DNA from: Candidatus Zhuqueibacterota bacterium
Lineage (GTDB): Bacteria > Zhuqueibacterota > Zhuqueibacteria > Thermofontimicrobiales > Thermofontimicrobiaceae
NCBI GenBank assembly: GCA_016783825.1
Contig: JADHVV010000005.1
Location: 1-56,834, forward strand
Reading direction: 5' to 3'
DNA length: 56,834 nt
Below are positions 1-56,834 of the stretch, piece by piece. Every line of letters begins with the position of its first letter. The first letter of the stretch is position 1. The notes under the pieces are model-generated. The model made no database searches. It worked only from the letters and a program-made list of their open reading frames with translations, and was not told the DNA's origin. Both the position numbers and the translations under genes were made by a program.

Positions 1-167
1 ATATTGGCAGCGATTAGAGATAAACCGATAAGGGGCCAAACAAGTCCGCGACTTGCCAGAAAGAAATCCTCACTGGTTTCTTCTTTTCTGCTTTTGTACA
101 TGCTGACGCTGATAACAATGCCGAAGAATATTATAAACGTAGTAATATCGAGTAATCCTAATTGCAT
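1..167 (-). CDS. Sodium:solute symporter (SSS family), N-terminal part, runs off the window edge
   Basis: Not in the ORF track. Manual translation from ATG at 167: MQLGLLDITTFIIFFGIVISVSMYKSRKEETSEDFFLASRGLVWPLIGLSLIAAN, matching the SSS N-terminal 'DFFLAxR..W..G.S..A.N' pattern. Confidence 0.85.
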   Translation of the reverse strand, partial: MQLGLLDITTFIIFFGIVISVSMYKSRKEETSEDFFLASRGLVWPLIGLSLIAAN

Positions 168-256
168 TTTTTGTCCCTTTCTGTTTTGGGTTTAATTTTT
201 ATTTAGCATAGCGGATTTATTTTAGAACTATGCAAACAACAGCAAGACGCTATTTG

Positions 257-406
257 ACATGGCGACAAGGTGAGTGGGAGACAAGGTGAGAGGGAGAATT
301 TCAATCACGATATAAATTCTCTTTCTCCAATTCACCCTTTCTCCCACTCTCCCACTCTCACTCTCTCCCCTTCTCCATGTCTCCCACACACGCCATGCTC
401 CATGCG
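257..406. repeat. Nested tandem-unit palindrome (GGGAGA/TCTCCC arms inside CATGGCG/CGCCATG arms)
   Basis: Purine-rich left arm and complementary pyrimidine-rich right arm downstream of uxaC. Confidence 0.6.
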
Positions 407-407
407 A

Positions 408-1829
408 TCAAAGCTTATACGCCTGTTTCACCAAATCATAAGCCAGTGCCCTGCTCATAACCCGGGCTTCTTCCATATCAACAATATGACGAGTCACCAG
501 TCCGGCGAGAAAATTGCTATCTACACGGCGTGATAAATCATGCCTGGCTGGAATTGATGGGAAGGCGCGGGTATCATCGTTAAAGCCAACGGTGTTAAAT
601 ATGCCGGCTGTTTCCGTAACCATTTGTCGGTATCTGGTCATTCCTTCAATGGAGTCGTGAAACCACCAGGCAGGGCCTAACTTCATCGCAGGATAATGAC
701 CGGCTAACGGGGCTAATTCCCTGGTATAAGAATCTTCGTCTAAAGTAAAAACGATCAGGGTTAATCTCGGATCATTGCCATATTTATTTAATAAAGCGCG
801 CAAATTTCTTGTGTATTCTGTTTGTAAAGGAATGTCACATCCTTTGTCAGCGCCGAATTTATCAAAAACAGGTTGATTGTGATTCCGATATGATCCAGGG
901 TGAATTTGCATGACCAGCCCATCTTCAATGCTCAAACGAGCCATTTCCATTAAAATATTTCCGGTGAATTGCGCCTGATCCGCCCCATTTGTTTCACCTT
1001 TCAGCGCTTTTTGAAATAATTTATTTGCATCTGATTTTGTTAATTCAAAAGTATAAGGACTGGTTACTCCCTGGTCAGTGGAAACCGCGCCCATTGATTT
1101 AAAAAATTCTCTTCGATTTTCAAACGCTTTAATGAAATCATCATAAGAATTAATTTCAAAACCACATCTTTCGCTTAATAGGTCTATATTTTCTTTCCAC
1201 CCTTTAGCGGAGATGTTGACGACGCCATCCGGTCGGAAACAGGTAATTACCTTTCCTCCCCATCCGGAGTCTTTGATTGTTTTGTGGAATCGTAAATCAT
1301 CTTCTGCGCCTTCGGTTGTGGTAAGCGCTTCGATATTAAAACGATCGAACATGGCACGGGGTAAAAATTCCGGGGATTTCAGTTTTTCATCTATTTGATC
1401 ATAAATGGATTGTGCAGTCTCCCCGGATAATTTTTCCTTTATTCCAAAAACAGCAGAAAACACGTGGCTTAACCAGGCCCAGGTCGGCGTGCCATAAAAA
1501 AGGTAAAAATTATCGCCAAAAGTTTGCCAGATCTTTCGGAAATCAGTTTCCATAGGGCTGCCGTCCTTTGTTGGAATGCCCAGCGATTCCAGGCTAATGC
1601 CCTGTGAATAAAGCATCCGGAAAATGTAGTGATCCGGGATAAGTATTAATTCAGTCGGATTAGGAAAAGGCTTGTTGTCCGCTAATATTGATGGATCAAC
1701 GTGACCATGGGGACTGACGATTGGTAAGTCTTTTACACCCTCATACAATTCTCTGGCAATTTTGCGAATTGCCAGATCTGGGTCAAAGAATCTATTCTCA
1801 TTGACTACTAAGGTATTTGATTGTGACAA
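408..1829 (-). CDS. uxaC: Glucuronate (uronate) isomerase
   Basis: 473 aa; SPHGH metal motif, PDHY, AWWFHD, FNDDTRAF..RHD. Confidence 0.95.
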   Translation of the reverse strand: MSQSNTLVVNENRFFDPDLAIRKIARELYEGVKDLPIVSPHGHVDPSILADNKPFPNPTELILIPDHYIFRMLYSQGISLESLGIPTKDGSPMETDFRKIWQTFGDNFYLFYGTPTWAWLSHVFSAVFGIKEKLSGETAQSIYDQIDEKLKSPEFLPRAMFDRFNIEALTTTEGAEDDLRFHKTIKDSGWGGKVITCFRPDGVVNISAKGWKENIDLLSERCGFEINSYDDFIKAFENRREFFKSMGAVSTDQGVTSPYTFELTKSDANKLFQKALKGETNGADQAQFTGNILMEMARLSIEDGLVMQIHPGSYRNHNQPVFDKFGADKGCDIPLQTEYTRNLRALLNKYGNDPRLTLIVFTLDEDSYTRELAPLAGHYPAMKLGPAWWFHDSIEGMTRYRQMVTETAGIFNTVGFNDDTRAFPSIPARHDLSRRVDSNFLAGLVTRHIVDMEEARVMSRALAYDLVKQAYKL

Positions 1830-2005
1830 ATTTTTCCTCTTCTAACATTACTAATTCTGAACCACGAATCCGCCAAAAAGACGGCGGATCTACCTTCGGC
1901 AGATTTTTATTATGAATTGATTCGCCGAAGGAGAACTTTCAGTTTCACTAATTGATTTATTTTTTCTTCGTAAAATTAGTATAATTCGTGATTGTTGCTT
2001 TTTAT

Positions 2006-2170
2006 GTAAGAGATCAGTGAACGCCTTCCAATGTATCATTATTAATAATTAATTCCATGGTTGTCATGCCCGAATGTTTCTATCGGGCATCCAGTTCGTT
2101 ATCATACAATGGATTCCCGCTAAAAACGTGCGGGAATGACAAAGTCAGACGGACTTCAGTGAACTCTTAC
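2006..2170. mobile_element. MITE-like element carrying a GTCAT...ATGAC REP-like palindrome
   Basis: TIRs GTAAGAGATCAGTGAA / TTCAGTGAACTCTTAC; 8-bp flanking direct repeat CTTTTTAT / CTATTTAT; inner palindrome 2063-2140. Confidence 0.7.
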
Positions 2171-2190
2171 CTATTTATCAAGTGATCTAA

Positions 2191-3060
2191 TTAATTTTTT
2201 GAACTTAACCGTTCTTTTAAAAATGCCCTGAATTCTTTGGAAAATTCTTTTCGTTTCAAACCAAATTCAACAATAGTTTTTAAATAATCAATTTTACTTC
2301 CGATGTCGTATCTTTTACCTTCGATAGTATAGGAATAAATATTCTCTCTTTTGAGCAAAATTTTTAACGCATCGGTCAATTGTAGTTCATTATTCTTCCC
2401 TGGTTTGGTTTGTTCAAGCGCTTTGTATATTTCCGGTGTTAGGATATATCTACCGGCGATGGCTAAATTGGATGGGGCTTGCTTCACCGTTGGTTTTTCA
2501 ACAAGGTTGGATATTTCCATTATTCTGTCACTGATATTATTTCCACCAACAATACCATAACGGTTAACCTTTTCCTGGGGTACAACTTCAACGCCTAAAA
2601 TAGATTGTTGATATTGGTTATAAATATCAGCTAATTGCTGTGTCACCGGAATAATGGAATCGATCACTGTATCTCCCAGCAGTACGGCAAAAGGTTCATC
2701 GCCGGTATGAAGCCTGGCATGATAAATTGCATCACCTAAGCCTTTCATTTCTTTTTGACGAATGAAATGAATATTAGCCATATCCGAAATACGGCGGATC
2801 TCATTTAATACGCCGCCATTATTTTTATTTTCCAGCATATATTCAAGCTCAAAATTTCTATCAAAATGATCTTCAATGGCTCTTTTACCTTTTCCGGAAA
2901 TAATGAGAATATCTTCAATCCCTGAATCAACTGCCTCTTGAACAACATATTGTATTGTCGGTGTATCAATTATGGGCAGCATTTCTTTTGGTTGTGCTTT
3001 AGTTGCCGGTAAAAAACGGGTACCAATTCCTGCGGCTGGTATAACTGCTTTTTTTATCAT
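2191..3060 (-). CDS. galU: UTP-glucose-1-phosphate uridylyltransferase
   Basis: KAVIPAAGIGTRFLPATKAQPKEMLP, GLGDA, VEKP, ELQLTDA. Confidence 0.95.
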   Translation of the reverse strand: MIKKAVIPAAGIGTRFLPATKAQPKEMLPIIDTPTIQYVVQEAVDSGIEDILIISGKGKRAIEDHFDRNFELEYMLENKNNGGVLNEIRRISDMANIHFIRQKEMKGLGDAIYHARLHTGDEPFAVLLGDTVIDSIIPVTQQLADIYNQYQQSILGVEVVPQEKVNRYGIVGGNNISDRIMEISNLVEKPTVKQAPSNLAIAGRYILTPEIYKALEQTKPGKNNELQLTDALKILLKRENIYSYTIEGKRYDIGSKIDYLKTIVEFGLKRKEFSKEFRAFLKERLSSKN

Positions 3061-3074
3061 TTATTTATCACTCC

Positions 3075-4070
3075 TTACATAATATATGGTTTTATAACGC
3101 GCGCTTTTATCTTTTTTAACTCAACGATTAAATTTGTCAACATTTCATCATCTTTGTACGTGCCGATTATTGATCCTCCCGAACCGGTAAATTTTGCCGG
3201 AGCGCCACATTTTCTGGCAGTTTCGATTAATTCCATATTGCTCTTATTAATGTTCATTATTTCAGCCCGAAGATCAAAATTATTATTCATAATTTTATTT
3301 AACTTTTTATAATCCTTTTTCAAAATTGCTTTTTTGCCCTGCTCCGCACAGTCCGCAATTTGACGTAATTTATCAACAACAAACGAATCACCCTTTTCAA
3401 AACGGGTACGAATATCGTTCAAAACCTTGCCGGAAACTTTGCCTAACTCTATCTTGTATGCGATATAAAGATTGGGCAGTAATTTAGGATCAATCCGTTC
3501 ATATTTTCCGGTCTTATTTTCTTCTATGTATTGTTTATCAAAATCCATAAAAACGCATCCCTCGTACGCCTGAATCACACGATCCTGTAACCCGGCGCTG
3601 ATTCCCAATTCATCAATTTCGGCTGCAAGCACAACATTCGGTAAAATTTCCACAGGGATTTTGACATTGTAGAATTTCATCAACGCTTTCATCGTCGCAG
3701 TAATAATAGCGCTTGAGCCGGCTAATCCCACCTGTCTGGGGATTGAAGAATGATAACGAATGGTAAAATTTTTATTCACCAATTTAATTTCGTTTTCTTC
3801 ACAATAGTCGAGAAATTTCTTTATCGCAGCTTTAATCAAACGTTGACCACCATAATAGCCAAGCAGATTAACAGACTCTGCTAAATGGTACACACTTTTG
3901 TATTCATGGAGGTCCTCTTCAATCGGTTCAATATTTAATTCCGGTGTTTGATACAGGGTTACATGCGCGCCAAAATTCCGAACAATAATAGAAATGGTTT
4001 TTCCAAAATACCCATCCGAAGGATTACCCAATAATCCAGCCCTGGCATAAGCGCTTGATTCGATGATCAT
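3075..4070 (-). CDS. GHMP kinase, glucuronokinase-like
   Basis: YARAGLLGNPSDGYFGKTIS, IPRQVGLAGSSA, AGLQDRVIQ and KFTGSGG resemble plant glucuronokinase; adjacent to galU and uxaC. Confidence 0.8.
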   Translation of the reverse strand: MIIESSAYARAGLLGNPSDGYFGKTISIIVRNFGAHVTLYQTPELNIEPIEEDLHEYKSVYHLAESVNLLGYYGGQRLIKAAIKKFLDYCEENEIKLVNKNFTIRYHSSIPRQVGLAGSSAIITATMKALMKFYNVKIPVEILPNVVLAAEIDELGISAGLQDRVIQAYEGCVFMDFDKQYIEENKTGKYERIDPKLLPNLYIAYKIELGKVSGKVLNDIRTRFEKGDSFVVDKLRQIADCAEQGKKAILKKDYKKLNKIMNNNFDLRAEIMNINKSNMELIETARKCGAPAKFTGSGGSIIGTYKDDEMLTNLIVELKKIKARVIKPYIM

Positions 4071-4228
4071 TTATTTTCCTTTCTTATTATTAATGGGTGA
4101 AGTTCTTAATTTTTTGGTTGTTGGTAAAGCATATAATTTAAAAAAAATTATATAATTTGCAAGTCATTTTTTTATATGAATGCTAAACCTTTATTCGTCA
4201 ACTACCAATTAGTAAAGACAAAATAATG

Positions 4229-4375
4229 GACGACAAAATAATCCCGCCCCCCTCTTTTAATTATTTTGTCGTCTATCCCCGGAAAAAACTCGGGACAGGC
4301 ATTTTGTCTCTTTATTTTTTTGCTTGAAAACTAATAAATAATATTTGATGATAAAATTATAGATGACAGAATCAT
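4229..4375. repeat. Intergenic palindrome (GACAAAATAAT/ATTATTTTGTC family)
   Basis: GACGACAAAATAAT...ATTATTTTGTCGTC; related GGCAAAATGA/TCATTTTGCC hairpin near 45510-45545. Confidence 0.55.
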
Positions 4376-4378
4376 AAT

Positions 4379-5464
4379 TTAATGAAAATAGTCCAACCTT
4401 ACTCCTTCATCCACTTCAATTATAAATGGTTTTCCCCCAACATGTGATATTGCCTGTGCAACTTTTCCCGGATCATTCGGCGCACAAACAAACATGCAAC
4501 CACCGCCACCCGAACCATTTAGTTTTCCCCCGGTTGCTCCGGCATCGATAGCAGCATTTATCATTCTGTCCAGTTTTGGAGTTGAAATATAAAGCTTATC
4601 TCTAAGGATTGATTGGCAGTCACTTAAGAGTGATCCAACTACCTTTGTTTCAATATTATCCTGGTGAAATAATTTATATGCTTTTAGTGTAACTTCCCTG
4701 TTAGACAAAGCTCCCTCAACAAGGGCAATTTTATCTGCCGAAAGATGTTGTATTTTTGATTTTATTTCAGGAAATAAAGTTTTTTCAAGATTTATGTCCA
4801 CTCCATTGCTTTTAATATCTTTCAATATATCTAAAACACCATCCTTTACCCTGGCTAAAATTCCCGTCGTATCTTTTGGTTCTTCTGAATCTCCAAGAAC
4901 AAAACTTCCCAAATTTGATTTCAACTTTTCAACTTTTACCGGGTTTTTAAACTCAATGAATAAAACGCCTCCCAAACTGGTAGCATAATGATCCATCATT
5001 CCCCCCGGTTCATTGAATTCTATAACCTCAGCCCGATGAGCTAATTTTGCGATCTCCATTGGGTCATCTGCTCTGTAGTCTTCTGCAATTGTTAGTAAAA
5101 ATTTTATCCAGACAACAATTAGCGCGGACGAACTTGATGTCCCCGAGTTAATCGGAATTTTACCTCGAATCGTACAATCGTAACCCGACGGGATGTTTAC
5201 GTTTTCCCGTACCAGCACATTAAAAGCGCTTCGTAGGTAATCTCTTTCTTTGGTGTATTTCACAGTACCATCAAAGGAAAAACGATCTGTTTCATTTAAA
5301 TCAGGTAGATCAAATGTGAATTTTCTGTCGTTCCTTTTTGTGCCTTCAATTTCTATTCGCAGATTAATTGCGGCTGTAATGACTGGTAAATGTAAATAGT
5401 CCTGGTGTTCCCCAAAAAGGCAAATTCTGCCTGGCGCTGATGTTTTTAATTTTTGTATTTCCAC
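4379..5464 (-). CDS. Galactokinase-family GHMP sugar kinase
   Basis: APGRICLFGEHQDY, PINSGTSSSSA, GMMD, GSGGGG. Confidence 0.85.
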   Translation of the reverse strand: MEIQKLKTSAPGRICLFGEHQDYLHLPVITAAINLRIEIEGTKRNDRKFTFDLPDLNETDRFSFDGTVKYTKERDYLRSAFNVLVRENVNIPSGYDCTIRGKIPINSGTSSSSALIVVWIKFLLTIAEDYRADDPMEIAKLAHRAEVIEFNEPGGMMDHYATSLGGVLFIEFKNPVKVEKLKSNLGSFVLGDSEEPKDTTGILARVKDGVLDILKDIKSNGVDINLEKTLFPEIKSKIQHLSADKIALVEGALSNREVTLKAYKLFHQDNIETKVVGSLLSDCQSILRDKLYISTPKLDRMINAAIDAGATGGKLNGSGGGGCMFVCAPNDPGKVAQAISHVGGKPFIIEVDEGVRLDYFH

Positions 5465-5510
5465 TTAATTACCCTTTCGGTTATTTAGTATTTATCCTGA
5501 ATTATTCTTT

Positions 5511-5642
5511 CGCCACAAAGACACAAAGGCACAAAGTTTTAAAAAACAATGAATAAGAATATTATTCATAAATTATTAAAATAAAAATGAGTTTAAAATT
5601 TAATTAGCTTCTATCTTATTGTTTCTTCGTGTCTTGGTGGCA
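5511..5642. repeat. Tandem-unit palindrome (GCCACAAAGACACAAAG / CTTCGTGTCTTGGTGGC family)
   Basis: Same arms recur at about 26808-26957, 32927-32943 and 45616-45783. Confidence 0.7.
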
Positions 5643-5658
5643 AGAATTCATGAATAAT

Positions 5659-6861
5659 TCAGGTTATATCACCTTCATCAATCCTTCTCGAATGTTTATT
5701 CAACAAACTCGCTTTTTTTATTTTGTCAACTCCAAATTTATTTTGAACCATATCAATCACTTTATCAATTTTTTGCTGTTCCCTGTTTGATTCATCAAAA
5801 AAACCAAGTTGGTCGCCGCTTTCCGTATTTAGGTTGGACACGGCTACGCCAAGTAACCTGACATTTTTTCCTTTCCTGTCGAAATTGTGATATAAGTCCA
5901 TACAAACCGAGGCAATAATTTGAGATGAGTCGATAAGACTTTTGTAACTATGTGCCCGCGTAAAGGTGCTGAAATCTCCCAACCTGATCTTTAATGTAAT
6001 TGTTTTTCCCCTGAACTTTTTCTTTCTGAGAATTCGGCTGACATTATCTGATAGACTTCTAATAGATTCTTCAATTATCTTCTCATTTTCAACATCTTCA
6101 TAATACGTATTTTCCAGGCTGACAGATTTAACTTTGTGCCCTATCTCAACATCCCGATCATCGATGCCATTAGCTAAACTCCAAAAATGAAGTCCCACTT
6201 TGCCCATTCTTTTCACGATTGTTTCCCTGGGAATTTGAGCCAGTTTGCCAATGGTATCGATTCCTTTTGCTTTTAATTTCACTTCGGTTTTCTTTCCAAC
6301 ACCCCACATTTTTGAAATAGGCAAAGGTTTTAAAAATTCAATCACTTTCCCTTCTTCGACAACCACCAGTCCATCCGGTTTATCTAAATCTGATGCTATT
6401 TTCGCGACAAATTTAATAGGTGCCACGCCAACCGAAGCGGTCAATCCTGTTTGGCTTTTAATTCGTTGTTTGATTTTTTTAGCAATTTCAACAGGTTCGC
6501 CCAAAAGACGAATACAGCCGCTCACATCTAAAAAAGCCTCATCGATACTGATCGGTTCAACTTTAGGCGTGAATTCATAAAAAATTGAATGTATCTTTTT
6601 TGAAAATTCAACATATCGCTTCATACGAGGAAACGCATAGATTGCAGATGGACATCTCTTATAAGCCTGGGATATCGGCATGGCTGAATGGATGCCATAT
6701 TTCCGCGCCTCATAATTACATGTTGATACAACGCCCCTGCCTTTACCATCTTTAGGATCTGCCCCGACAACAACCGGTTTTCCGCGGTATTCCGGAAAAT
6801 CCAATTCTTCGATTGCGGCGAAGAATGCATCCATATCGATATGTAGGATTACTTTATTCAT
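5659..6861 (-). CDS. dinB: DNA polymerase IV
   Basis: HIDMDAFFA, CNYEARKYG, SIDEAFLD, KIASDLDKPDG. Confidence 0.95.
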   Translation of the reverse strand: MNKVILHIDMDAFFAAIEELDFPEYRGKPVVVGADPKDGKGRGVVSTCNYEARKYGIHSAMPISQAYKRCPSAIYAFPRMKRYVEFSKKIHSIFYEFTPKVEPISIDEAFLDVSGCIRLLGEPVEIAKKIKQRIKSQTGLTASVGVAPIKFVAKIASDLDKPDGLVVVEEGKVIEFLKPLPISKMWGVGKKTEVKLKAKGIDTIGKLAQIPRETIVKRMGKVGLHFWSLANGIDDRDVEIGHKVKSVSLENTYYEDVENEKIIEESIRSLSDNVSRILRKKKFRGKTITLKIRLGDFSTFTRAHSYKSLIDSSQIIASVCMDLYHNFDRKGKNVRLLGVAVSNLNTESGDQLGFFDESNREQQKIDKVIDMVQNKFGVDKIKKASLLNKHSRRIDEGDIT

Positions 6862-6886
6862 TTAAATAATTTTGACTCTAATTATT

Positions 6887-7705
6887 TTAACTTTTCTTAA
6901 CCAAAATGTATGAACGAACGCCATCGGTAAAAATTTTGAGCAAAATTTTCTCTATTTTCAGTATTCGACATCCATGATAAATGAGTAATGTTAAATTATC
7001 AAACACTTGCTGGTTCATTTGATTGAATTTTTGGGAGCGAAAGATTTTGTTCACAAATCTTCCAAATAGAAGAATAGCCGCAGGAATTTTTGCAGCATAT
7101 TTTACTTCTTTTTCCAATGTACCGGATTCGACTATCTTTAGCCCTGCTTTTTTTGCAAATTCGACTAATTGCTCAGGACGATATGCAGTGTGAAAATATC
7201 CGTCTTTATTGTCAAAGGACACACCGTATTGAGGCAACCTTCCTAATCCTATCCACTTCGGTCGATAGCGCTTATAATTGGGGGTTGTTAACAGAGCATA
7301 ACCATCATCTATTAATACGTGAGATATGCCTTTAAAAATTTCTATTGGATTTAAACAGTGTTCAAGCACTTCGCTGCATAAAACATTATCAAATGAGGAC
7401 TTTTTAAAGCATTGCAATTGTTCAGCATCAGCAACAACTAAATGTTGTATCTTTTTTTTACTCGTTTTTTTAAGAACATTAAAGCTAATATCAACACCAA
7501 AACGACTTCCCCCCTCATATTCATCCAAATACATGCCTTGGTTGCAGCCAATGTCGAGCAAAGAACCTTTAAAGTTATTTAAATAAGTGAGTATAAATTT
7601 TTTCCTTAATTTACCTCTTAGCGTTTTATAAACAATCTCTTCTTCGGGGTATTTTTCTCCGACTTCTTCATAAAATATTTTTAATTTTCTTTTTATTGTA
7701 TTCAT
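6887..7705 (-). CDS. Class I SAM-dependent methyltransferase
   Basis: LLDIGCNQG, FDNVLCSEVLEH, LTTPN. Confidence 0.85.
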   Translation of the reverse strand: MNTIKRKLKIFYEEVGEKYPEEEIVYKTLRGKLRKKFILTYLNNFKGSLLDIGCNQGMYLDEYEGGSRFGVDISFNVLKKTSKKKIQHLVVADAEQLQCFKKSSFDNVLCSEVLEHCLNPIEIFKGISHVLIDDGYALLTTPNYKRYRPKWIGLGRLPQYGVSFDNKDGYFHTAYRPEQLVEFAKKAGLKIVESGTLEKEVKYAAKIPAAILLFGRFVNKIFRSQKFNQMNQQVFDNLTLLIYHGCRILKIEKILLKIFTDGVRSYILVKKS

Positions 7706-7812
7706 CTAACTCTTATTCCTCTCAAATCAGTTGGCTGCTCATCCGTTGGTTTTTCCATTCAAATCTTCAATTTCACCTAGCGAACGTTTACACCAACAAA
7801 AATTTCATGATT

Positions 7813-9294
7813 TTAGAATTTCCACTTTATCTTTTTGATATATTGCTTTAGACTATTAATCTCGTTAGTTTCAAAAAATCCTGAAAAATATAGTAAAACG
7901 ATATAAGACAATAGTAACAGGATTTTTGTTAGGTAGACAAACGGAAGATTAATATAAGAATAAATCGAATAAATCACAGCACTGAATAATAATATTTTTA
8001 GTAATTTCCCAAATTCGTAATCAATTGGGTAATATTTTCGGGATAAAAAATAAATAAAAATTGCCATAAAAACAAATGAAATAATAGTAGAATAAGCAGC
8101 ACCCATGATATCAAACATTGGGATTAATATAAAATTTCCGATGATATTTACAACCGCGCCGCTGCCAGTTATTAATACTAACAGCTTTGTCTTTTCTTTC
8201 AAATAAATGCCAACCAAAAAATTCAAATATAAACCATAAGCAATATAAGCTAAAACAATGAATGGGACGATTACGGTGCTTCCCCAATATTGCTCACCAA
8301 AAATCGTTAATCCAAAAATACGTATTCGAACAATTTGGTTTATGTAAAAGGTGACAGCTAAAAATATAACACTGCAAATAAGGGAAAAATAGGTTAAAAT
8401 TTTTGAAAATATTTCTTTTGCATTCTCTTGTTTTGCAGTTGAAATAAAAAAAGGTATCCAGGCAAATTGAAAACCATTGATGAACATTTTCACTATCAAT
8501 CCCAGCTTATACCCGGCGCCATAATCTGCAGATGCTTCCATCCCAATAAATTCTTTTACAAATATTTTGTCGATTGAATTCATGAGAACCACGGACATTG
8601 TTGCTGGGATAAATGGAAGTCCGAACTGTAGCATTTTGTTCAGCAAGTTAAGTGATATTCCATGTTTCAGATGCTTCAAGGTGACGGGCAATAAAAATAA
8701 AAAGATCAATACTGAAGAAAAAATATTGGCTAAAAAGATACCTCTTACTCCCATTTGCCAACGTGCTACAAAAATAACATTAAAAATTAAATTCAATCCA
8801 ACATTCATAACGCTGAAAAATGCAAAACTTGCTGACTTTTCTTCGGCGCGCAGAATATTAAATGAGAGAAGAACAAGCGCATCAAATGTAAGGATGCCTA
8901 AACTAAAGACGATCAAATGGGAAAAGTCAACTGACTCGAACAGTAATTTAGCCACCGGGTTTTGAAAAATGAATAAAATTGCAGACAAAGTAATGGACGT
9001 GAAAATCGTGGAAAAGAAAGCAGTAGAGAAAAATCTATTTTTTTTCTCTTCATCAGGTTCCTGAATATAATATTGTAAGCAGGCAGTATTTAATCCATAA
9101 GAATAGATGATTGATGCAATCGCCAGAAATGCAAATAGTTGTGTCGCTATACCGTACTCAAACTTGTTTACATAATTAGTGTGAACAGGGAGTAAAAGGA
9201 TACTCAAAGATTTGGTAATAACATGCCCAACTCCGTAAATCGCCGAATGCCTGGTCAACTTTACTATTGATTTAATTTTAGATTCACCTGGCAT
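7813..9294 (-). CDS. Oligosaccharide flippase (Wzx/MOP family)
   Basis: Many TM helices, IYGVG..LLPV N-terminus; likely start is ATG at 9294 overlapping the upstream TAA (TAATG). Confidence 0.85.
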   Translation of the reverse strand: MPGESKIKSIVKLTRHSAIYGVGHVITKSLSILLLPVHTNYVNKFEYGIATQLFAFLAIASIIYSYGLNTACLQYYIQEPDEEKKNRFFSTAFFSTIFTSITLSAILFIFQNPVAKLLFESVDFSHLIVFSLGILTFDALVLLSFNILRAEEKSASFAFFSVMNVGLNLIFNVIFVARWQMGVRGIFLANIFSSVLIFLFLLPVTLKHLKHGISLNLLNKMLQFGLPFIPATMSVVLMNSIDKIFVKEFIGMEASADYGAGYKLGLIVKMFINGFQFAWIPFFISTAKQENAKEIFSKILTYFSLICSVIFLAVTFYINQIVRIRIFGLTIFGEQYWGSTVIVPFIVLAYIAYGLYLNFLVGIYLKEKTKLLVLITGSGAVVNIIGNFILIPMFDIMGAAYSTIISFVFMAIFIYFLSRKYYPIDYEFGKLLKILLFSAVIYSIYSYINLPFVYLTKILLLLSYIVLLYFSGFFETNEINSLKQYIKKIKWKF

Positions 9295-10610
9295 TATAAC
9301 GGCCATTCAATTGGAATTAATGGAAACATAGCTATTTGATAAGTGGATTTTTTGACTATTTTAGGATTTATTTTTTGTTCATTGAAAAAGACTTCCACCT
9401 GTTTATTTGCCGGAATTTTAAAACTAATTCCCTGGAAATCATCAATAGATGGGGAAAAAAAAGAGCTGAATTTATTGATCCCATTAATGTTAATAACATA
9501 CTTGCTATCCGTATCAGAATATTGCCAATCCAGGTTCTGATTTACGAGATTATATGTTAAGATTCGACTTGTTGTTCCAATCCAGACTCGCTCGGAAAAA
9601 AATAACTCCGCCAAGTCTCGAAATCTATCTACGACTGCTTTTCCCAATGGTAAATTATCATTTTTGTTTTTGCGATCGCCAAGATGGATGTACAGAATTA
9701 AATAACCGTGTTTTTCAAGTAACCGTTTTAATACTTTGTCGCTCAATAGATCAGAGAAATCGTCCTGCCAATCCAATCTCCCATTGCCAAATCTTTTAAA
9801 ACGGAATATGGGTGTACCATCTCTCAATTTTTCATTTTGAATAAGCGCATTTTGAAAATCAATTGGCTGCCAGGGAATAAAATGTTTGTGTGAAATTTTA
9901 TTATATCCATTATCAAGGAGTGATATAATCCCTTTAGTGACACTTTTACTTTTATTTTTAAAACCCTTGTAAAGAGGACTTCCCCAGTACGCTTCACTCC
10001 ATTTGCTTTTTCTGTTTTGCCCAACAATACCGGTTAAAGACAACTCACAATCCCAGTAAAATTTTATTCCGTATTCAGATAATAAATCCGAGTGATAATA
10101 AGGTGAAATGTTCTTTTCATTCAAATCTGAAGGTTCATTAAGAATTTCACCTTTACCCGATGAAAAAGCACCGATATTCTGTACACTTTCAACGCCGCCA
10201 TGATTTGTCCAAACCTTTAATTTCAAACCATATTTATCCAGTTCTTCAATTGCCTGAAGCGCCAATTTCCTGGAAAAATCCTGGGGGGAAGTAAAATTAC
10301 CATAACTATGAAGAACATCAATTATCCCCGCACGGATCAAATCACGAATCGCAGGGGCGTTTTTGGATTTTCTGCCTTTAAAATCTTTGAAATAAGAGAA
10401 TGCTGCATTCGCATTTCCCTCTTTGTCATACATCCAGAACGAATCGCCAACAGGCAGTGACAAGCCTCGTCCGAGAGCTGTTTTTTGATTTGAATTTAAA
10501 AATTTATGGATCGTTAAAAAATTATCCCATGATGTACTGTCAATGTCGCTGCAAATTGCTAAGGCAGCCTGAAAAGGATAGGGAAATTTTAAAAGCTCAA
10601 TATTGTTCAT
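9294..10610 (-). CDS. Hypothetical protein, possible polysaccharide deacetylase/GH57-like fold
   Basis: PYP..AALAICSDID, LHSYG and WTNHG motifs; polysaccharide-locus context. Confidence 0.5.
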   Translation of the reverse strand: MNNIELLKFPYPFQAALAICSDIDSTSWDNFLTIHKFLNSNQKTALGRGLSLPVGDSFWMYDKEGNANAAFSYFKDFKGRKSKNAPAIRDLIRAGIIDVLHSYGNFTSPQDFSRKLALQAIEELDKYGLKLKVWTNHGGVESVQNIGAFSSGKGEILNEPSDLNEKNISPYYHSDLLSEYGIKFYWDCELSLTGIVGQNRKSKWSEAYWGSPLYKGFKNKSKSVTKGIISLLDNGYNKISHKHFIPWQPIDFQNALIQNEKLRDGTPIFRFKRFGNGRLDWQDDFSDLLSDKVLKRLLEKHGYLILYIHLGDRKNKNDNLPLGKAVVDRFRDLAELFFSERVWIGTTSRILTYNLVNQNLDWQYSDTDSKYVININGINKFSSFFSPSIDDFQGISFKIPANKQVEVFFNEQKINPKIVKKSTYQIAMFPLIPIEWPL

Positions 10611-10616
10611 TTAAGA

Positions 10617-11135
10617 TTACTTTCTTTCCCCGATTTGTTTAGCAGGTACTCCACCAACAATGGTATAAGGCTGAACACTCTTTGTAACCACCGATCCTGC
10701 GGCAACTACAGCACCATTGCCGATTTCAATCCCGGGGAGAATAATTGAATATGCTCCCAACCAGACATCAGAACCAATATTTATATCCTGTTCAACGCCG
10801 TCCTGATCCCTAATTAGCTGTTCCTTTTTCAGTCCATGATTGTCAGAAGTAATAAATGATCCCGGCCCTATAATTGTATTATCACCCACTGTAACTTTTG
10901 ATTTTTTACCAGCCCAGATATAAACATTTCTTTGAACATGTACATTATCTCCCAGGAAAATATTTTCGGAATAAGCCAAAGACGCAGATGGACGCACATT
11001 GGTTTTCTTCCCACAAGCGCCCAAATGTTTTATGCCATAAACATTATCTGTGAAGAACAAGGCAATGAACTGTCTCAATTGAAACCAAAATACTTTTGAA
11101 AAAATAAGTGATAAATACTTAATAATTTTTTTCAC
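10617..11135 (-). CDS. Hexapeptide-repeat acyltransferase (sugar O-acetyltransferase)
   Basis: IGSDVWLGA..ILPG..IG.GAVVAAGSVVTK...GGVPAK. Confidence 0.9.
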   Translation of the reverse strand: MKKIIKYLSLIFSKVFWFQLRQFIALFFTDNVYGIKHLGACGKKTNVRPSASLAYSENIFLGDNVHVQRNVYIWAGKKSKVTVGDNTIIGPGSFITSDNHGLKKEQLIRDQDGVEQDINIGSDVWLGAYSIILPGIEIGNGAVVAAGSVVTKSVQPYTIVGGVPAKQIGERK

Positions 11136-11144
11136 AACAACTCC

Positions 11145-12011
11145 TCAGATTTGGACTACCAGTTTTTGATGAACTTTTTTCAAAAACCATTTGAAATTTG
11201 AGAAAGGAGAGAATAGATATTTTTGCCATCGTTCAGCAAATTGTTTAAAAAACGGATCATTAGTTATTCGAAATAATGATTCCAACTGTTTAATATGGAT
11301 TCGATGATAAAACTTTGCAGTTAAGCGGCGTGGATTTGCAAGCTCATAATAAGACCAATAACCACTGTCATATCGAAACATATTTTCTTTCAAACTTTCA
11401 ATAAACAGGTGAAATTTTTTTTGAGCGTCCTTATCCTGCAAATAAACGAAATAATCATAAACACCAAAAATCGCAAAGATAAATCCGTTTAAGACAGAGG
11501 AACGTTTTGAAGATGATGGGTATTCTTCAATTAATGGCAAACCGTCAGGAAATTCTGAAATAATCCCACCATCCTTTACCTTCACGTCAAAAATTCTCCA
11601 AGCAGCTTGAGCTGCTTCTAAATATTTTTTTTCACCCGAAATTTGAAACGCACGCAGTAAAACAGATATTGCTTGTCCCTGTGCCATTCCTGAAATCCAT
11701 GGCGCTTTAATATCGTAAAATGGGAGATCAAATTGATAAAACCAAACCGCAGACTTGTTTGGCCCATCTTTAGCATGTTCCAACAACCAATTTGCCTGGG
11801 ATAAAAAAATATCTTTGGATAAAGAAGATGAAGTTCTTAAATAATTATTAAAATGAAATAAACCATATTGGCATACTGTGATCGGATTATGTTTCCAACC
11901 AGGTAACCTGTGAAAACGACTTAACGGCACTCCATTATCATCAAATTCATACTCAGAAAAATCTTCGCCGAGGCGTTTATTCAAATCAATATAGTAAAAT
12001 CCTAATTTCAT
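11145..12011 (-). CDS. D-glucuronyl C5-epimerase family protein
   Basis: NPITVCQYG, WISGMAQGQ, EEYP....VLNGFIF, WSYY, YH..HI.QL. Confidence 0.9.
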   Translation of the reverse strand: MKLGFYYIDLNKRLGEDFSEYEFDDNGVPLSRFHRLPGWKHNPITVCQYGLFHFNNYLRTSSSLSKDIFLSQANWLLEHAKDGPNKSAVWFYQFDLPFYDIKAPWISGMAQGQAISVLLRAFQISGEKKYLEAAQAAWRIFDVKVKDGGIISEFPDGLPLIEEYPSSSKRSSVLNGFIFAIFGVYDYFVYLQDKDAQKKFHLFIESLKENMFRYDSGYWSYYELANPRRLTAKFYHRIHIKQLESLFRITNDPFFKQFAERWQKYLFSPFSNFKWFLKKVHQKLVVQI

Positions 12012-12793
12012 TCGTACATCCGGATGCGACGGTCATTGAAAATATCATTATTTTCTGTTATATATTTATTTTTTGCCAACAAAGGATCTATTTCACATAC
12101 AAATGTCTGCTCTTCTTTCGCTTTTGCCCGGTGAATTATTTCGCCCAAACAACCGGTAATTTGACTGCAACCGGAAAATTTCAGTTCCTGCCCATTTCGT
12201 ACTTCTTTTCCAATACGATTGGCAGTAATTGCAAATACTCTATTCTCAATGCATCTCGTAACCATAGCATCTTGACAAAATGGAAGCACTAAATTTGACG
12301 GATGACAAATAATATCAGCGCCGCGCAAAGCCAATGTTCGTGTTGCTTCCGGGAAAATCCAATCAAAACAGATCATTACACCAATTTTTGCAGTTCCAAT
12401 ATCCCACACTTGAAATGGTAAATTTCCCGGAGCAAACCATTTCTTTTCATTATCAAATAAATGAATCTTTCGATAAAAACCGATAACTTTACCCTCTTTG
12501 ACAACAACAGCCGAATTATAAAAATGATTTTTATCTTTTTCAGCCAACCCGGCTACAATGGTACAATTATTTTCGTTTGATAATTTTTTAAGAAATTCTG
12601 TAGTTACCCCATTGGGAATATCTTCTGATAAGTTTTCAACTTCGTCCTGGGAAGTGAATAAATAGCCTGTATTAAACAATTCAGGAAACACCCATAAATC
12701 TGCACTTTCATTTTTTATGAGGTGGGTAACAGTTTCGAAATTTCGATCCTTTTTTCCAAAGGCTATATTAAACTGAAGAAGTCCGATGCGCAT
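12008..12793 (-). CDS. Carbon-nitrogen hydrolase (nitrilase superfamily)
   Basis: FPEL, YRKIHL, ICFDWIFPE (E-K-C triad); likely start at MRIGLLQ. Confidence 0.9.
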   Translation of the reverse strand: MRIGLLQFNIAFGKKDRNFETVTHLIKNESADLWVFPELFNTGYLFTSQDEVENLSEDIPNGVTTEFLKKLSNENNCTIVAGLAEKDKNHFYNSAVVVKEGKVIGFYRKIHLFDNEKKWFAPGNLPFQVWDIGTAKIGVMICFDWIFPEATRTLALRGADIICHPSNLVLPFCQDAMVTRCIENRVFAITANRIGKEVRNGQELKFSGCSQITGCLGEIIHRAKAKEEQTFVCEIDPLLAKNKYITENNDIFNDRRIRMYE

Positions 12794-12814
12794 AATTAAT
12801 TTCCCATAATCCAA

Positions 12815-12990
12815 CCTGGACAAGCCAGAACCAATAAGCTAACTGGGTAATTAGTTTATTGGGTAATTGGGAATTCATAATATTGATTAATCTATTATTA
12901 CCCAATTTCCTTATTAGCAAATTACCTTTCAAGGGCTCTATTCTAATTTAGTAACTTTTTGCCCATTGTTTAACGATTTCACTTTGTAGG
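12815..12990. repeat. CCTGGACAAGCCAGAACC-headed element with GGTAATT/AATTACC arms
   Basis: Similar copies at about 13854-14079 and 35644-35856; same head with different (CGCAAAG) arms at 15842. Confidence 0.75.
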
Positions 12991-13000
12991 ATCTAAACTA

Positions 13001-13744
13001 TCATACCAGTGTCTTATTTATTCTTTTAATCAATTGAACCGCACGCTCGTTTCTTGGATTAATTTGCAAAAATTCCTTTAAAACTTCCAATGCTTTTTCA
13101 TTCCATCCGCTATCCACATAATATTCAGCTGCCATCAAGTAGGGATTTGCTGTTTTATCTTCACCAGTCAGTTTTATTATTATTGCATCATATTTCTCTT
13201 TGAAAATTGGTAAAATTTCCTCTCTATTATCGATAAAATACGAAATTAAATTGATATTTTCCTGGTGATCGGTTAACAATTGAATTAACAAATCAGCCCC
13301 TTGGTCAAACAACTCGGTAATTTTTCTAATGTTTGTGTTATAAGACTTTTTTGATTCCTGGTAAAATTCACTGTCTTTTTCATAATAATCGATTAAATAT
13401 TTAAGCTCCCTGGTAACCAGAACACGATGGAATAAAAGACCGATATTATTCATAAAATTTATTTCTCGCTCATTGGGAGTTATCTTATCAACTGCTTCAA
13501 AAATTTGTTTTTGGGGATTTAAAACTCTTTTGTAGATTAAATGGAAATTCTCTTTTGTTTCATATAAAATATCGCACATCTTTCTCAAATTACTAAAAGT
13601 TATCTGTTGCCGGGAACGATTTGACTTTAAACATTTACTGAATATCAAGAATGCATTTATGTACCCACTTATAATTTCCTGGATTTTCCAATCCTTTATT
13701 CCTGAAATATATGAGCTTACGTTGCTATCGTTATTCTCCGCCAT
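13001..13744 (-). CDS. Hypothetical helical protein with C-terminal TPR-like motif
   Basis: 247-aa ORF; C-terminal 'AAEYY..SG..EKALEVLKEFLQINP.N'. Confidence 0.65.
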   Translation of the reverse strand: MAENNDSNVSSYISGIKDWKIQEIISGYINAFLIFSKCLKSNRSRQQITFSNLRKMCDILYETKENFHLIYKRVLNPQKQIFEAVDKITPNEREINFMNNIGLLFHRVLVTRELKYLIDYYEKDSEFYQESKKSYNTNIRKITELFDQGADLLIQLLTDHQENINLISYFIDNREEILPIFKEKYDAIIIKLTGEDKTANPYLMAAEYYVDSGWNEKALEVLKEFLQINPRNERAVQLIKRINKTLV

Positions 13745-13792
13745 ACAAAATATCCTTATTTTTTGATTGCAAATTATTTTATGTGATCATTC

Positions 13793-13821
13793 AATATAAT
13801 AAAATTACTTCATATTTTCAA
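13793..13821 (-). promoter_or_regulatory. Sigma70-like promoter
   Basis: TTGAAA-N17-TATATT upstream of the ORF starting at 13744. Confidence 0.45.
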
Positions 13822-13853
13822 GTAAAATTAGATTTTTTTCTGGTAAAACCAAA

Positions 13854-14079
13854 CCAGGACAAGCCAAAACTAATCAGTTGAGAATGACTTTGTAAACGAA
13901 TTGAGTCTTTTGTAACGCTCTAAAAGGTAACTTGGTAATTAGTTTATCGGGTAATAAGGAATTCATAATGCTGATAATTTTTTATTACCCAATTTCCTTA
14001 TTACCAAATTACTTTTCAAATGTTCTTTTTTTGTATTCCGTATGCTTATGCCCAATGTTAAGGAATTTGTCTGTTCAAG
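13854..14079. repeat. Second copy of the CCTGGACAAG/GGTAATT element
   Basis: CCAGGACAAGCC head, GGTAATTAGTTTATCGGGTAAT...ATTACCCAATT arms, GCCCAATGTT tail. Confidence 0.75.
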
Positions 14080-14081
14080 AA

Positions 14082-15530
14082 CTAACAGTGATGGATTTTC
14101 TCCAGAAATAATTTATTTTCACTAATGTAACGGCGAGTTATTTCCAGGCACTTGTCTAAAGTTCCGCAATCATCCACATTAAAAAAATTCACCTTATTTT
14201 TATTCAAGTACAACCACCTCCAGATGATCTCTATTTGTTCCGAAGAAAAAGAATTCTCATTTTTACTATTTTTGAAGAAGAATTGTTGAACAGTATTTTT
14301 CAGCACAATAATATCAGGCTTGTCCTTATTAAAAGAATATCGTATTGCTGATTTTATTCCGTTAACTAAAAACAGGGTGATGGTGTTTAACATTTGAGAT
14401 GGCAGAAAAGCAATAACTCTCCTTTCTAAATATTTTTGTTCTTTTAAATGATGAATCTTGAATTGTCTATTCAATTCCGGTTGATATTGGTTTATATATT
14501 TATTTTCAAGCAGCAAAGCCTCCAATTCAGAACCAGTAGTTTCAATTTGTAAATCATAAATATCACTTAAAACTTTTTTACCTTTTTCGTCCACATCATA
14601 TCTATTTGCAAAATAAGATTCTACACGAGATTTCAGATTTTTAGCTTTGCCCACATAAAATACTTCACCTTCTTTATTTTTCATTAAGTATACACCTGGA
14701 GAAGATGGCAAATCTTTAATAAACTGCTCATCGAAATTATAGTTAGAAAAATTTACCCATTCAAATGTATCAGTTAAAAATATATTCAAATCTTCAATTG
14801 ATTCAATATTTATTTTTTTTAATTTATCTAATAATTCAATCCAGATATCAATAAAAAGATCAGTACGTTCAGAAAAATTTAGAGGTGAATGATAAGAAAT
14901 ATTTAATCCATCAGCAATATCTTCCACGGTTTTATTTTTATGACCAGGTATTAATTTCCTGGATAAATCTTTCAAATTTATTTTCTCAATCTCTAATTCA
15001 AATTTCCCATTCTGCCTGAAAAACCAGTTTAATCTATCCATGGTTTTACATGGCGAATCACTAACCAAAACAGAACCTGTTAGGCTCTCATAAATTGTAT
15101 CCAAATTGGTTAAAAATTTTCCATCAATTTCTGTTTGAGAGATTAGCGTTTCTCTCTTATTTTGAATTTCGTTTGAAATTTTAATTGGAATATCTATTGT
15201 GAATATTTTTTTAGATACCGGTTTAAAATTCTTAACTTGAGCAATCGCCAGTAAAACGGGCAATTCTTTTTTATTATTGATGGGAATAGTTTTGTATTCA
15301 ATGATTGAGAAGACAATATCATGCAAGCTCTGTTTTTTTTCTTGTTTTTTAACCGACCAAAAACCAGATTCTTCTTTCACAAATCGAACGTCATCTGATA
15401 ATATTGAATCAACAATTTTCTCTGCCTGGGGAATCGGTTTATCAAAAGTGTAAAAAAATTTTTCTAATATTTGCTCGGGTGTTATTGTCTCGTGTTTTTC
15501 AAGAAGGTATTTGTAGATTTTTTCTTTCAT
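14082..15530 (-). CDS. UvrC-like GIY-YIG nuclease fused to a degenerate DEDD/DnaQ-like region
   Basis: LPSSPGVYLMKN...YVGKAKNLKSRV.SYF, ELEALLLE...I....P.LN. Confidence 0.8.
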   Translation of the reverse strand: MKEKIYKYLLEKHETITPEQILEKFFYTFDKPIPQAEKIVDSILSDDVRFVKEESGFWSVKKQEKKQSLHDIVFSIIEYKTIPINNKKELPVLLAIAQVKNFKPVSKKIFTIDIPIKISNEIQNKRETLISQTEIDGKFLTNLDTIYESLTGSVLVSDSPCKTMDRLNWFFRQNGKFELEIEKINLKDLSRKLIPGHKNKTVEDIADGLNISYHSPLNFSERTDLFIDIWIELLDKLKKINIESIEDLNIFLTDTFEWVNFSNYNFDEQFIKDLPSSPGVYLMKNKEGEVFYVGKAKNLKSRVESYFANRYDVDEKGKKVLSDIYDLQIETTGSELEALLLENKYINQYQPELNRQFKIHHLKEQKYLERRVIAFLPSQMLNTITLFLVNGIKSAIRYSFNKDKPDIIVLKNTVQQFFFKNSKNENSFSSEQIEIIWRWLYLNKNKVNFFNVDDCGTLDKCLEITRRYISENKLFLEKIHHC

Positions 15531-15617
15531 ATCTCAAAAGTAAGAAAAATATTTGAAAAATCAAAATGATTTTATTATACTTTTTAAAATGTAATACCTC
15601 AATTATTGGTGGTAAAA

Positions 15618-15648
15618 ACTTTACTAAACCTTGAAGGTTTAGTAAAGT
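15618..15648. repeat. Short hairpin CTTTACTAAACCTT-AAGGTTTAGTAAAG
   Basis: Near-identical copy at 51903-51935. Confidence 0.75.
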
Positions 15649-15687
15649 TGCTCTTTCCGTAATAGTTCGCCACCCTAAACTAATGCT

Positions 15688-15816
15688 GTCATTCCGGCAT
15701 GTTTGTAGCCGGAATCTCCGGATGTTTTATACTGTTTGCGCAAAATAAACGTCCAAAAGTTGTATTATAGAGATTCCGGCATTCCTCCGCCAGCTGGCGG
15801 ATCCAGTCGGAATGAC
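15688..15816. repeat. REP-like GTCATTCCGG...GGAATGAC bipartite palindrome
   Basis: Family members at 2063, 32971, 33513 and 51974. Confidence 0.8.
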
Positions 15817-15841
15817 AGATGAACTATTACCTCTTTCCCAA

Positions 15842-16022
15842 CCTGGACAAGCCAGAACCGACTGAAAAAGAATCTCACGCAAAGTCGCGAAGCCGCAAAG
15901 AAATCGCAAAGTTTTTTTAGATTTTCTTTGCGTAATCTTTGCGTTTCTGCGGCTTTGCGTGAATTTTTTTTTTTGCCCATTGTGCAAGAAAATAACTTTT
16001 TAGATACTAATACTGATCCAAG
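15842..16022. repeat. CCTGGACAAG-headed element with CGCAAAG/CTTTGCG arms
   Basis: TCACGCAAAGTCGCGAAGCCGCAAAG ... CTTTGCGTTTCTGCGGCTTTGCGTGA; GCCCATTGT tail. Confidence 0.7.
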
Positions 16023-16178
16023 AATGATGTTTTACCTAAAAATGTAAAACCTCAGTTACATGTGGAAACAAGCACATTTACTTTGTGCCTTTGAAATATA
16101 ATTTCGAATGAAACATCAAGACGAATTTTTTAATGCAGTGATTTTTCTACTTCATTGTGGGATTGATAAAAAATCACC

Positions 16179-16489
16179 TGTATGACGTTATGAAACCTTA
16201 TTCTTGTTTTTTAAACCTTAGTAGTAAAAAACCAAGCCCCATTTTTACCTTATTACCTTATTCTTCTGCAAAGTCTCATGGTAATGTTTTATGAATTGTT
16301 CATAGTCATCAGCAAACGTTTCTTTTTTGTGATTCTCAGGTTGATTAAGCATACTGAATACAAAATGGGTGTCTAAGTTGTTATATTCTACTTTCATATC
16401 AAATAAGGTAATAAGGTTTACGGATTTAGTTGATTTTCATATTCTACTAAGGTTTTAAAGATAAAAATAAGGTTTTTATTAACTCAACA
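16179..16489. mobile_element. Gene-less mini-transposon with TGT...ACA ends and repeated ACCTTA sites (Tn7/Mu-like end architecture)
   Basis: About 80-bp imperfect inverted arms, four ACCTTA units on each side; no target-site duplication. Confidence 0.5.
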
Positions 16490-16677
16490 AGTAGCTCAGA
16501 TTTGATAACAACTGTCTCTCTTGCTCAGGGATGTGAGTGCACTGGACGCTAATACAACGATAGACTTTATATTTATAGTTTAACTGCCATCCCGGCAACA
16601 ATGCGTCATATAAAATAAAAGCAAAGCTACATTAATCTACCGATAACTGAGGTATTGCCTAAAAATTCAAATAATGC

Positions 16678-16706
16678 TTGACTCGTTGTTAAATATTGTT
16701 TAAATT
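16678..16706 (+). promoter_or_regulatory. Sigma70-like promoter
   Basis: TTGACT-N17-TAAATT upstream of 16769. Confidence 0.55.
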
Positions 16707-16768
16707 CAATGTGAAAAATTATTTTGATAATTATTAAGTCGGTTATTTACGCATAAAATTATTTATAT

Positions 16769-17179
16769 ATGAAAACTTTAACCAAAGAATTTAAAAAAAC
16801 TATTGAAGCCTGGCATGTTGTTTCAAATATATTATCAACCATTCATACTGAAGAGCAGTATAACAATGCTGTCGATCTTCTGGATACCTTAATAAACAAG
16901 GTTACGAAAGGGGAGAATTTTATAATTGAATCATTAATTGATACATTGGGTACATTAATTAAAGATTATGAAGATAGGAATTTTCCTGAACCTGAAGGAG
17001 ATCCGATAGGATGCTTAAAATTCCTGATGAACGAGCATGATATTAAAGAGTATGAGTTAATAGAACTTGGAAGTAGAAATGATATATTGAATATTTTAGA
17101 AGGAAAAAAACATCTAAATGTAGAACAGATCAAAGCATTGAGCAAAAAATTTCATGTTTCTCCTGCTGTATTTATTTGA
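16769..17179 (+). CDS. HigA-like HTH antitoxin/transcriptional regulator
   Basis: IHTEEQY..A...LD.L, LI.DYE, LKFLM.EH...LG, IL.GK..L..EQIKALS..FHVSPAVF. Confidence 0.85.
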   Translation: MKTLTKEFKKTIEAWHVVSNILSTIHTEEQYNNAVDLLDTLINKVTKGENFIIESLIDTLGTLIKDYEDRNFPEPEGDPIGCLKFLMNEHDIKEYELIELGSRNDILNILEGKKHLNVEQIKALSKKFHVSPAVFI

Positions 17180-17200
17180 ATAATTGATAAGAGATAAGAA

Positions 17201-17446
17201 ATGAAGAATATTATTAATTTGCTCGATGTAGTTGCACTTACTGTTGACTTGCCTGAATATAAATTATATAGAGGGCAAGTTGGCACAGTGGTTGAAATAC
17301 TTGCAAATGGTAAAGCGTATGAAGTAGAATTCAGCGATCAAAATGGTCGTACTTTTGAATCTATCGGCTTACGATCTGATCATATCATGGTATTGCATTA
17401 TGAGCCAATAACCGATGATTCAGTTCTTGTTGCAAATGCAGTATAG
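17201..17446 (+). CDS. DUF4926-like protein
   Basis: LLDVVALTVDLP...L.RGQVGTVVE......YEVEFSD..GRT. Confidence 0.85.
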   Translation: MKNIINLLDVVALTVDLPEYKLYRGQVGTVVEILANGKAYEVEFSDQNGRTFESIGLRSDHIMVLHYEPITDDSVLVANAV

Positions 17447-17454
17447 AGGAAAAA

Positions 17455-17697
17455 ATGGAATTCATCATAAGAGATGTCTTAAAAAACTGTCCAATATGTG
17501 ATTCTCATCGAATCAAACGTGTGGAAGGTACGGTTAAAAGAAAAATTCGCCGAAAAGTTATCCGAATACCTAAAGTAATATATTGGGTTTGTGAAAGTTG
17601 TGGTGAAAAGATTTTCTTTCCAGATTCTTTGAAACAAATGAGAACGTATGTAAAACAACATGCTGATTTGGAGACAGAAAGATTACAAACTTCATAG
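17455..17697 (+). CDS. YgiT/MqsA-type zinc finger protein
   Basis: CPIC...IPKV..WVCESCGE. Confidence 0.8.
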   Translation: MEFIIRDVLKNCPICDSHRIKRVEGTVKRKIRRKVIRIPKVIYWVCESCGEKIFFPDSLKQMRTYVKQHADLETERLQTS

Positions 17698-17706
17698 GTT
17701 AAGTAG

Positions 17707-17895
17707 TTGAGAAAATTTATGAACTTTTTAATTGAGAAGTTAGAGACAAGACTCAAGCCGCGTATTTCCGAAGGAGTAAAGGAACGGCTTGAAGAAATAA
17801 TTGAATTAGCTGACAATGATGTTTTAGATTTAATTCGCCCAAGAAATATTGAACAAGAAGTATTGGACATAATTGATGAAATTAAAACCAATTGA
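17707..17895 (+). CDS. Small hypothetical protein or gene fragment
   Basis: 62-aa co-directional ORF before the terminator; no recognisable motif. Confidence 0.35.
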   Translation: MRKFMNFLIEKLETRLKPRISEGVKERLEEIIELADNDVLDLIRPRNIEQEVLDIIDEIKTN

Positions 17896-17920
17896 ATTTC
17901 AGTCCACAAACCTGGTATAA

Positions 17921-17959
17921 TAAAAAAGTCTCACTATTTTCACAGCGAGACTTTTTTTA
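17921..17959. terminator. Bidirectional intrinsic terminator
   Basis: AAAAAAGTCTCAC-loop-GCGAGACTTTTTTT between convergent genes. Confidence 0.75.
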
Positions 17960-18036
17960 TTTAAATTAAACTAATAAAAACCAAGCGCGACAAATTGCGG
18001 TAATAGAGACATTCATAATCGTTCAATTTAAAGACT

Positions 18037-18089
18037 ACTGCAACTGCTACTTTATGAATAATACTGATAAATTTATTTTAAAACTTTTG
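18037..18089. repeat. 53-bp direct repeat, copy 1
   Basis: 48/53 identical to 30954-31006 by manual alignment. Confidence 0.8.
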
Positions 18090-18206
18090 TACAGTCTCTA
18101 CCATTTTAAAAATAGTAATGTAACTGCACAGGCACAGTCTGTATTCCTTTTAAAAAAATAAAGTAACTGTACAGGCAAAGAAACCGAAGATTTAACTGAT
18201 AACAAA

Positions 18207-19880
18207 CTACCGCATCGTACCCAAATATTCAGTGGTTAACTGTCGTTTCCTCACATCTGGATTACTATAATCAGGAAGCAGCATCGGGCCAACCTTGTCT
18301 TTGATTCCAGCGCCTTCAACTTCTTTATTAAATTTTTTAACATGATCCAACGACAAGTTCCCATTCCCAGCAAATCCTTTAATATATTCAGCAGCATTTA
18401 TGCCTGCAATTCTGCCGAATACAGTTACGTCAAGCAGTGAATTTCCCATCAAACGATTTTGACCATGAATTCCGCCTAAAACTTCACCAGCCATGTACAA
18501 ACCTGGGACTTTAGTTTCGCCCTTATTATTGGCTTCCATTCCCCCATTTTGATAATGAAGCGTCGGGTAAATCAACATGGGTTCTTTTGAAATATTAATT
18601 CCGTATCTCCTGAACAAAATACTTTTTCCTGGAAATTCCCTTGCTACGGTTCCTTCGCCCGATAACATATCGATCATTGGAGCATCCAACCACACACCGA
18701 ATTTTCCTGTGGGCGTTGGAACACCATTATTTCTATCTTTTGAACACTCCCGAATGATCGCCGAAGCTTCAACATCTCGCGGCTCACGCTCAAACACAAA
18801 TTGTTCGCCATGAACATTGACAATATTAGCGCCAGCGCCGCGCACTTTTTCAGTAATTAACAATCCTTCTGCCTGCTCTGGAAATACAGCGCCAGTTGGG
18901 TGATATTGTACGGTATGCAAGAAACAAACTGGCACTCCTGCACGGTAACTCATCACCAACCCATCACCTGTTGCGCCATAATGATTTGTGGTCATAAAAT
19001 CTTGAATGTGAAGTCTGCCAGTGCCGCCAGTCGCCATAATAACTGCTTTTGCTTTAATGATAAAATATTCTTCAGTTTCCAGATTATACATCACAGCGCC
19101 AACACATCTGCCACTGTCATCCAATAATAATTCCACGGCTGGTGAGAATTCAACAACTTTTATATCTTCAGGATGATTGCGCACTTCATCCCGAACTGTA
19201 CGCATAATTTCAGCGCCAGTAATGTCACCAGCATAATGCATTCTTTTACGTGATGTACCACCACCATGCATAGAATGAAGTTTTCCATCAGGATATTTAC
19301 TGAAAATCATTCCCAATTTTTCTAACCATTGCAAAGCTTTAGGGGCTTCAGTAACTAAAGTATAAACCAACTCTGGATCATTAACAAAATGTCCGCCGCC
19401 CAATACATCGAGGTAATGATAATATGGAGAATCTTTCCATGTTTTGCTTGCGCCTTGTATTCCGCCTTCTGCCATCATTGTATTAGCATCACCGTTGCGC
19501 AGCTTTGTCGCTAAAATAACTTTTGCACCGTTTTCCCTGGCAAGAAGAGCTGCCGAATTACCTGCGCCTCCCCCTCCGATAACCAGTACATCTGTCTCCA
19601 TGGCAACTTTTGAAAGATCAATTTTATCAGGATCGACCCTGCTTTTCGTTTCTAAAATATATGCATATTCCTGTGCAATGGCATATCCTTTACTGGCGCC
19701 GACTTTTAATTCTTTCCGGGTTCCAGCAATGAAATCAGGATGGTATTTTTTTAATATGTCCTGTCTTTTATCAACAGGAATACCAGTAAACTCTTCACCT
19801 TTCTTTTTTCTTTCGACTCGAGCGGGACGAGTTTCTTCAACTTTTTTGATTAAATTTTTTAATTCTGGTGTATATGGCAT
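18207..19880 (-). CDS. Fumarate reductase/succinate dehydrogenase-family flavoprotein (TfrA-like, non-covalent FAD)
   Basis: VIGGGGAG, AEGG, QYHPT, TEKVRG, PRD, HYQNGG, NRLMGNSL; no His before AEGG. Confidence 0.9.
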   Translation of the reverse strand: MPYTPELKNLIKKVEETRPARVERKKKGEEFTGIPVDKRQDILKKYHPDFIAGTRKELKVGASKGYAIAQEYAYILETKSRVDPDKIDLSKVAMETDVLVIGGGGAGNSAALLARENGAKVILATKLRNGDANTMMAEGGIQGASKTWKDSPYYHYLDVLGGGHFVNDPELVYTLVTEAPKALQWLEKLGMIFSKYPDGKLHSMHGGGTSRKRMHYAGDITGAEIMRTVRDEVRNHPEDIKVVEFSPAVELLLDDSGRCVGAVMYNLETEEYFIIKAKAVIMATGGTGRLHIQDFMTTNHYGATGDGLVMSYRAGVPVCFLHTVQYHPTGAVFPEQAEGLLITEKVRGAGANIVNVHGEQFVFEREPRDVEASAIIRECSKDRNNGVPTPTGKFGVWLDAPMIDMLSGEGTVAREFPGKSILFRRYGINISKEPMLIYPTLHYQNGGMEANNKGETKVPGLYMAGEVLGGIHGQNRLMGNSLLDVTVFGRIAGINAAEYIKGFAGNGNLSLDHVKKFNKEVEGAGIKDKVGPMLLPDYSNPDVRKRQLTTEYLGTMR

Positions 19881-19954
19881 TCTAATACCTCACGGGTTTT
19901 TATTACCACTAAATTCGTTTTTTTATTAATAATTTCTATTGTCTTTAAGCAAAA

Positions 19955-20060
19955 GTTTGAAGTGCCTAAATTGCCTAAAGTGCACTAAAGTACTTTTCTA
20001 TTATTAACTTTAGACTTGTACTTTAGTGCACTTTAAACTTTAGAGCACTTTAGATCACTT
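19955..20060. repeat. Tandem-unit palindrome (GAAGTGCCTAAAG family)
   Basis: Second copy at about 22638-22713. Confidence 0.7.
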
Positions 20061-20063
20061 GTA

Positions 20064-20810
20064 TCATAAATATTTTTTTTCATCAGGTTCCCACATTTCA
20101 TCTACATTATCCGGTTCCGGTTGTCTCTTAATATACAATTCTCTCAATTGATCTTTATCCATTCCCATTAAATCTTTGAGCATGGACTCATAACGACCTT
20201 CTTCAACCTGTTGCACCCGTTCTTCTAAATGTTCAGATTTTGGAAGCACATGGCGTCCATAAATTCGTCGTGCCATAATTCCAATATTATATTGAACTTC
20301 TTCAGCAGGACAACGGGCAGAACATAATCCGCACATCACACAATCAAAAGACATTTCAGCCGCTTCTTTTATATTACCTGCCATCGCCATTGCCACATAA
20401 TCCATCACTTTTATATCCATGGGACAGCTCAACGTACAATTATTACATCCCATACATTTGAAAATCTCTGGATAATAATCGGAAATAACACTTTCAGTTG
20501 GTTCTAATTTTTCCAAATCATAAGTCGCCTTATTTCCTGGAAAAAAGGGGATTTGGGTAATATACATATTTGATTCGACCACTGTCTGACAGGCAAGTCC
20601 GTAATATAATTTAGAATCATTGGGAAAGCGATAAATTGTTCCACAAGCGCCACAAATTCCACCACGACAACCACAGCCCCGGATAAGCTGGTAACCAGCA
20701 TATTCTGTTGCTTTTTGAATTGTCAGGGAATCAGGAACATCGTATCGTTTTCCCATTAAAAATATTGGAATTAAATTTCTTTTAGTTTCTTTGTCATTTG
20801 ATTTCTTCAT
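20064..20810 (-). CDS. Fe-S subunit (FrdB/TfrB-like: 2Fe-2S plus 2x[4Fe-4S])
   Basis: CRGGICGAC...C; CMGCNNCTLSCP; CVMCGLCSARCP. Confidence 0.9.
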   Translation of the reverse strand: MKKSNDKETKRNLIPIFLMGKRYDVPDSLTIQKATEYAGYQLIRGCGCRGGICGACGTIYRFPNDSKLYYGLACQTVVESNMYITQIPFFPGNKATYDLEKLEPTESVISDYYPEIFKCMGCNNCTLSCPMDIKVMDYVAMAMAGNIKEAAEMSFDCVMCGLCSARCPAEEVQYNIGIMARRIYGRHVLPKSEHLEERVQQVEEGRYESMLKDLMGMDKDQLRELYIKRQPEPDNVDEMWEPDEKKYL

Positions 20811-20825
20811 TTACACCCTCCTGAA

Positions 20826-20952
20826 TTCTGGATACTTGCTACTGGATGCTTGATTCTGGATACTGGAAGCCCGATTCAAGATGCTGGATGGAATTGGTAA
20901 AGCAAGTATCGAGCATCAAGAAACAAGCATCGAGTATCCAGCATCAAGTATC
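20826..20952. repeat. Tandem-unit palindrome (CTGGATAC/GTATCCAG family)
   Basis: Second partial copy at about 28970-29025. Confidence 0.7.
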
Positions 20953-21022
20953 TTTTCTCCAAATGAAAGTAATATTTAATAATAAGCTTAAAAAGAACTA
21001 CATTATTTAAAAACTTATCAAG

Positions 21023-21505
21023 TTACCACGTAACAAAAACACCGATAATAATTCCTAAAATAACAGCAACAAGCATCATAAAATAGTTATCAAGCGCTCT
21101 TGCTTTTTTTGATTGGGGAATAACCTCAACAACTCGATCTTCAACAATATAATCTTTGATCCCTGTATCAACCTGGGGGCATGCCATTACACAAGCATAA
21201 CATTGCTCGCAATCTTCCGCCACAATTGCCTCTAAAGCAAAAGATGTCCGCTGTACAGTGCGCGCTCGTCGGTCAGGTTCTCTGCGTAATACAGGACAGG
21301 AATCAACACAATTGCCGCAACCGATACAAGCGCGATCACCATCAATCCCCAAACCGTCTGGTAAATAAAGTCTGTGGTACGGTTCGATACCAGTCGAAAG
21401 CAATCTGCAACGGGCAACTGGCGGCTCTTTAATGTCCAAAATTGAATTTAGTACATTTATTTTTTGGGGAGTTAAAAATTCTTCTTTCCTGGTTATATAC
21501 TCCAC
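21023..21505 (-). CDS. Membrane-anchored 2x[4Fe-4S] ferredoxin-like protein
   Basis: CIGCGNCVDSCP, CEQCYACVMACP, hydrophobic C-terminal helix. Confidence 0.85.
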   Translation of the reverse strand: MEYITRKEEFLTPQKINVLNSILDIKEPPVARCRLLSTGIEPYHRLYLPDGLGIDGDRACIGCGNCVDSCPVLRREPDRRARTVQRTSFALEAIVAEDCEQCYACVMACPQVDTGIKDYIVEDRVVEVIPQSKKARALDNYFMMLVAVILGIIIGVFVTW

Positions 21506-21531
21506 AATTTACTCCTTACACTAAATTTTGT

Positions 21532-21688
21532 TAGTCTTCTGCAAAATTAAGCAAAATCTAATTCATCTTCGACTCCGCTCAGGATGAAGCTTCGCTTAAG
21601 TGATTGATAATTAAAGTCCGAAAGACTTCATGGTGAGCGGAGTCGAACCATGAAATTACAGTACTTTTACAAATTTTGCAGAACTCTA
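21532..21688. mobile_element. MITE with 10-bp target-site duplication
   Basis: TIRs TAGTCTTCTGCAAAATT / AATTTTGCAGAACTCTA; TAAATTTTGT on both sides; inner TTCGACTCCGCTCA/TGAGCGGAGTCGAA palindrome. Confidence 0.8.
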
Positions 21689-21701
21689 TAAATTTTGTTT
21701 T

Positions 21702-22598
21702 CTAATCAACATTCAGTTGTATATTCGGATGACACTTGACACAATTTTCTGTATTAGTCAAATCTTCACATTCAGCCTTAAAAATTTGAAACTTGCCATG
21801 AATTTTTCCATGATGACATTTTTGACATGTTTCTTTAGACGGAAATTTCATATCATTGCCCGGGTGTGTTGTCGGCAGGGCATCTTCATGGCAGCCAGCA
21901 CAGCTAATTGGATTGCGCGCTGTATAATTTACTGTTTTATCAACAACATTTTTACCTATCTCATCCTTTTTAGATTGAATATGACAGGTCTCGCAATTTC
22001 CTATTCTAATTTTTTCCAGTAGTGTAAATTCTTCCTGTTCATCTTTATTCAAATTATCCTTAACTCGAAGCTGCTTCCAACGTTGTTCATCTTCCGCCCT
22101 GAAATGTTCAAATCGATAATGAATGTTATGGTCATATCTTAAACCGATGTCTTTAACTTGAAGCGGTAAATTCGGTTCATCGACTTCAGCCAAACTTAAA
22201 ATTTCAGGGTGGCAGCTAATACATTCTTCATCCTGGTAAATATTTTGAGAATCAACGCTTTCTTTTACACGAAGATTGGCAACACGTTGAGAATACTTTG
22301 GCACTTTTTTTAGACTTCTTATTAAAAGCATTTCCACAGCTTTATCGGGATGGCAGGAAACGCAAGTAGGTCCACCTTTATTGATATCTTTATGGGCAGG
22401 GATGCGCATATCTAACGAGACATAAGTGCCTTGATTTTTGTGGCATTTCTGGCAAAAAGTTTCAGACTGATTATATAACACCATTCCGCTAAATACAACA
22501 ATCCCGCCGATTGGCGCAATAATTAACACCAGCATAATGTGCCGTTTTATAATGAAATTTTTAACTTTCTCAAAAATTTCTTTTCTGTTGATTTGCAT
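21702..22598 (-). CDS. Membrane-anchored heptaheme cytochrome c
   Basis: N-terminal TM helix; seven CxxCH motifs (CQKCH, CVSCH, CISCH, CETCH, CAGCH, CQKCH, CVKCH). Confidence 0.9.
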   Translation of the reverse strand: MQINRKEIFEKVKNFIIKRHIMLVLIIAPIGGIVVFSGMVLYNQSETFCQKCHKNQGTYVSLDMRIPAHKDINKGGPTCVSCHPDKAVEMLLIRSLKKVPKYSQRVANLRVKESVDSQNIYQDEECISCHPEILSLAEVDEPNLPLQVKDIGLRYDHNIHYRFEHFRAEDEQRWKQLRVKDNLNKDEQEEFTLLEKIRIGNCETCHIQSKKDEIGKNVVDKTVNYTARNPISCAGCHEDALPTTHPGNDMKFPSKETCQKCHHGKIHGKFQIFKAECEDLTNTENCVKCHPNIQLNVD

Positions 22599-22711
22599 AA
22601 TTTATTTTAATTCCTAGATTACGGTGTACTTATGACAGAAGTTTGAAGTGCCAAAAGTGCCTAAAGTGAGATAAAGAAATAATTCTTTAGGCACTTCAAA
22701 CTTTAGGCACT

Positions 22712-24934
22712 TTAGCTCACTTTATTAACTTTAACTTTTACATCCTTCCACGCCTGCCCTTTGCCCGATGGGTCGATAGAAACTGGAATAACAAAATTGG
22801 GATTAGTGCCGTTGCCATCCTTTTCCCACCAGATAAATTCTGTATCCGGGTCTTCACTTTTAAACTTTTTCGATTGAGCAATTCTTCCGTATTCCCAATG
22901 TCCCAATCCTTTGGAAATGGCAATCGCTCCCGGATAAATACCCTGTGTAATGTGCGCTTTGATAACAATTTTTCCAATTTCAGATTCCAACATTACATAG
23001 TCGCCCTCTGCAATTCTCAATCGTCGGGCAGTTTTGGCATTTATTAAAGCTTTATTAGTATGATTGATTTCAGCCAACCATTTTAAATTGGTCAAATCCT
23101 GACGCATCACATTTGTGCTGTACGAAATTAAAAAAAGTTCATTTTTAGAAACGTTAATATGTTCCGTAATTGGTTCATATTTCGGCAAACCATTTGACCC
23201 GGCAATTTCAAATTTTCTTGAGCGAGTAGCGAATCGCTGTTTTTTATAAAGCTCATATTCTGGATTGGCATTTTTATCGTACCAGATACCCTGTTTTTTC
23301 AATTTATTAAATTGTTTCTCATCAGATAAACCAGGTATTTGGGCAACTGATTGTTTAATAAAATCTTCGACACTTTCATAATTCATCGAATTGCTAATGC
23401 TCTCCCCCATTCTCCGCGACAATTTAAGAAAAACATCATTAAGGGATAAAGCTTGCCCGTGCGGTTTTATTACTGGTTGCGCCAGCGAAACAAAGGGAAC
23501 CATTTCAAAGGATGGCGTTGAATCCAAATCCCAGCTTTCTACAAAAGTCGCTGCTGGAAGAATCAAATCTGCCAGCGCCGCTGTTTCACTTTTTACGGTA
23601 TCCATCACCACAGTAAACGGCATCAGGCTTTCGTCTTTCATCACTTGCTGGGTGAAATTGCAGTCCGGATATTCATAAACAGGATTATTTTTATAAGCGA
23701 AATATAAATCGACCTTTTGTTTTTCTTTCTTAATCCTCTCGAAAAATTGGACGGTTGACGGTTCGTTTTCATTAATTTCTATTGGAGAAAAATCGTTTAA
23801 CTGATAAGTTCGGGCAAGGCAGACACCGCCTTTTTTATCAATATTTCCCACCAGCGCATTGAGCAGCATAATGCTCCGTTCAGTCTCAAAACCGTTAACG
23901 TGCTGGGCAACACCTGAGCCTGAAAAAGCAACGGCGGGTCTGTTAGCGGCAAACTCGATGGCAATTCGTTCGATAGTGGCTGCGTCGATGGCGCTGATTT
24001 TTGCCGCTTTTTCGATAGTGTATTGAGACAGGTGCGACTTCAGTTGGGAAATAGGAATGTTTGTCCAGCGGCTGATAAATTCAGCGTCATATAAACCTTT
24101 CTGCACGATAACATTCGCCATTGCCAGCGCCACAATACCATCAGTTCCGGGTTTTATTGGAATCCACTCATCACTTTTACCGGCGGTATTGGATAACAGC
24201 GGGTCCATGGTAATCAATTTTGCATAATTATTTATTCTTGCTTCAGCCAGGCGTTGATTAAAACTTACAAAATAGGAATGGGACTCAAACGGATTGCTGC
24301 CGAAATTTAGAAAATATCTACAATTTTCAGCATCGATTATTTCTCTTTCTTCGCCCCAAATTGATTTTTGAGCAGTAGTTTTATTTAAGTCATTTAAAGC
24401 AGATGAGTTTAATATTGTCGCATTTTCAAAATTATTCAAAAACCTGCGCGCTAAACCGCGGTAATTTTGAGTATCAGTATGAAAGACAAATTCATGGTTA
24501 CGGTTTTCATTATTAATCGTTTGCAGGCGGTTGGAAATTTCAGTTAATGCTTGTTCCCAGCTAATTTTTTTCCATTTTCCCTCTCCCCGAGCTCCAACAC
24601 GTTTCAGTGGATGAAGCAATCTATCCGGGTCATAAACCTGGTTTACGCCGGCAATTCCCCGCGCACAAATTTTACCCTGGTTATTAATATGGTGGGGATT
24701 CCCTTGAATAGCCGCTAAATCTTCATATCTTAAAAAACCAATTACGCCGCATCTGTTTGGACAAAGATTACAAATTGTTGGAATGCCTTTACGAAACTTG
24801 CTGGTAAACATTGATACATTTCTGCCCCGCATGCCAACAATGGGAATCACTCCTCCAAACGAAGCTCCGAACGAGATTGCGGTTGCGCCTAATGTTCCTA
24901 TTTTTAAAAATTTTCGACGATTTATTTCTTTCAT
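22712..24934 (-). CDS. Tat-exported molybdopterin oxidoreductase (PsrA/TtrA/ArrA-like, DMSO reductase family)
   Basis: NRRKFLK; CNLCPNRC...C; YDPDRL..PLKR; PGTDG; SETA..AD.ILP. Confidence 0.9.
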   Translation of the reverse strand: MKEINRRKFLKIGTLGATAISFGASFGGVIPIVGMRGRNVSMFTSKFRKGIPTICNLCPNRCGVIGFLRYEDLAAIQGNPHHINNQGKICARGIAGVNQVYDPDRLLHPLKRVGARGEGKWKKISWEQALTEISNRLQTINNENRNHEFVFHTDTQNYRGLARRFLNNFENATILNSSALNDLNKTTAQKSIWGEEREIIDAENCRYFLNFGSNPFESHSYFVSFNQRLAEARINNYAKLITMDPLLSNTAGKSDEWIPIKPGTDGIVALAMANVIVQKGLYDAEFISRWTNIPISQLKSHLSQYTIEKAAKISAIDAATIERIAIEFAANRPAVAFSGSGVAQHVNGFETERSIMLLNALVGNIDKKGGVCLARTYQLNDFSPIEINENEPSTVQFFERIKKEKQKVDLYFAYKNNPVYEYPDCNFTQQVMKDESLMPFTVVMDTVKSETAALADLILPAATFVESWDLDSTPSFEMVPFVSLAQPVIKPHGQALSLNDVFLKLSRRMGESISNSMNYESVEDFIKQSVAQIPGLSDEKQFNKLKKQGIWYDKNANPEYELYKKQRFATRSRKFEIAGSNGLPKYEPITEHINVSKNELFLISYSTNVMRQDLTNLKWLAEINHTNKALINAKTARRLRIAEGDYVMLESEIGKIVIKAHITQGIYPGAIAISKGLGHWEYGRIAQSKKFKSEDPDTEFIWWEKDGNGTNPNFVIPVSIDPSGKGQAWKDVKVKVNKVS

Positions 24935-24946
24935 ATTAATTCCTGA

Positions 24947-25843
24947 TTAAATTATCGGCAACGCCTGTCCACCATAAACTACAACAAATCTCATAAATAA
25001 AATTCCCACAACCACCAATGCGGAAGCGATAGCTATATTTCTAATAGACCTGAGTTTAGGCGTGAGTACAATTATCATCGGTACAAATTTACCAAAGAAA
25101 TTTTCAACTCCTAAAAACAAAGGACTCAATTCCCCGGCTATGAGTAGATGTGTCGTTTCTTTTGCTTCTGCATGAGATACGGATAAAGTAGAAATATCAC
25201 AAAAAACCAACACCAAATCAAAAACAATCAACCAGCCTAACATACTGGCAAGAGTATAAATAATTTCTTTATTAATTATTTTCTCTTTAGAGAAAAATTT
25301 ATCTTTTATCATTAAAATTAGTATCATTACAGCGATACCGGACACAATGGCTGAAACCAAAAATAAGAACGGCATTAATGCTGTATTCCATAAGGCGCGG
25401 GCTTTACCGAATGCAAGAATAAACCCGGTATAGCCGTGAACGGTAATCGCCAGTGGGATGCCAATCATACCGAACATTTTAGTTTTTTTCATATCACCTT
25501 TAAACATGAAGTAGCCGTAAATCATACAATTTACCGGGTACGCCATTAATAAAAAAGCGCCGTAGGACATTGGAGAATGAAAATTTAAAAAAGTAAAATG
25601 GTTCCATACTGAACGAACGGGCCAGCCCACCTGAAGAAGAAGCATTACTGGAGCAATAAATAAAAGCAGTGTCGCCATAACAACGCCGACTTTACCGGCT
25701 GGTTTAAACTTCTCCAACCCAAAGCCATAAGCCAGTGTTGAAATAACAAATGAACCAGCGCTCATGCCGGTAAAATAAAAATATAACGCGATTAACCATC
25801 TAAAAGTAACCTGGTGATGAACATCGTAAACCAGTTCTGTCAT
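24947..25843 (-). CDS. NrfD/PsrC-family membrane anchor
   Basis: W.IALYFYFTG.SAG, SPMSYG, YTGF...R.LW, RF.VV.GGQ. Confidence 0.9.
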   Translation of the reverse strand: MTELVYDVHHQVTFRWLIALYFYFTGMSAGSFVISTLAYGFGLEKFKPAGKVGVVMATLLLFIAPVMLLLQVGWPVRSVWNHFTFLNFHSPMSYGAFLLMAYPVNCMIYGYFMFKGDMKKTKMFGMIGIPLAITVHGYTGFILAFGKARALWNTALMPFLFLVSAIVSGIAVMILILMIKDKFFSKEKIINKEIIYTLASMLGWLIVFDLVLVFCDISTLSVSHAEAKETTHLLIAGELSPLFLGVENFFGKFVPMIIVLTPKLRSIRNIAIASALVVVGILFMRFVVVYGGQALPII

Positions 25844-26430
25844 AGTACATCGACCTCTCGTTTTATTTCTACTGCATCATGGTCTAAATTTATATAAAAA
25901 ACATGCGGTTTGGTGCCGATTTCTGGTTTAAGTACTTGAACCGGTTGTTTGGCTAATAATTTAGAAACTTCACTTTCCGGGTCATTCAAATCGCCAAAAA
26001 TCCGTGCACCGCTGGGGCAGGCTTCAACGCAGGCTGGCTGCAATCCCACTTTAACGCGATGCAGACACCAATTGCATTTTTCGACTATTTTCTTAATAGG
26101 ATGCACATAGCGCACTTCATACGGACAGGCAGCCATACAATATCTGCAAGCCACACACCTGTGCGGGTCAGTGCTAACAATGCCATTTTCTTCAACTCTA
26201 TTGGCATTAACAGGACAGACTGTTACACAAATCGGTTCCTCACAATTATTACAAAGCAATGGCAAAAACGACTTGCTTACATTTGGATACTCGCCTTTTT
26301 GAATGTGCTTCACCCACGATTTCCATACGCCGATGTGTACTGCATTTTCACTTTTACATGCTACCGAACACGTATTACAACCAATACATTTTCGCAAATC
26401 AATTACCATTGCATATCGGATTTTTGACAA
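25840..26430 (-). CDS. NrfC/PsrB/DmsB-family 4x[4Fe-4S] subunit
   Basis: CIGCNTCSVAC, CNNCEEPICVTVCP, CVACRYCMAACPY, KCNWC..PACVEACP. Confidence 0.93.
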   Translation of the reverse strand: MSKIRYAMVIDLRKCIGCNTCSVACKSENAVHIGVWKSWVKHIQKGEYPNVSKSFLPLLCNNCEEPICVTVCPVNANRVEENGIVSTDPHRCVACRYCMAACPYEVRYVHPIKKIVEKCNWCLHRVKVGLQPACVEACPSGARIFGDLNDPESEVSKLLAKQPVQVLKPEIGTKPHVFYINLDHDAVEIKREVDVL

Positions 26431-26504
26431 AACTTAAATCTCCTCGTAAGAAAATATATTTAATCTCTGTGGCTGACTTATATCATTATGTAAATTTTTT
26501 GTTT

Positions 26505-26706
26505 CTAAAAGCACCAAATTACAAGTACCAAATTTCAAATAAAACTCAAATTCAAAATTTCAATGACCGAAACATTTTTTTTATACACATAAATAAAAAA
26601 ATTCTTACACCGTAAAGGCGCAAAGTTCTAAAAAATAATTTGTTTTGAATTTTGAATTTTGGTTTTTGTTATTTATTTGTAATTTGTTTTTTGTTATTTG
26701 TAATTT
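26505..26706. repeat. Tandem-unit palindrome (CAAAT/ATTTG heptad arms)
   Basis: AAATTACAAGTACCAAATTTCAAAT ... ATTTGTAATTTG. Confidence 0.6.
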
Positions 26707-26734
26707 TATTTATTCCCTATTCAAAATAAAAAAT

Positions 26735-27312
26735 CTAACCTTCCGCTAATGCCCTTTCTCGCTTTTTCTCTTTTATCCCAAATAATGCAATAGAAATAAT
26801 AAAAATTGCCACAAAGACTCGAAGACACCAAGAATCACAAAGATAAACAGAGTTCATTTTTTTAAAATTATAGGACAAAAAAGTGAAAAAATCTTATTTA
26901 TAAATGATTTTTAAATTCTTTAAAAATCAACCCTTTGAGTCTTGGAGTCTTCGTGGCTATTGCATTATCTGGGTTTATGAAATATGCATTAGCCGCTGCC
27001 GCGATACTCGGTCCTGAATCACCTACTGGACATTTTCCCGCACAGCGAGAACAAGCCACACAAAATTTTGAAAGATATTTTACTTTTTCATAATCTCCCA
27101 ATCGTGCAGCCAAAATCATTGTCATGGGATAGGGTTCACCATCAACGACTTTTATGGGACAAACACCAACGCAGGTCTGGCAATTGTAACAATTTAACGC
27201 CTGACCAGTACCTTTCACCAATACAGGCTGCAATGTATAATCAAATACCAACTCAATACAGAAAAGAATTGCCAATGCATTGAATGTTGGCAGATCAAGT
27301 CTGAATTTTGAA
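26735..27312 (-). pseudogene. 3' remnant of a diverged allele of the 27974-28948 gene, interrupted by a MITE
   Basis: 26979-27312 matches about 28016-28350 mostly at synonymous sites; removing the MITE restores NAYF-IKEKKRERALAEG* versus NAYF-KKEKQRKKDLADV*. Confidence 0.85.
26777..26973. mobile_element. MITE, CCCA(A/G)ATAATGCAATAG TIRs, 5-bp TSD
   Basis: TTTAT duplicated on both flanks; sister element at 45600-45812. Confidence 0.85.
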
Positions 27313-27367
27313 ATAACACAAATTGTGTGTTGCAGTTTGTACATTCCACACCAACGAATTGTTAGCC
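27311..27367 (-). mobile_element. attC-like integron recombination site (57 bp)
   Basis: GGCTAAC-AATTC-GTT(G)GTGTG...CACAC-AAT-TTGT-GTTA: R'', L'' with an extra base, L', R'; directly after the toxin stop codon. Confidence 0.65.
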
Positions 27368-27382
27368 CAATTTTTCAATATT

Positions 27383-27679
27383 CTAAAATTTTCTATGCTT
27401 CCAATACCCTGATCTTCGGCTTAAATGCATAAGAGCAAATAACCGGATTTTATTCTTTTCGTTTCGAAATATGATTGCGAAAGGAAAGCGATGTATAAGA
27501 AAACGCCGACAACCTTCACAATAGAGCGACCATGTATTTGGAAACTTTCGAATGAGATCAATTGCACGATCAACTTCATCCAGGAATTCGATTCCCAATC
27601 TTTTTGCCTGATTTTCGTACCATGCCCTGGATTGCTCTAATTCTTTATAAACTTCAGGATGTACTTCAACCTGTAACAA
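27383..27679 (-). CDS. RelE/ParE-family toxin
   Basis: HPE...EL.....WYE.Q...LG.EF, RFPFAI, A.MH..R...YW. Confidence 0.9.
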   Translation of the reverse strand: MLQVEVHPEVYKELEQSRAWYENQAKRLGIEFLDEVDRAIDLIRKFPNTWSLYCEGCRRFLIHRFPFAIIFRNEKNKIRLFALMHLSRRSGYWKHRKF

Positions 27680-27917
27680 CGCTATTTCTCCGAAGTCTTT
27701 CCCGTACTACTTCCCATGGAAGGCAGTCCACAATTCCATTATCAACTTCCTTAATTCGGTTGCTAATTTCATTTTGCCATGCAATTTCTACATTTAAATC
27801 TGCTTCTGTATCCAGGCTGGAGATGAGCCGTTCTGCGATGAAAGCACGATCTTTTGGTTTTGTCTGCAAAGCTTGTGTTAATATTTTCTCTACAGCCTTT
27901 TCCATTTTTTTCTCCAT
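27666..27917 (-). CDS. Addiction module antitoxin
   Basis: R..IAE.L..SLD...W..EI..R......G......W..V. Confidence 0.88.
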   Translation of the reverse strand: MEKKMEKAVEKILTQALQTKPKDRAFIAERLISSLDTEADLNVEIAWQNEISNRIKEVDNGIVDCLPWEVVRERLRRNSVVTG

Positions 27918-27973
27918 TTATATTTTTTTTGACTTACATTGTTTAAACTATCTAACTTCACTCAATATCCAAA

Positions 27974-28948
27974 TTAAACATCAGCCAAATCTTTCTTCCT
28001 CTGTTTTTCCTTCTTAAAATAAGCATTTGCCTGCGCCGCAATGCTGGGCCCCGAATCCCCAACCGGACATTTCCCGGCACAGCGAGAACAAGCTACACAA
28101 AATTTTGATAAATATTTTACCTTTTCATAATCTCCCAACCTGGCTGCCAGAATCATTGTCATGGGATAGGGTTCGCCATCAACAATTTTAATGGGACAAA
28201 CACCAACGCAGGTCTGGCAGTTGTAGCAATTTAACGCCTGACCGGTTCCTTTCACCAGTACAGGCTGCATTGTATAATCAAATACCAACACAATACAGAA
28301 AAGAATTGCCAATGCATTAAATGTTGGTAGATCAAGTTTGAATTTTGAAAAATAGTGCATCACTTTTGTAAATGAAGAATATTCGGGTTTTTCAGGAACA
28401 CCTTCCCACAGTGCATAACTCACTGCTTCAAGAAAACCGCTTGTGGCTTCAATTGAACCGTGAGTTGTCGAAGGGATAAGATCAGCAGCTAATGAATTTT
28501 GTACAATAATCTGCTCTTCCAAATCATCAAGAGCTGTTATCATTTCCTGGTGCTGCAGAACTTTAATGTTCAATATTTTGTGATCTTCAATTTCAACTTT
28601 GACTTTGATGGGACCACGCAATCCCTGACCAGTTCCCTCATAAGTACCATCCAAAACTAATTCAAGATCAAGCGGTGAATGATCGAGTATGTAGCTGCTT
28701 ACCCGATTATAATCAATAATAAAATAAACGCCTGAAATCAAAAGCAAGACAATTAATGGAATTATAATCCCAAAATATGATTTTTTTTCAACAAATAATA
28801 CTTTAATCGCGCTGATAAACAGGACGATTCCTAAAACTGAAAAAAGAATCAACCTGCCGTAAACAAAAGCAAGCGCAAATATAATCAACAAAATTGTTAA
28901 TCGCCAGGGACGTAAAATTAGGTTTTGTAGCTGTAATTTTATTTTCAA
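27974..28948 (-). CDS. Membrane protein with FMN-binding domain and HdrC-like 2x[4Fe-4S] domain
   Basis: Three TM helices, DGTYEGTGQGLRGPIKVKV, a further TM helix, CYNCQTCVGVCP, CVACSRCAGKCP. Confidence 0.85.
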   Translation of the reverse strand: MKIKLQLQNLILRPWRLTILLIIFALAFVYGRLILFSVLGIVLFISAIKVLFVEKKSYFGIIIPLIVLLLISGVYFIIDYNRVSSYILDHSPLDLELVLDGTYEGTGQGLRGPIKVKVEIEDHKILNIKVLQHQEMITALDDLEEQIIVQNSLAADLIPSTTHGSIEATSGFLEAVSYALWEGVPEKPEYSSFTKVMHYFSKFKLDLPTFNALAILFCIVLVFDYTMQPVLVKGTGQALNCYNCQTCVGVCPIKIVDGEPYPMTMILAARLGDYEKVKYLSKFCVACSRCAGKCPVGDSGPSIAAQANAYFKKEKQRKKDLADV

Positions 28949-29060
28949 ATTTAATACCTTTTAAAAAAACGATGCTTGATTCTGGATACTTGTTTCTGGA
29001 TATTTTTTACCCGCATCGAGTATCTATGAAATTAATGAAATTTTGACAAAGTAGATACAA

Positions 29061-29375
29061 TTATAAGCTTCTTCTTTTAAGATTTTTTACTATCCAGGCA
29101 GGATCGCGCCGCATTGGTAAAACAGCAACAACCCTTGCAATATCACCTTTGACTTCATAATAAATTGAATATGGGAACCGCTTGGATATCATCCGATGGT
29201 AACCTGATTTTTTAATATGAATTCCAGCAAAAAGATAGAGTGATTCAATATCTGCCATCAAACTATCCCAAAAATAATCCCCTAAACCAGGAGTTCGTCT
29301 ATCGTAAAAGGCTTTGCCATCGTTTAAATCTTCGGACACTTCATATAGAGTAATAATACCTCTTATCCTGATCAT
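29061..29375 (-). CDS. RelE/ParE-family toxin
   Basis: DL..G..FY....GLGDYF...L..DI, KRFPYSIYY, AVL..RRDP. Confidence 0.85.
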   Translation of the reverse strand: MIRIRGIITLYEVSEDLNDGKAFYDRRTPGLGDYFWDSLMADIESLYLFAGIHIKKSGYHRMISKRFPYSIYYEVKGDIARVVAVLPMRRDPAWIVKNLKRRSL

Positions 29376-29575
29376 TTACGACTCGCCTTCAACTCGTCAA
29401 GTGAAATAAATTTTGCTTCATCATTATTGATGTTCTCCATACGTTCCCGGAGAACATCTTCATGCCATGCAGGAGATTCTATTTTGGATTCATCTTCTAA
29501 CAAAGAATCCCAAAGCATTTCCATAGCTTGCAGGCGTTCAGTAAAATTCATTCTTTTTATTTCTGAAGCCGTCAT
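29372..29575 (-). CDS. Addiction module antitoxin
   Basis: E.LQAME.LWDSL.....SP.WH..VL.ER. Confidence 0.88.
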   Translation of the reverse strand: MTASEIKRMNFTERLQAMEMLWDSLLEDESKIESPAWHEDVLRERMENINNDEAKFISLDELKASRK

Positions 29576-29602
29576 TTTATGTCCTTTTATTACCTTGTTT
29601 GA

Positions 29603-30148
29603 TTATGTTAAAAACGCAGCCACATCATCAATAAAATCTTTATTAATTAACCCTTTTTCAAAAGCATTTTGAATCATGCGTTTGGGAATTTTTCCTTGTT
29701 TCAAAGCTTTCATGGTTTGAAGCTGCATGGTGCCAAAAATTTGGGCAAGATTCAAATATTGTACACAGAAACTCTGGCACGAGCCGCAACGAATGCATCG
29801 CAAACCACCATTTTTCAAAAAGCGATCGTAATCACTGACACGAGCTGCTACTACCAACTCTGCCTGAAATGCAATCCCAACAGGACACTTATCCTGTGTG
29901 CCGTAACAAGCACGGCATTCGTAACAATAGATAGTCTGCGGATTTTTATTAACGACAGCTTTTCCAACATCAACCGCCAAAACAGCAGCAATCCCAAACA
30001 TCGCTGTCCGATTTAGATTTTTGGTTAAAGCACGATCATCAACGTTAGTGAAAAATTGGAAGCGTCGAATGCCAGGCATAACAATTGGTTGATCTTCGTC
30101 GCTGCGGACACCGATTTTTGTTTTTTTATTTTCTTCTTTTTCTTTCAT
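29603..30148 (-). CDS. HdrC-like Fe-S protein
   Basis: CYECRAC....CP and CIRCGSCQSFC. Confidence 0.75.
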   Translation of the reverse strand: MKEKEENKKTKIGVRSDEDQPIVMPGIRRFQFFTNVDDRALTKNLNRTAMFGIAAVLAVDVGKAVVNKNPQTIYCYECRACYGTQDKCPVGIAFQAELVVAARVSDYDRFLKNGGLRCIRCGSCQSFCVQYLNLAQIFGTMQLQTMKALKQGKIPKRMIQNAFEKGLINKDFIDDVAAFLT

Positions 30149-30197
30149 TGTTTTTTGAGTGTATTAAAATTATATTTTTTAATAAAGATAAACTCTC

Positions 30198-30686
30198 TTA
30201 ATTCTCATTGGCAATTTCTAAAATTCGTGAATACAATTTTTCACTAATCCAGAAACCTGCTCTCTTTTTTAAATCATCCAACAATGGTTTAATATTACCT
30301 ACCATACCATTAGATTTTGCATCTATTAATAAACCTAATAATCCAACATATTTTAGATTAAATCGCGAGGCGACTTTACGACCAATTTTTTCATCAATTA
30401 ACAATAAATCTGCATTCAACTCTTTTGCAAGTGCGATTGCTTCGGCTTCACCATCGTCTAATTCAAGTTGAAATGCTTTTACTAATGACTTATTTGATAC
30501 TTTTTTTGTAGTTATCCAATCATATTTTCTAACTTCATTCGCGCCAGGTTGTCCAGCTCCAATTATAACTATTTCATGATACACAGCTTCTGCAATAATG
30601 ATATTCCCAAAGAGCTTGTGTAGTATATCAAGTCTATCTATAGCTGCAAGATTTATTATTGGAGATGTATTACTCACAATTATCAC
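30198..30686 (-). CDS. DUF3368 PIN-domain toxin-like protein
   Basis: VSNTSPII.L, LDDGEAEAIALA, LLIDE..GR. Confidence 0.9.
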   Translation of the reverse strand: MIIVSNTSPIINLAAIDRLDILHKLFGNIIIAEAVYHEIVIIGAGQPGANEVRKYDWITTKKVSNKSLVKAFQLELDDGEAEAIALAKELNADLLLIDEKIGRKVASRFNLKYVGLLGLLIDAKSNGMVGNIKPLLDDLKKRAGFWISEKLYSRILEIANEN

Positions 30687-30928
30687 AGTCGCCCAAGCTC
30701 CTTTAATGTCGCTATATCATCCTTTAAATCATTTTCATCATAATGCAAAGGAATTTGACGAGCTGAAATAAGATGTTGAAATTGAAATTGACTCACATCA
30801 GCCAACCGACTGGCTTGTCCTAATGTTAATTTCTCTTTTTGAAAAAGCATTATGGCTATTTCTTGAGTCAATTCTGGAATTGTCATTCGAGTAGATTGAA
30901 TTATTTCATCGGGAATAGTTAAACTCAT
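30683..30928 (-). CDS. UPF0175-family antitoxin-like protein
   Basis: EIAI.LFQ..KLTLGQASRLA....FQ.......IP.HYD. Confidence 0.9.
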   Translation of the reverse strand: MSLTIPDEIIQSTRMTIPELTQEIAIMLFQKEKLTLGQASRLADVSQFQFQHLISARQIPLHYDENDLKDDIATLKELGRL

Positions 30929-30953
30929 TTTTATTATCCTTTATTTTACTGCC

Positions 30954-31006
30954 ACTGCCACTGCTACTTTTTGAATGGTACTGATAAATTTATTTAAAAA
31001 CTTTTG
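30954..31006. repeat. 53-bp direct repeat, copy 2
   Basis: Matches 18037-18089. Confidence 0.8.
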
Positions 31007-31037
31007 CCAAAAAAACTAAAATTGAACTGACAACAGA

Positions 31038-31190
31038 TTACCTCGGCAACATCATCGCCATTAAAAATCCAGCAATCAAGCCTCCAGCCGCACCCTGTAA
31101 TAACTCTTTCGGGGTTTTCATGTCCATGGCATAGGCAATAATTACACCTGACAGAGCCCCTGCAAATAAAAATGATAATATCGTTAACAC
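31038..31190 (-). CDS. 50-aa two-helix membrane peptide homologous to the C-terminus of the upstream 563-aa protein (small gene or remnant)
   Basis: GTG start after AAGGA; LSFLFAGALSGVIIAYA...LLQGAAGGLIAGFLMAMMLPR versus IYFLFSGGIAGAVLAFA...IIQGFVGGVFAAFLIGVMIPK. Confidence 0.6.
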   Translation of the reverse strand: MLTILSFLFAGALSGVIIAYAMDMKTPKELLQGAAGGLIAGFLMAMMLPR

Positions 31191-31206
31191 AAATAAATTC
31201 CTTCTA

Positions 31207-32898
31207 TTATGCTGTTTTTCTCACTACTGAAAGTGTTTTGGGAATCATTACCCCAATTAAAAATGCCGCAAAAACACCACCGACGAATCCCTGGATAATT
31301 TCAAGATATTGCAATTCGTAAACTGCAAAAGCGAGCACTGCACCGGCAATTCCACCACTGAATAAAAAATAGATCAACTGCAGCCGCCAATTTTTTTTAT
31401 TGTTATTGGAGACCATTTTGCTCATAAGTGACATCATCCCAATTGATACACCGATAATGACAAATGTGTATAAAATTATAGTAACTATATTTTGTGAAAA
31501 TTCAGGGTTATTGGGAGAAAAAACTGTAAAATTCATAAATTTCATATAAAGTGCTGCCAGTGGCGCCATAATTGCCATCGAAGTATAAGTATAGGCGCCT
31601 TTGATGAATCCTGATTCTGCCCGCATTTGTCCTTCTCCCATCGTGCCACCACCGCCAAGTGGTGATGGACCGCAGGATGTTGTTGCATTAATCATGTAAG
31701 CAGCCATCACAATCGCTAATTGAGGCCAGGTCAGCAAATTAAATTTTGCCGGACCAAAAAGGTACAAAACAGGAACCAATGCTGCCGTTAAAATTCGAGA
31801 ACAGGAAAGCGGTAAAATCGTTTGCATTTGGACAAAGATAGCTAACATTCCTGCGACGCCAAGGATTTGTATGGTGGAAAGACTTTTCAGAAGCACCCCA
31901 AGTGCATCAAAACCGCCAGTGGCTGCCAGCGCACCTGCTGCCATAAATCCCGAAGCCATTGCCGTAACAGGCAGCAGAATAATCCCGTTCATCAAATCCT
32001 GAATTTTAGCCTGACAAAAAATAATAATAAAAATTCCGCCTGCTACGAGTATGGTTTGTACTGGCATCGCTTTTCCAAAAGGTTGAAAAATCGCAATCAT
32101 TAATGATGCGACAAAGATGAAAAGCGATAAATATCCTCGGAACGGAGCGGTTACTTTTGGCAAAGTAATCTTATCGGTCTCTTCTGAATTTTCTGGTTTG
32201 TCACGTAAGGTCACATCATCAGGATATAATTTTTCAGAAATGAATTTTATAAAAAGGGCGGTTACAGCAGTTCCTATCATCAGAGCAAACGCCTGGGGAG
32301 ATCGCAAAATTCCATCGCTGGCAGTTGGGAAAAACGCGCCGAGAAATCCTTCGCCAATTTGCCCCACGCCGCCGATGGGAGATGGACCGCATGAACCCAT
32401 TGCATTACGTGTAAAAGCTGCAATGAGAACCACAAGTTGAGTTTTTGTTAAAATGCCCATTCCGCCTTCATAACCAAACGAGAATAATAAAGGCAGAAGC
32501 GCAGCAGCGATAATTCTTCCACATGGCAATGAAGCGATCACAGGCAAATTTATGAGTATCACCACAGTCCCTGCTAATCCGATGGGCGACTTTTTTAATT
32601 TATCGATGATAACTTTCAGCGCATCAAATCCCTGTGTGGCATCAAGCGCGCCCGCTAAAAACAATCCTCCCAACAGCGCCGTAATCGGATGTAAGATGAT
32701 CCCTCCGATCATCTCATTGGGTAGCAGTACAGCGCTGTTAAATCCTTCCGTCATAAACCTGAAAATAGCGCCGATGATTAAACACACAAAACTCACTAAT
32801 ACAAGAACAGTCTGAACTGGTAGATTTATTTTCCTGAACAAAGTCAGGACCATGGTTACAATAAAAATCGTTAAAGTAATATATCCTAAATATTCCAC
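31207..32898 (-). CDS. Polytopic membrane protein with internal duplication (transporter-like)
   Basis: Highly hydrophobic; repeated AGAL.AT.GFDAL, L.C.RI..AAL.P and SCGPSP.GG.G..GEG. Confidence 0.75.
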   Translation of the reverse strand: MEYLGYITLTIFIVTMVLTLFRKINLPVQTVLVLVSFVCLIIGAIFRFMTEGFNSAVLLPNEMIGGIILHPITALLGGLFLAGALDATQGFDALKVIIDKLKKSPIGLAGTVVILINLPVIASLPCGRIIAAALLPLLFSFGYEGGMGILTKTQLVVLIAAFTRNAMGSCGPSPIGGVGQIGEGFLGAFFPTASDGILRSPQAFALMIGTAVTALFIKFISEKLYPDDVTLRDKPENSEETDKITLPKVTAPFRGYLSLFIFVASLMIAIFQPFGKAMPVQTILVAGGIFIIIFCQAKIQDLMNGIILLPVTAMASGFMAAGALAATGGFDALGVLLKSLSTIQILGVAGMLAIFVQMQTILPLSCSRILTAALVPVLYLFGPAKFNLLTWPQLAIVMAAYMINATTSCGPSPLGGGGTMGEGQMRAESGFIKGAYTYTSMAIMAPLAALYMKFMNFTVFSPNNPEFSQNIVTIILYTFVIIGVSIGMMSLMSKMVSNNNKKNWRLQLIYFLFSGGIAGAVLAFAVYELQYLEIIQGFVGGVFAAFLIGVMIPKTLSVVRKTA

Positions 32899-32970
32899 CT
32901 ATTCCTCTTTTCGTTATAAAAGAATTGCCACGAAGACACGAAGTTCAATAACTTAATCTTACGAATCAAT

Positions 32971-33092
32971 GTCATTCCGGCAATCCTGTACAGTTACATT
33001 ATAAAAAAAAACAAGGAAATACAGACTGTGCTTTTAGCCGGAATCTCTTGTATTTATTAAGGAGATTCCCGCTAAAAACATGCGGGAATGAC
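32971..33092. repeat. REP-like GTCATTCC...GGAATGAC element with a 47-bp insert in its first loop
   Basis: Insert 32985-33031 is an inverted copy of 18132-18175. Confidence 0.75.
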
Positions 33093-33126
33093 AGCCGTAG
33101 TGTGACACTCATTCGGTGTACGATGC

Positions 33127-33453
33127 CTAAATATTTTTACAAGCAGAAATTTTTCTTTTCAACCTGAACGGTAAATTTATTTGATATTTCCCTTTCGCAT
33201 AAATAAGATAAACTTCATCGCCAACATTAAAATCACCAAGACACACCGTGCACTTAAACGCTTCAGCATCTACCTCTCTGCCATCTGTCAATCTTACCTT
33301 CATTTGTCCTGAAATCGAATTTTCAATTCCCAAAAGTGATGGATAAATATAAACAACTTCACCCTTGATGTAATGGCGAGCCCGATATATTTCCACCGCA
33401 ATAAAAAATATAATCAAAGCAATAAATGTATAAAATACAATTAGGTCATGCAT
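33127..33453 (-). CDS. Small membrane-anchored protein with CxxC
   Basis: N-terminal TM helix, CTVC, co-directional in the cluster. Confidence 0.65.
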   Translation of the reverse strand: MHDLIVFYTFIALIIFFIAVEIYRARHYIKGEVVYIYPSLLGIENSISGQMKVRLTDGREVDAEAFKCTVCLGDFNVGDEVYLIYAKGKYQINLPFRLKRKISACKNI

Positions 33454-33484
33454 CAGGAGTATTTTTCCCTTTGTTAAAATTTTA

Positions 33485-33653
33485 GTAACTGTTCAGTTGT
33501 TGGTGAATAAATGTCATTCTGAACGAGGGATGTGATTGGGGATGATGGGAAGTGAAGAATCTCACAGTATACTAGAAAATGTAGAATAATTGTGGAGATT
33601 CTTCGGTCGCAAGCTCCCTCAGAATGACATTTAAGACCACGCTGAACAGTTAT
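33485..33653. mobile_element. MITE with 8-bp TSD carrying a REP-like palindrome
   Basis: GTAACTGTTCAG / CTGAACAGTTAT; AAATTTTA on both flanks; inner element 33513-33628. Confidence 0.75.
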
Positions 33654-33782
33654 AAATTTTATTTATTTTGAAGGAGTATTGGATTAATGGAGTTTTGCAT
33701 ATTAAAATCTCACTCTATTCACAATACTCCAATAATCCATCACTCTATTTCTCCCCGCCAAAAAAATTAGATTTTATAAAAG

Positions 33783-34754
33783 TTATGATTCCCACTTTGT
33801 GATTAAAACTTGTTTTAATTCTGCATCAACAATATAGAATGTATTTTCTGAATTAATTTGAAGAGTCGTGGGCTTTTTCAATCCATCTGTCTTTGCACTG
33901 ATGAATTTTCCATCAGGACTAAATTTTTGAATACGGCTGTTTAAAGAATCGCAGACATAAATATTTTGTTTTGTATCGATCGCTATTCCTTCAGGCGTAT
34001 TGAATTGTCCATCACTGCTACCCAGTTCACCAAATCTGAATAAAAATCGTCCTTCCGAATCCAGCACTTTCACCTGACCATGTTTGCTGTCAACGACATA
34101 AATTTTCCCATCATTTGATGTAACAACATCTGTTGGCAGCCGAAAATGGTAATCCAAACTTCCTTCAAACAAATCTTTCGGATCATCACCCAGATCACCA
34201 TACTTTGCAATTAAACGAAACGTGTTTTTTTCATAAACTGCAATGAAATGGTTTCGGGTATTGCAGACATAGATTTTATCCGTAATATGAATCCCTTTTG
34301 GCGTGTAAAAAGCATCAGGATATCCGCCTATTTTTCCAAACGAAGTTTTGTAATTTCCATCAAGATCGTAAATGGAAACTCTGCCATTATTTGAATCCAT
34401 CACGTATATCAAACCGTTTTCATCAATACCCAATCCCTGGGGATAATTAAAAGCTCCTTCCCTGCTGCCTGGCTTGCCAATAGATTTTAAAAGCGTGCCA
34501 TTGCGATCAAATATTTTCAAACAATATCCTGCCGCATCGGAAACATAAATTCGACCATCGGCGCCAAGTGCAACACCGTAGGGCTCTTTAAAATCGATTA
34601 TATTTTTTGCGGTAATATTTGAATTGGATTGACTGAATATAGATTTGGTGAAAGTAAAGCTAACGGCTGATGCAGCGCTTACAGCGATGCTTTTTTTCAG
34701 GAATTGTCTTCGCGATAAAGTTTTCTTCGGGGAAACTTCTGTATTTTTTTTCAT
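33783..34754 (-). CDS. Tat-exported NHL-repeat beta-propeller protein
   Basis: SRRQFLK; repeated F..P.G...D..G.IYV.D..N.R. Confidence 0.9.
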   Translation of the reverse strand: MKKNTEVSPKKTLSRRQFLKKSIAVSAASAVSFTFTKSIFSQSNSNITAKNIIDFKEPYGVALGADGRIYVSDAAGYCLKIFDRNGTLLKSIGKPGSREGAFNYPQGLGIDENGLIYVMDSNNGRVSIYDLDGNYKTSFGKIGGYPDAFYTPKGIHITDKIYVCNTRNHFIAVYEKNTFRLIAKYGDLGDDPKDLFEGSLDYHFRLPTDVVTSNDGKIYVVDSKHGQVKVLDSEGRFLFRFGELGSSDGQFNTPEGIAIDTKQNIYVCDSLNSRIQKFSPDGKFISAKTDGLKKPTTLQINSENTFYIVDAELKQVLITKWES

Positions 34755-34778
34755 CGGCTAAAAAGTTTCTTCTGTATT

Positions 34779-34835
34779 AAAAATAAAAAAAGACCATAAA
34801 ATTTGCATTTAGCTAATGCTTCATTTTATAGTCTT
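34779..34835 (-). terminator. Terminator-like hairpin in the 5' leader (possible attenuator)
   Basis: AAGACTATAAAA...TTTTATGGTCTT followed by a T tract, between promoter and first ATG. Confidence 0.6.
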
Positions 34836-34920
34836 CAAAGTTTATCCGTAATAAGATTGTGGACATTGTTGTTTATCTTGCCTAAAAAATATTCACTTTG
34901 ACATTTAATTTAAGGTCATT

Positions 34921-34949
34921 AATATAATCTAACAATAAATAAAAGTCAA
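34921..34949 (-). promoter_or_regulatory. Sigma70-like promoter of the respiratory cluster
   Basis: TTGACT-N17-TATATT; TGAC-N12-GTCA dyad at 34899-34918 near the predicted start site. Confidence 0.6.
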
Positions 34950-35048
34950 GTAAAAAAATAAATAAATGTGATTTTTCCAGGTCATCGTGCGCGATATTTT
35001 TAAAACATTAATAAACTTTATCCAAATACTGACAAAAAATACTTCAGC

Positions 35049-35618
35049 CTATATTACTAAATCATTTGTATTAGCACCTTCCATGGTTGCATTATCCAAT
35101 TGAGCCGGTTTCATAAAAGCGCCTGAAAGATTAGCATTATTCAAATTCGCATTACGAAGATCAGATCGTTCCAAATGTGCATTGGATAAGTTAGCGCCCT
35201 GAAAATTGGCATTCTTTAAATTGGAACGTTTTAACCTTCCTGTTGCCAAATCAGCTTTTTCAAAATTTGCGTTTTCACCCTGCACACCAAATAATTTAGC
35301 ATGAAAAAGGTTTGCTTCTTTAAAGCTGGTTTTTTCAAGATTCGTGTCCTGCAAATTCCCTTCAGCAATATTAGCCCGATCCAAACAAGCACCGGCTAAA
35401 TTTGCGCCAAACAGAAAAATGCTTTTCATTTGAGCATCGGCAAAGTTTGCACCTTCTAAATTCGCATTTTGCAAATGAGCGTCAGATAAATTAGCTCCTG
35501 AAAAATCTGCGCCCTTAAAACTCTCATACGACAAATCAATGCCAGACAGGTCCAAATCTTTAAATGATTCCCCTTGCTCATATTTTTTAAAAATCTCTTC
35601 ACGAGATAATTGTGACAT
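35049..35618 (-). CDS. Pentapeptide repeat protein
   Basis: Tandem A(N/D)LxxA repeats. Confidence 0.92.
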   Translation of the reverse strand: MSQLSREEIFKKYEQGESFKDLDLSGIDLSYESFKGADFSGANLSDAHLQNANLEGANFADAQMKSIFLFGANLAGACLDRANIAEGNLQDTNLEKTSFKEANLFHAKLFGVQGENANFEKADLATGRLKRSNLKNANFQGANLSNAHLERSDLRNANLNNANLSGAFMKPAQLDNATMEGANTNDLVI

Positions 35619-35643
35619 ACTTATTCTCCTTAAATAAACTCAA

Positions 35644-35856
35644 TCTGGACGAGCCAGTTCAAATTAGATGAAAAAACTAAGTAAATGAAGTGAGTGTTTT
35701 ATACCAGTCAAAAAGGTAATTTGGTAATTAGTTTATTGGGTAATTAGGAATTCATAATGCTGATAAATTTTATATTACCAAATTTCCCAATTACCTTTCA
35801 AATGCTTTTATTTTATTCAGTATTTTATTTGGCTCGATTATAAAATGTCCCCCGGT
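35644..35856. repeat. Third copy of the CTGGAC-headed GGTAATT element
   Basis: GGTAATTAGTTTATTGGGTAATT...ATTACCAAATTTCCCAATTACC. Confidence 0.7.
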
Positions 35857-35862
35857 TATGAA

Positions 35863-36198
35863 CTAATAACTGTTAACAGCCTCATCAATTGATTCAAAGG
35901 ATGAAAAAACAGATTCCAGTTTTGTTATCTCAAGTGTTCTTCTGACTCTATCCGACACATTTGCCAACCTCATATCGCCGCCGCTGCTTCTTATTGTTGT
36001 TAATCCACTGATTAAAAGACCCAAGCCGGAACTGTTCATCCAGTTAACATTTGCTAAATCGATTACAATGTTAACGGTATCATTTTCAATTGCATCGTAA
36101 ATAATGTTCCGAAAATCTCCGGATTCAGCGCCTCCCATAATATCTCCATTCAGTTCGACAATTAAAACATTGTCAATTTTGCGTGTATTCATTTCCAT
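35863..36198 (-). CDS. STAS-domain anti-sigma factor antagonist
   Basis: DLANVNWMNSSGLG.L; GGAGG RBS before ATG at 36198. Confidence 0.9.
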   Translation of the reverse strand: MEMNTRKIDNVLIVELNGDIMGGAESGDFRNIIYDAIENDTVNIVIDLANVNWMNSSGLGLLISGLTTIRSSGGDMRLANVSDRVRRTLEITKLESVFSSFESIDEAVNSY

Positions 36199-36218
36199 AA
36201 AAATTTCCTCCAAGCTCA

Positions 36219-37442
36219 TTATTCATATCTTAAAGCAACAATCGGATCCAATCGAGCCGCTTTTGCTGCCGGATAAATACCAAAAAATAATCCTACAACT
36301 GAACAAAAACCTACCCCCAAAAATATCGCCCAAATAGGAATTGCAGTTGGTAATGGTGTAACAGCTCCAATAAAAACACCAATTAATACGCCAAAAATAA
36401 TGCCAAGAAAACCGCCTAAATTTCCTAAAATTACTGCTTCGGTAATGAACTGCCATAAAATATCACGTCGTTTTGCGCCAATTGATTTTCTTATTCCAAT
36501 TTCCCGTGTTCTTTCTGTAACTGAAACCAACATAATATTCATTATCCCGATCCCCCCAACAAGCAACGAGATAAACGCTATCCCGATCGCTGCAATTTTT
36601 ACATATCGCGACATATCATTAAAGGTATCAATTAAAGATTCACTTGTGAAAATTTCAAAATCATTGGGTTTACCGGGTAGCACTTTCCGAACAGCACGCA
36701 AAACCCCTGTAACCTGGTCAATCGCTTCATTCATCCGGGAAGGATCTTTCACTTGCACTGTAATATGTAAACTTCTTTTTTCGCCAAATATTTTATGAAA
36801 TGTTGTTATCGGAATTAATACACGATTATCTTTGCTTTGCCCAAAAGAACTTCCCTGCTTTTCCACTGTTCCAATCACTTTAAACTTATTCGCTCCAATT
36901 CGGACATATTGTCCAAGTGGGCTTGTGTGGGGAAATAGTATCTCAACAATATCGAGTCCAAGAACTACGACTGATCGATTAAATTCAACATCGATTTCAT
37001 TAACAAATCTTCCTTCATCAGCAAAATAGTTATTGGCAGCCTGAAATTCCGGAGTTACACCAACAGTCAGTACATCAGGATTTGTCTTTTTATCTTTATA
37101 TTTAATAACCTGCCCCCAATTCCAGGTTTCCGGTCCAACCGATTGTACAAGAGATGCATATTCTTTTATGGCATAGGCATGATCTAAAGTCAATATTTTT
37201 CGATTTCTGTATTTTTCATCAAGATGCCCCATTTGAATCGCCGGATTCTTTTGAACTTGAAAAGTATTTGAACCCAAAACGCTCAACTCATTCACCATAA
37301 AATTCTGCAGTCCCTGGATGATTGACATCATTCCGATAATTGTAGTTACCCCAATAATAATGCCCAGTGTTGTTAACGCCGACCGCATTTTATTGGATCG
37401 TAATGCATCTAATGAAACTGATAAACTTTCTTTAAAATCCAT
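36219..37442 (-). CDS. MacB/FtsX-type ABC permease
   Basis: [44 protein letters not shown]. Confidence 0.93.
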
Positions 37443-37562
37443 AAACTTGTTTTTATTTTAAGTAAGAAGTTTAGTTTTTTTGCATGGCGCATAGTGCAAG
37501 GCGCATGGCGTTTGGTTTAAAATACATCCCTACTGTGCGCCAAGCCCTCTGCGCCATGCCCA

Positions 37563-38792
37563 TCATTCATACCTCAACGCCTCAATCGGATCTAACTTCG
37601 CCGCTTTATAGGCTGGATAAATGCCAAAAAATAGTCCCACCATGCTAATGAAAATTATTCCGATCAGTACAGAAACTATCGAGACAGAGGCAGATAAAAA
37701 TGTAGCAGAGGCAACCAATTTCGCTAATAAAAAACCACAAATAATACCAATAATTCCCCCGACTGCGCTTATTGCTACAGATTCAATTAGAAATTGCCAG
37801 AGAATATCCCTTTTGCGTGCCCCGAGCGCTTTTCTGATACCGATTTCACGTGTTCGTTCAGTAACAGAAACCAGGAGAATATTCATAATTCCAATTCCAC
37901 CAACAATTAGCGCGATTGCGCCGACTCCAAAAGCAACAGCATACAGGGCAGTTGTTAAACTCATATATAATTCCGCAATCATATCTTGCTGATTAATGGC
38001 AAAATCGTTGTCTTCACCGGGCGGTACTTTTCTCACTCTTCGCAAAATTCCTGTTATCTCATCCTTTGCTTCATCAATGAGTTCCGGTGAAGCAACTTTC
38101 ACTTCAATGGTAATCCATCTCCGCGAACCGTATAATTTTTGAAACAATCCGATGGGAATAACTATTTCTGTATCCAAATTATGTCCAAAAATACTGCCGC
38201 GTTTTTCTAATACACCAATTACACGGAATTTATACGAACCGATGCTTATCCTTCTGCTAAGAGGACTAACATTTTTAAACAATTTGTCTGCTATTTCCCA
38301 CCCGATAATGCAGACATTTCGGCGATGTTTTACATCCCCTGCAGAAAGATTTCGCCCGTATTCCGGGTTGATGTTGGAAGTGATTGCATACTCATCATTT
38401 GTGCCGATTACAACTATATTTGATAACTTTTCACTTTTATATTTTACTGTTCGGCGAGTGCCCACGGTTGGCGCTACAGCTTTCACCAATGTGGCGTGTT
38501 CTTTGATAGCGTTTCCTTCTCTCTTTAACGTAATGTCTTTCCTATTTCGCGCCTCTATCCAATCGGTTCGCGACATCCATGAAAATTTTCCAACATACAA
38601 TGTGTCTGAACCCAATGCAGAAATTGAAGTATAAAATGCATCGTTCAGTCCCTGGATAATTGAATGAATCCCGATCACGGTAGTGATGCCAATAACGATA
38701 CCCAGCGTTGTGAGCAAAGAACGCATTTTATTTGCTCTCAAAGCCTGAAAGGCAATTTTAATTCCTTCCCAAATGTCGGTAAATAGTCTCAT
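37563..38792 (-). CDS. MacB/FtsX-type ABC permease (paralog)
   Basis: Same signature motifs. Confidence 0.93.
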   Translation of the reverse strand: MRLFTDIWEGIKIAFQALRANKMRSLLTTLGIVIGITTVIGIHSIIQGLNDAFYTSISALGSDTLYVGKFSWMSRTDWIEARNRKDITLKREGNAIKEHATLVKAVAPTVGTRRTVKYKSEKLSNIVVIGTNDEYAITSNINPEYGRNLSAGDVKHRRNVCIIGWEIADKLFKNVSPLSRRISIGSYKFRVIGVLEKRGSIFGHNLDTEIVIPIGLFQKLYGSRRWITIEVKVASPELIDEAKDEITGILRRVRKVPPGEDNDFAINQQDMIAELYMSLTTALYAVAFGVGAIALIVGGIGIMNILLVSVTERTREIGIRKALGARKRDILWQFLIESVAISAVGGIIGIICGFLLAKLVASATFLSASVSIVSVLIGIIFISMVGLFFGIYPAYKAAKLDPIEALRYE

Positions 38793-38988
38793 AGTTTTTT
38801 GGTATATTTATGCCCTATGGGCTCCATGGTTCATTATTTGATGTTTTAAAAGGTCAAGGTTAAGATCGAGATTGAGAAAAAAAGTAATCTTAATTTCTTC
38901 TTGATCTCGACCTTGACCTTTTCTGTTTTCAAAATCAATTCGAGTATTTCATTTTAATACAACGATTTACATAAAATGGGAAGATGAA

Positions 38989-39675
38989 TCAATCTCCATT
39001 CTTCGATTCATCTCTTTCAACTTTACCGTCCCTCAACCTGACTATTCTGTTCGTATGTTCGGCAATGTATTCTTCATGGGTTACTAAAATAATGGTATTC
39101 CCATTGTCGTGAAGATCTTCAAAAATTTCCATAATTTCTTCACCGGTACGTGTGTCCAAATTTCCGGTTGGTTCATCAGCTAAAATAATTTTTGGACTAT
39201 TCACCAGCGCCCTGGCGATGGCTACTCTTTGCCGTTGTCCACCCGAAAGTTCGTTGGGACGGTGAGTTACCCTGTCAGATAAGCCAACACGATCCAGCGC
39301 TTCTTTTGCAATTTTCTTCCTTTTTGCTGCTGGTGTACCGTTATAAATCAACGGTAATTCAACATTATGTAAAGCTGTAGCTCTGGGAAGTAAGTTGAAT
39401 GTTTGAAATACAAAGCCGATTTCCCGATTTCGAATATCCGCTAACTGGTCATCACTCATTTCACCTATCGATTCATTGACAAACTTATACGTACCGTTAC
39501 TCGGTGTATCCAGGCAGCCAAGCACATTCATTAATGTTGATTTACCCGAACCTGAAGGTCCCATGATTGCCAGGTATTCATTATCTTCAATATTCATTGA
39601 GACGCCGCGCAAAGCGTGCACTTCCTGGGTGCCGACTTCGTAAACCTTAGTGATATTATCAATTTTAATTAACAT
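38989..39675 (-). CDS. ABC transporter ATP-binding protein (LolD/MacB type)
   Basis: [29 protein letters not shown]. Confidence 0.95.
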
Positions 39676-39713
39676 GACTTAAACCTTTATTAATTTTTTT
39701 ATTAGTGTTCCAT

Positions 39714-40952
39714 TTATTCTTCAGATTTTGATTTATCTTTCTTAGAAATTTTTATAGGGCTGCCATCCTTTAATGTTTTTGTAAGCACCCGATAGCTTCC
39801 AATAACAACCTGTTGATCCACTTCTAAACCGCTTTTGACTTCAATATCCGTATCACTTGAAATACCTGTTTCAACCGGAATAATTTTGGCAGTGCCTTCT
39901 TCAACAATAAATACAACCTCGATCATTTCATCTTTATCAGTTGATTTTGTTTCAGATTCATCTTGCTTCACTTGAACAGAATCATCCTTCGCTTCCTGTT
40001 CTTCTTCATCTGATGGGATATCTTTGGGGGCACGAACCGTAACCGATTGTATGGGGATTTGAAGAATATTCCTTCTAATTTCCGTTCTGATATCCACTGT
40101 TGAAGACATTCCCGGGCGAAGCTTTTCTACTTCATCCACAATCGCTATCTTAACTTTAAAATTTGTGATTTCTTCCTGTGTCCCCCTCCCCCTGGTATTG
40201 CCTGCCAAAGCCATTTCAGAAACAATGCCAATAAATGTAGTATCAGGAATGGCGTCGATTTCTATATCGGTTGTATCCCCAATTTCAACTAATGGAATAT
40301 CATTCTCATCGATTTCAGCCAATACTTCCATTCGGGAAAGATCAGCCACTTCCAGAATAACATCAGCCTGAAACATGGAACCAAGCGCTATCTCTCCAAT
40401 TTCTTTATTAATGATGGTTACTGTGCCATTAAAAGGGGAAAAAAGCTTAGTTTTTACCAAATCATCATTAGCCTGATCCAAGCTGGCAATTGCCTGCTCC
40501 AACTGGCTTTCAGCAAGTTTTAAATTTGCCTCAGCGTTTTCCAGATCAGCCGTTGACGAAAGCTTTTGATTATAAAGGTCTTTTGCCCTTTGAAAATCAT
40601 TTTCCGCTTTTTTGAGACTTGCTTCGGCAGCTTTTTTGGTAGATTTTGCTCTTTGAACCGCAGCTTGATATTTTGTACGATCCAGCTCAATTAAAAGCTG
40701 TCCCTTTTCTACCATCTCCCCTTCTTTGACGTAGAGACCGATTATTTCAGCGCTGACATTTGCAGAAATTTTAACATCAGTTTCTGGTTGAATTTTACCA
40801 GAAGCGGAAACAACCTGGGTGATATCTCCCCGCTTGACTTTTTCAACCTGGACAGAGATTTCACCTCCGCGTCCTTTTTTCATATTCACTATTACAAAAA
40901 CTGCAATAATGATTACTACACCGATTATAATGAATATTTTTTTCTTAGTCAT
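39714..40952 (-). CDS. Efflux periplasmic adaptor (MacA/HlyD-like)
   Basis: N-terminal TM helix, lipoyl-like V.EG..V.KGQ, coiled coil, LRPGMS. Confidence 0.92.
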   Translation of the reverse strand: MTKKKIFIIIGVVIIIAVFVIVNMKKGRGGEISVQVEKVKRGDITQVVSASGKIQPETDVKISANVSAEIIGLYVKEGEMVEKGQLLIELDRTKYQAAVQRAKSTKKAAEASLKKAENDFQRAKDLYNQKLSSTADLENAEANLKLAESQLEQAIASLDQANDDLVKTKLFSPFNGTVTIINKEIGEIALGSMFQADVILEVADLSRMEVLAEIDENDIPLVEIGDTTDIEIDAIPDTTFIGIVSEMALAGNTRGRGTQEEITNFKVKIAIVDEVEKLRPGMSSTVDIRTEIRRNILQIPIQSVTVRAPKDIPSDEEEQEAKDDSVQVKQDESETKSTDKDEMIEVVFIVEEGTAKIIPVETGISSDTDIEVKSGLEVDQQVVIGSYRVLTKTLKDGSPIKISKKDKSKSEE

Positions 40953-41192
40953 TCATGTTCTCCTAACTATTCCTTTATTCTTTGTTTTTCTCTTTTTGTA
41001 AAACTAATGTACCAAACCCGCTAGAGGTAAATTCAAAAGTAGCAGTCGCTAGTGGCAGTAGCAGTGGGATCACAGTAACTAGAACTCTTAAAAAACTGCT
41101 TCTGCTACTGCAACTGCTACTTATCAGGTTTACAGTTACTTTTTACCTAAGTTGTCGGATGTTACATTTTAACCCATAACAAGTATATATTA

Positions 41193-42512
41193 CTACCAAC
41201 TCAATCTTCCCACAGCTAAATCAAGAACAGTAATCGCGTATTTGTAATCATAAATTGCCTGAATCCTGTTAACACGCGCCCTGGTTAATGAATTTTGCGC
41301 GGTGAGTTGTTCTATCAATGTGCCGGCGCCAATGCGGTATCTTTCACTTGCCAGGCGGTAATCCTCTTCTGCGGAAATAACATTTTCTTTTGTAACATCG
41401 ATATTTTCTTTTGCTTTTTCAATTTCAAGAACAGCTTGTTTCACATCCAAAATGACCTGTCTTTTCGCCTGCTCCAGGTCTGCTTCGGCAGCGACAACCT
41501 GTGCTTTTGCCTGCTGAATATTGGAACTTGTCTTTAGACCATTAAACAAATTCAAATTCATACTTACGCCAAAACTGTATGTATCGAATTCGTCAATATC
41601 TCGTTTGCTCTGCGGGAACTGAACATCCCACCAACTATAGTTACCAAAGAAAGATATTGAAGGCAAATGCGCGCTGCGCTGAATTGTTACCGAAGATTTT
41701 GTGCTTGTTAGATTGTTTTGATATGATTTAAAATCCAAACGATTCTGTAAAGCTTGTTCAACAGAATTATCAAAATCAATGTCTATTATACTCACTTCAG
41801 TTTCAATTGGTTCTCGAACCAAATCAATCTCTTCGGTAATATCGATACCCAGTGTATGATTAACATGAGTCTTTGCAGTTATATAAGCATTTCTTGCATT
41901 TACTAAAGCGAGTTTGTTTTCACCAACACGAACTTTTTGCTGGTAAACTTCCGCTCGAGATACTACGCCAATTTTTTCCATTGTTTCAATTCTGTTGAGT
42001 TCTTTGTTACTTGTTTGCAACGCTTCTTCTGCCACTTTTAATAGTTGTTCATTTTTAAGTACATTGTAGTATTTTAATTTCACATCAAGAACAACAGTTT
42101 GCTGAGTCCATGTCAAAGTGTTTTTGTAGCGCTCATTTTCAGCTTTACTTTGCTTTAAAGTTGCATAATTTCGTAATCCGGTAAAAATAGGCTGGTCAAT
42201 CCTTACTTGATAGTAGTATGATTCTTTAGAAGTTACTAACTGATCAAACCGAATTGTGTACATATTCTGCTCTCTTTTCTGCCATTGGGAATAAGCACCG
42301 ATTGTCGGCAAAAAATTTCCAATTGAAGACTTTAAACCGGCTTGTGCAATTTTTGAATAACTTTTTGCCGAAACAATACTGGTGTTGTTTTTCAGCGCTA
42401 TTTTTATGCAATCGTCTAATGAAAGCTTTTTAATTGTCTGGGAAAATAGCGCTGAACTAAAAAGAGAAACTGTTAAAATTATTACAGATATCATAAAGTG
42501 AAACTTTTTCAT
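41193..42512 (-). CDS. TolC-family outer membrane protein
   Basis: Signal peptide, LSLDDCIKIALKNN, RY..G; AGGAG before ATG at 42512. Confidence 0.9.
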   Translation of the reverse strand: MKKFHFMISVIILTVSLFSSALFSQTIKKLSLDDCIKIALKNNTSIVSAKSYSKIAQAGLKSSIGNFLPTIGAYSQWQKREQNMYTIRFDQLVTSKESYYYQVRIDQPIFTGLRNYATLKQSKAENERYKNTLTWTQQTVVLDVKLKYYNVLKNEQLLKVAEEALQTSNKELNRIETMEKIGVVSRAEVYQQKVRVGENKLALVNARNAYITAKTHVNHTLGIDITEEIDLVREPIETEVSIIDIDFDNSVEQALQNRLDFKSYQNNLTSTKSSVTIQRSAHLPSISFFGNYSWWDVQFPQSKRDIDEFDTYSFGVSMNLNLFNGLKTSSNIQQAKAQVVAAEADLEQAKRQVILDVKQAVLEIEKAKENIDVTKENVISAEEDYRLASERYRIGAGTLIEQLTAQNSLTRARVNRIQAIYDYKYAITVLDLAVGRLSW

Positions 42513-42546
42513 GTTATAACTCCTATTCATATATTTGTGCGTTATC

Positions 42547-43251
42547 CTATCCAAACATTTGTGAAAAACCAGCTGATATTAAAATAGTGATCAAAAATAA
42601 AACAGCCATGGTCCAGCCGGATTTTTTCATACTAAATTTATAAATGACCGCAAATCCGATGGCTAAAACGATGTACTGCCAGATAGCAAATATATCAAAA
42701 CCTTTGAGAATATTATAAACAAATGTTTTCGATTGATCAGCAGGTAAAAATGAAGCTATACTAAAGTGAACATCTGCTGTTTGTTTGGACAGAATTAATG
42801 GAATTCTCAGCAGCAACCCGAACATCCCGATAAGTGATGAATAAGTATAAACAGAAAACATCTTTTTGAATGTTGTTTGTCCGCCTAAAACGATATTTCC
42901 CACGAACCAAAAAATAAGCGCAAAAATAAGAAGCATAATTGGTACTACTATAACAGCGCCAATTGGTCCAGAAATTTTACCTATCTTTTCACCCATTGCC
43001 ATTGCCTGATCGATTTCATCATCAGACATGCCTCGCTCCTCAAACTTTACTCGTTGTTTTTCCATTTGTTCGGGCATAGTTATTGGCAAAGTAACCATTG
43101 TAAAAATAAGGGTAATAAGAACGACAACAATAAGCGGCACCAACCAATCTGGTTTTCTATCAATGGATTCAAAAGAATCTCTTGGTGAGAAGAAAACACC
43201 GACTAATTTTTGAACGACACTCAAATCTTTACTTGTGTTATTCTCTTCCAT
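42547..43251 (-). CDS. Yip1-family membrane protein
   Basis: FFSP...F......P.W..P pattern, about five TM helices. Confidence 0.8.
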   Translation of the reverse strand: MEENNTSKDLSVVQKLVGVFFSPRDSFESIDRKPDWLVPLIVVVLITLIFTMVTLPITMPEQMEKQRVKFEERGMSDDEIDQAMAMGEKIGKISGPIGAVIVVPIMLLIFALIFWFVGNIVLGGQTTFKKMFSVYTYSSLIGMFGLLLRIPLILSKQTADVHFSIASFLPADQSKTFVYNILKGFDIFAIWQYIVLAIGFAVIYKFSMKKSGWTMAVLFLITILISAGFSQMFG

Positions 43252-43417
43252 TTTATCCTCCGGTTTTTAAAATTCATTAGATTAAGGTTATACTGAAAAG
43301 GTACTACGTTGATTTGGAATTTAAAGTTGTTTGACCATTAGGAACGGAATATAACATTAAAAGTTTCAAAAATAAACATAGCGAAAATATTTGAATTATG
43401 CAAGATATATTCGTTAA

Positions 43418-43621
43418 CTAAATGTCCCCCAAAAATTTAGGACAAAAGCTCTTCAAATCCCATAAAATAAGGATCTTTTGGGGATTGGAATGTGAAAATA
43501 AAATTTTGAAAAGTTAACACTATTTTGATAGAAAAATATAATTTATATGCCGTAAGGATACTATTTACAATACAGCTGATTTTTGAAATCCTAAATTTTA
43601 AAAAAAATGGGGGTCATTCAG
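43418..43621. mobile_element. MITE with 11-bp TSD
   Basis: CTAAATGTCCCCCA / TGGGGGTCATTCAG; ATATTCGTTAA on both flanks. Confidence 0.85.
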
Positions 43622-43940
43622 ATATTCGTTAAGGGTTAAAATGTAACAATCATCTAAAATATTTCTTTTGACTGTTATTATCTGTTACCATAAATGCATG
43701 GCGCAAAGAGCATGGCGCATGGCGTAAAATATGCGTTTAGCACCATGCTCTATGCGCCTTGCTTTTCTTGACAGGCCTCTTTACTTAAGAAAAGGAATGT
43801 TTTATATGTTACAAAATAAACCTCAACGAGTATAATATCAAATTATCTGAATCTTTTTATTTTATACTACATCTAATTGATTTGAATTTAAAAACCTTTT
43901 TTTTATAAACTGGAACAATTAATTTCGGAGACTTTTATCA

Positions 43941-44177
43941 GTGAAACATTTTAAGAAAATTGCAGTTGTTGTAATAGGCGCAGCATTAGGATTTGCGTAC
44001 TATCGATTTGTTGGCTGCCAGTCCGGAGTTTGTCCGTTAACAAGCAATCCCTGGATAAGCACCGGTTATGGCGCATTAATTGGTTTTGTTTTTACCATTA
44101 ACGGTAAACAGAAGGAACAAACTCTTAACGGAAAACAGGGCGAGCAAAAAAACGATCAGGAAAAGGAGAGTAATTAA
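43941..44177 (+). CDS. DUF6132-like small membrane protein (CxxxxC)
   Basis: GA.LGFAYY.FVGC.SG.CPLTSNP..S..YG. Confidence 0.8.
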   Translation: MKHFKKIAVVVIGAALGFAYYRFVGCQSGVCPLTSNPWISTGYGALIGFVFTINGKQKEQTLNGKQGEQKNDQEKESN

Positions 44178-44342
44178 ATGGACTTTTGGGAAATAATCAT
44201 ATTTTTCGCTGCTTATTTTGTTGTAATGAAATATATCCTGCCCAAAATGGGTATGCCAACCTGAATGTCCACATCATGCGACCTTCCGGGTGAAAGTCAA
44301 AAAAAATCTGAAACTGAAATTATCGAAAATAAAAATGAATAA
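44178..44342 (+). CDS. Candidate 54-aa membrane selenoprotein (UxxxxC)
   Basis: AGGAG RBS; MDFWEIIIFFAAYFVVMKYILPKMGMPT-TGA(44262)-MSTSCDLPG...NE*; SECIS-like stem 44280-44298. Confidence 0.6.
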
Positions 44343-44475
44343 TTGATTCAGTTCAAAAAAAATCTAAACCTCGAATTACACTAATTTCACTGATTATTTC
44401 TTTTTAATTCGTGCAATTCGTGTAAATTAGTGGTTTATCAGTGAACTTATTATTTAATGGAGGATTGTTTAAGAA

Positions 44476-44685
44476 ATGCCGATTTATGAATACCGTTGTA
44501 ACAAATGTGATCACAAGTTTGAAATGTTTCAAAGTATTGGCGCATCAAATGAATCATTGAATTGCCCAAACTGTAATGAACCAAAACCCGATAGAATTTT
44601 TTCTGTTTTTGGTTCTGCCAGTGGTGGTGATTCAGCATTCAGTGGTGGTGGATGCAGCCCATCCAGCCCATTTTCGTGAGGTTAG
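44476..44685 (+). CDS. FmdB-family zinc ribbon protein, candidate C-terminal Sec (...PFS-U-G*)
   Basis: MPIYEYRC..C...CP.C; TGA at 44677 then GGT TAG; hairpin TAAAGC-AGTTT-GCTTTA downstream. Confidence 0.75.
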
Positions 44686-44887
44686 AAACAATAAAGCAGT
44701 TTGCTTTAAATTTGATTTGATAGGAATGTTATTATTATCTTTTTAAAAATTTTAAAATTAATCATCCGGCATTATTGAAAAGCAGCAGTTGTAGTAGCAG
44801 GAAAAATTTTGACGTACGATTATTACTGCCGCTGCTTCTGCTACTTGCAACACACTATGCTGGGAATTCTAAATATATGGAGGTATC

Positions 44888-45475
44888 ATGAAAAAATTAT
44901 CAACTATGTTTTTAATATTAGCAATCGTCTTTGTCTGGGGCTGTTCGGGTACTGATAGTGAATCAATCGCTCAGGACAGTAAAGAGAAGAAAGTTGAGAA
45001 AGCGCATGAAGAAGTAGTTTGGACAACTTTTGATGAAGGTCTGGCAAAAGGCGTCAAAGAGAATAAAAATATCATTGTGGATTTCTACACCGATTGGTGT
45101 CACTGGTGTAAAGTGATGGATGAAAAAACATTCGGTGAGAAAAAAGTAGCTGCCAAATTAAAAGAAAGATTTGCCACTGTTCGGCTTAATGCTGAAAGTA
45201 ACAGTGAGTTTGCAAATTATAAAGGAAAGAAATATTCAAACATGGAGTTGACAAGAGCTTTCCAGGTTACAGGATTTCCTTCTTTAGCATTTCTCAGCCC
45301 TGAAAAAGAAATCATTACTGTTATTCCCGGCTACGTTCCGGCAGATCAATTTTATCATATTCTCGACTTCATTGATAAAGAATGCTATAAAAAGAAAATG
45401 ACGCTTGAAGAATTCATCAAGAAAAAAGGTGAATGCGAAGAATCTAAAAAAGAAGAGTCAAAGAATGAGAAATAA
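44888..45475 (+). CDS. Thioredoxin-fold lipoprotein (SoxW/DUF255-like)
   Basis: Lipobox VWGC, DFYTDWCHWC, GFP. Confidence 0.88.
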   Translation: MKKLSTMFLILAIVFVWGCSGTDSESIAQDSKEKKVEKAHEEVVWTTFDEGLAKGVKENKNIIVDFYTDWCHWCKVMDEKTFGEKKVAAKLKERFATVRLNAESNSEFANYKGKKYSNMELTRAFQVTGFPSLAFLSPEKEIITVIPGYVPADQFYHILDFIDKECYKKKMTLEEFIKKKGECEESKKEESKNEK

Positions 45476-45599
45476 AGTCATTGCGACAAATTAAGAATCA
45501 GCATTAAAAGGCAAAATGAATTATTGGCATAATAATCATTTTGCCTTTTTTTTTGTCAAATTATTTTGACTTCAATCATTTTGACTTTGAATTTTTTAA

Positions 45600-45812
45600 T
45601 CCAAATAATGCAATAGCCACGAAGACACGAAGGTTTTAATACCCGAAGGGTGCACAAAGAATTAAATTATAATTAGTTATGAATACATATTTAGCAAACT
45701 TTTTTCATTTTTTTATACATCAACTTTACAACAGAACTTATGTTTTTCCTTTGTGTTTCTTGGTGGCTTTGTGTCTTTGTGGCAACTCTTTTTTTCTACT
45801 GCATTATCTGGG
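45600..45812. mobile_element. MITE, same TIR family as 26777-26973
   Basis: TCCAAATAATGCAATAG / CTACTGCATTATCTGGG; TTTAA TSD. Confidence 0.8.
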
Positions 45813-45963
45813 TTTAAGTAACATTACATTTGTAGCTAATATTCTCCCGCAGAAATAAAAAAACACTTGCTTAATGTAAATTTATTTTTAAATTATAGGC
45901 TTACAAGCATATTTAAAATAAATTGGCTGCAAATGAATTATTGCAAACAAAAGGCATTTATAA

Positions 45964-48315
45964 ATGGAAAACAAATACACATTAGATTCTATCGTTGAAA
46001 AAACGATACTTGAAAAAACAGGGCAACAAGCTATTTACCCGGCTCACGAAAAAATCCCGGTTATTATTGTAGAAAATTTTCCCACATTAGGAAAATTCAC
46101 AGCGATTCGTTTTATTGAGTGGGTACAAAAAAATCCCGATGGCGTTATTTCCTTGCCTACAGGTAAAACACCGGAACATTTCATCAAGTGGGTTCGACAC
46201 TACATTAGAAACTGGAATAAAACAGAAACTAAAAAAGACCTTGAATCCTGGGGAATTGATCCATCGAAAAAACCGGAAATGAATAAATTGCATTTTGTCC
46301 AAATCGATGAATTCTATCCCATCAATCCGCTGCAAAACAACAGCTTCTACCATTACATCAATCGTTTTTATATTAAGGGATTTGGACTAGACAAAAATAA
46401 AGCGCTATTGATCAATGCGTATCGAATTGGGGTGCCAAAAGAGATGGATCCCCAGCAAGTGTTCCCGGATGACAAGATTGATCTTAGCCTCAGAACAAGA
46501 CAGCCAAATAACAAAATAGAAAGAATTCAAAAAAAAGTTATTGAAGATGTTGATCAATATTGTACCGAATATGAAAACAGAATTCGGGATTTGGGAGGAA
46601 TTGGTTTTTTCCTCGGTGGAATAGGACCCGATGGACATATCGCTTTTAACATCAAAGGCTCTGACCATTATTCAACAACCCGCCTCATGCCTACAAACTA
46701 TGAAACCCAGGCAGCCGCGGCTTCTGACATGGGTGGAATTGAGGTTGCACGAAACAGACTGGTGATAACCATTGGATTGAGTACCATTGTTCATAATAAA
46801 GAAGCCGTTACAATCATTATCGCATCAGGCGAAGCAAAAGCAAAAATTGTTGCCCAGGCAGTGGAAAATGAAGATAACAATCTTTACCCGGCAACTGTGC
46901 TTCAATCGTTGGAAAACTCCCGATTCTACATAACACAAGGCGCGGCAAAACATTTGGTGGAAAGACGCTTCCACGCATTGACTACGAAAGAGCAGATAAG
47001 TGACCAGGATATTGAGCGAGTTGTCACAAACCTTTCATTGCTTATTAATATTCCAATCAACAGCTTGAGCGATAAAAATTTCAAGGATAATAAATTTGGG
47101 AACGAGATTCTATTAAAAACCGAAAAATCATCAGCGGTTTTAAAAAAGGAAGTGGAAAAATCTATTCTCGCTAAAATAGAAGATGGGCTGCAACCTGTTG
47201 AAGGAAAAATTTTCCTGCACACTGCGCCCCATCATGATGACATCATGTTAGGTTTTTGGCCCTACATGGTTCACCTGGTTAGAGATCCCAAAAACAGCCA
47301 CTATTTCAATTACATGACCAGTGGATTCACTGCTGTCACCAATAAACATGTGCTTGACTTATTGGTAACTCTGAAGCATCTCGTTGATACTCCAAAATTC
47401 CACAAATTAATGGGAAGAAATTATTTTGATCCTGACGCTGAAATGGGCAAAAATAGAGATGTGTATCATTATCTCGATGGCATTGCGGCACATAGTCGTT
47501 CAATAAAAGAAGAAGCTGAAAGCAGACGTTTACTCCGAAACCTTATTTCTATTTTTGAAGAAGACAGCCTTGACCATCTGAAAGATCGTGTTAGCGAAAT
47601 GATCAACTACTTCAAAACACAATATCCCGGAAAAAAAGATATTCAGTATATTCAAGATTTAAAAGGAATGATTCGTGAATGGGAAGCTGATTTACTGTGG
47701 GCTTACCTGGGATTCAACTGTTCCAATGTTAAGCATTTACGGTTAGGATTTTACAAAGGTGAAATTTTTACAGAAGAGCCGGATATAAATCGCGATGTAC
47801 CACCAATATTAGAAATGATTGAAAAAATCCGTCCTAACATTGTAACAGTTGCACTTGACCCGGAAGGCAGCGGCCCTGACACCCATTACAAAGTAATGCA
47901 AGCTATTAGCGAAGCATTGAGAATTTATCAAAAGAAAAATAAAAGAAAAGATATCGAAGTATGGGGTTACAGAAATGTTTGGTTTCGTTTTCATCCATCT
48001 GAAGTAACTACGGCTGTTCCGGTCTCATTGAATTCCTATGCCAGCCTGGAATATGCGTTTATGAATTGTTTCGGTTCACAACGTGCTGCTTCATTCCCCA
48101 GTTATGAAATGGATGGACCTTTTTCAAGGTTAGCGCAGCAAATAATGGTAGAACAGTATCAGAATATTAAAACATGCCTTGGCAGGGAATATTTATTTAA
48201 CCACGATCATCCGCGCTTACGGGCAGCACGTGGATTTAATTTTCTCAAAAAAATGTCGTTGGATGAGTTTTTTGAGCATTCAATGGAGTTGAAGAAATCT
48301 ACGGAGAATAGATGA
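45964..48315 (+). CDS. nagB: Glucosamine-6-phosphate deaminase fused to a PIG-L-like deacetylase domain
   Basis: LPTGKTP, QIDEFYP, GGIGPDGHIAFN; second domain APHHDD, DPEG..PDTH. Confidence 0.85.
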   Translation: MENKYTLDSIVEKTILEKTGQQAIYPAHEKIPVIIVENFPTLGKFTAIRFIEWVQKNPDGVISLPTGKTPEHFIKWVRHYIRNWNKTETKKDLESWGIDPSKKPEMNKLHFVQIDEFYPINPLQNNSFYHYINRFYIKGFGLDKNKALLINAYRIGVPKEMDPQQVFPDDKIDLSLRTRQPNNKIERIQKKVIEDVDQYCTEYENRIRDLGGIGFFLGGIGPDGHIAFNIKGSDHYSTTRLMPTNYETQAAAASDMGGIEVARNRLVITIGLSTIVHNKEAVTIIIASGEAKAKIVAQAVENEDNNLYPATVLQSLENSRFYITQGAAKHLVERRFHALTTKEQISDQDIERVVTNLSLLINIPINSLSDKNFKDNKFGNEILLKTEKSSAVLKKEVEKSILAKIEDGLQPVEGKIFLHTAPHHDDIMLGFWPYMVHLVRDPKNSHYFNYMTSGFTAVTNKHVLDLLVTLKHLVDTPKFHKLMGRNYFDPDAEMGKNRDVYHYLDGIAAHSRSIKEEAESRRLLRNLISIFEEDSLDHLKDRVSEMINYFKTQYPGKKDIQYIQDLKGMIREWEADLLWAYLGFNCSNVKHLRLGFYKGEIFTEEPDINRDVPPILEMIEKIRPNIVTVALDPEGSGPDTHYKVMQAISEALRIYQKKNKRKDIEVWGYRNVWFRFHPSEVTTAVPVSLNSYASLEYAFMNCFGSQRAASFPSYEMDGPFSRLAQQIMVEQYQNIKTCLGREYLFNHDHPRLRAARGFNFLKKMSLDEFFEHSMELKKSTENR

Positions 48316-48389
48316 TTGATGGGAGATTTTTGGGAGTATTTTAATTGTGATGGTTACCTTGAAAAACAAATCCAATCCGCCGCGGCGGA

Positions 48390-49254
48390 AAACAACCCAA
48401 CGGATAAAAAATTAAAGATGTGAAATGGAATTATTACATAAAGATTTGTCGCATGATTTGATCGGGTGTTTCTTTCATGTGCATAATACATTAGGAGTGG
48501 GATTTGATGAAAAAACTTACCATAATGCTTTGGAGTACCACTTGGGAAAATGTGGGATAAATCATTTTTCAAGGGAGAGAAAAGCACTTTATCATCGCGG
48601 CTATCAGGTGAGGTCGTTTGAAACAGATTTTGTAATTTCAGGAAAGATAATTTTAGAATTAAAAGCTATTCAATCCCGCTTTATTCAAGCAAATTATGTA
48701 CAAATTCTTTCGGAGTTGAAATTATGGAAAATGCAATTGGGATTGCTTGTTAATTTTGGTTTACAAAAAGTTATTATTGAAAGAATACCCTTTTCAGAAA
48801 AACCAAAAACGATTTATGAAAACTATGATCATATCAAAGATAATATTGATGAGAATGATAGAAAAATATTGGCAGCGGTTCGTGACAGTATTCTTTATGT
48901 TTTCGAGGTTCATGGTTTGGGTTATGGCGGCGCTCTCTATCGTAAATTGATCGAAACAGAACTTGAATTTAAGAAACTAAATTATCAGAAAAAAATTCCT
49001 ATCTCAGTGAAATACGAGGGTGAAGTAATATCAGAATTCAAAATGAAACCAATGGCAGTAGAGAATTGAATTATCTGTGCCATAAATGCACTCGGGGATA
49101 AAATTGATTTTTATGACATTGCAAAAATCAAATCTTACTTAAGAGTGTTAGGCTTACAAATTGGTATTATCGTTAATTTTGGAAAAAGCAAATTAGAAAT
49201 AAGAGCTATTTCTATCTAATATTCAAAAAAAATCTTTTATCCGTTGGGTTGTTT
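48390..49254. mobile_element. GxxExxY-carrying unit bounded by perfect 20-bp inverted repeats
   Basis: AAACAACCCAACGGATAAAA (48390-48409) / TTTTATCCGTTGGGTTGTTT (49235-49254). Confidence 0.7.
48425..49219 (+). pseudogene. Tandem two-domain GxxExxY (PD-(D/E)xK-like) protein with in-frame TGA at 49067
   Basis: GFDEKTY, ELKA, VNFG; the second domain continues after the TGA (IICAINAL...SYL...GIIVNFG) to TAA at 49219. Confidence 0.8.
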
Positions 49255-49337
49255 CTATCCGTTGGTTTTGCCTATAACTTCCAATATTTTAATCAATTAA
49301 ATATCACAGAACAAAAACAGTTAACCCGGAGACCACA

Positions 49338-49682
49338 ATGAAAAAATTAACTTTTAGCCTCACAACAATTCTACTAATCGCTCTGATAAGCTGTGCCGCC
49401 AGAACAAGAATATTTGATATTAAACAAACCCCGAGAAGATTTCATGATAAAACGGTTACGGTTGCAGGAACGGTTACTAATACAATTTCACTTCCTGTTC
49501 TCAAAGTAGGTGTATTTCAAATTGATGACGGCTCAGGGAAAATTTGGGTAAAACCAAAACATAACACCCCATTCAAAGGTGACCGGGTGGCAGTAACCGG
49601 AACAATCAAAGTTGGTATCACCATTTCCGGGCGTAGTTTTGGTGTAATTCTATTTGAGTCTGACACTGATGAACCGTTGTAA
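49338..49682 (+). CDS. OB-fold lipoprotein
   Basis: Lipobox LISC; V.V.G.V, DDGSG.IWV, GDRV.V.G. Confidence 0.75.
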   Translation: MKKLTFSLTTILLIALISCAARTRIFDIKQTPRRFHDKTVTVAGTVTNTISLPVLKVGVFQIDDGSGKIWVKPKHNTPFKGDRVAVTGTIKVGITISGRSFGVILFESDTDEPL

Positions 49683-49763
49683 ATTTATAATTTGAAAATT
49701 TTTTAATTGACTATAATTGTTTTTATTACTATCTTTATCTTTTAAAATTTCGCACAGAATTTC

Positions 49764-49893
49764 ATTAATGACTCTGTTGATTTAGTCAATTTTTTGGATT
49801 TGAACTACACTATATAGTTGCACACAAGATTATGCAATATAATATATTGACAATTTGAATGTTATAAGGCATAAAATCAACAGAGTCATTAAT
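49764..49893. mobile_element. MITE-like element with perfect 20-bp inverted ends
   Basis: ATTAATGACTCTGTTGATTT / AAATCAACAGAGTCATTAAT. Confidence 0.65.
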
Positions 49894-49937
49894 ATTTAAA
49901 ATCAGTTATTATTTGCATAGAGGAGAGGCACCCGATA

Positions 49938-50909
49938 GTGTTAGAAAAAATTTGTCTGCCAATCAAGAAAGAATTAGAGGAACTCGAACAGGAATTTTCA
50001 TCAATTATAGAAACAGACGTTAAACTCATCCAGGATATTTTTTCTTATGTAATTTCTAATAAGGGTAAACGGTTACGCCCGATACTCTTATTATTATGTA
50101 GTGGCTTAAAAGGAAAATCCACTGAAATATCATTGAAAACTGCTATGATCGTTGAGTTATTGCACTCCGCCACCTTAATTCATGATGATGTGGTGGATAA
50201 CTCAAATTTGAGAAGAGGTAATCCTTCAGTCAACTCAATTTGGGAAAACAAGATATCTGTTCTGATTGGCGATTTTTTATTTGCTCACATTTTTGGCAGT
50301 TTGGTGGGAATGAAGGACAACCGGCTGATTAAAATCATTGCGGAAGTAACTTCACAAATGAGCCAGGGGGAACTGCTCCAAATGGAGCGGGTACAAGATT
50401 TTCAAATGGATGAAGAAACTTACATGAAGTTAATTTCTCGTAAAACAGCCTCGCTTTTAGCAGCCACCTGTCAAATTGGCGCCATTACATCATCAGTTGA
50501 TAATGAAACAAAACACATTGAAAACATGAGGATGTTTGGAGAAAATCTTGGTATCGCATTTCAGATAAAAGATGATTTATTAGATTTTTATGGAAGTCAG
50601 GACGACCTGGGAAAGCCGATTGGAAAAGATTTAATTGAAAATATCATCACTCTGCCTGTTTTATACAGTCTGAAAAACACAGATGAAGACACCCGGGAAA
50701 AAATGCTCTCAATTCTTGAAAATGGCAAAGAAGACGAGATGCAAACCATCATTGAATTTGTAAAAAAATCAGGCGGTCTTAATTATGCCGAAAAGAAAGC
50801 AAATTTTTATATCAAGAGTGCATTAGATTGTTTGGACAACTATCCCCCATCTTTATACAAAGAATCACTTATTCTTTTATCAGAATACATTACTGCACGG
50901 AATAAATAG
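49938..50909 (+). CDS. ispB: Polyprenyl diphosphate synthase
   Basis: GKRLRP, LIHDDVVD...RRG, KTA, FQIKDDLLD. Confidence 0.88.
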   Translation: MLEKICLPIKKELEELEQEFSSIIETDVKLIQDIFSYVISNKGKRLRPILLLLCSGLKGKSTEISLKTAMIVELLHSATLIHDDVVDNSNLRRGNPSVNSIWENKISVLIGDFLFAHIFGSLVGMKDNRLIKIIAEVTSQMSQGELLQMERVQDFQMDEETYMKLISRKTASLLAATCQIGAITSSVDNETKHIENMRMFGENLGIAFQIKDDLLDFYGSQDDLGKPIGKDLIENIITLPVLYSLKNTDEDTREKMLSILENGKEDEMQTIIEFVKKSGGLNYAEKKANFYIKSALDCLDNYPPSLYKESLILLSEYITARNK

Positions 50910-50912
50910 TTT

Positions 50913-51920
50913 ATGAGAAAAATCCCCCGGTTCGTTGTAATAATTTTAATATTTATAAGTTGTTCATCCTCCCAAAAATTTAATCCGGTGGAACAGACAA
51001 GAATTTTAATGGACACTTTTGTCCAGGTTCAAATTTTCGACCAGGACAAACCGGAAGAAGAACTTAAAAGAATAATCGAAGCAACTTTTCAGCGTATAGA
51101 AGAGATTGATAGTATTACAAACAATTACAACGACTCAAGTTTGATTGCGTTTATCAATCGTAATGCCGGTTTAAAGTCAGTGGTGTTGGACAGTATTTTA
51201 GAATACATCATTCAAACAAGTGAAAAAATATCAGAAGAATCCAATGGTTTGTTTGATATCACCATTGGCAGCATCAAACAGTTATGGAATTTTTCTTCTG
51301 ATAACCACCGGATACCAAAATCCGATGAAATTGAAAAGAAACTTAACGATGTAAATTATCAACTCATCAAACTAAAAAATCATAAGATTAAATTTCTTTC
51401 ACCCGGGATCGAAATTGATTTAGGCGCCATTGCCAAAGGATTTGCTATTGATGAAGCAATCCGGGTTTTAAAGAAAAACAATATTACAGATGCAATGGTA
51501 AATGCCGGGGGTGATTTGCGGGCAATTTGCAGTGAATTAACCAGAGGGAAAAGAAAGGTGTGGATCAGGCATCCCAGAATTGAAAATCGCCGCTTTGGTT
51601 ATTTTCAAATGGATAACGGCAGTGTTGCCACATCAGGAGATTATGAACGATTTTTTTTCCAGGATTCAATTCGGTACCATCACATTTTAAATCCCGGAAC
51701 AGGCTATCCAGCCAACGAATGTGTTAGTGTTACTGTCCAAACAGAAGAGGCAATTTACGCTGATGGGTTGTCAACCGCGATATTTGTTTTGGGTCCGAAA
51801 ATGGGAATGGAATTAGTTAAAAAATTAACCGGCGTTGAGGCTGTTATTCTTTTCCTGCGCAATGGAGAACTGGATTGGATTGTTTCAAGTGGTTTAAAAA
51901 ATAGCTTTACTAAACCTTAA
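50913..51920 (+). CDS. apbE: FAD:protein FMN transferase
   Basis: FDITIG, DLGAIAKG, NAGGD, ATSGDYER, HHILNP. Confidence 0.93.
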   Translation: MRKIPRFVVIILIFISCSSSQKFNPVEQTRILMDTFVQVQIFDQDKPEEELKRIIEATFQRIEEIDSITNNYNDSSLIAFINRNAGLKSVVLDSILEYIIQTSEKISEESNGLFDITIGSIKQLWNFSSDNHRIPKSDEIEKKLNDVNYQLIKLKNHKIKFLSPGIEIDLGAIAKGFAIDEAIRVLKKNNITDAMVNAGGDLRAICSELTRGKRKVWIRHPRIENRRFGYFQMDNGSVATSGDYERFFFQDSIRYHHILNPGTGYPANECVSVTVQTEEAIYADGLSTAIFVLGPKMGMELVKKLTGVEAVILFLRNGELDWIVSSGLKNSFTKP

Positions 51921-51937
51921 AGGTTTAGTAAAGCTAA

Positions 51938-52089
51938 TTCTATTTTGTCAGATTAGAAAAATTACCAAAAAGTGTCATTCCGGCACGTTTTTTTGCCGGA
52001 ATCTCCTGCTAAATTCTAACGAGATTCCGGTATTCCGCTTCGCTTCAACCGGAATGACAAACGAATTGTGGTAATGTGACAAAGTAGAA
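51938..52089. mobile_element. MITE with 4-bp TSD carrying a REP-like palindrome
   Basis: TTCTATTTTGTCA / TGACAAAGTAGAA; CTAA on both flanks; inner element 51974-52058; solo end TGACAAAGTAGA at 29044. Confidence 0.7.
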
Positions 52090-52185
52090 CTAATATGCCA
52101 TAAATAACTCATTCTCAAAATTGTGATTAACTAAGATTTTTTTGAACATCAACCGTGATTTATGATTATAACGGAGACGATAATT

Positions 52186-53121
52186 ATGCCAAGAACTTTA
52201 GTAACAGGTGGAGCCGGATTTTTAGGCTCTCACATTTGTGAATATCTTCTGAATAAAGGTCACCAGGTTATTGCAATAGATAATCTGCTTACTGGCTCTA
52301 TCAAAAATATTGAACCGTTGCAATGTGACAATTTTAAATTCATCAAACAAGATGTTACCGAATATTTATACATTGGAGGAGAAATTGATTACATTCTCCA
52401 TTTTGCTTCTCCAGCAAGTCCATTAGATTATTTAGAACTGCCAATACAAACATTGAAAGTTGGCGCCCTGGGGACTCATAAAGCGCTTGGATTGGCATTG
52501 TCAAAAGGAGCACGGTTTCTATTAGCGTCCACTTCTGAAATTTATGGAGATCCATTAATTCACCCGCAGAGTGAAGACTATTGGGGAAATGTAAATCCTG
52601 TTGGTCCACGAGGAGTTTATGATGAAGCAAAACGTTATGGAGAAGCATTAACCATGGCATATCACAGGTACCATAATGTTGATGCAAAAATTGTAAGGAT
52701 TTTCAATACGTATGGTCCAAGGATGCGTCCTAAAGACGGCAGGGCTATTCCAACTTTTATTCCCCAGGCGTTAAAGAATGAACCGATAACTATTTTTGGT
52801 GATGGTTCTCAAACCCGCAGCTTTTGTTATGTATCCGACCTGGTTGAAGGTCTTTACCGATTAATTGTGTCTGACACGAATGAACCCGTTAATATTGGCA
52901 ATCCAATTGAAATGACCATTAAAGAGATGGCAGAAACTGTTATAAAAATTTTAGGAAGCACAAGTCAACTAATCTATAAAGATTTACCAGTTGATGATCC
53001 CAAAATAAGACAGCCAAATATTAGCAGGGCAAAAGAAATATTAGACTGGGAACCAAAAATTGACTTTGAAGAGGGCATAACAAAAACGATTGAGTGGTTC
53101 AAAACACAACAATTAGATTGA
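52186..53121 (+). CDS. UDP-glucuronate decarboxylase (UXS-like SDR)
   Basis: [38 protein letters not shown]. Confidence 0.9.
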
Positions 53122-53122
53122 T

Positions 53123-54205
53123 ATGAGAGATGATTCATCAACAAAACCACCTCAAAAAATTCTGCTAATTCGTTTAAGTTCAATTGGTGACATATTATTA
53201 ACAACGCCTGTTATCAGGGTTTTGAAATTAACTTTTCCCAACTGTACAATTGATTTTGTGGTCAAAAATCAATTTGCTGAATTATTAGAAAATCATCCAT
53301 CGCTGAACCGGTTGTACAAATTAGAGAAAGGAAACAATAACCAAACATTAAAAAAAATTAAGCGCCAAATAAAAAATAATAATTACGATCTTATTGTTGA
53401 TCTTCACAAGAATTTTCGCAGCTATTGTTTGACTTTTCGAGTCGGGGCAAAAAAGATTGTACGATACACAAAATTTGTATTCCGCCGATTTTTATTCGTC
53501 AAACTAAAGATCAATTTATTCAAACAAATTATTCCCATTTTTGAGCGTTATTTTTTGGCCCTTGTTCCGTTTAACATCCAATACGATGATTCAGGATTGG
53601 AAATATATTTTAATAAACAAACCGAAAAAAAAATAAAAACAACTTATGAACATTTTATAAATAATCAGGATGATATTTTTATCGGCATTGCCCCGGGCGC
53701 CAGTTTCGCAACCAAACGGTGGACTATTGAGGGCTTCCAAAATGTGATCACTTATTTTATTGAGCAGCAAAATGTTAAAATCATCCTTTTTGGTAATAAG
53801 CTTGACAGGGAACTTATTGAATCATTACACATAACAAAAAATCAAAATATATTAAATAGCGCAGGAAATCTTTCCATTTCAGAAACAGGTGTATTGATGG
53901 ATCGATGCCACGTTGTTCTGACAAATGACAGTGGTCTATTGCATTTGGCATCGGCGCTAAAAAAACCGGTTGTCGCCATCTTTGGAAGTACAACTGAAGA
54001 ACTTGGATTTTTTCCATCAACTACGAAAAATATTGTAATACAAAATAGTAATTTAAAATGCCGTCCCTGTTCACATGTTGGCAGGAACAAATGTCTAAAA
54101 GATCATTTTAAATGTATGAAAGATATCACTTCAAATGAAGTAATAAAAGCGGTTGAAAAATTGGTAACCGTTCATAAAGTGAGTAATACAAATTCCAACG
54201 GATGA
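53123..54205 (+). CDS. GT9 heptosyltransferase (WaaF-like)
   Basis: IRLSSIGD, APGA...KRW, NDSG..H.A, C.PC...C. Confidence 0.88.
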   Translation: MRDDSSTKPPQKILLIRLSSIGDILLTTPVIRVLKLTFPNCTIDFVVKNQFAELLENHPSLNRLYKLEKGNNNQTLKKIKRQIKNNNYDLIVDLHKNFRSYCLTFRVGAKKIVRYTKFVFRRFLFVKLKINLFKQIIPIFERYFLALVPFNIQYDDSGLEIYFNKQTEKKIKTTYEHFINNQDDIFIGIAPGASFATKRWTIEGFQNVITYFIEQQNVKIILFGNKLDRELIESLHITKNQNILNSAGNLSISETGVLMDRCHVVLTNDSGLLHLASALKKPVVAIFGSTTEELGFFPSTTKNIVIQNSNLKCRPCSHVGRNKCLKDHFKCMKDITSNEVIKAVEKLVTVHKVSNTNSNG

Positions 54206-54358
54206 GCGGCCAACGGATACGAATTTAAATTTCTGATGAACTTAAATTGTTTTTTTACTGAATGTCTGATGATGTTTTCGTTTAATCAATTTTTTTTAAG
54301 AGGCATTCTAATAAAAAAAATTACAATAGCCAAAATCCGTTGGCTGCTCATCCGTTGG
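54195..54358. repeat. Gene-less CCAACGGAT-arm palindrome
   Basis: CCAACGGATGAGCGGCCAACGGAT / ATCCGTTGGCTGCTCATCCGTTGG; solo arm at 7726-7749. Confidence 0.8.
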
Positions 54359-54498
54359 GCATAATTTTTCTTTTTTACCAGCATGATTTTATCCACTCTT
54401 TATTTATCAGATGAACGGATACAAAAACTGATTTTAATAAAACAAAAATCACCAATAACAAATCACCATTAACCAAACACAAGGAGGTTATTCCCATT

Positions 54499-54846
54499 TT
54501 GGAATCAAAGGAATTAGCCAAATTAATTGCAGATTATTCACTTGAAAAAAAAGCTGAAGATGTTGTTTTACTAAATCTCAAAGATGTTACAACAATAACC
54601 GACTACTTCATTATCTGTTCAGCCGATTCTGATGTTCAGGTGAAAGCCATAACCGATAATATTATTGGAAGATTAAAAGAACAGAAAATAAAGGTTTGGC
54701 ACACTGAAGGTTATCAATCATTGAAATGGGTGCTTCTCGATTTAGTTGATGTTGTTGTCCATGTTTTTCAACCTGAAACACGTGATTTTTTTGGTCTGGA
54801 AAAATTATGGGGAGATGCAGAAATTACGAAAGTGGAAGATTTATGA
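54499..54846 (+). CDS. rsfS: Ribosome silencing factor
   Basis: KKAEDV, DYFIICS, W.L.D..DVVVH.F....R.F..LE.LW. Confidence 0.95.
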   Translation: MESKELAKLIADYSLEKKAEDVVLLNLKDVTTITDYFIICSADSDVQVKAITDNIIGRLKEQKIKVWHTEGYQSLKWVLLDLVDVVVHVFQPETRDFFGLEKLWGDAEITKVEDL

Positions 54847-56495
54847 AAAATATTCAGGAAATATTAGGCGAAATAATCACTAATGCGCTTCAACAACTCA
54901 ACGTTGATATTGATAAATACAAGATTATTTTGGAGCGTCCGAAACAGGAAAATCACGGCGATTGGTCTGTGAACATTGCCATGCAATTGGCTTCTGTTCT
55001 AAAAAAAGCGCCACGACAAATTGCCGAAGAAATAAAAAACAATATTCCTTTTGATTCAGGTTTGATTGAAAAAATTGAAATTGCCGGCCCGGGTTTTATA
55101 AATTTCTACCTGGGGTGGGATTATTTTCGGGAAGCGCTTGGCGCTATAATTCAGCAAAAGCAAAATTATGGTCAAACGGATTGGGGAAAAAACGAAAAAC
55201 TTCAAATAGAATTTGTAAGTGCTAATCCCACAGGGCCTCTCAATGTCGTAAGCGCCCGCGCTGCGACAATCGGCGATATTATGGTGAACCTGTATAATGC
55301 TGTCGGTTTTAAAGCTGATCGTGAAAATTATTTGAACGATTGCGGAAGACAGGTACGGCTGTTAGGTGAATCAGTCAGTAGTCATTATATGGCGATTTTC
55401 AATCGAAATGAAGAATTCCCGGAAGAAGGTTACCACGGAGAATATGTTAAAGAAATCGCCCGTGATATTGCAGATGAACATGGTAATAAGTTCATTGAGT
55501 TGGAAAAGAAAGTGCGAACTCAAAAACTGGCGGACATTGCTCTAAAAGAAATGATCCGGCTGCAAAAAGAGATCATGGACTTATATCGCGTCAATTTCCA
55601 GACCTGGTTTCCGGAAAGTAATGTGCGTGATACAAACAAACACCTTGAAGTCTTGGATTTACTTAAACAGAGGGGATACACTTTCGAACAAGATGGCGCT
55701 ACCTGGTTTCAATCGAGCAAATTTGGCGATGAAAAAGACCGGGTGTTGCTGACCCAGGAAAACGAGCCGACCTATTTTTTAGTTGATATTGCCTATCATC
55801 AGACGAAATACGAACGCGGCTACAAAAAAATGTTTGACATTTGGGGACCGGATCATCACGGTTATGTCCCCAGGATGAAAGCAGCGCTCCAGGCGCTTGG
55901 TTATCCGCAAGACAGTTTTGATGTTGAAATTGTTCAACAAGTTAATCTGTTACGCGGCGGAGAGGCGGTGAAGATGTCAAAGCGAGCAGGGCAGATCATC
56001 GAGATGAAAGAAGTCATCGATGAAGTTGGTGTTGATGCTGCCCGGTTCTTTTTTGTAAATCGAAAAAGCTCCAGCCACCTGGATTTCGATATCGACCTGG
56101 CAAAAAAAGAGACTGATGAAAATCCTGTCTATTACGTTCAATATGCCCACGCCAGGATATGCAACATAATTAAATTTGCCGGAGAGCAGGGGATAATTCC
56201 TGACGACCAGGTTGATTTGAATTTATTAGTAAAAGATGAAGAAAAACAATTGATCAAAAAACTGCTTCAATACCCGGATGTGATTTCCGGCGCAGCTCAA
56301 TCGTGGGAACCTCATCGGTTGACAACTTATCTCCAGGAACTGGCGGCAACCTTTCATCGTTTTTATCATTTTCACCGCGTTGTTTCGGAAGATAAATCGT
56401 TAAGCAAGGCACGCTTGACTTTAACAAAAGCCACTAAAATTGTGTTGGCAAATGGATTTAAGATTTTAGGAATTTCAGCGCCGGAGAATATGTAA
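54843..56495 (+). CDS. argS: Arginine--tRNA ligase
   Basis: AGPGFIN, EFVSANPTGPL, GPDHHGY, MSKR.G, YVQYAHAR; ATG overlaps the rsfS stop codon. Confidence 0.96.
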   Translation: MKNIQEILGEIITNALQQLNVDIDKYKIILERPKQENHGDWSVNIAMQLASVLKKAPRQIAEEIKNNIPFDSGLIEKIEIAGPGFINFYLGWDYFREALGAIIQQKQNYGQTDWGKNEKLQIEFVSANPTGPLNVVSARAATIGDIMVNLYNAVGFKADRENYLNDCGRQVRLLGESVSSHYMAIFNRNEEFPEEGYHGEYVKEIARDIADEHGNKFIELEKKVRTQKLADIALKEMIRLQKEIMDLYRVNFQTWFPESNVRDTNKHLEVLDLLKQRGYTFEQDGATWFQSSKFGDEKDRVLLTQENEPTYFLVDIAYHQTKYERGYKKMFDIWGPDHHGYVPRMKAALQALGYPQDSFDVEIVQQVNLLRGGEAVKMSKRAGQIIEMKEVIDEVGVDAARFFFVNRKSSSHLDFDIDLAKKETDENPVYYVQYAHARICNIIKFAGEQGIIPDDQVDLNLLVKDEEKQLIKKLLQYPDVISGAAQSWEPHRLTTYLQELAATFHRFYHFHRVVSEDKSLSKARLTLTKATKIVLANGFKILGISAPENM

Positions 56496-56499
56496 CTTT

Positions 56500-56834
56500 G
56501 GCATGGTGCATGGAGCAAAGCGCATGGCATAATATCACAATCCTATGCGCCATGCGCCTTGCTCCATGCGTTTTTATTAACAAACAGATGCTAACATATT
56601 AAATTACCATAACGCACTAAAGTGCAGGCGAAGGCTGAGGCGAAGGCGAAGGAAAAAAAAGAATATCCTTGAATCTTATACCTTGCTTCGCCTTTGCCTT
56701 CGCCTCAGCCTTTTCGTTGTAATAGTAATTGATCTTTATTAAAAAACTTTTGCATAAAAAACAAAGATTCAACTGGTAATACTATAACGCACTAAAGTGC
56801 AGGCGAAGGCTGAGGCGAAGGCGAAGGAAAAAAA
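56500..56834. repeat. CATGG-arm palindrome followed by AGGCGA-arm palindrome, whose left part is duplicated at the window end
   Basis: 56609-56659 identical to 56784-56834; CATGG family also at about 37480-37560 and 43695-43765. Confidence 0.75.

Follow-up and report, generated by a model that had tools for sequence, protein, structure and literature searches.

A predicted GxxExxY nuclease gene between inverted repeat arms, and related gene-less hairpins, in a Candidatus Zhuqueibacterota genome

The window analysed here is a stretch of 56,834 nucleotides from a Candidatus Zhuqueibacterota bacterium. Within it, a perfect 20-bp inverted repeat (48390-48409 and 49235-49254) tightly brackets a two-domain GxxExxY gene, as a preliminary description of this DNA had reported. 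Over 24 nt (48390-48413 and 49231-49254) the cassette arms contain one mismatch. The ATG (48425) lies 11 nt past the end of the left arm, and the right arm begins approximately 11-15 nt past the TAA (49217-49219). The 9-mer CCAACGGAT present in these arms was also found in a gene-less palindrome and in a solo arm of the window. The features are as follows.

48377..48413, + strand: left arm of the gene cassette, with the GC hairpin CCGCCGCGGCGG (48377-48388), a spacer and a single CCAACGGAT unit (48397-48405)
48425..49219, + strand: two-domain GxxExxY gene (PF13366 / TIGR04256), with an in-frame TGA at 49067-49069
49231..49265, - strand: right arm of the gene cassette, with two CCAACGGAT units (49239-49247 and 49257-49265) 18 nt apart (type A doublet)
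54195..54218, + strand: left arm of the gene-less element, type B doublet CCAACGGAT-GAGCGG-CCAACGGAT
54219..54334, no strand assigned: core of the type B hairpin element family, 116 nt, conserved
54335..54358, - strand: right arm of the gene-less element, type B doublet
7726..7749, - strand: solo type B arm, with CCAACTGAT and CCAACGGAT units and a GAGCAG spacer

A single doubled unit had initially been proposed for cassette, palindrome and solo arm. The 9-mer is indeed shared, whereas spacer and period differ: the gene-cassette arms follow an 18-nt period with the spacer AGAAACAAC, the palindrome arms a 15-nt period with the spacer GAGCRG. An arm consisting of a hairpin plus a unit, as at the left end of the cassette, was designated type D and has 8 copies in the genome. 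The palindrome at 54195-54358 is non-coding and 164 bp long, with 24-nt arms (one mismatch) 116 nt apart; its RNA fold has a 25-bp stem (z = -9.3 versus shuffles). The core is shared with about 11 other copies (a 10-copy cluster by arms and 12 loci by a core-only search). Having a different arm spacer and a conserved core of its own, the palindrome belongs to a sister family and is not the empty copy of the gene element for which it had been taken. The solo arm matches the right arm 54335-54358 at 23 of 24 bases. Both features belong to sister families employing the 9-mer CCAACGGAT, the palindrome as a gene-less hairpin element and the other as a solo arm. An origin of the gene-less families by simple internal deletion was rejected, as their cores have no similarity to the gene.

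Both window elements are located between protein-coding ORFs and not in a 23S rRNA helix. The glycosyltransferase ORF upstream of the palindrome (53123-54205) takes its final codons and its TGA stop (54203-54205) from the first unit of the arm at 54195. Such stop-codon donation is occasional (8 of the 151 arms in the genome) and was rejected as a rule for the arms. Rfam searches at gathering scores gave no matches in the window or in 15 related loci.

The window protein matched PF13366 (PDDEXK_3) with 115 bits (cut-off 22) and TIGR04256 with 115-146 bits in two stretches (cut-off 35). PF13366 was the only profile matched beside TIGR04256 for GxxExxY, and no Y1 HUH transposase match was obtained. 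A 2012 survey of PD-(D/E)xK nucleases listed PF13366 as a family of unknown function (PMC3424549). The N-domain retains GxxExxY...D...ExK in the form of GFDEKTY, TDF and ELK, and G24, G26, E29, Y32, D68 and K80 are invariant in 20 of 20 homologs. In six of these 20 the catalytic Glu of ExK is changed to Ala or Ser, and in all 20 the C-domain is degenerate, GxxExxY and catalytic residues being absent. The AF2 model (pLDDT 94.8) was matched by Foldseek to Cas4 SSO0001 (PDB 4ic1; probability 1.00, rmsd 2.9-3.4 over 103-108 columns) and further to CinB and MGME1. On the basis of this model, the gene product is predicted to be a nuclease of the Cas4/RecB-like PD-(D/E)xK fold. It would resemble Cas4/RecB nucleases in the fold and in the N-domain catalytic D...ExK motif; unlike them, it has no CRISPR context and its second domain is degenerate. 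PADLOC and PHROGs gave no matches except a weak one to Cas4 (PADLOC, E 0.007) for a single-domain paralog only, and a PDB sequence search with a profile of 8 domains gave none at E <= 1. The reading frame of the window gene is broken: the TGA at 49067-49069 aligns to CGA (Arg) in an intact 265-aa homolog (L011:1734-2531). Position 49067 is identical in contigs from two other studies, where the TGA is present too. The truncated product of the window gene would be 214 aa long.

Exact matches to CCAACGGAT number 8 in the window versus 0.36 expected, with 0 of 100 shuffles reaching 8, and 286 in the genome versus about 20 expected. They make up 151 arms, 78 of type A, which form 53 convergent pairs and leave 45 arms unpaired. 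The window pair is the only one of the 53 that holds a gene. Gene-less copies of the arms are abundant, in support of the initial interpretation. Seven pairs are minimal hairpins with loops of 3-9 nt, and 13 singleton interiors were found among the arm pairs, some of them other repeat elements. An alignment of 14 type A copies (18-nt spacer) gave identities of 94% and 89% for the arms, 69% for the inner part and 41-44% for the outer flanks. When copies were found via the inner sequence alone, 68 of 84 unit slots were exact in family A and 35 of 48 in family B. The 9-mers are hence preserved far better than the sequence they enclose. The spacers of paired arms are complementary in just one of 11 pairs; this lack of co-variation preserving pairing suggests that selection acts on the 9-mer word itself rather than on the stem alone. 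Copies within a family are 69-86% alike, and thus no recent burst was seen.

At least four further tandem-unit arm families are present in the window besides CCAACGGAT. The idea that the element may explain the many intergenic palindromes therefore holds for its own CCAACGGAT palindromes and does not cover these other families. The contigs of three studies stop exactly at arms. Contig joints that skip elements were rejected as signs of excision, since their sides measure at most 36 nt and most likely come from other repeat copies. Many copies are flanked by sequence that itself consists of repeat modules.

The gene cassette is absent at the orthologous sites of three genomes from related genera (G004, G009 and G003), and the 54195 element at those of G004, G009, G002 and G011. 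Both are insertions relative to related genera; the empty sites are 66-74% identical, too diverged to place the element ends to the base. Throughout the class, doublets were detected in 31 of 125 genomes with a maximum of 183 per genome, while a reversed control pattern gave 0 everywhere. The 9-mer family is strongly over-represented and its spread through the class is patchy.

A second filled copy was identified, in which the intact homolog (L011:1734-2531) lies between type A arms at another locus and in another family. Furthermore, 17 of 20 two-domain homologs have a flank inverted-repeat score of at least 31. Both observations bear out the proposal that gene and arms form one unit. Arms are still present at 32-40% protein identity, the unit drifting along with the protein. 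On the protein tree, arm subtype requires 8 changes, the minimum possible (shuffles: mean 13.1, 0 of 200 as low), and paralogs inside one genome bear differing subtypes. Gene and arms share their inheritance across genomes. Of the 31 doublet-bearing genomes, 13 lacked a two-domain homolog at E <= 1e-20, for example G047 (31 doublets, 100% complete), and G013, with 140 doublets, has homologs that are only 28-32% identical. A missing cognate gene carries less weight as counter-evidence because MAGs readily lose genes that lie beside high-copy repeats. At one host site, G117 has a type A cassette (AGAAACAAC spacer) and G107 a cassette with AGATTAAGA-spacer arms, and G030 has both with a kinase gene between them.

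The flank survey of GxxExxY genes that the preliminary description had suggested was carried out on 80 loci, of which 79 were scored; the three-row alignment query reached relatives of one single-domain subfamily only. The flanks of 36 of the 79 loci, from many phyla, had an inverted-repeat score of at least 31, and 55 scored above their own shuffles, a positive outcome for the suggested check. Six of the eight GxxExxY loci of the genome under study were above the 99th percentile of 1500 control ORFs, a set that includes ORFs with coding flanks. In other GxxExxY lineages the arm words are of the C[AG]CA[AG]AG type. Within the same genome, genes for PF05635 four-helix-bundle proteins, the type found in 23S rRNA intervening sequences (IVS), repeat the arm-gene-arm layout but use other units, and gene-less copies abound in the corresponding arm families (54, 116 and 47 matches). 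A nuclease is therefore not required for the architecture.

Miniature inverted-repeat transposable elements (MITEs), such as Correia/NEMIS, offer one comparison. Like these, the element at 54195-54358 is short (164 bp) and non-coding, with terminal inverted repeats, a family-specific conserved core and many intergenic copies. Unlike them, it has a presumed parent that codes for a small nuclease rather than any known transposase, and the same arms bracket many unrelated interiors. REP repeats are single imperfect palindromes, 20-40 nt long and bearing a conserved GTAG-type head, whereas here each arm consists of a 7-9-nt word repeated in tandem, with 15-18-nt periods in the CCAACGGAT family and the 9-mer alone conserved. 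RAYT is a Y1 HUH (IS200/IS605-like) transposase, in contrast to the PD-(D/E)xK (Cas4/RecB-fold) nuclease predicted here, and in sister cassettes of the present genome non-enzyme (four-helix-bundle) genes fill the same position. In REP/REPIN systems (Bertels and Rainey 2011, PMC3116915), a short word is over-represented extragenically, its inverted doublets form hairpins, and the RAYT gene is flanked by cognate repeats. These traits, together with the dispersal of the hairpins, an excess of gene-less copies over one or few genes and the pairing of distinct repeat groups with distinct gene paralogs, are common to both systems.

The IVS of Coxiella burnetii 23S rRNA (PMC4990558) is closed by a terminal stem of 28 bp and has GACAGAT heptamers in tandem ahead of its S23p ORF; RNase III cuts at the first repeat, and the element is regarded as selfish. 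With this description the cassettes share a small ORF inside stem-forming terminal inverted repeats and tandem short repeats in the arm, and GACAGAT is close to the AC[AG]GAT core of the unit. The S23p/PF05635 family also fills cassettes in the present genome. In contrast to the IVS, the elements studied here lie between protein genes, carry a nuclease as cargo and are accompanied by dozens of copies that lack a gene; excision by RNase III is demonstrated for the IVS only.

Taken together, a gene between arms and scattered gene-less arms point to a selfish repeat-and-nuclease partnership. The best reading, by analogy, is an arm-gene-arm cassette with gene-less derivatives that would work like REPIN/RAYT and be built like the 23S rRNA IVS elements. 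Accepted tentatively, with slightly less than even confidence, is the proposal that 48377-49265 is the one gene-bearing copy in the genome of a selfish arm-gene-arm cassette, whose nuclease recognises the 9-mers and moves or maintains the cassette and, in trans, the gene-less hairpins. The CCAACGGAT 9-mers would be the cis sites of the element, and the cognate nuclease may recognise them on duplex or extruded-hairpin DNA. It would thereby move or maintain its own cassette and would play for the gene-less hairpins the part that RAYT plays for REPINs. Pairing of the arms in read-through transcripts could give a long stem like those that RNase III cuts in 23S rRNA intervening sequences. Several points count against a mobilising role. 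The cognate gene of the window is a nonsense mutant, its arms nonetheless being intact, and the nonsense codon means that the CCAACGGAT family is probably no longer driven by that gene here. The ExK Glu is replaced in 6 of 20 homologs, and simple linkage alone would also make the arms follow the protein tree.

A less probable but serious alternative is that the protein is cargo only. The arms would then be mobile or self-maintaining through a host or element factor or through hairpin recombination, and the nuclease, like the four-helix-bundle proteins, would be a passenger with a selfish or host-directed role of its own. In its favour are the PF05635 genes, whose arm-gene-arm layout is built from different units that also occur in many gene-less copies, the doublet-rich genomes without a close homolog, and the conserved arms around the broken window gene; the site variants of G117, G107 and G030 fit cassette exchange by arm-to-arm recombination. 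However, arm subtype tracks protein clade across genomes, paralogs of the same genome retain distinct subtypes, the arms are kept down to 32-40% protein identity with the unit drifting alongside, and no alternative candidate mobiliser was found beside the arms. We consider it improbable that the arms act chiefly at the RNA level, forming a dsRNA stem in read-through transcripts whose cleavage by RNase III releases or silences the cassette as in the 23S rRNA IVS, the gene-less copies being decayed cassettes. Consistent with such a role, the arms are tight on the ORF, the cassette is placed between co-directional genes, promoter-like sites inside it are not enriched (7 versus 5.2 expected), the 54195 element folds strongly, and the Coxiella stem and first-repeat cut (PMC4990558) provide a parallel. 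But the 9-mers are exact whereas spacers are complementary in one of 11 pairs only, the conserved cores of the gene-less families are unrelated to the gene and thus not simple decay products, and stem formation leaves the spread to about 100 sites unexplained.

The CCAACGGAT hairpins might also be an independent repeat family into one loop of which the GxxExxY gene has landed. Minimal hairpins do exist, and many pairs enclose unrelated inserts; nevertheless, a single gene lineage keeps the same arms at separate loci and in separate families, and arm subtype tracks the protein tree, a pattern that independent landings, however often repeated, would not produce. Regular arm loss or clade-unrelated arms were not seen in the 17 of 20 homologs, making such pre-existing targets quite unlikely. 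Least credible, with very little probability, are arms that serve solely as autoregulatory operator and terminator of the gene. Their tight fit at both gene ends and a weak terminator-like hairpin (48376-48389, - strand) agree with this function, which is contradicted by the gene-less copies, with about 150 arms away from any GxxExxY gene of the cassette kind, and by pairs enclosing conserved non-coding cores. Moreover, pair placement by flanking gene orientation equals the background (++ 18, -- 16, -+ 7, +- 4), and these genome-wide counts reveal no bias toward convergent gene ends.

No published description of the arms or of a nuclease-arm partnership was found in the literature searched, which did not extend to subscription journals. 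Beyond the preferred reading of the window cassette, it is conceivable, though doubtful, that GxxExxY proteins in general act as mobilising nucleases for a large and undescribed class of DNA elements in bacteria. Such elements would end in inverted short-word arrays read lineage-specifically, the ORF-bearing IVS of 23S rRNA would be their rRNA branch and the many intergenic tandem-unit hairpins of genomes like the present one their non-autonomous offspring. GxxExxY (PF13366) is a large family present in many phyla, and for every lineage the arms suggest a specific candidate target in DNA or RNA (CCAACGGAT here, C[AG]CA[AG]AG-type words elsewhere), which makes the function of the family directly testable. 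If the partnership is true, it would be a second repeat-plus-enzyme system alongside REPIN/RAYT, would be linked to the origin of rRNA intervening sequences, which has long lacked an explanation, and would account for a large share of the assembly-breaking intergenic hairpins in such genomes.

The nine-base word CCAACGGAT occurs eight times exactly in the window, against 0.36 expected copies, and none of 100 shuffled sequences attained this count. All eight copies lie where the preliminary description had placed them: beside a broken two-domain GxxExxY gene, in a gene-less palindrome and in a solo arm.

Features built on CCAACGGAT in the window
48425-49069, in frame to 49219 past a TGA: GxxExxY ORF, between the gene-cassette arms
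48390-48413 and 49231-49254: gene-cassette arms, 24 nt, one mismatch, 20 bp perfect
54195-54218 and 54335-54358: palindrome arms, 24 nt, one mismatch, 116 nt enclosed
7726-7749: solo arm, identical to the palindrome right arm at 23 of 24 bases

Between the cassette arms and the gene there are 11 nt on the start-codon side and about 11-15 nt on the stop side, and the palindrome folds into a 25-bp stem (z = -9.3). The perfect 20-bp repeat around the gene, the palindrome and the solo arm are thus all present as first described, but the arms are not of one kind: the right arm of the cassette is of type A (18-nt period, spacer AGAAACAAC) and the left arm of type D (one unit behind a GC hairpin), while palindrome and solo arm are of type B (15-nt period, spacer GAGCRG).

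The genome to which the window belongs (G000; 4.54 Mb, 260 contigs, 37% G+C) contains 286 exact copies of CCAACGGAT, where about 20 are expected from composition. A search with the four arm forms, allowing up to four mismatches, yielded 151 arms (A 78, B 44, C 21, D 8), arranged as 53 convergent pairs and 45 unpaired arms. The interiors of the pairs measure 3 to 833 nt, and only the pair in the window encloses a gene. Among the 46 interiors of at least 30 nt, one family of 16 with mostly A arms and a second of 10 with B arms were obtained, the remainder forming groups of 3, 2 and 2 and 13 singletons that include other repeat elements lying inside an arm pair. Because this clustering places 54219-54334 in the B-arm family, the proposed reading of 54195-54358 as an emptied gene cassette was rejected: the palindrome is MITE-like and falls in a sister family that has a core of its own. 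The gene cassette is better matched by C164:3604-3746, where a D and an A arm are likewise combined, here around 87 nt. Pairs were located in ++ (18), -- (16), -+ (7) and +- (4) gaps, within ORFs (5) and at contig edges (3), and are distributed about like the intergenic gaps of the genome (++ 822, -- 799, -+ 198, +- 212). Five CCAACGGAT units also stand head to tail, lacking an inverted partner in the vicinity, at C85:19801-19881 (18-nt period) and at C21:10261-10365 (alternating 30- and 18-nt steps). Many type A copies further carry inverted modules outside the CCAACGGAT arms (GCAGTTGAAAAYGAAAAA..., then TTGTAAACGTTCACC... / ...GGTGAACGATTACAA), so that a CCAACGGAT hairpin often makes up the inner portion of a larger, composite repeat about 300 bp long.

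The sites of both window elements were compared with those of relatives. In G004, G009 and G003, other genera of the same family whose flanking genes share 68-75% DNA identity with the window, the gene cassette is absent from the orthologous site and the upstream gene adjoins the small lipoprotein gene, with a spacer of about 40-50 nt in G004 and G009 and about 380 nt of unrelated sequence without any 9-mer in G003. Likewise, the distance from the glycosyltransferase gene to rsfS is 40-115 nt in G004, G009, G002 and G011 versus 293 nt in the window. In these four relatives the glycosyltransferase stops 2-5 residues past a conserved AVEK-like motif; in the window it runs about 10 extra codons into the element and stops at a TGA within the first 9-mer. 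Both window elements are therefore insertions; as the relatives are too diverged for base-level placement of the ends, a target duplication cannot be stated. The 3' end (~54170-54205) of this glycosyltransferase family 9-like ORF (53123-54205) derives from the outer flank of the element and the first 9-mer, and a histidine kinase ORF of G030, which belongs to a different family of the class, similarly ends ...SNG-stop within an arm. Across G000, an ORF ends inside 8 of the 151 arms.

Alignment of 14 copies of the type A family gave identities of 94% and 89% for the two arms, 69% for the interior and 41-44% for the outer 60 nt. As these copies had been found via their arms, the search was rerun with interiors alone: at the 21 loci recovered for family A, 68 of 84 unit slots are exact, and at the 12 for family B, 35 of 48; the inexact family B slots mostly reflect an arm displaced by a nested insertion. 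The 6-nt spacers were compared between the arms of 11 type B pairs whose units are exact: only one pair has complementary spacers, and mismatches (1.36) are not fewer than after permuting the pairings (1.09). In this small sample, selection thus seems to be directed at the 9-mer as such rather than at stem pairing alone.

The product of the window gene matches PF13366 and TIGR04256 twice. Its N-domain retains GxxExxY, D and ExK, all of which are missing from the C-domain of the window copy and of 20 of 20 aligned homologs. An in-frame TGA at 49067 stands opposite CGA (Arg) in an intact 265-aa homolog. Contigs from two other studies spanning 48382-49253 show 0 and 1 differences, none at 49067, so the nonsense codon is real, and since TGA terminates other window genes, recoding is not indicated. 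The intact homolog was modelled confidently with AlphaFold2 (pLDDT 94.8, pTM 0.89), and the top Foldseek matches were PD-(D/E)xK nucleases, among them CinB with two nuclease domains (E 8.6e-4) and Cas4 SSO0001 (probability 1.00, rmsd 2.9-3.4 over 103-108 columns); further matches were MGME1 and lambda exonuclease. Sequence searches of solved structures, and of defence and phage families with the two-domain protein, gave no matches.

To score flanking inverted repeats, 1500 control ORFs were used, whose 99th percentile is 31. Six of eight scored GxxExxY loci of G000 exceed it (20, 36, 33, 45, 32, 24, 58, 43), a comparison weakened by control ORFs partly having coding flanks, and every scored locus has its own tandem unit. 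Three genes for four-helix-bundle proteins (PF05635, the 23S rRNA intervening sequence (IVS) protein) score 48, 27 and 51, and such arms are visible by eye at two more. Several of these arm families have many gene-less copies (13 to 116 hits). The flank survey across genomes suggested beforehand, covering 80 relatives of one single-domain paralog (79 scorable) mostly from Bacteroidota, also from Chloroflexota, Cyanobacteria, Acidobacteriota, Verrucomicrobiota, Proteobacteria and Ignavibacteria, recovered inverted arms with scores of at least 31 in 36/79 and above the maximum of the locus's own 20 shuffles in 55/79, with units of the C[AG]CA[AG]AG type.

G030 has a second filled copy: at a locus unrelated to that of the window, type A doublets enclose the intact homolog, whose protein is 64% identical. 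From 48 two-domain matches in other genomes of the class, 20 were taken for flank analysis, leaving out the unpublished genomes G116 and G120, and 17 of the 20 score at least 31. The others are L111 (gene split by TAG, wrong ORF scored), L121 (interrupted by a contig end) and L127 (units visible at a score of 22). The sequence of the unit shifts along with protein identity:

Arm unit by protein identity to the G030 protein
75-91%: CCAACGGAT
66%: CCAAC[AT]GAT
46-56%: CCAACGGAT, other spacers
44%: CCCACAGAT
40-43%: CCAC(A/G)CGGAT, CACACGGA or CCACGGAT
32%: CACGGAA

Mapping the nine arm subtypes onto a maximum-likelihood protein tree of the 20 homologs takes 8 changes, the minimum possible, whereas shuffled subtypes require 13.1 on average (0/200 as low as 8). 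Genomes with several paralogs (G030, G107, G112, G115) have a separate subtype for each. This match shows co-inheritance, not recognition, since linked descent alone suffices for the pattern. At one host site with flanks 76-87% identical, G117 has a type A cassette (L108), G107 a cassette with AGATTAAGA spacers (L115), and G030 both (L117, L011), separated by a kinase gene. Both G030 and G117 have a tandem duplication of the gene 3' end and right arm.

Exact doublets (CCAACGGAT, 6-9 nt, CCAACGGAT) occur patchily in 31 of 125 genomes of the class (G000 apart: f1 5/13, f6 4/21, f9 1/19, f10 18/19, f11 1/1, f15 1/1), with top counts of 183, 140, 135 and 100; the reversed control pattern gave 0 in all 125. 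Two-domain homologs (E <= 1e-20) were detected in 25/125. Cross-tabulated by hand, 18 genomes have both, 13 arms only, 7 protein only and 87 neither, the kin being non-independent and the overlap dominated by family f10. These tallies include G116 (135 doublets) and G120 (87), on which no other claim depends. At E <= 1e-20, no two-domain homolog is present in G047 (100% complete, 31 doublets) or in G010 (20 doublets), and G013 (140 doublets) has only homologs of 28-32% identity. These three speak against strict dependence of arms on gene; MAGs easily lose a gene that lies between high-copy repeats.

The window holds further repeats. An element at 51935-52095 (GTCATTCCGGCA...CCGGAATGAC, internal inverted repeats), between ApbE-like and sugar epimerase/decarboxylase-like genes, has a contig depth of about 400-590 in run X2 versus about 14 nearby, and copies are nested in several CCAACGGAT pairs. 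A perfect 20-nt inverted repeat (ATTAATGACTCTGTTGATTT, 90-nt gap) at 49764-49893, upstream of a polyprenyl synthase-like gene, resembles stretches on contigs C177, C105 and C35 and in relatives G012, G010 and G019. Arms of another tandem-unit family lie at the window end (56631-56822), where AAGGCTGAGGCGAAGGC is present three times; this family has 116 hits on 82 contigs, many ~100 nt from contig ends, and flanks a four-helix-bundle gene on C220. Arms of GTGGCAGTGGCAG type lie at 30949 and 41102 (47 hits, gene copy on C137). Doubled units form palindromes at 16247-16417 (ACCTTATT, 139-nt gap) and 19976-20035 (TAAAGTRC, 24-nt gap). The near-identical, almost gapless palindromes at 15617-15649 and 51902-51936 (AACTTTACTAAACCTT / AAGGTTTAGTAAAGTT), the latter directly at the ApbE-like ORF end, may be terminators or another repeat.

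No description of arms around GxxExxY genes was found in the literature, subscription journals aside, and no matching family in Rfam. The REPIN/RAYT system consists of dispersed, extragenic inverted doublets of a short repeat and a cognate gene flanked by doublets (PMC3116915), the same logic as here; however, RAYT is a HUH transposase of the tyrosine type, and each of its repeats is one palindrome. In Coxiella, the ORF-bearing IVS of 23S rRNA is closed by a 28-bp terminal stem and carries tandem GACAGAT heptamers directly ahead of the S23p ORF, with RNase III cutting at the first repeat (PMC4990558). Its anatomy is that of the gene cassette, with a similar word, but it sits in an rRNA gene.

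There is good support for present or past mobility of the elements: the window copies are insertions, the spread is patchy and a second filled copy exists elsewhere. Which part the nuclease plays is less certain. We tentatively regard it as the mobiliser, the likeliest single mechanism, with a chance a little short of even. That it is cargo only and the elements move by other means seems rather unlikely, yet it would fit the four-helix-bundle cassettes, the arm-rich genomes lacking the gene and the broken gene in the window. The preliminary interpretation of a hairpin-ended element with the protein as mobiliser or cargo concerned a real finding and was right in part. Taken together, gene cassette, palindrome and solo arm are members of a single superfamily of selfish elements that lie between genes and are built on the 9-mer.
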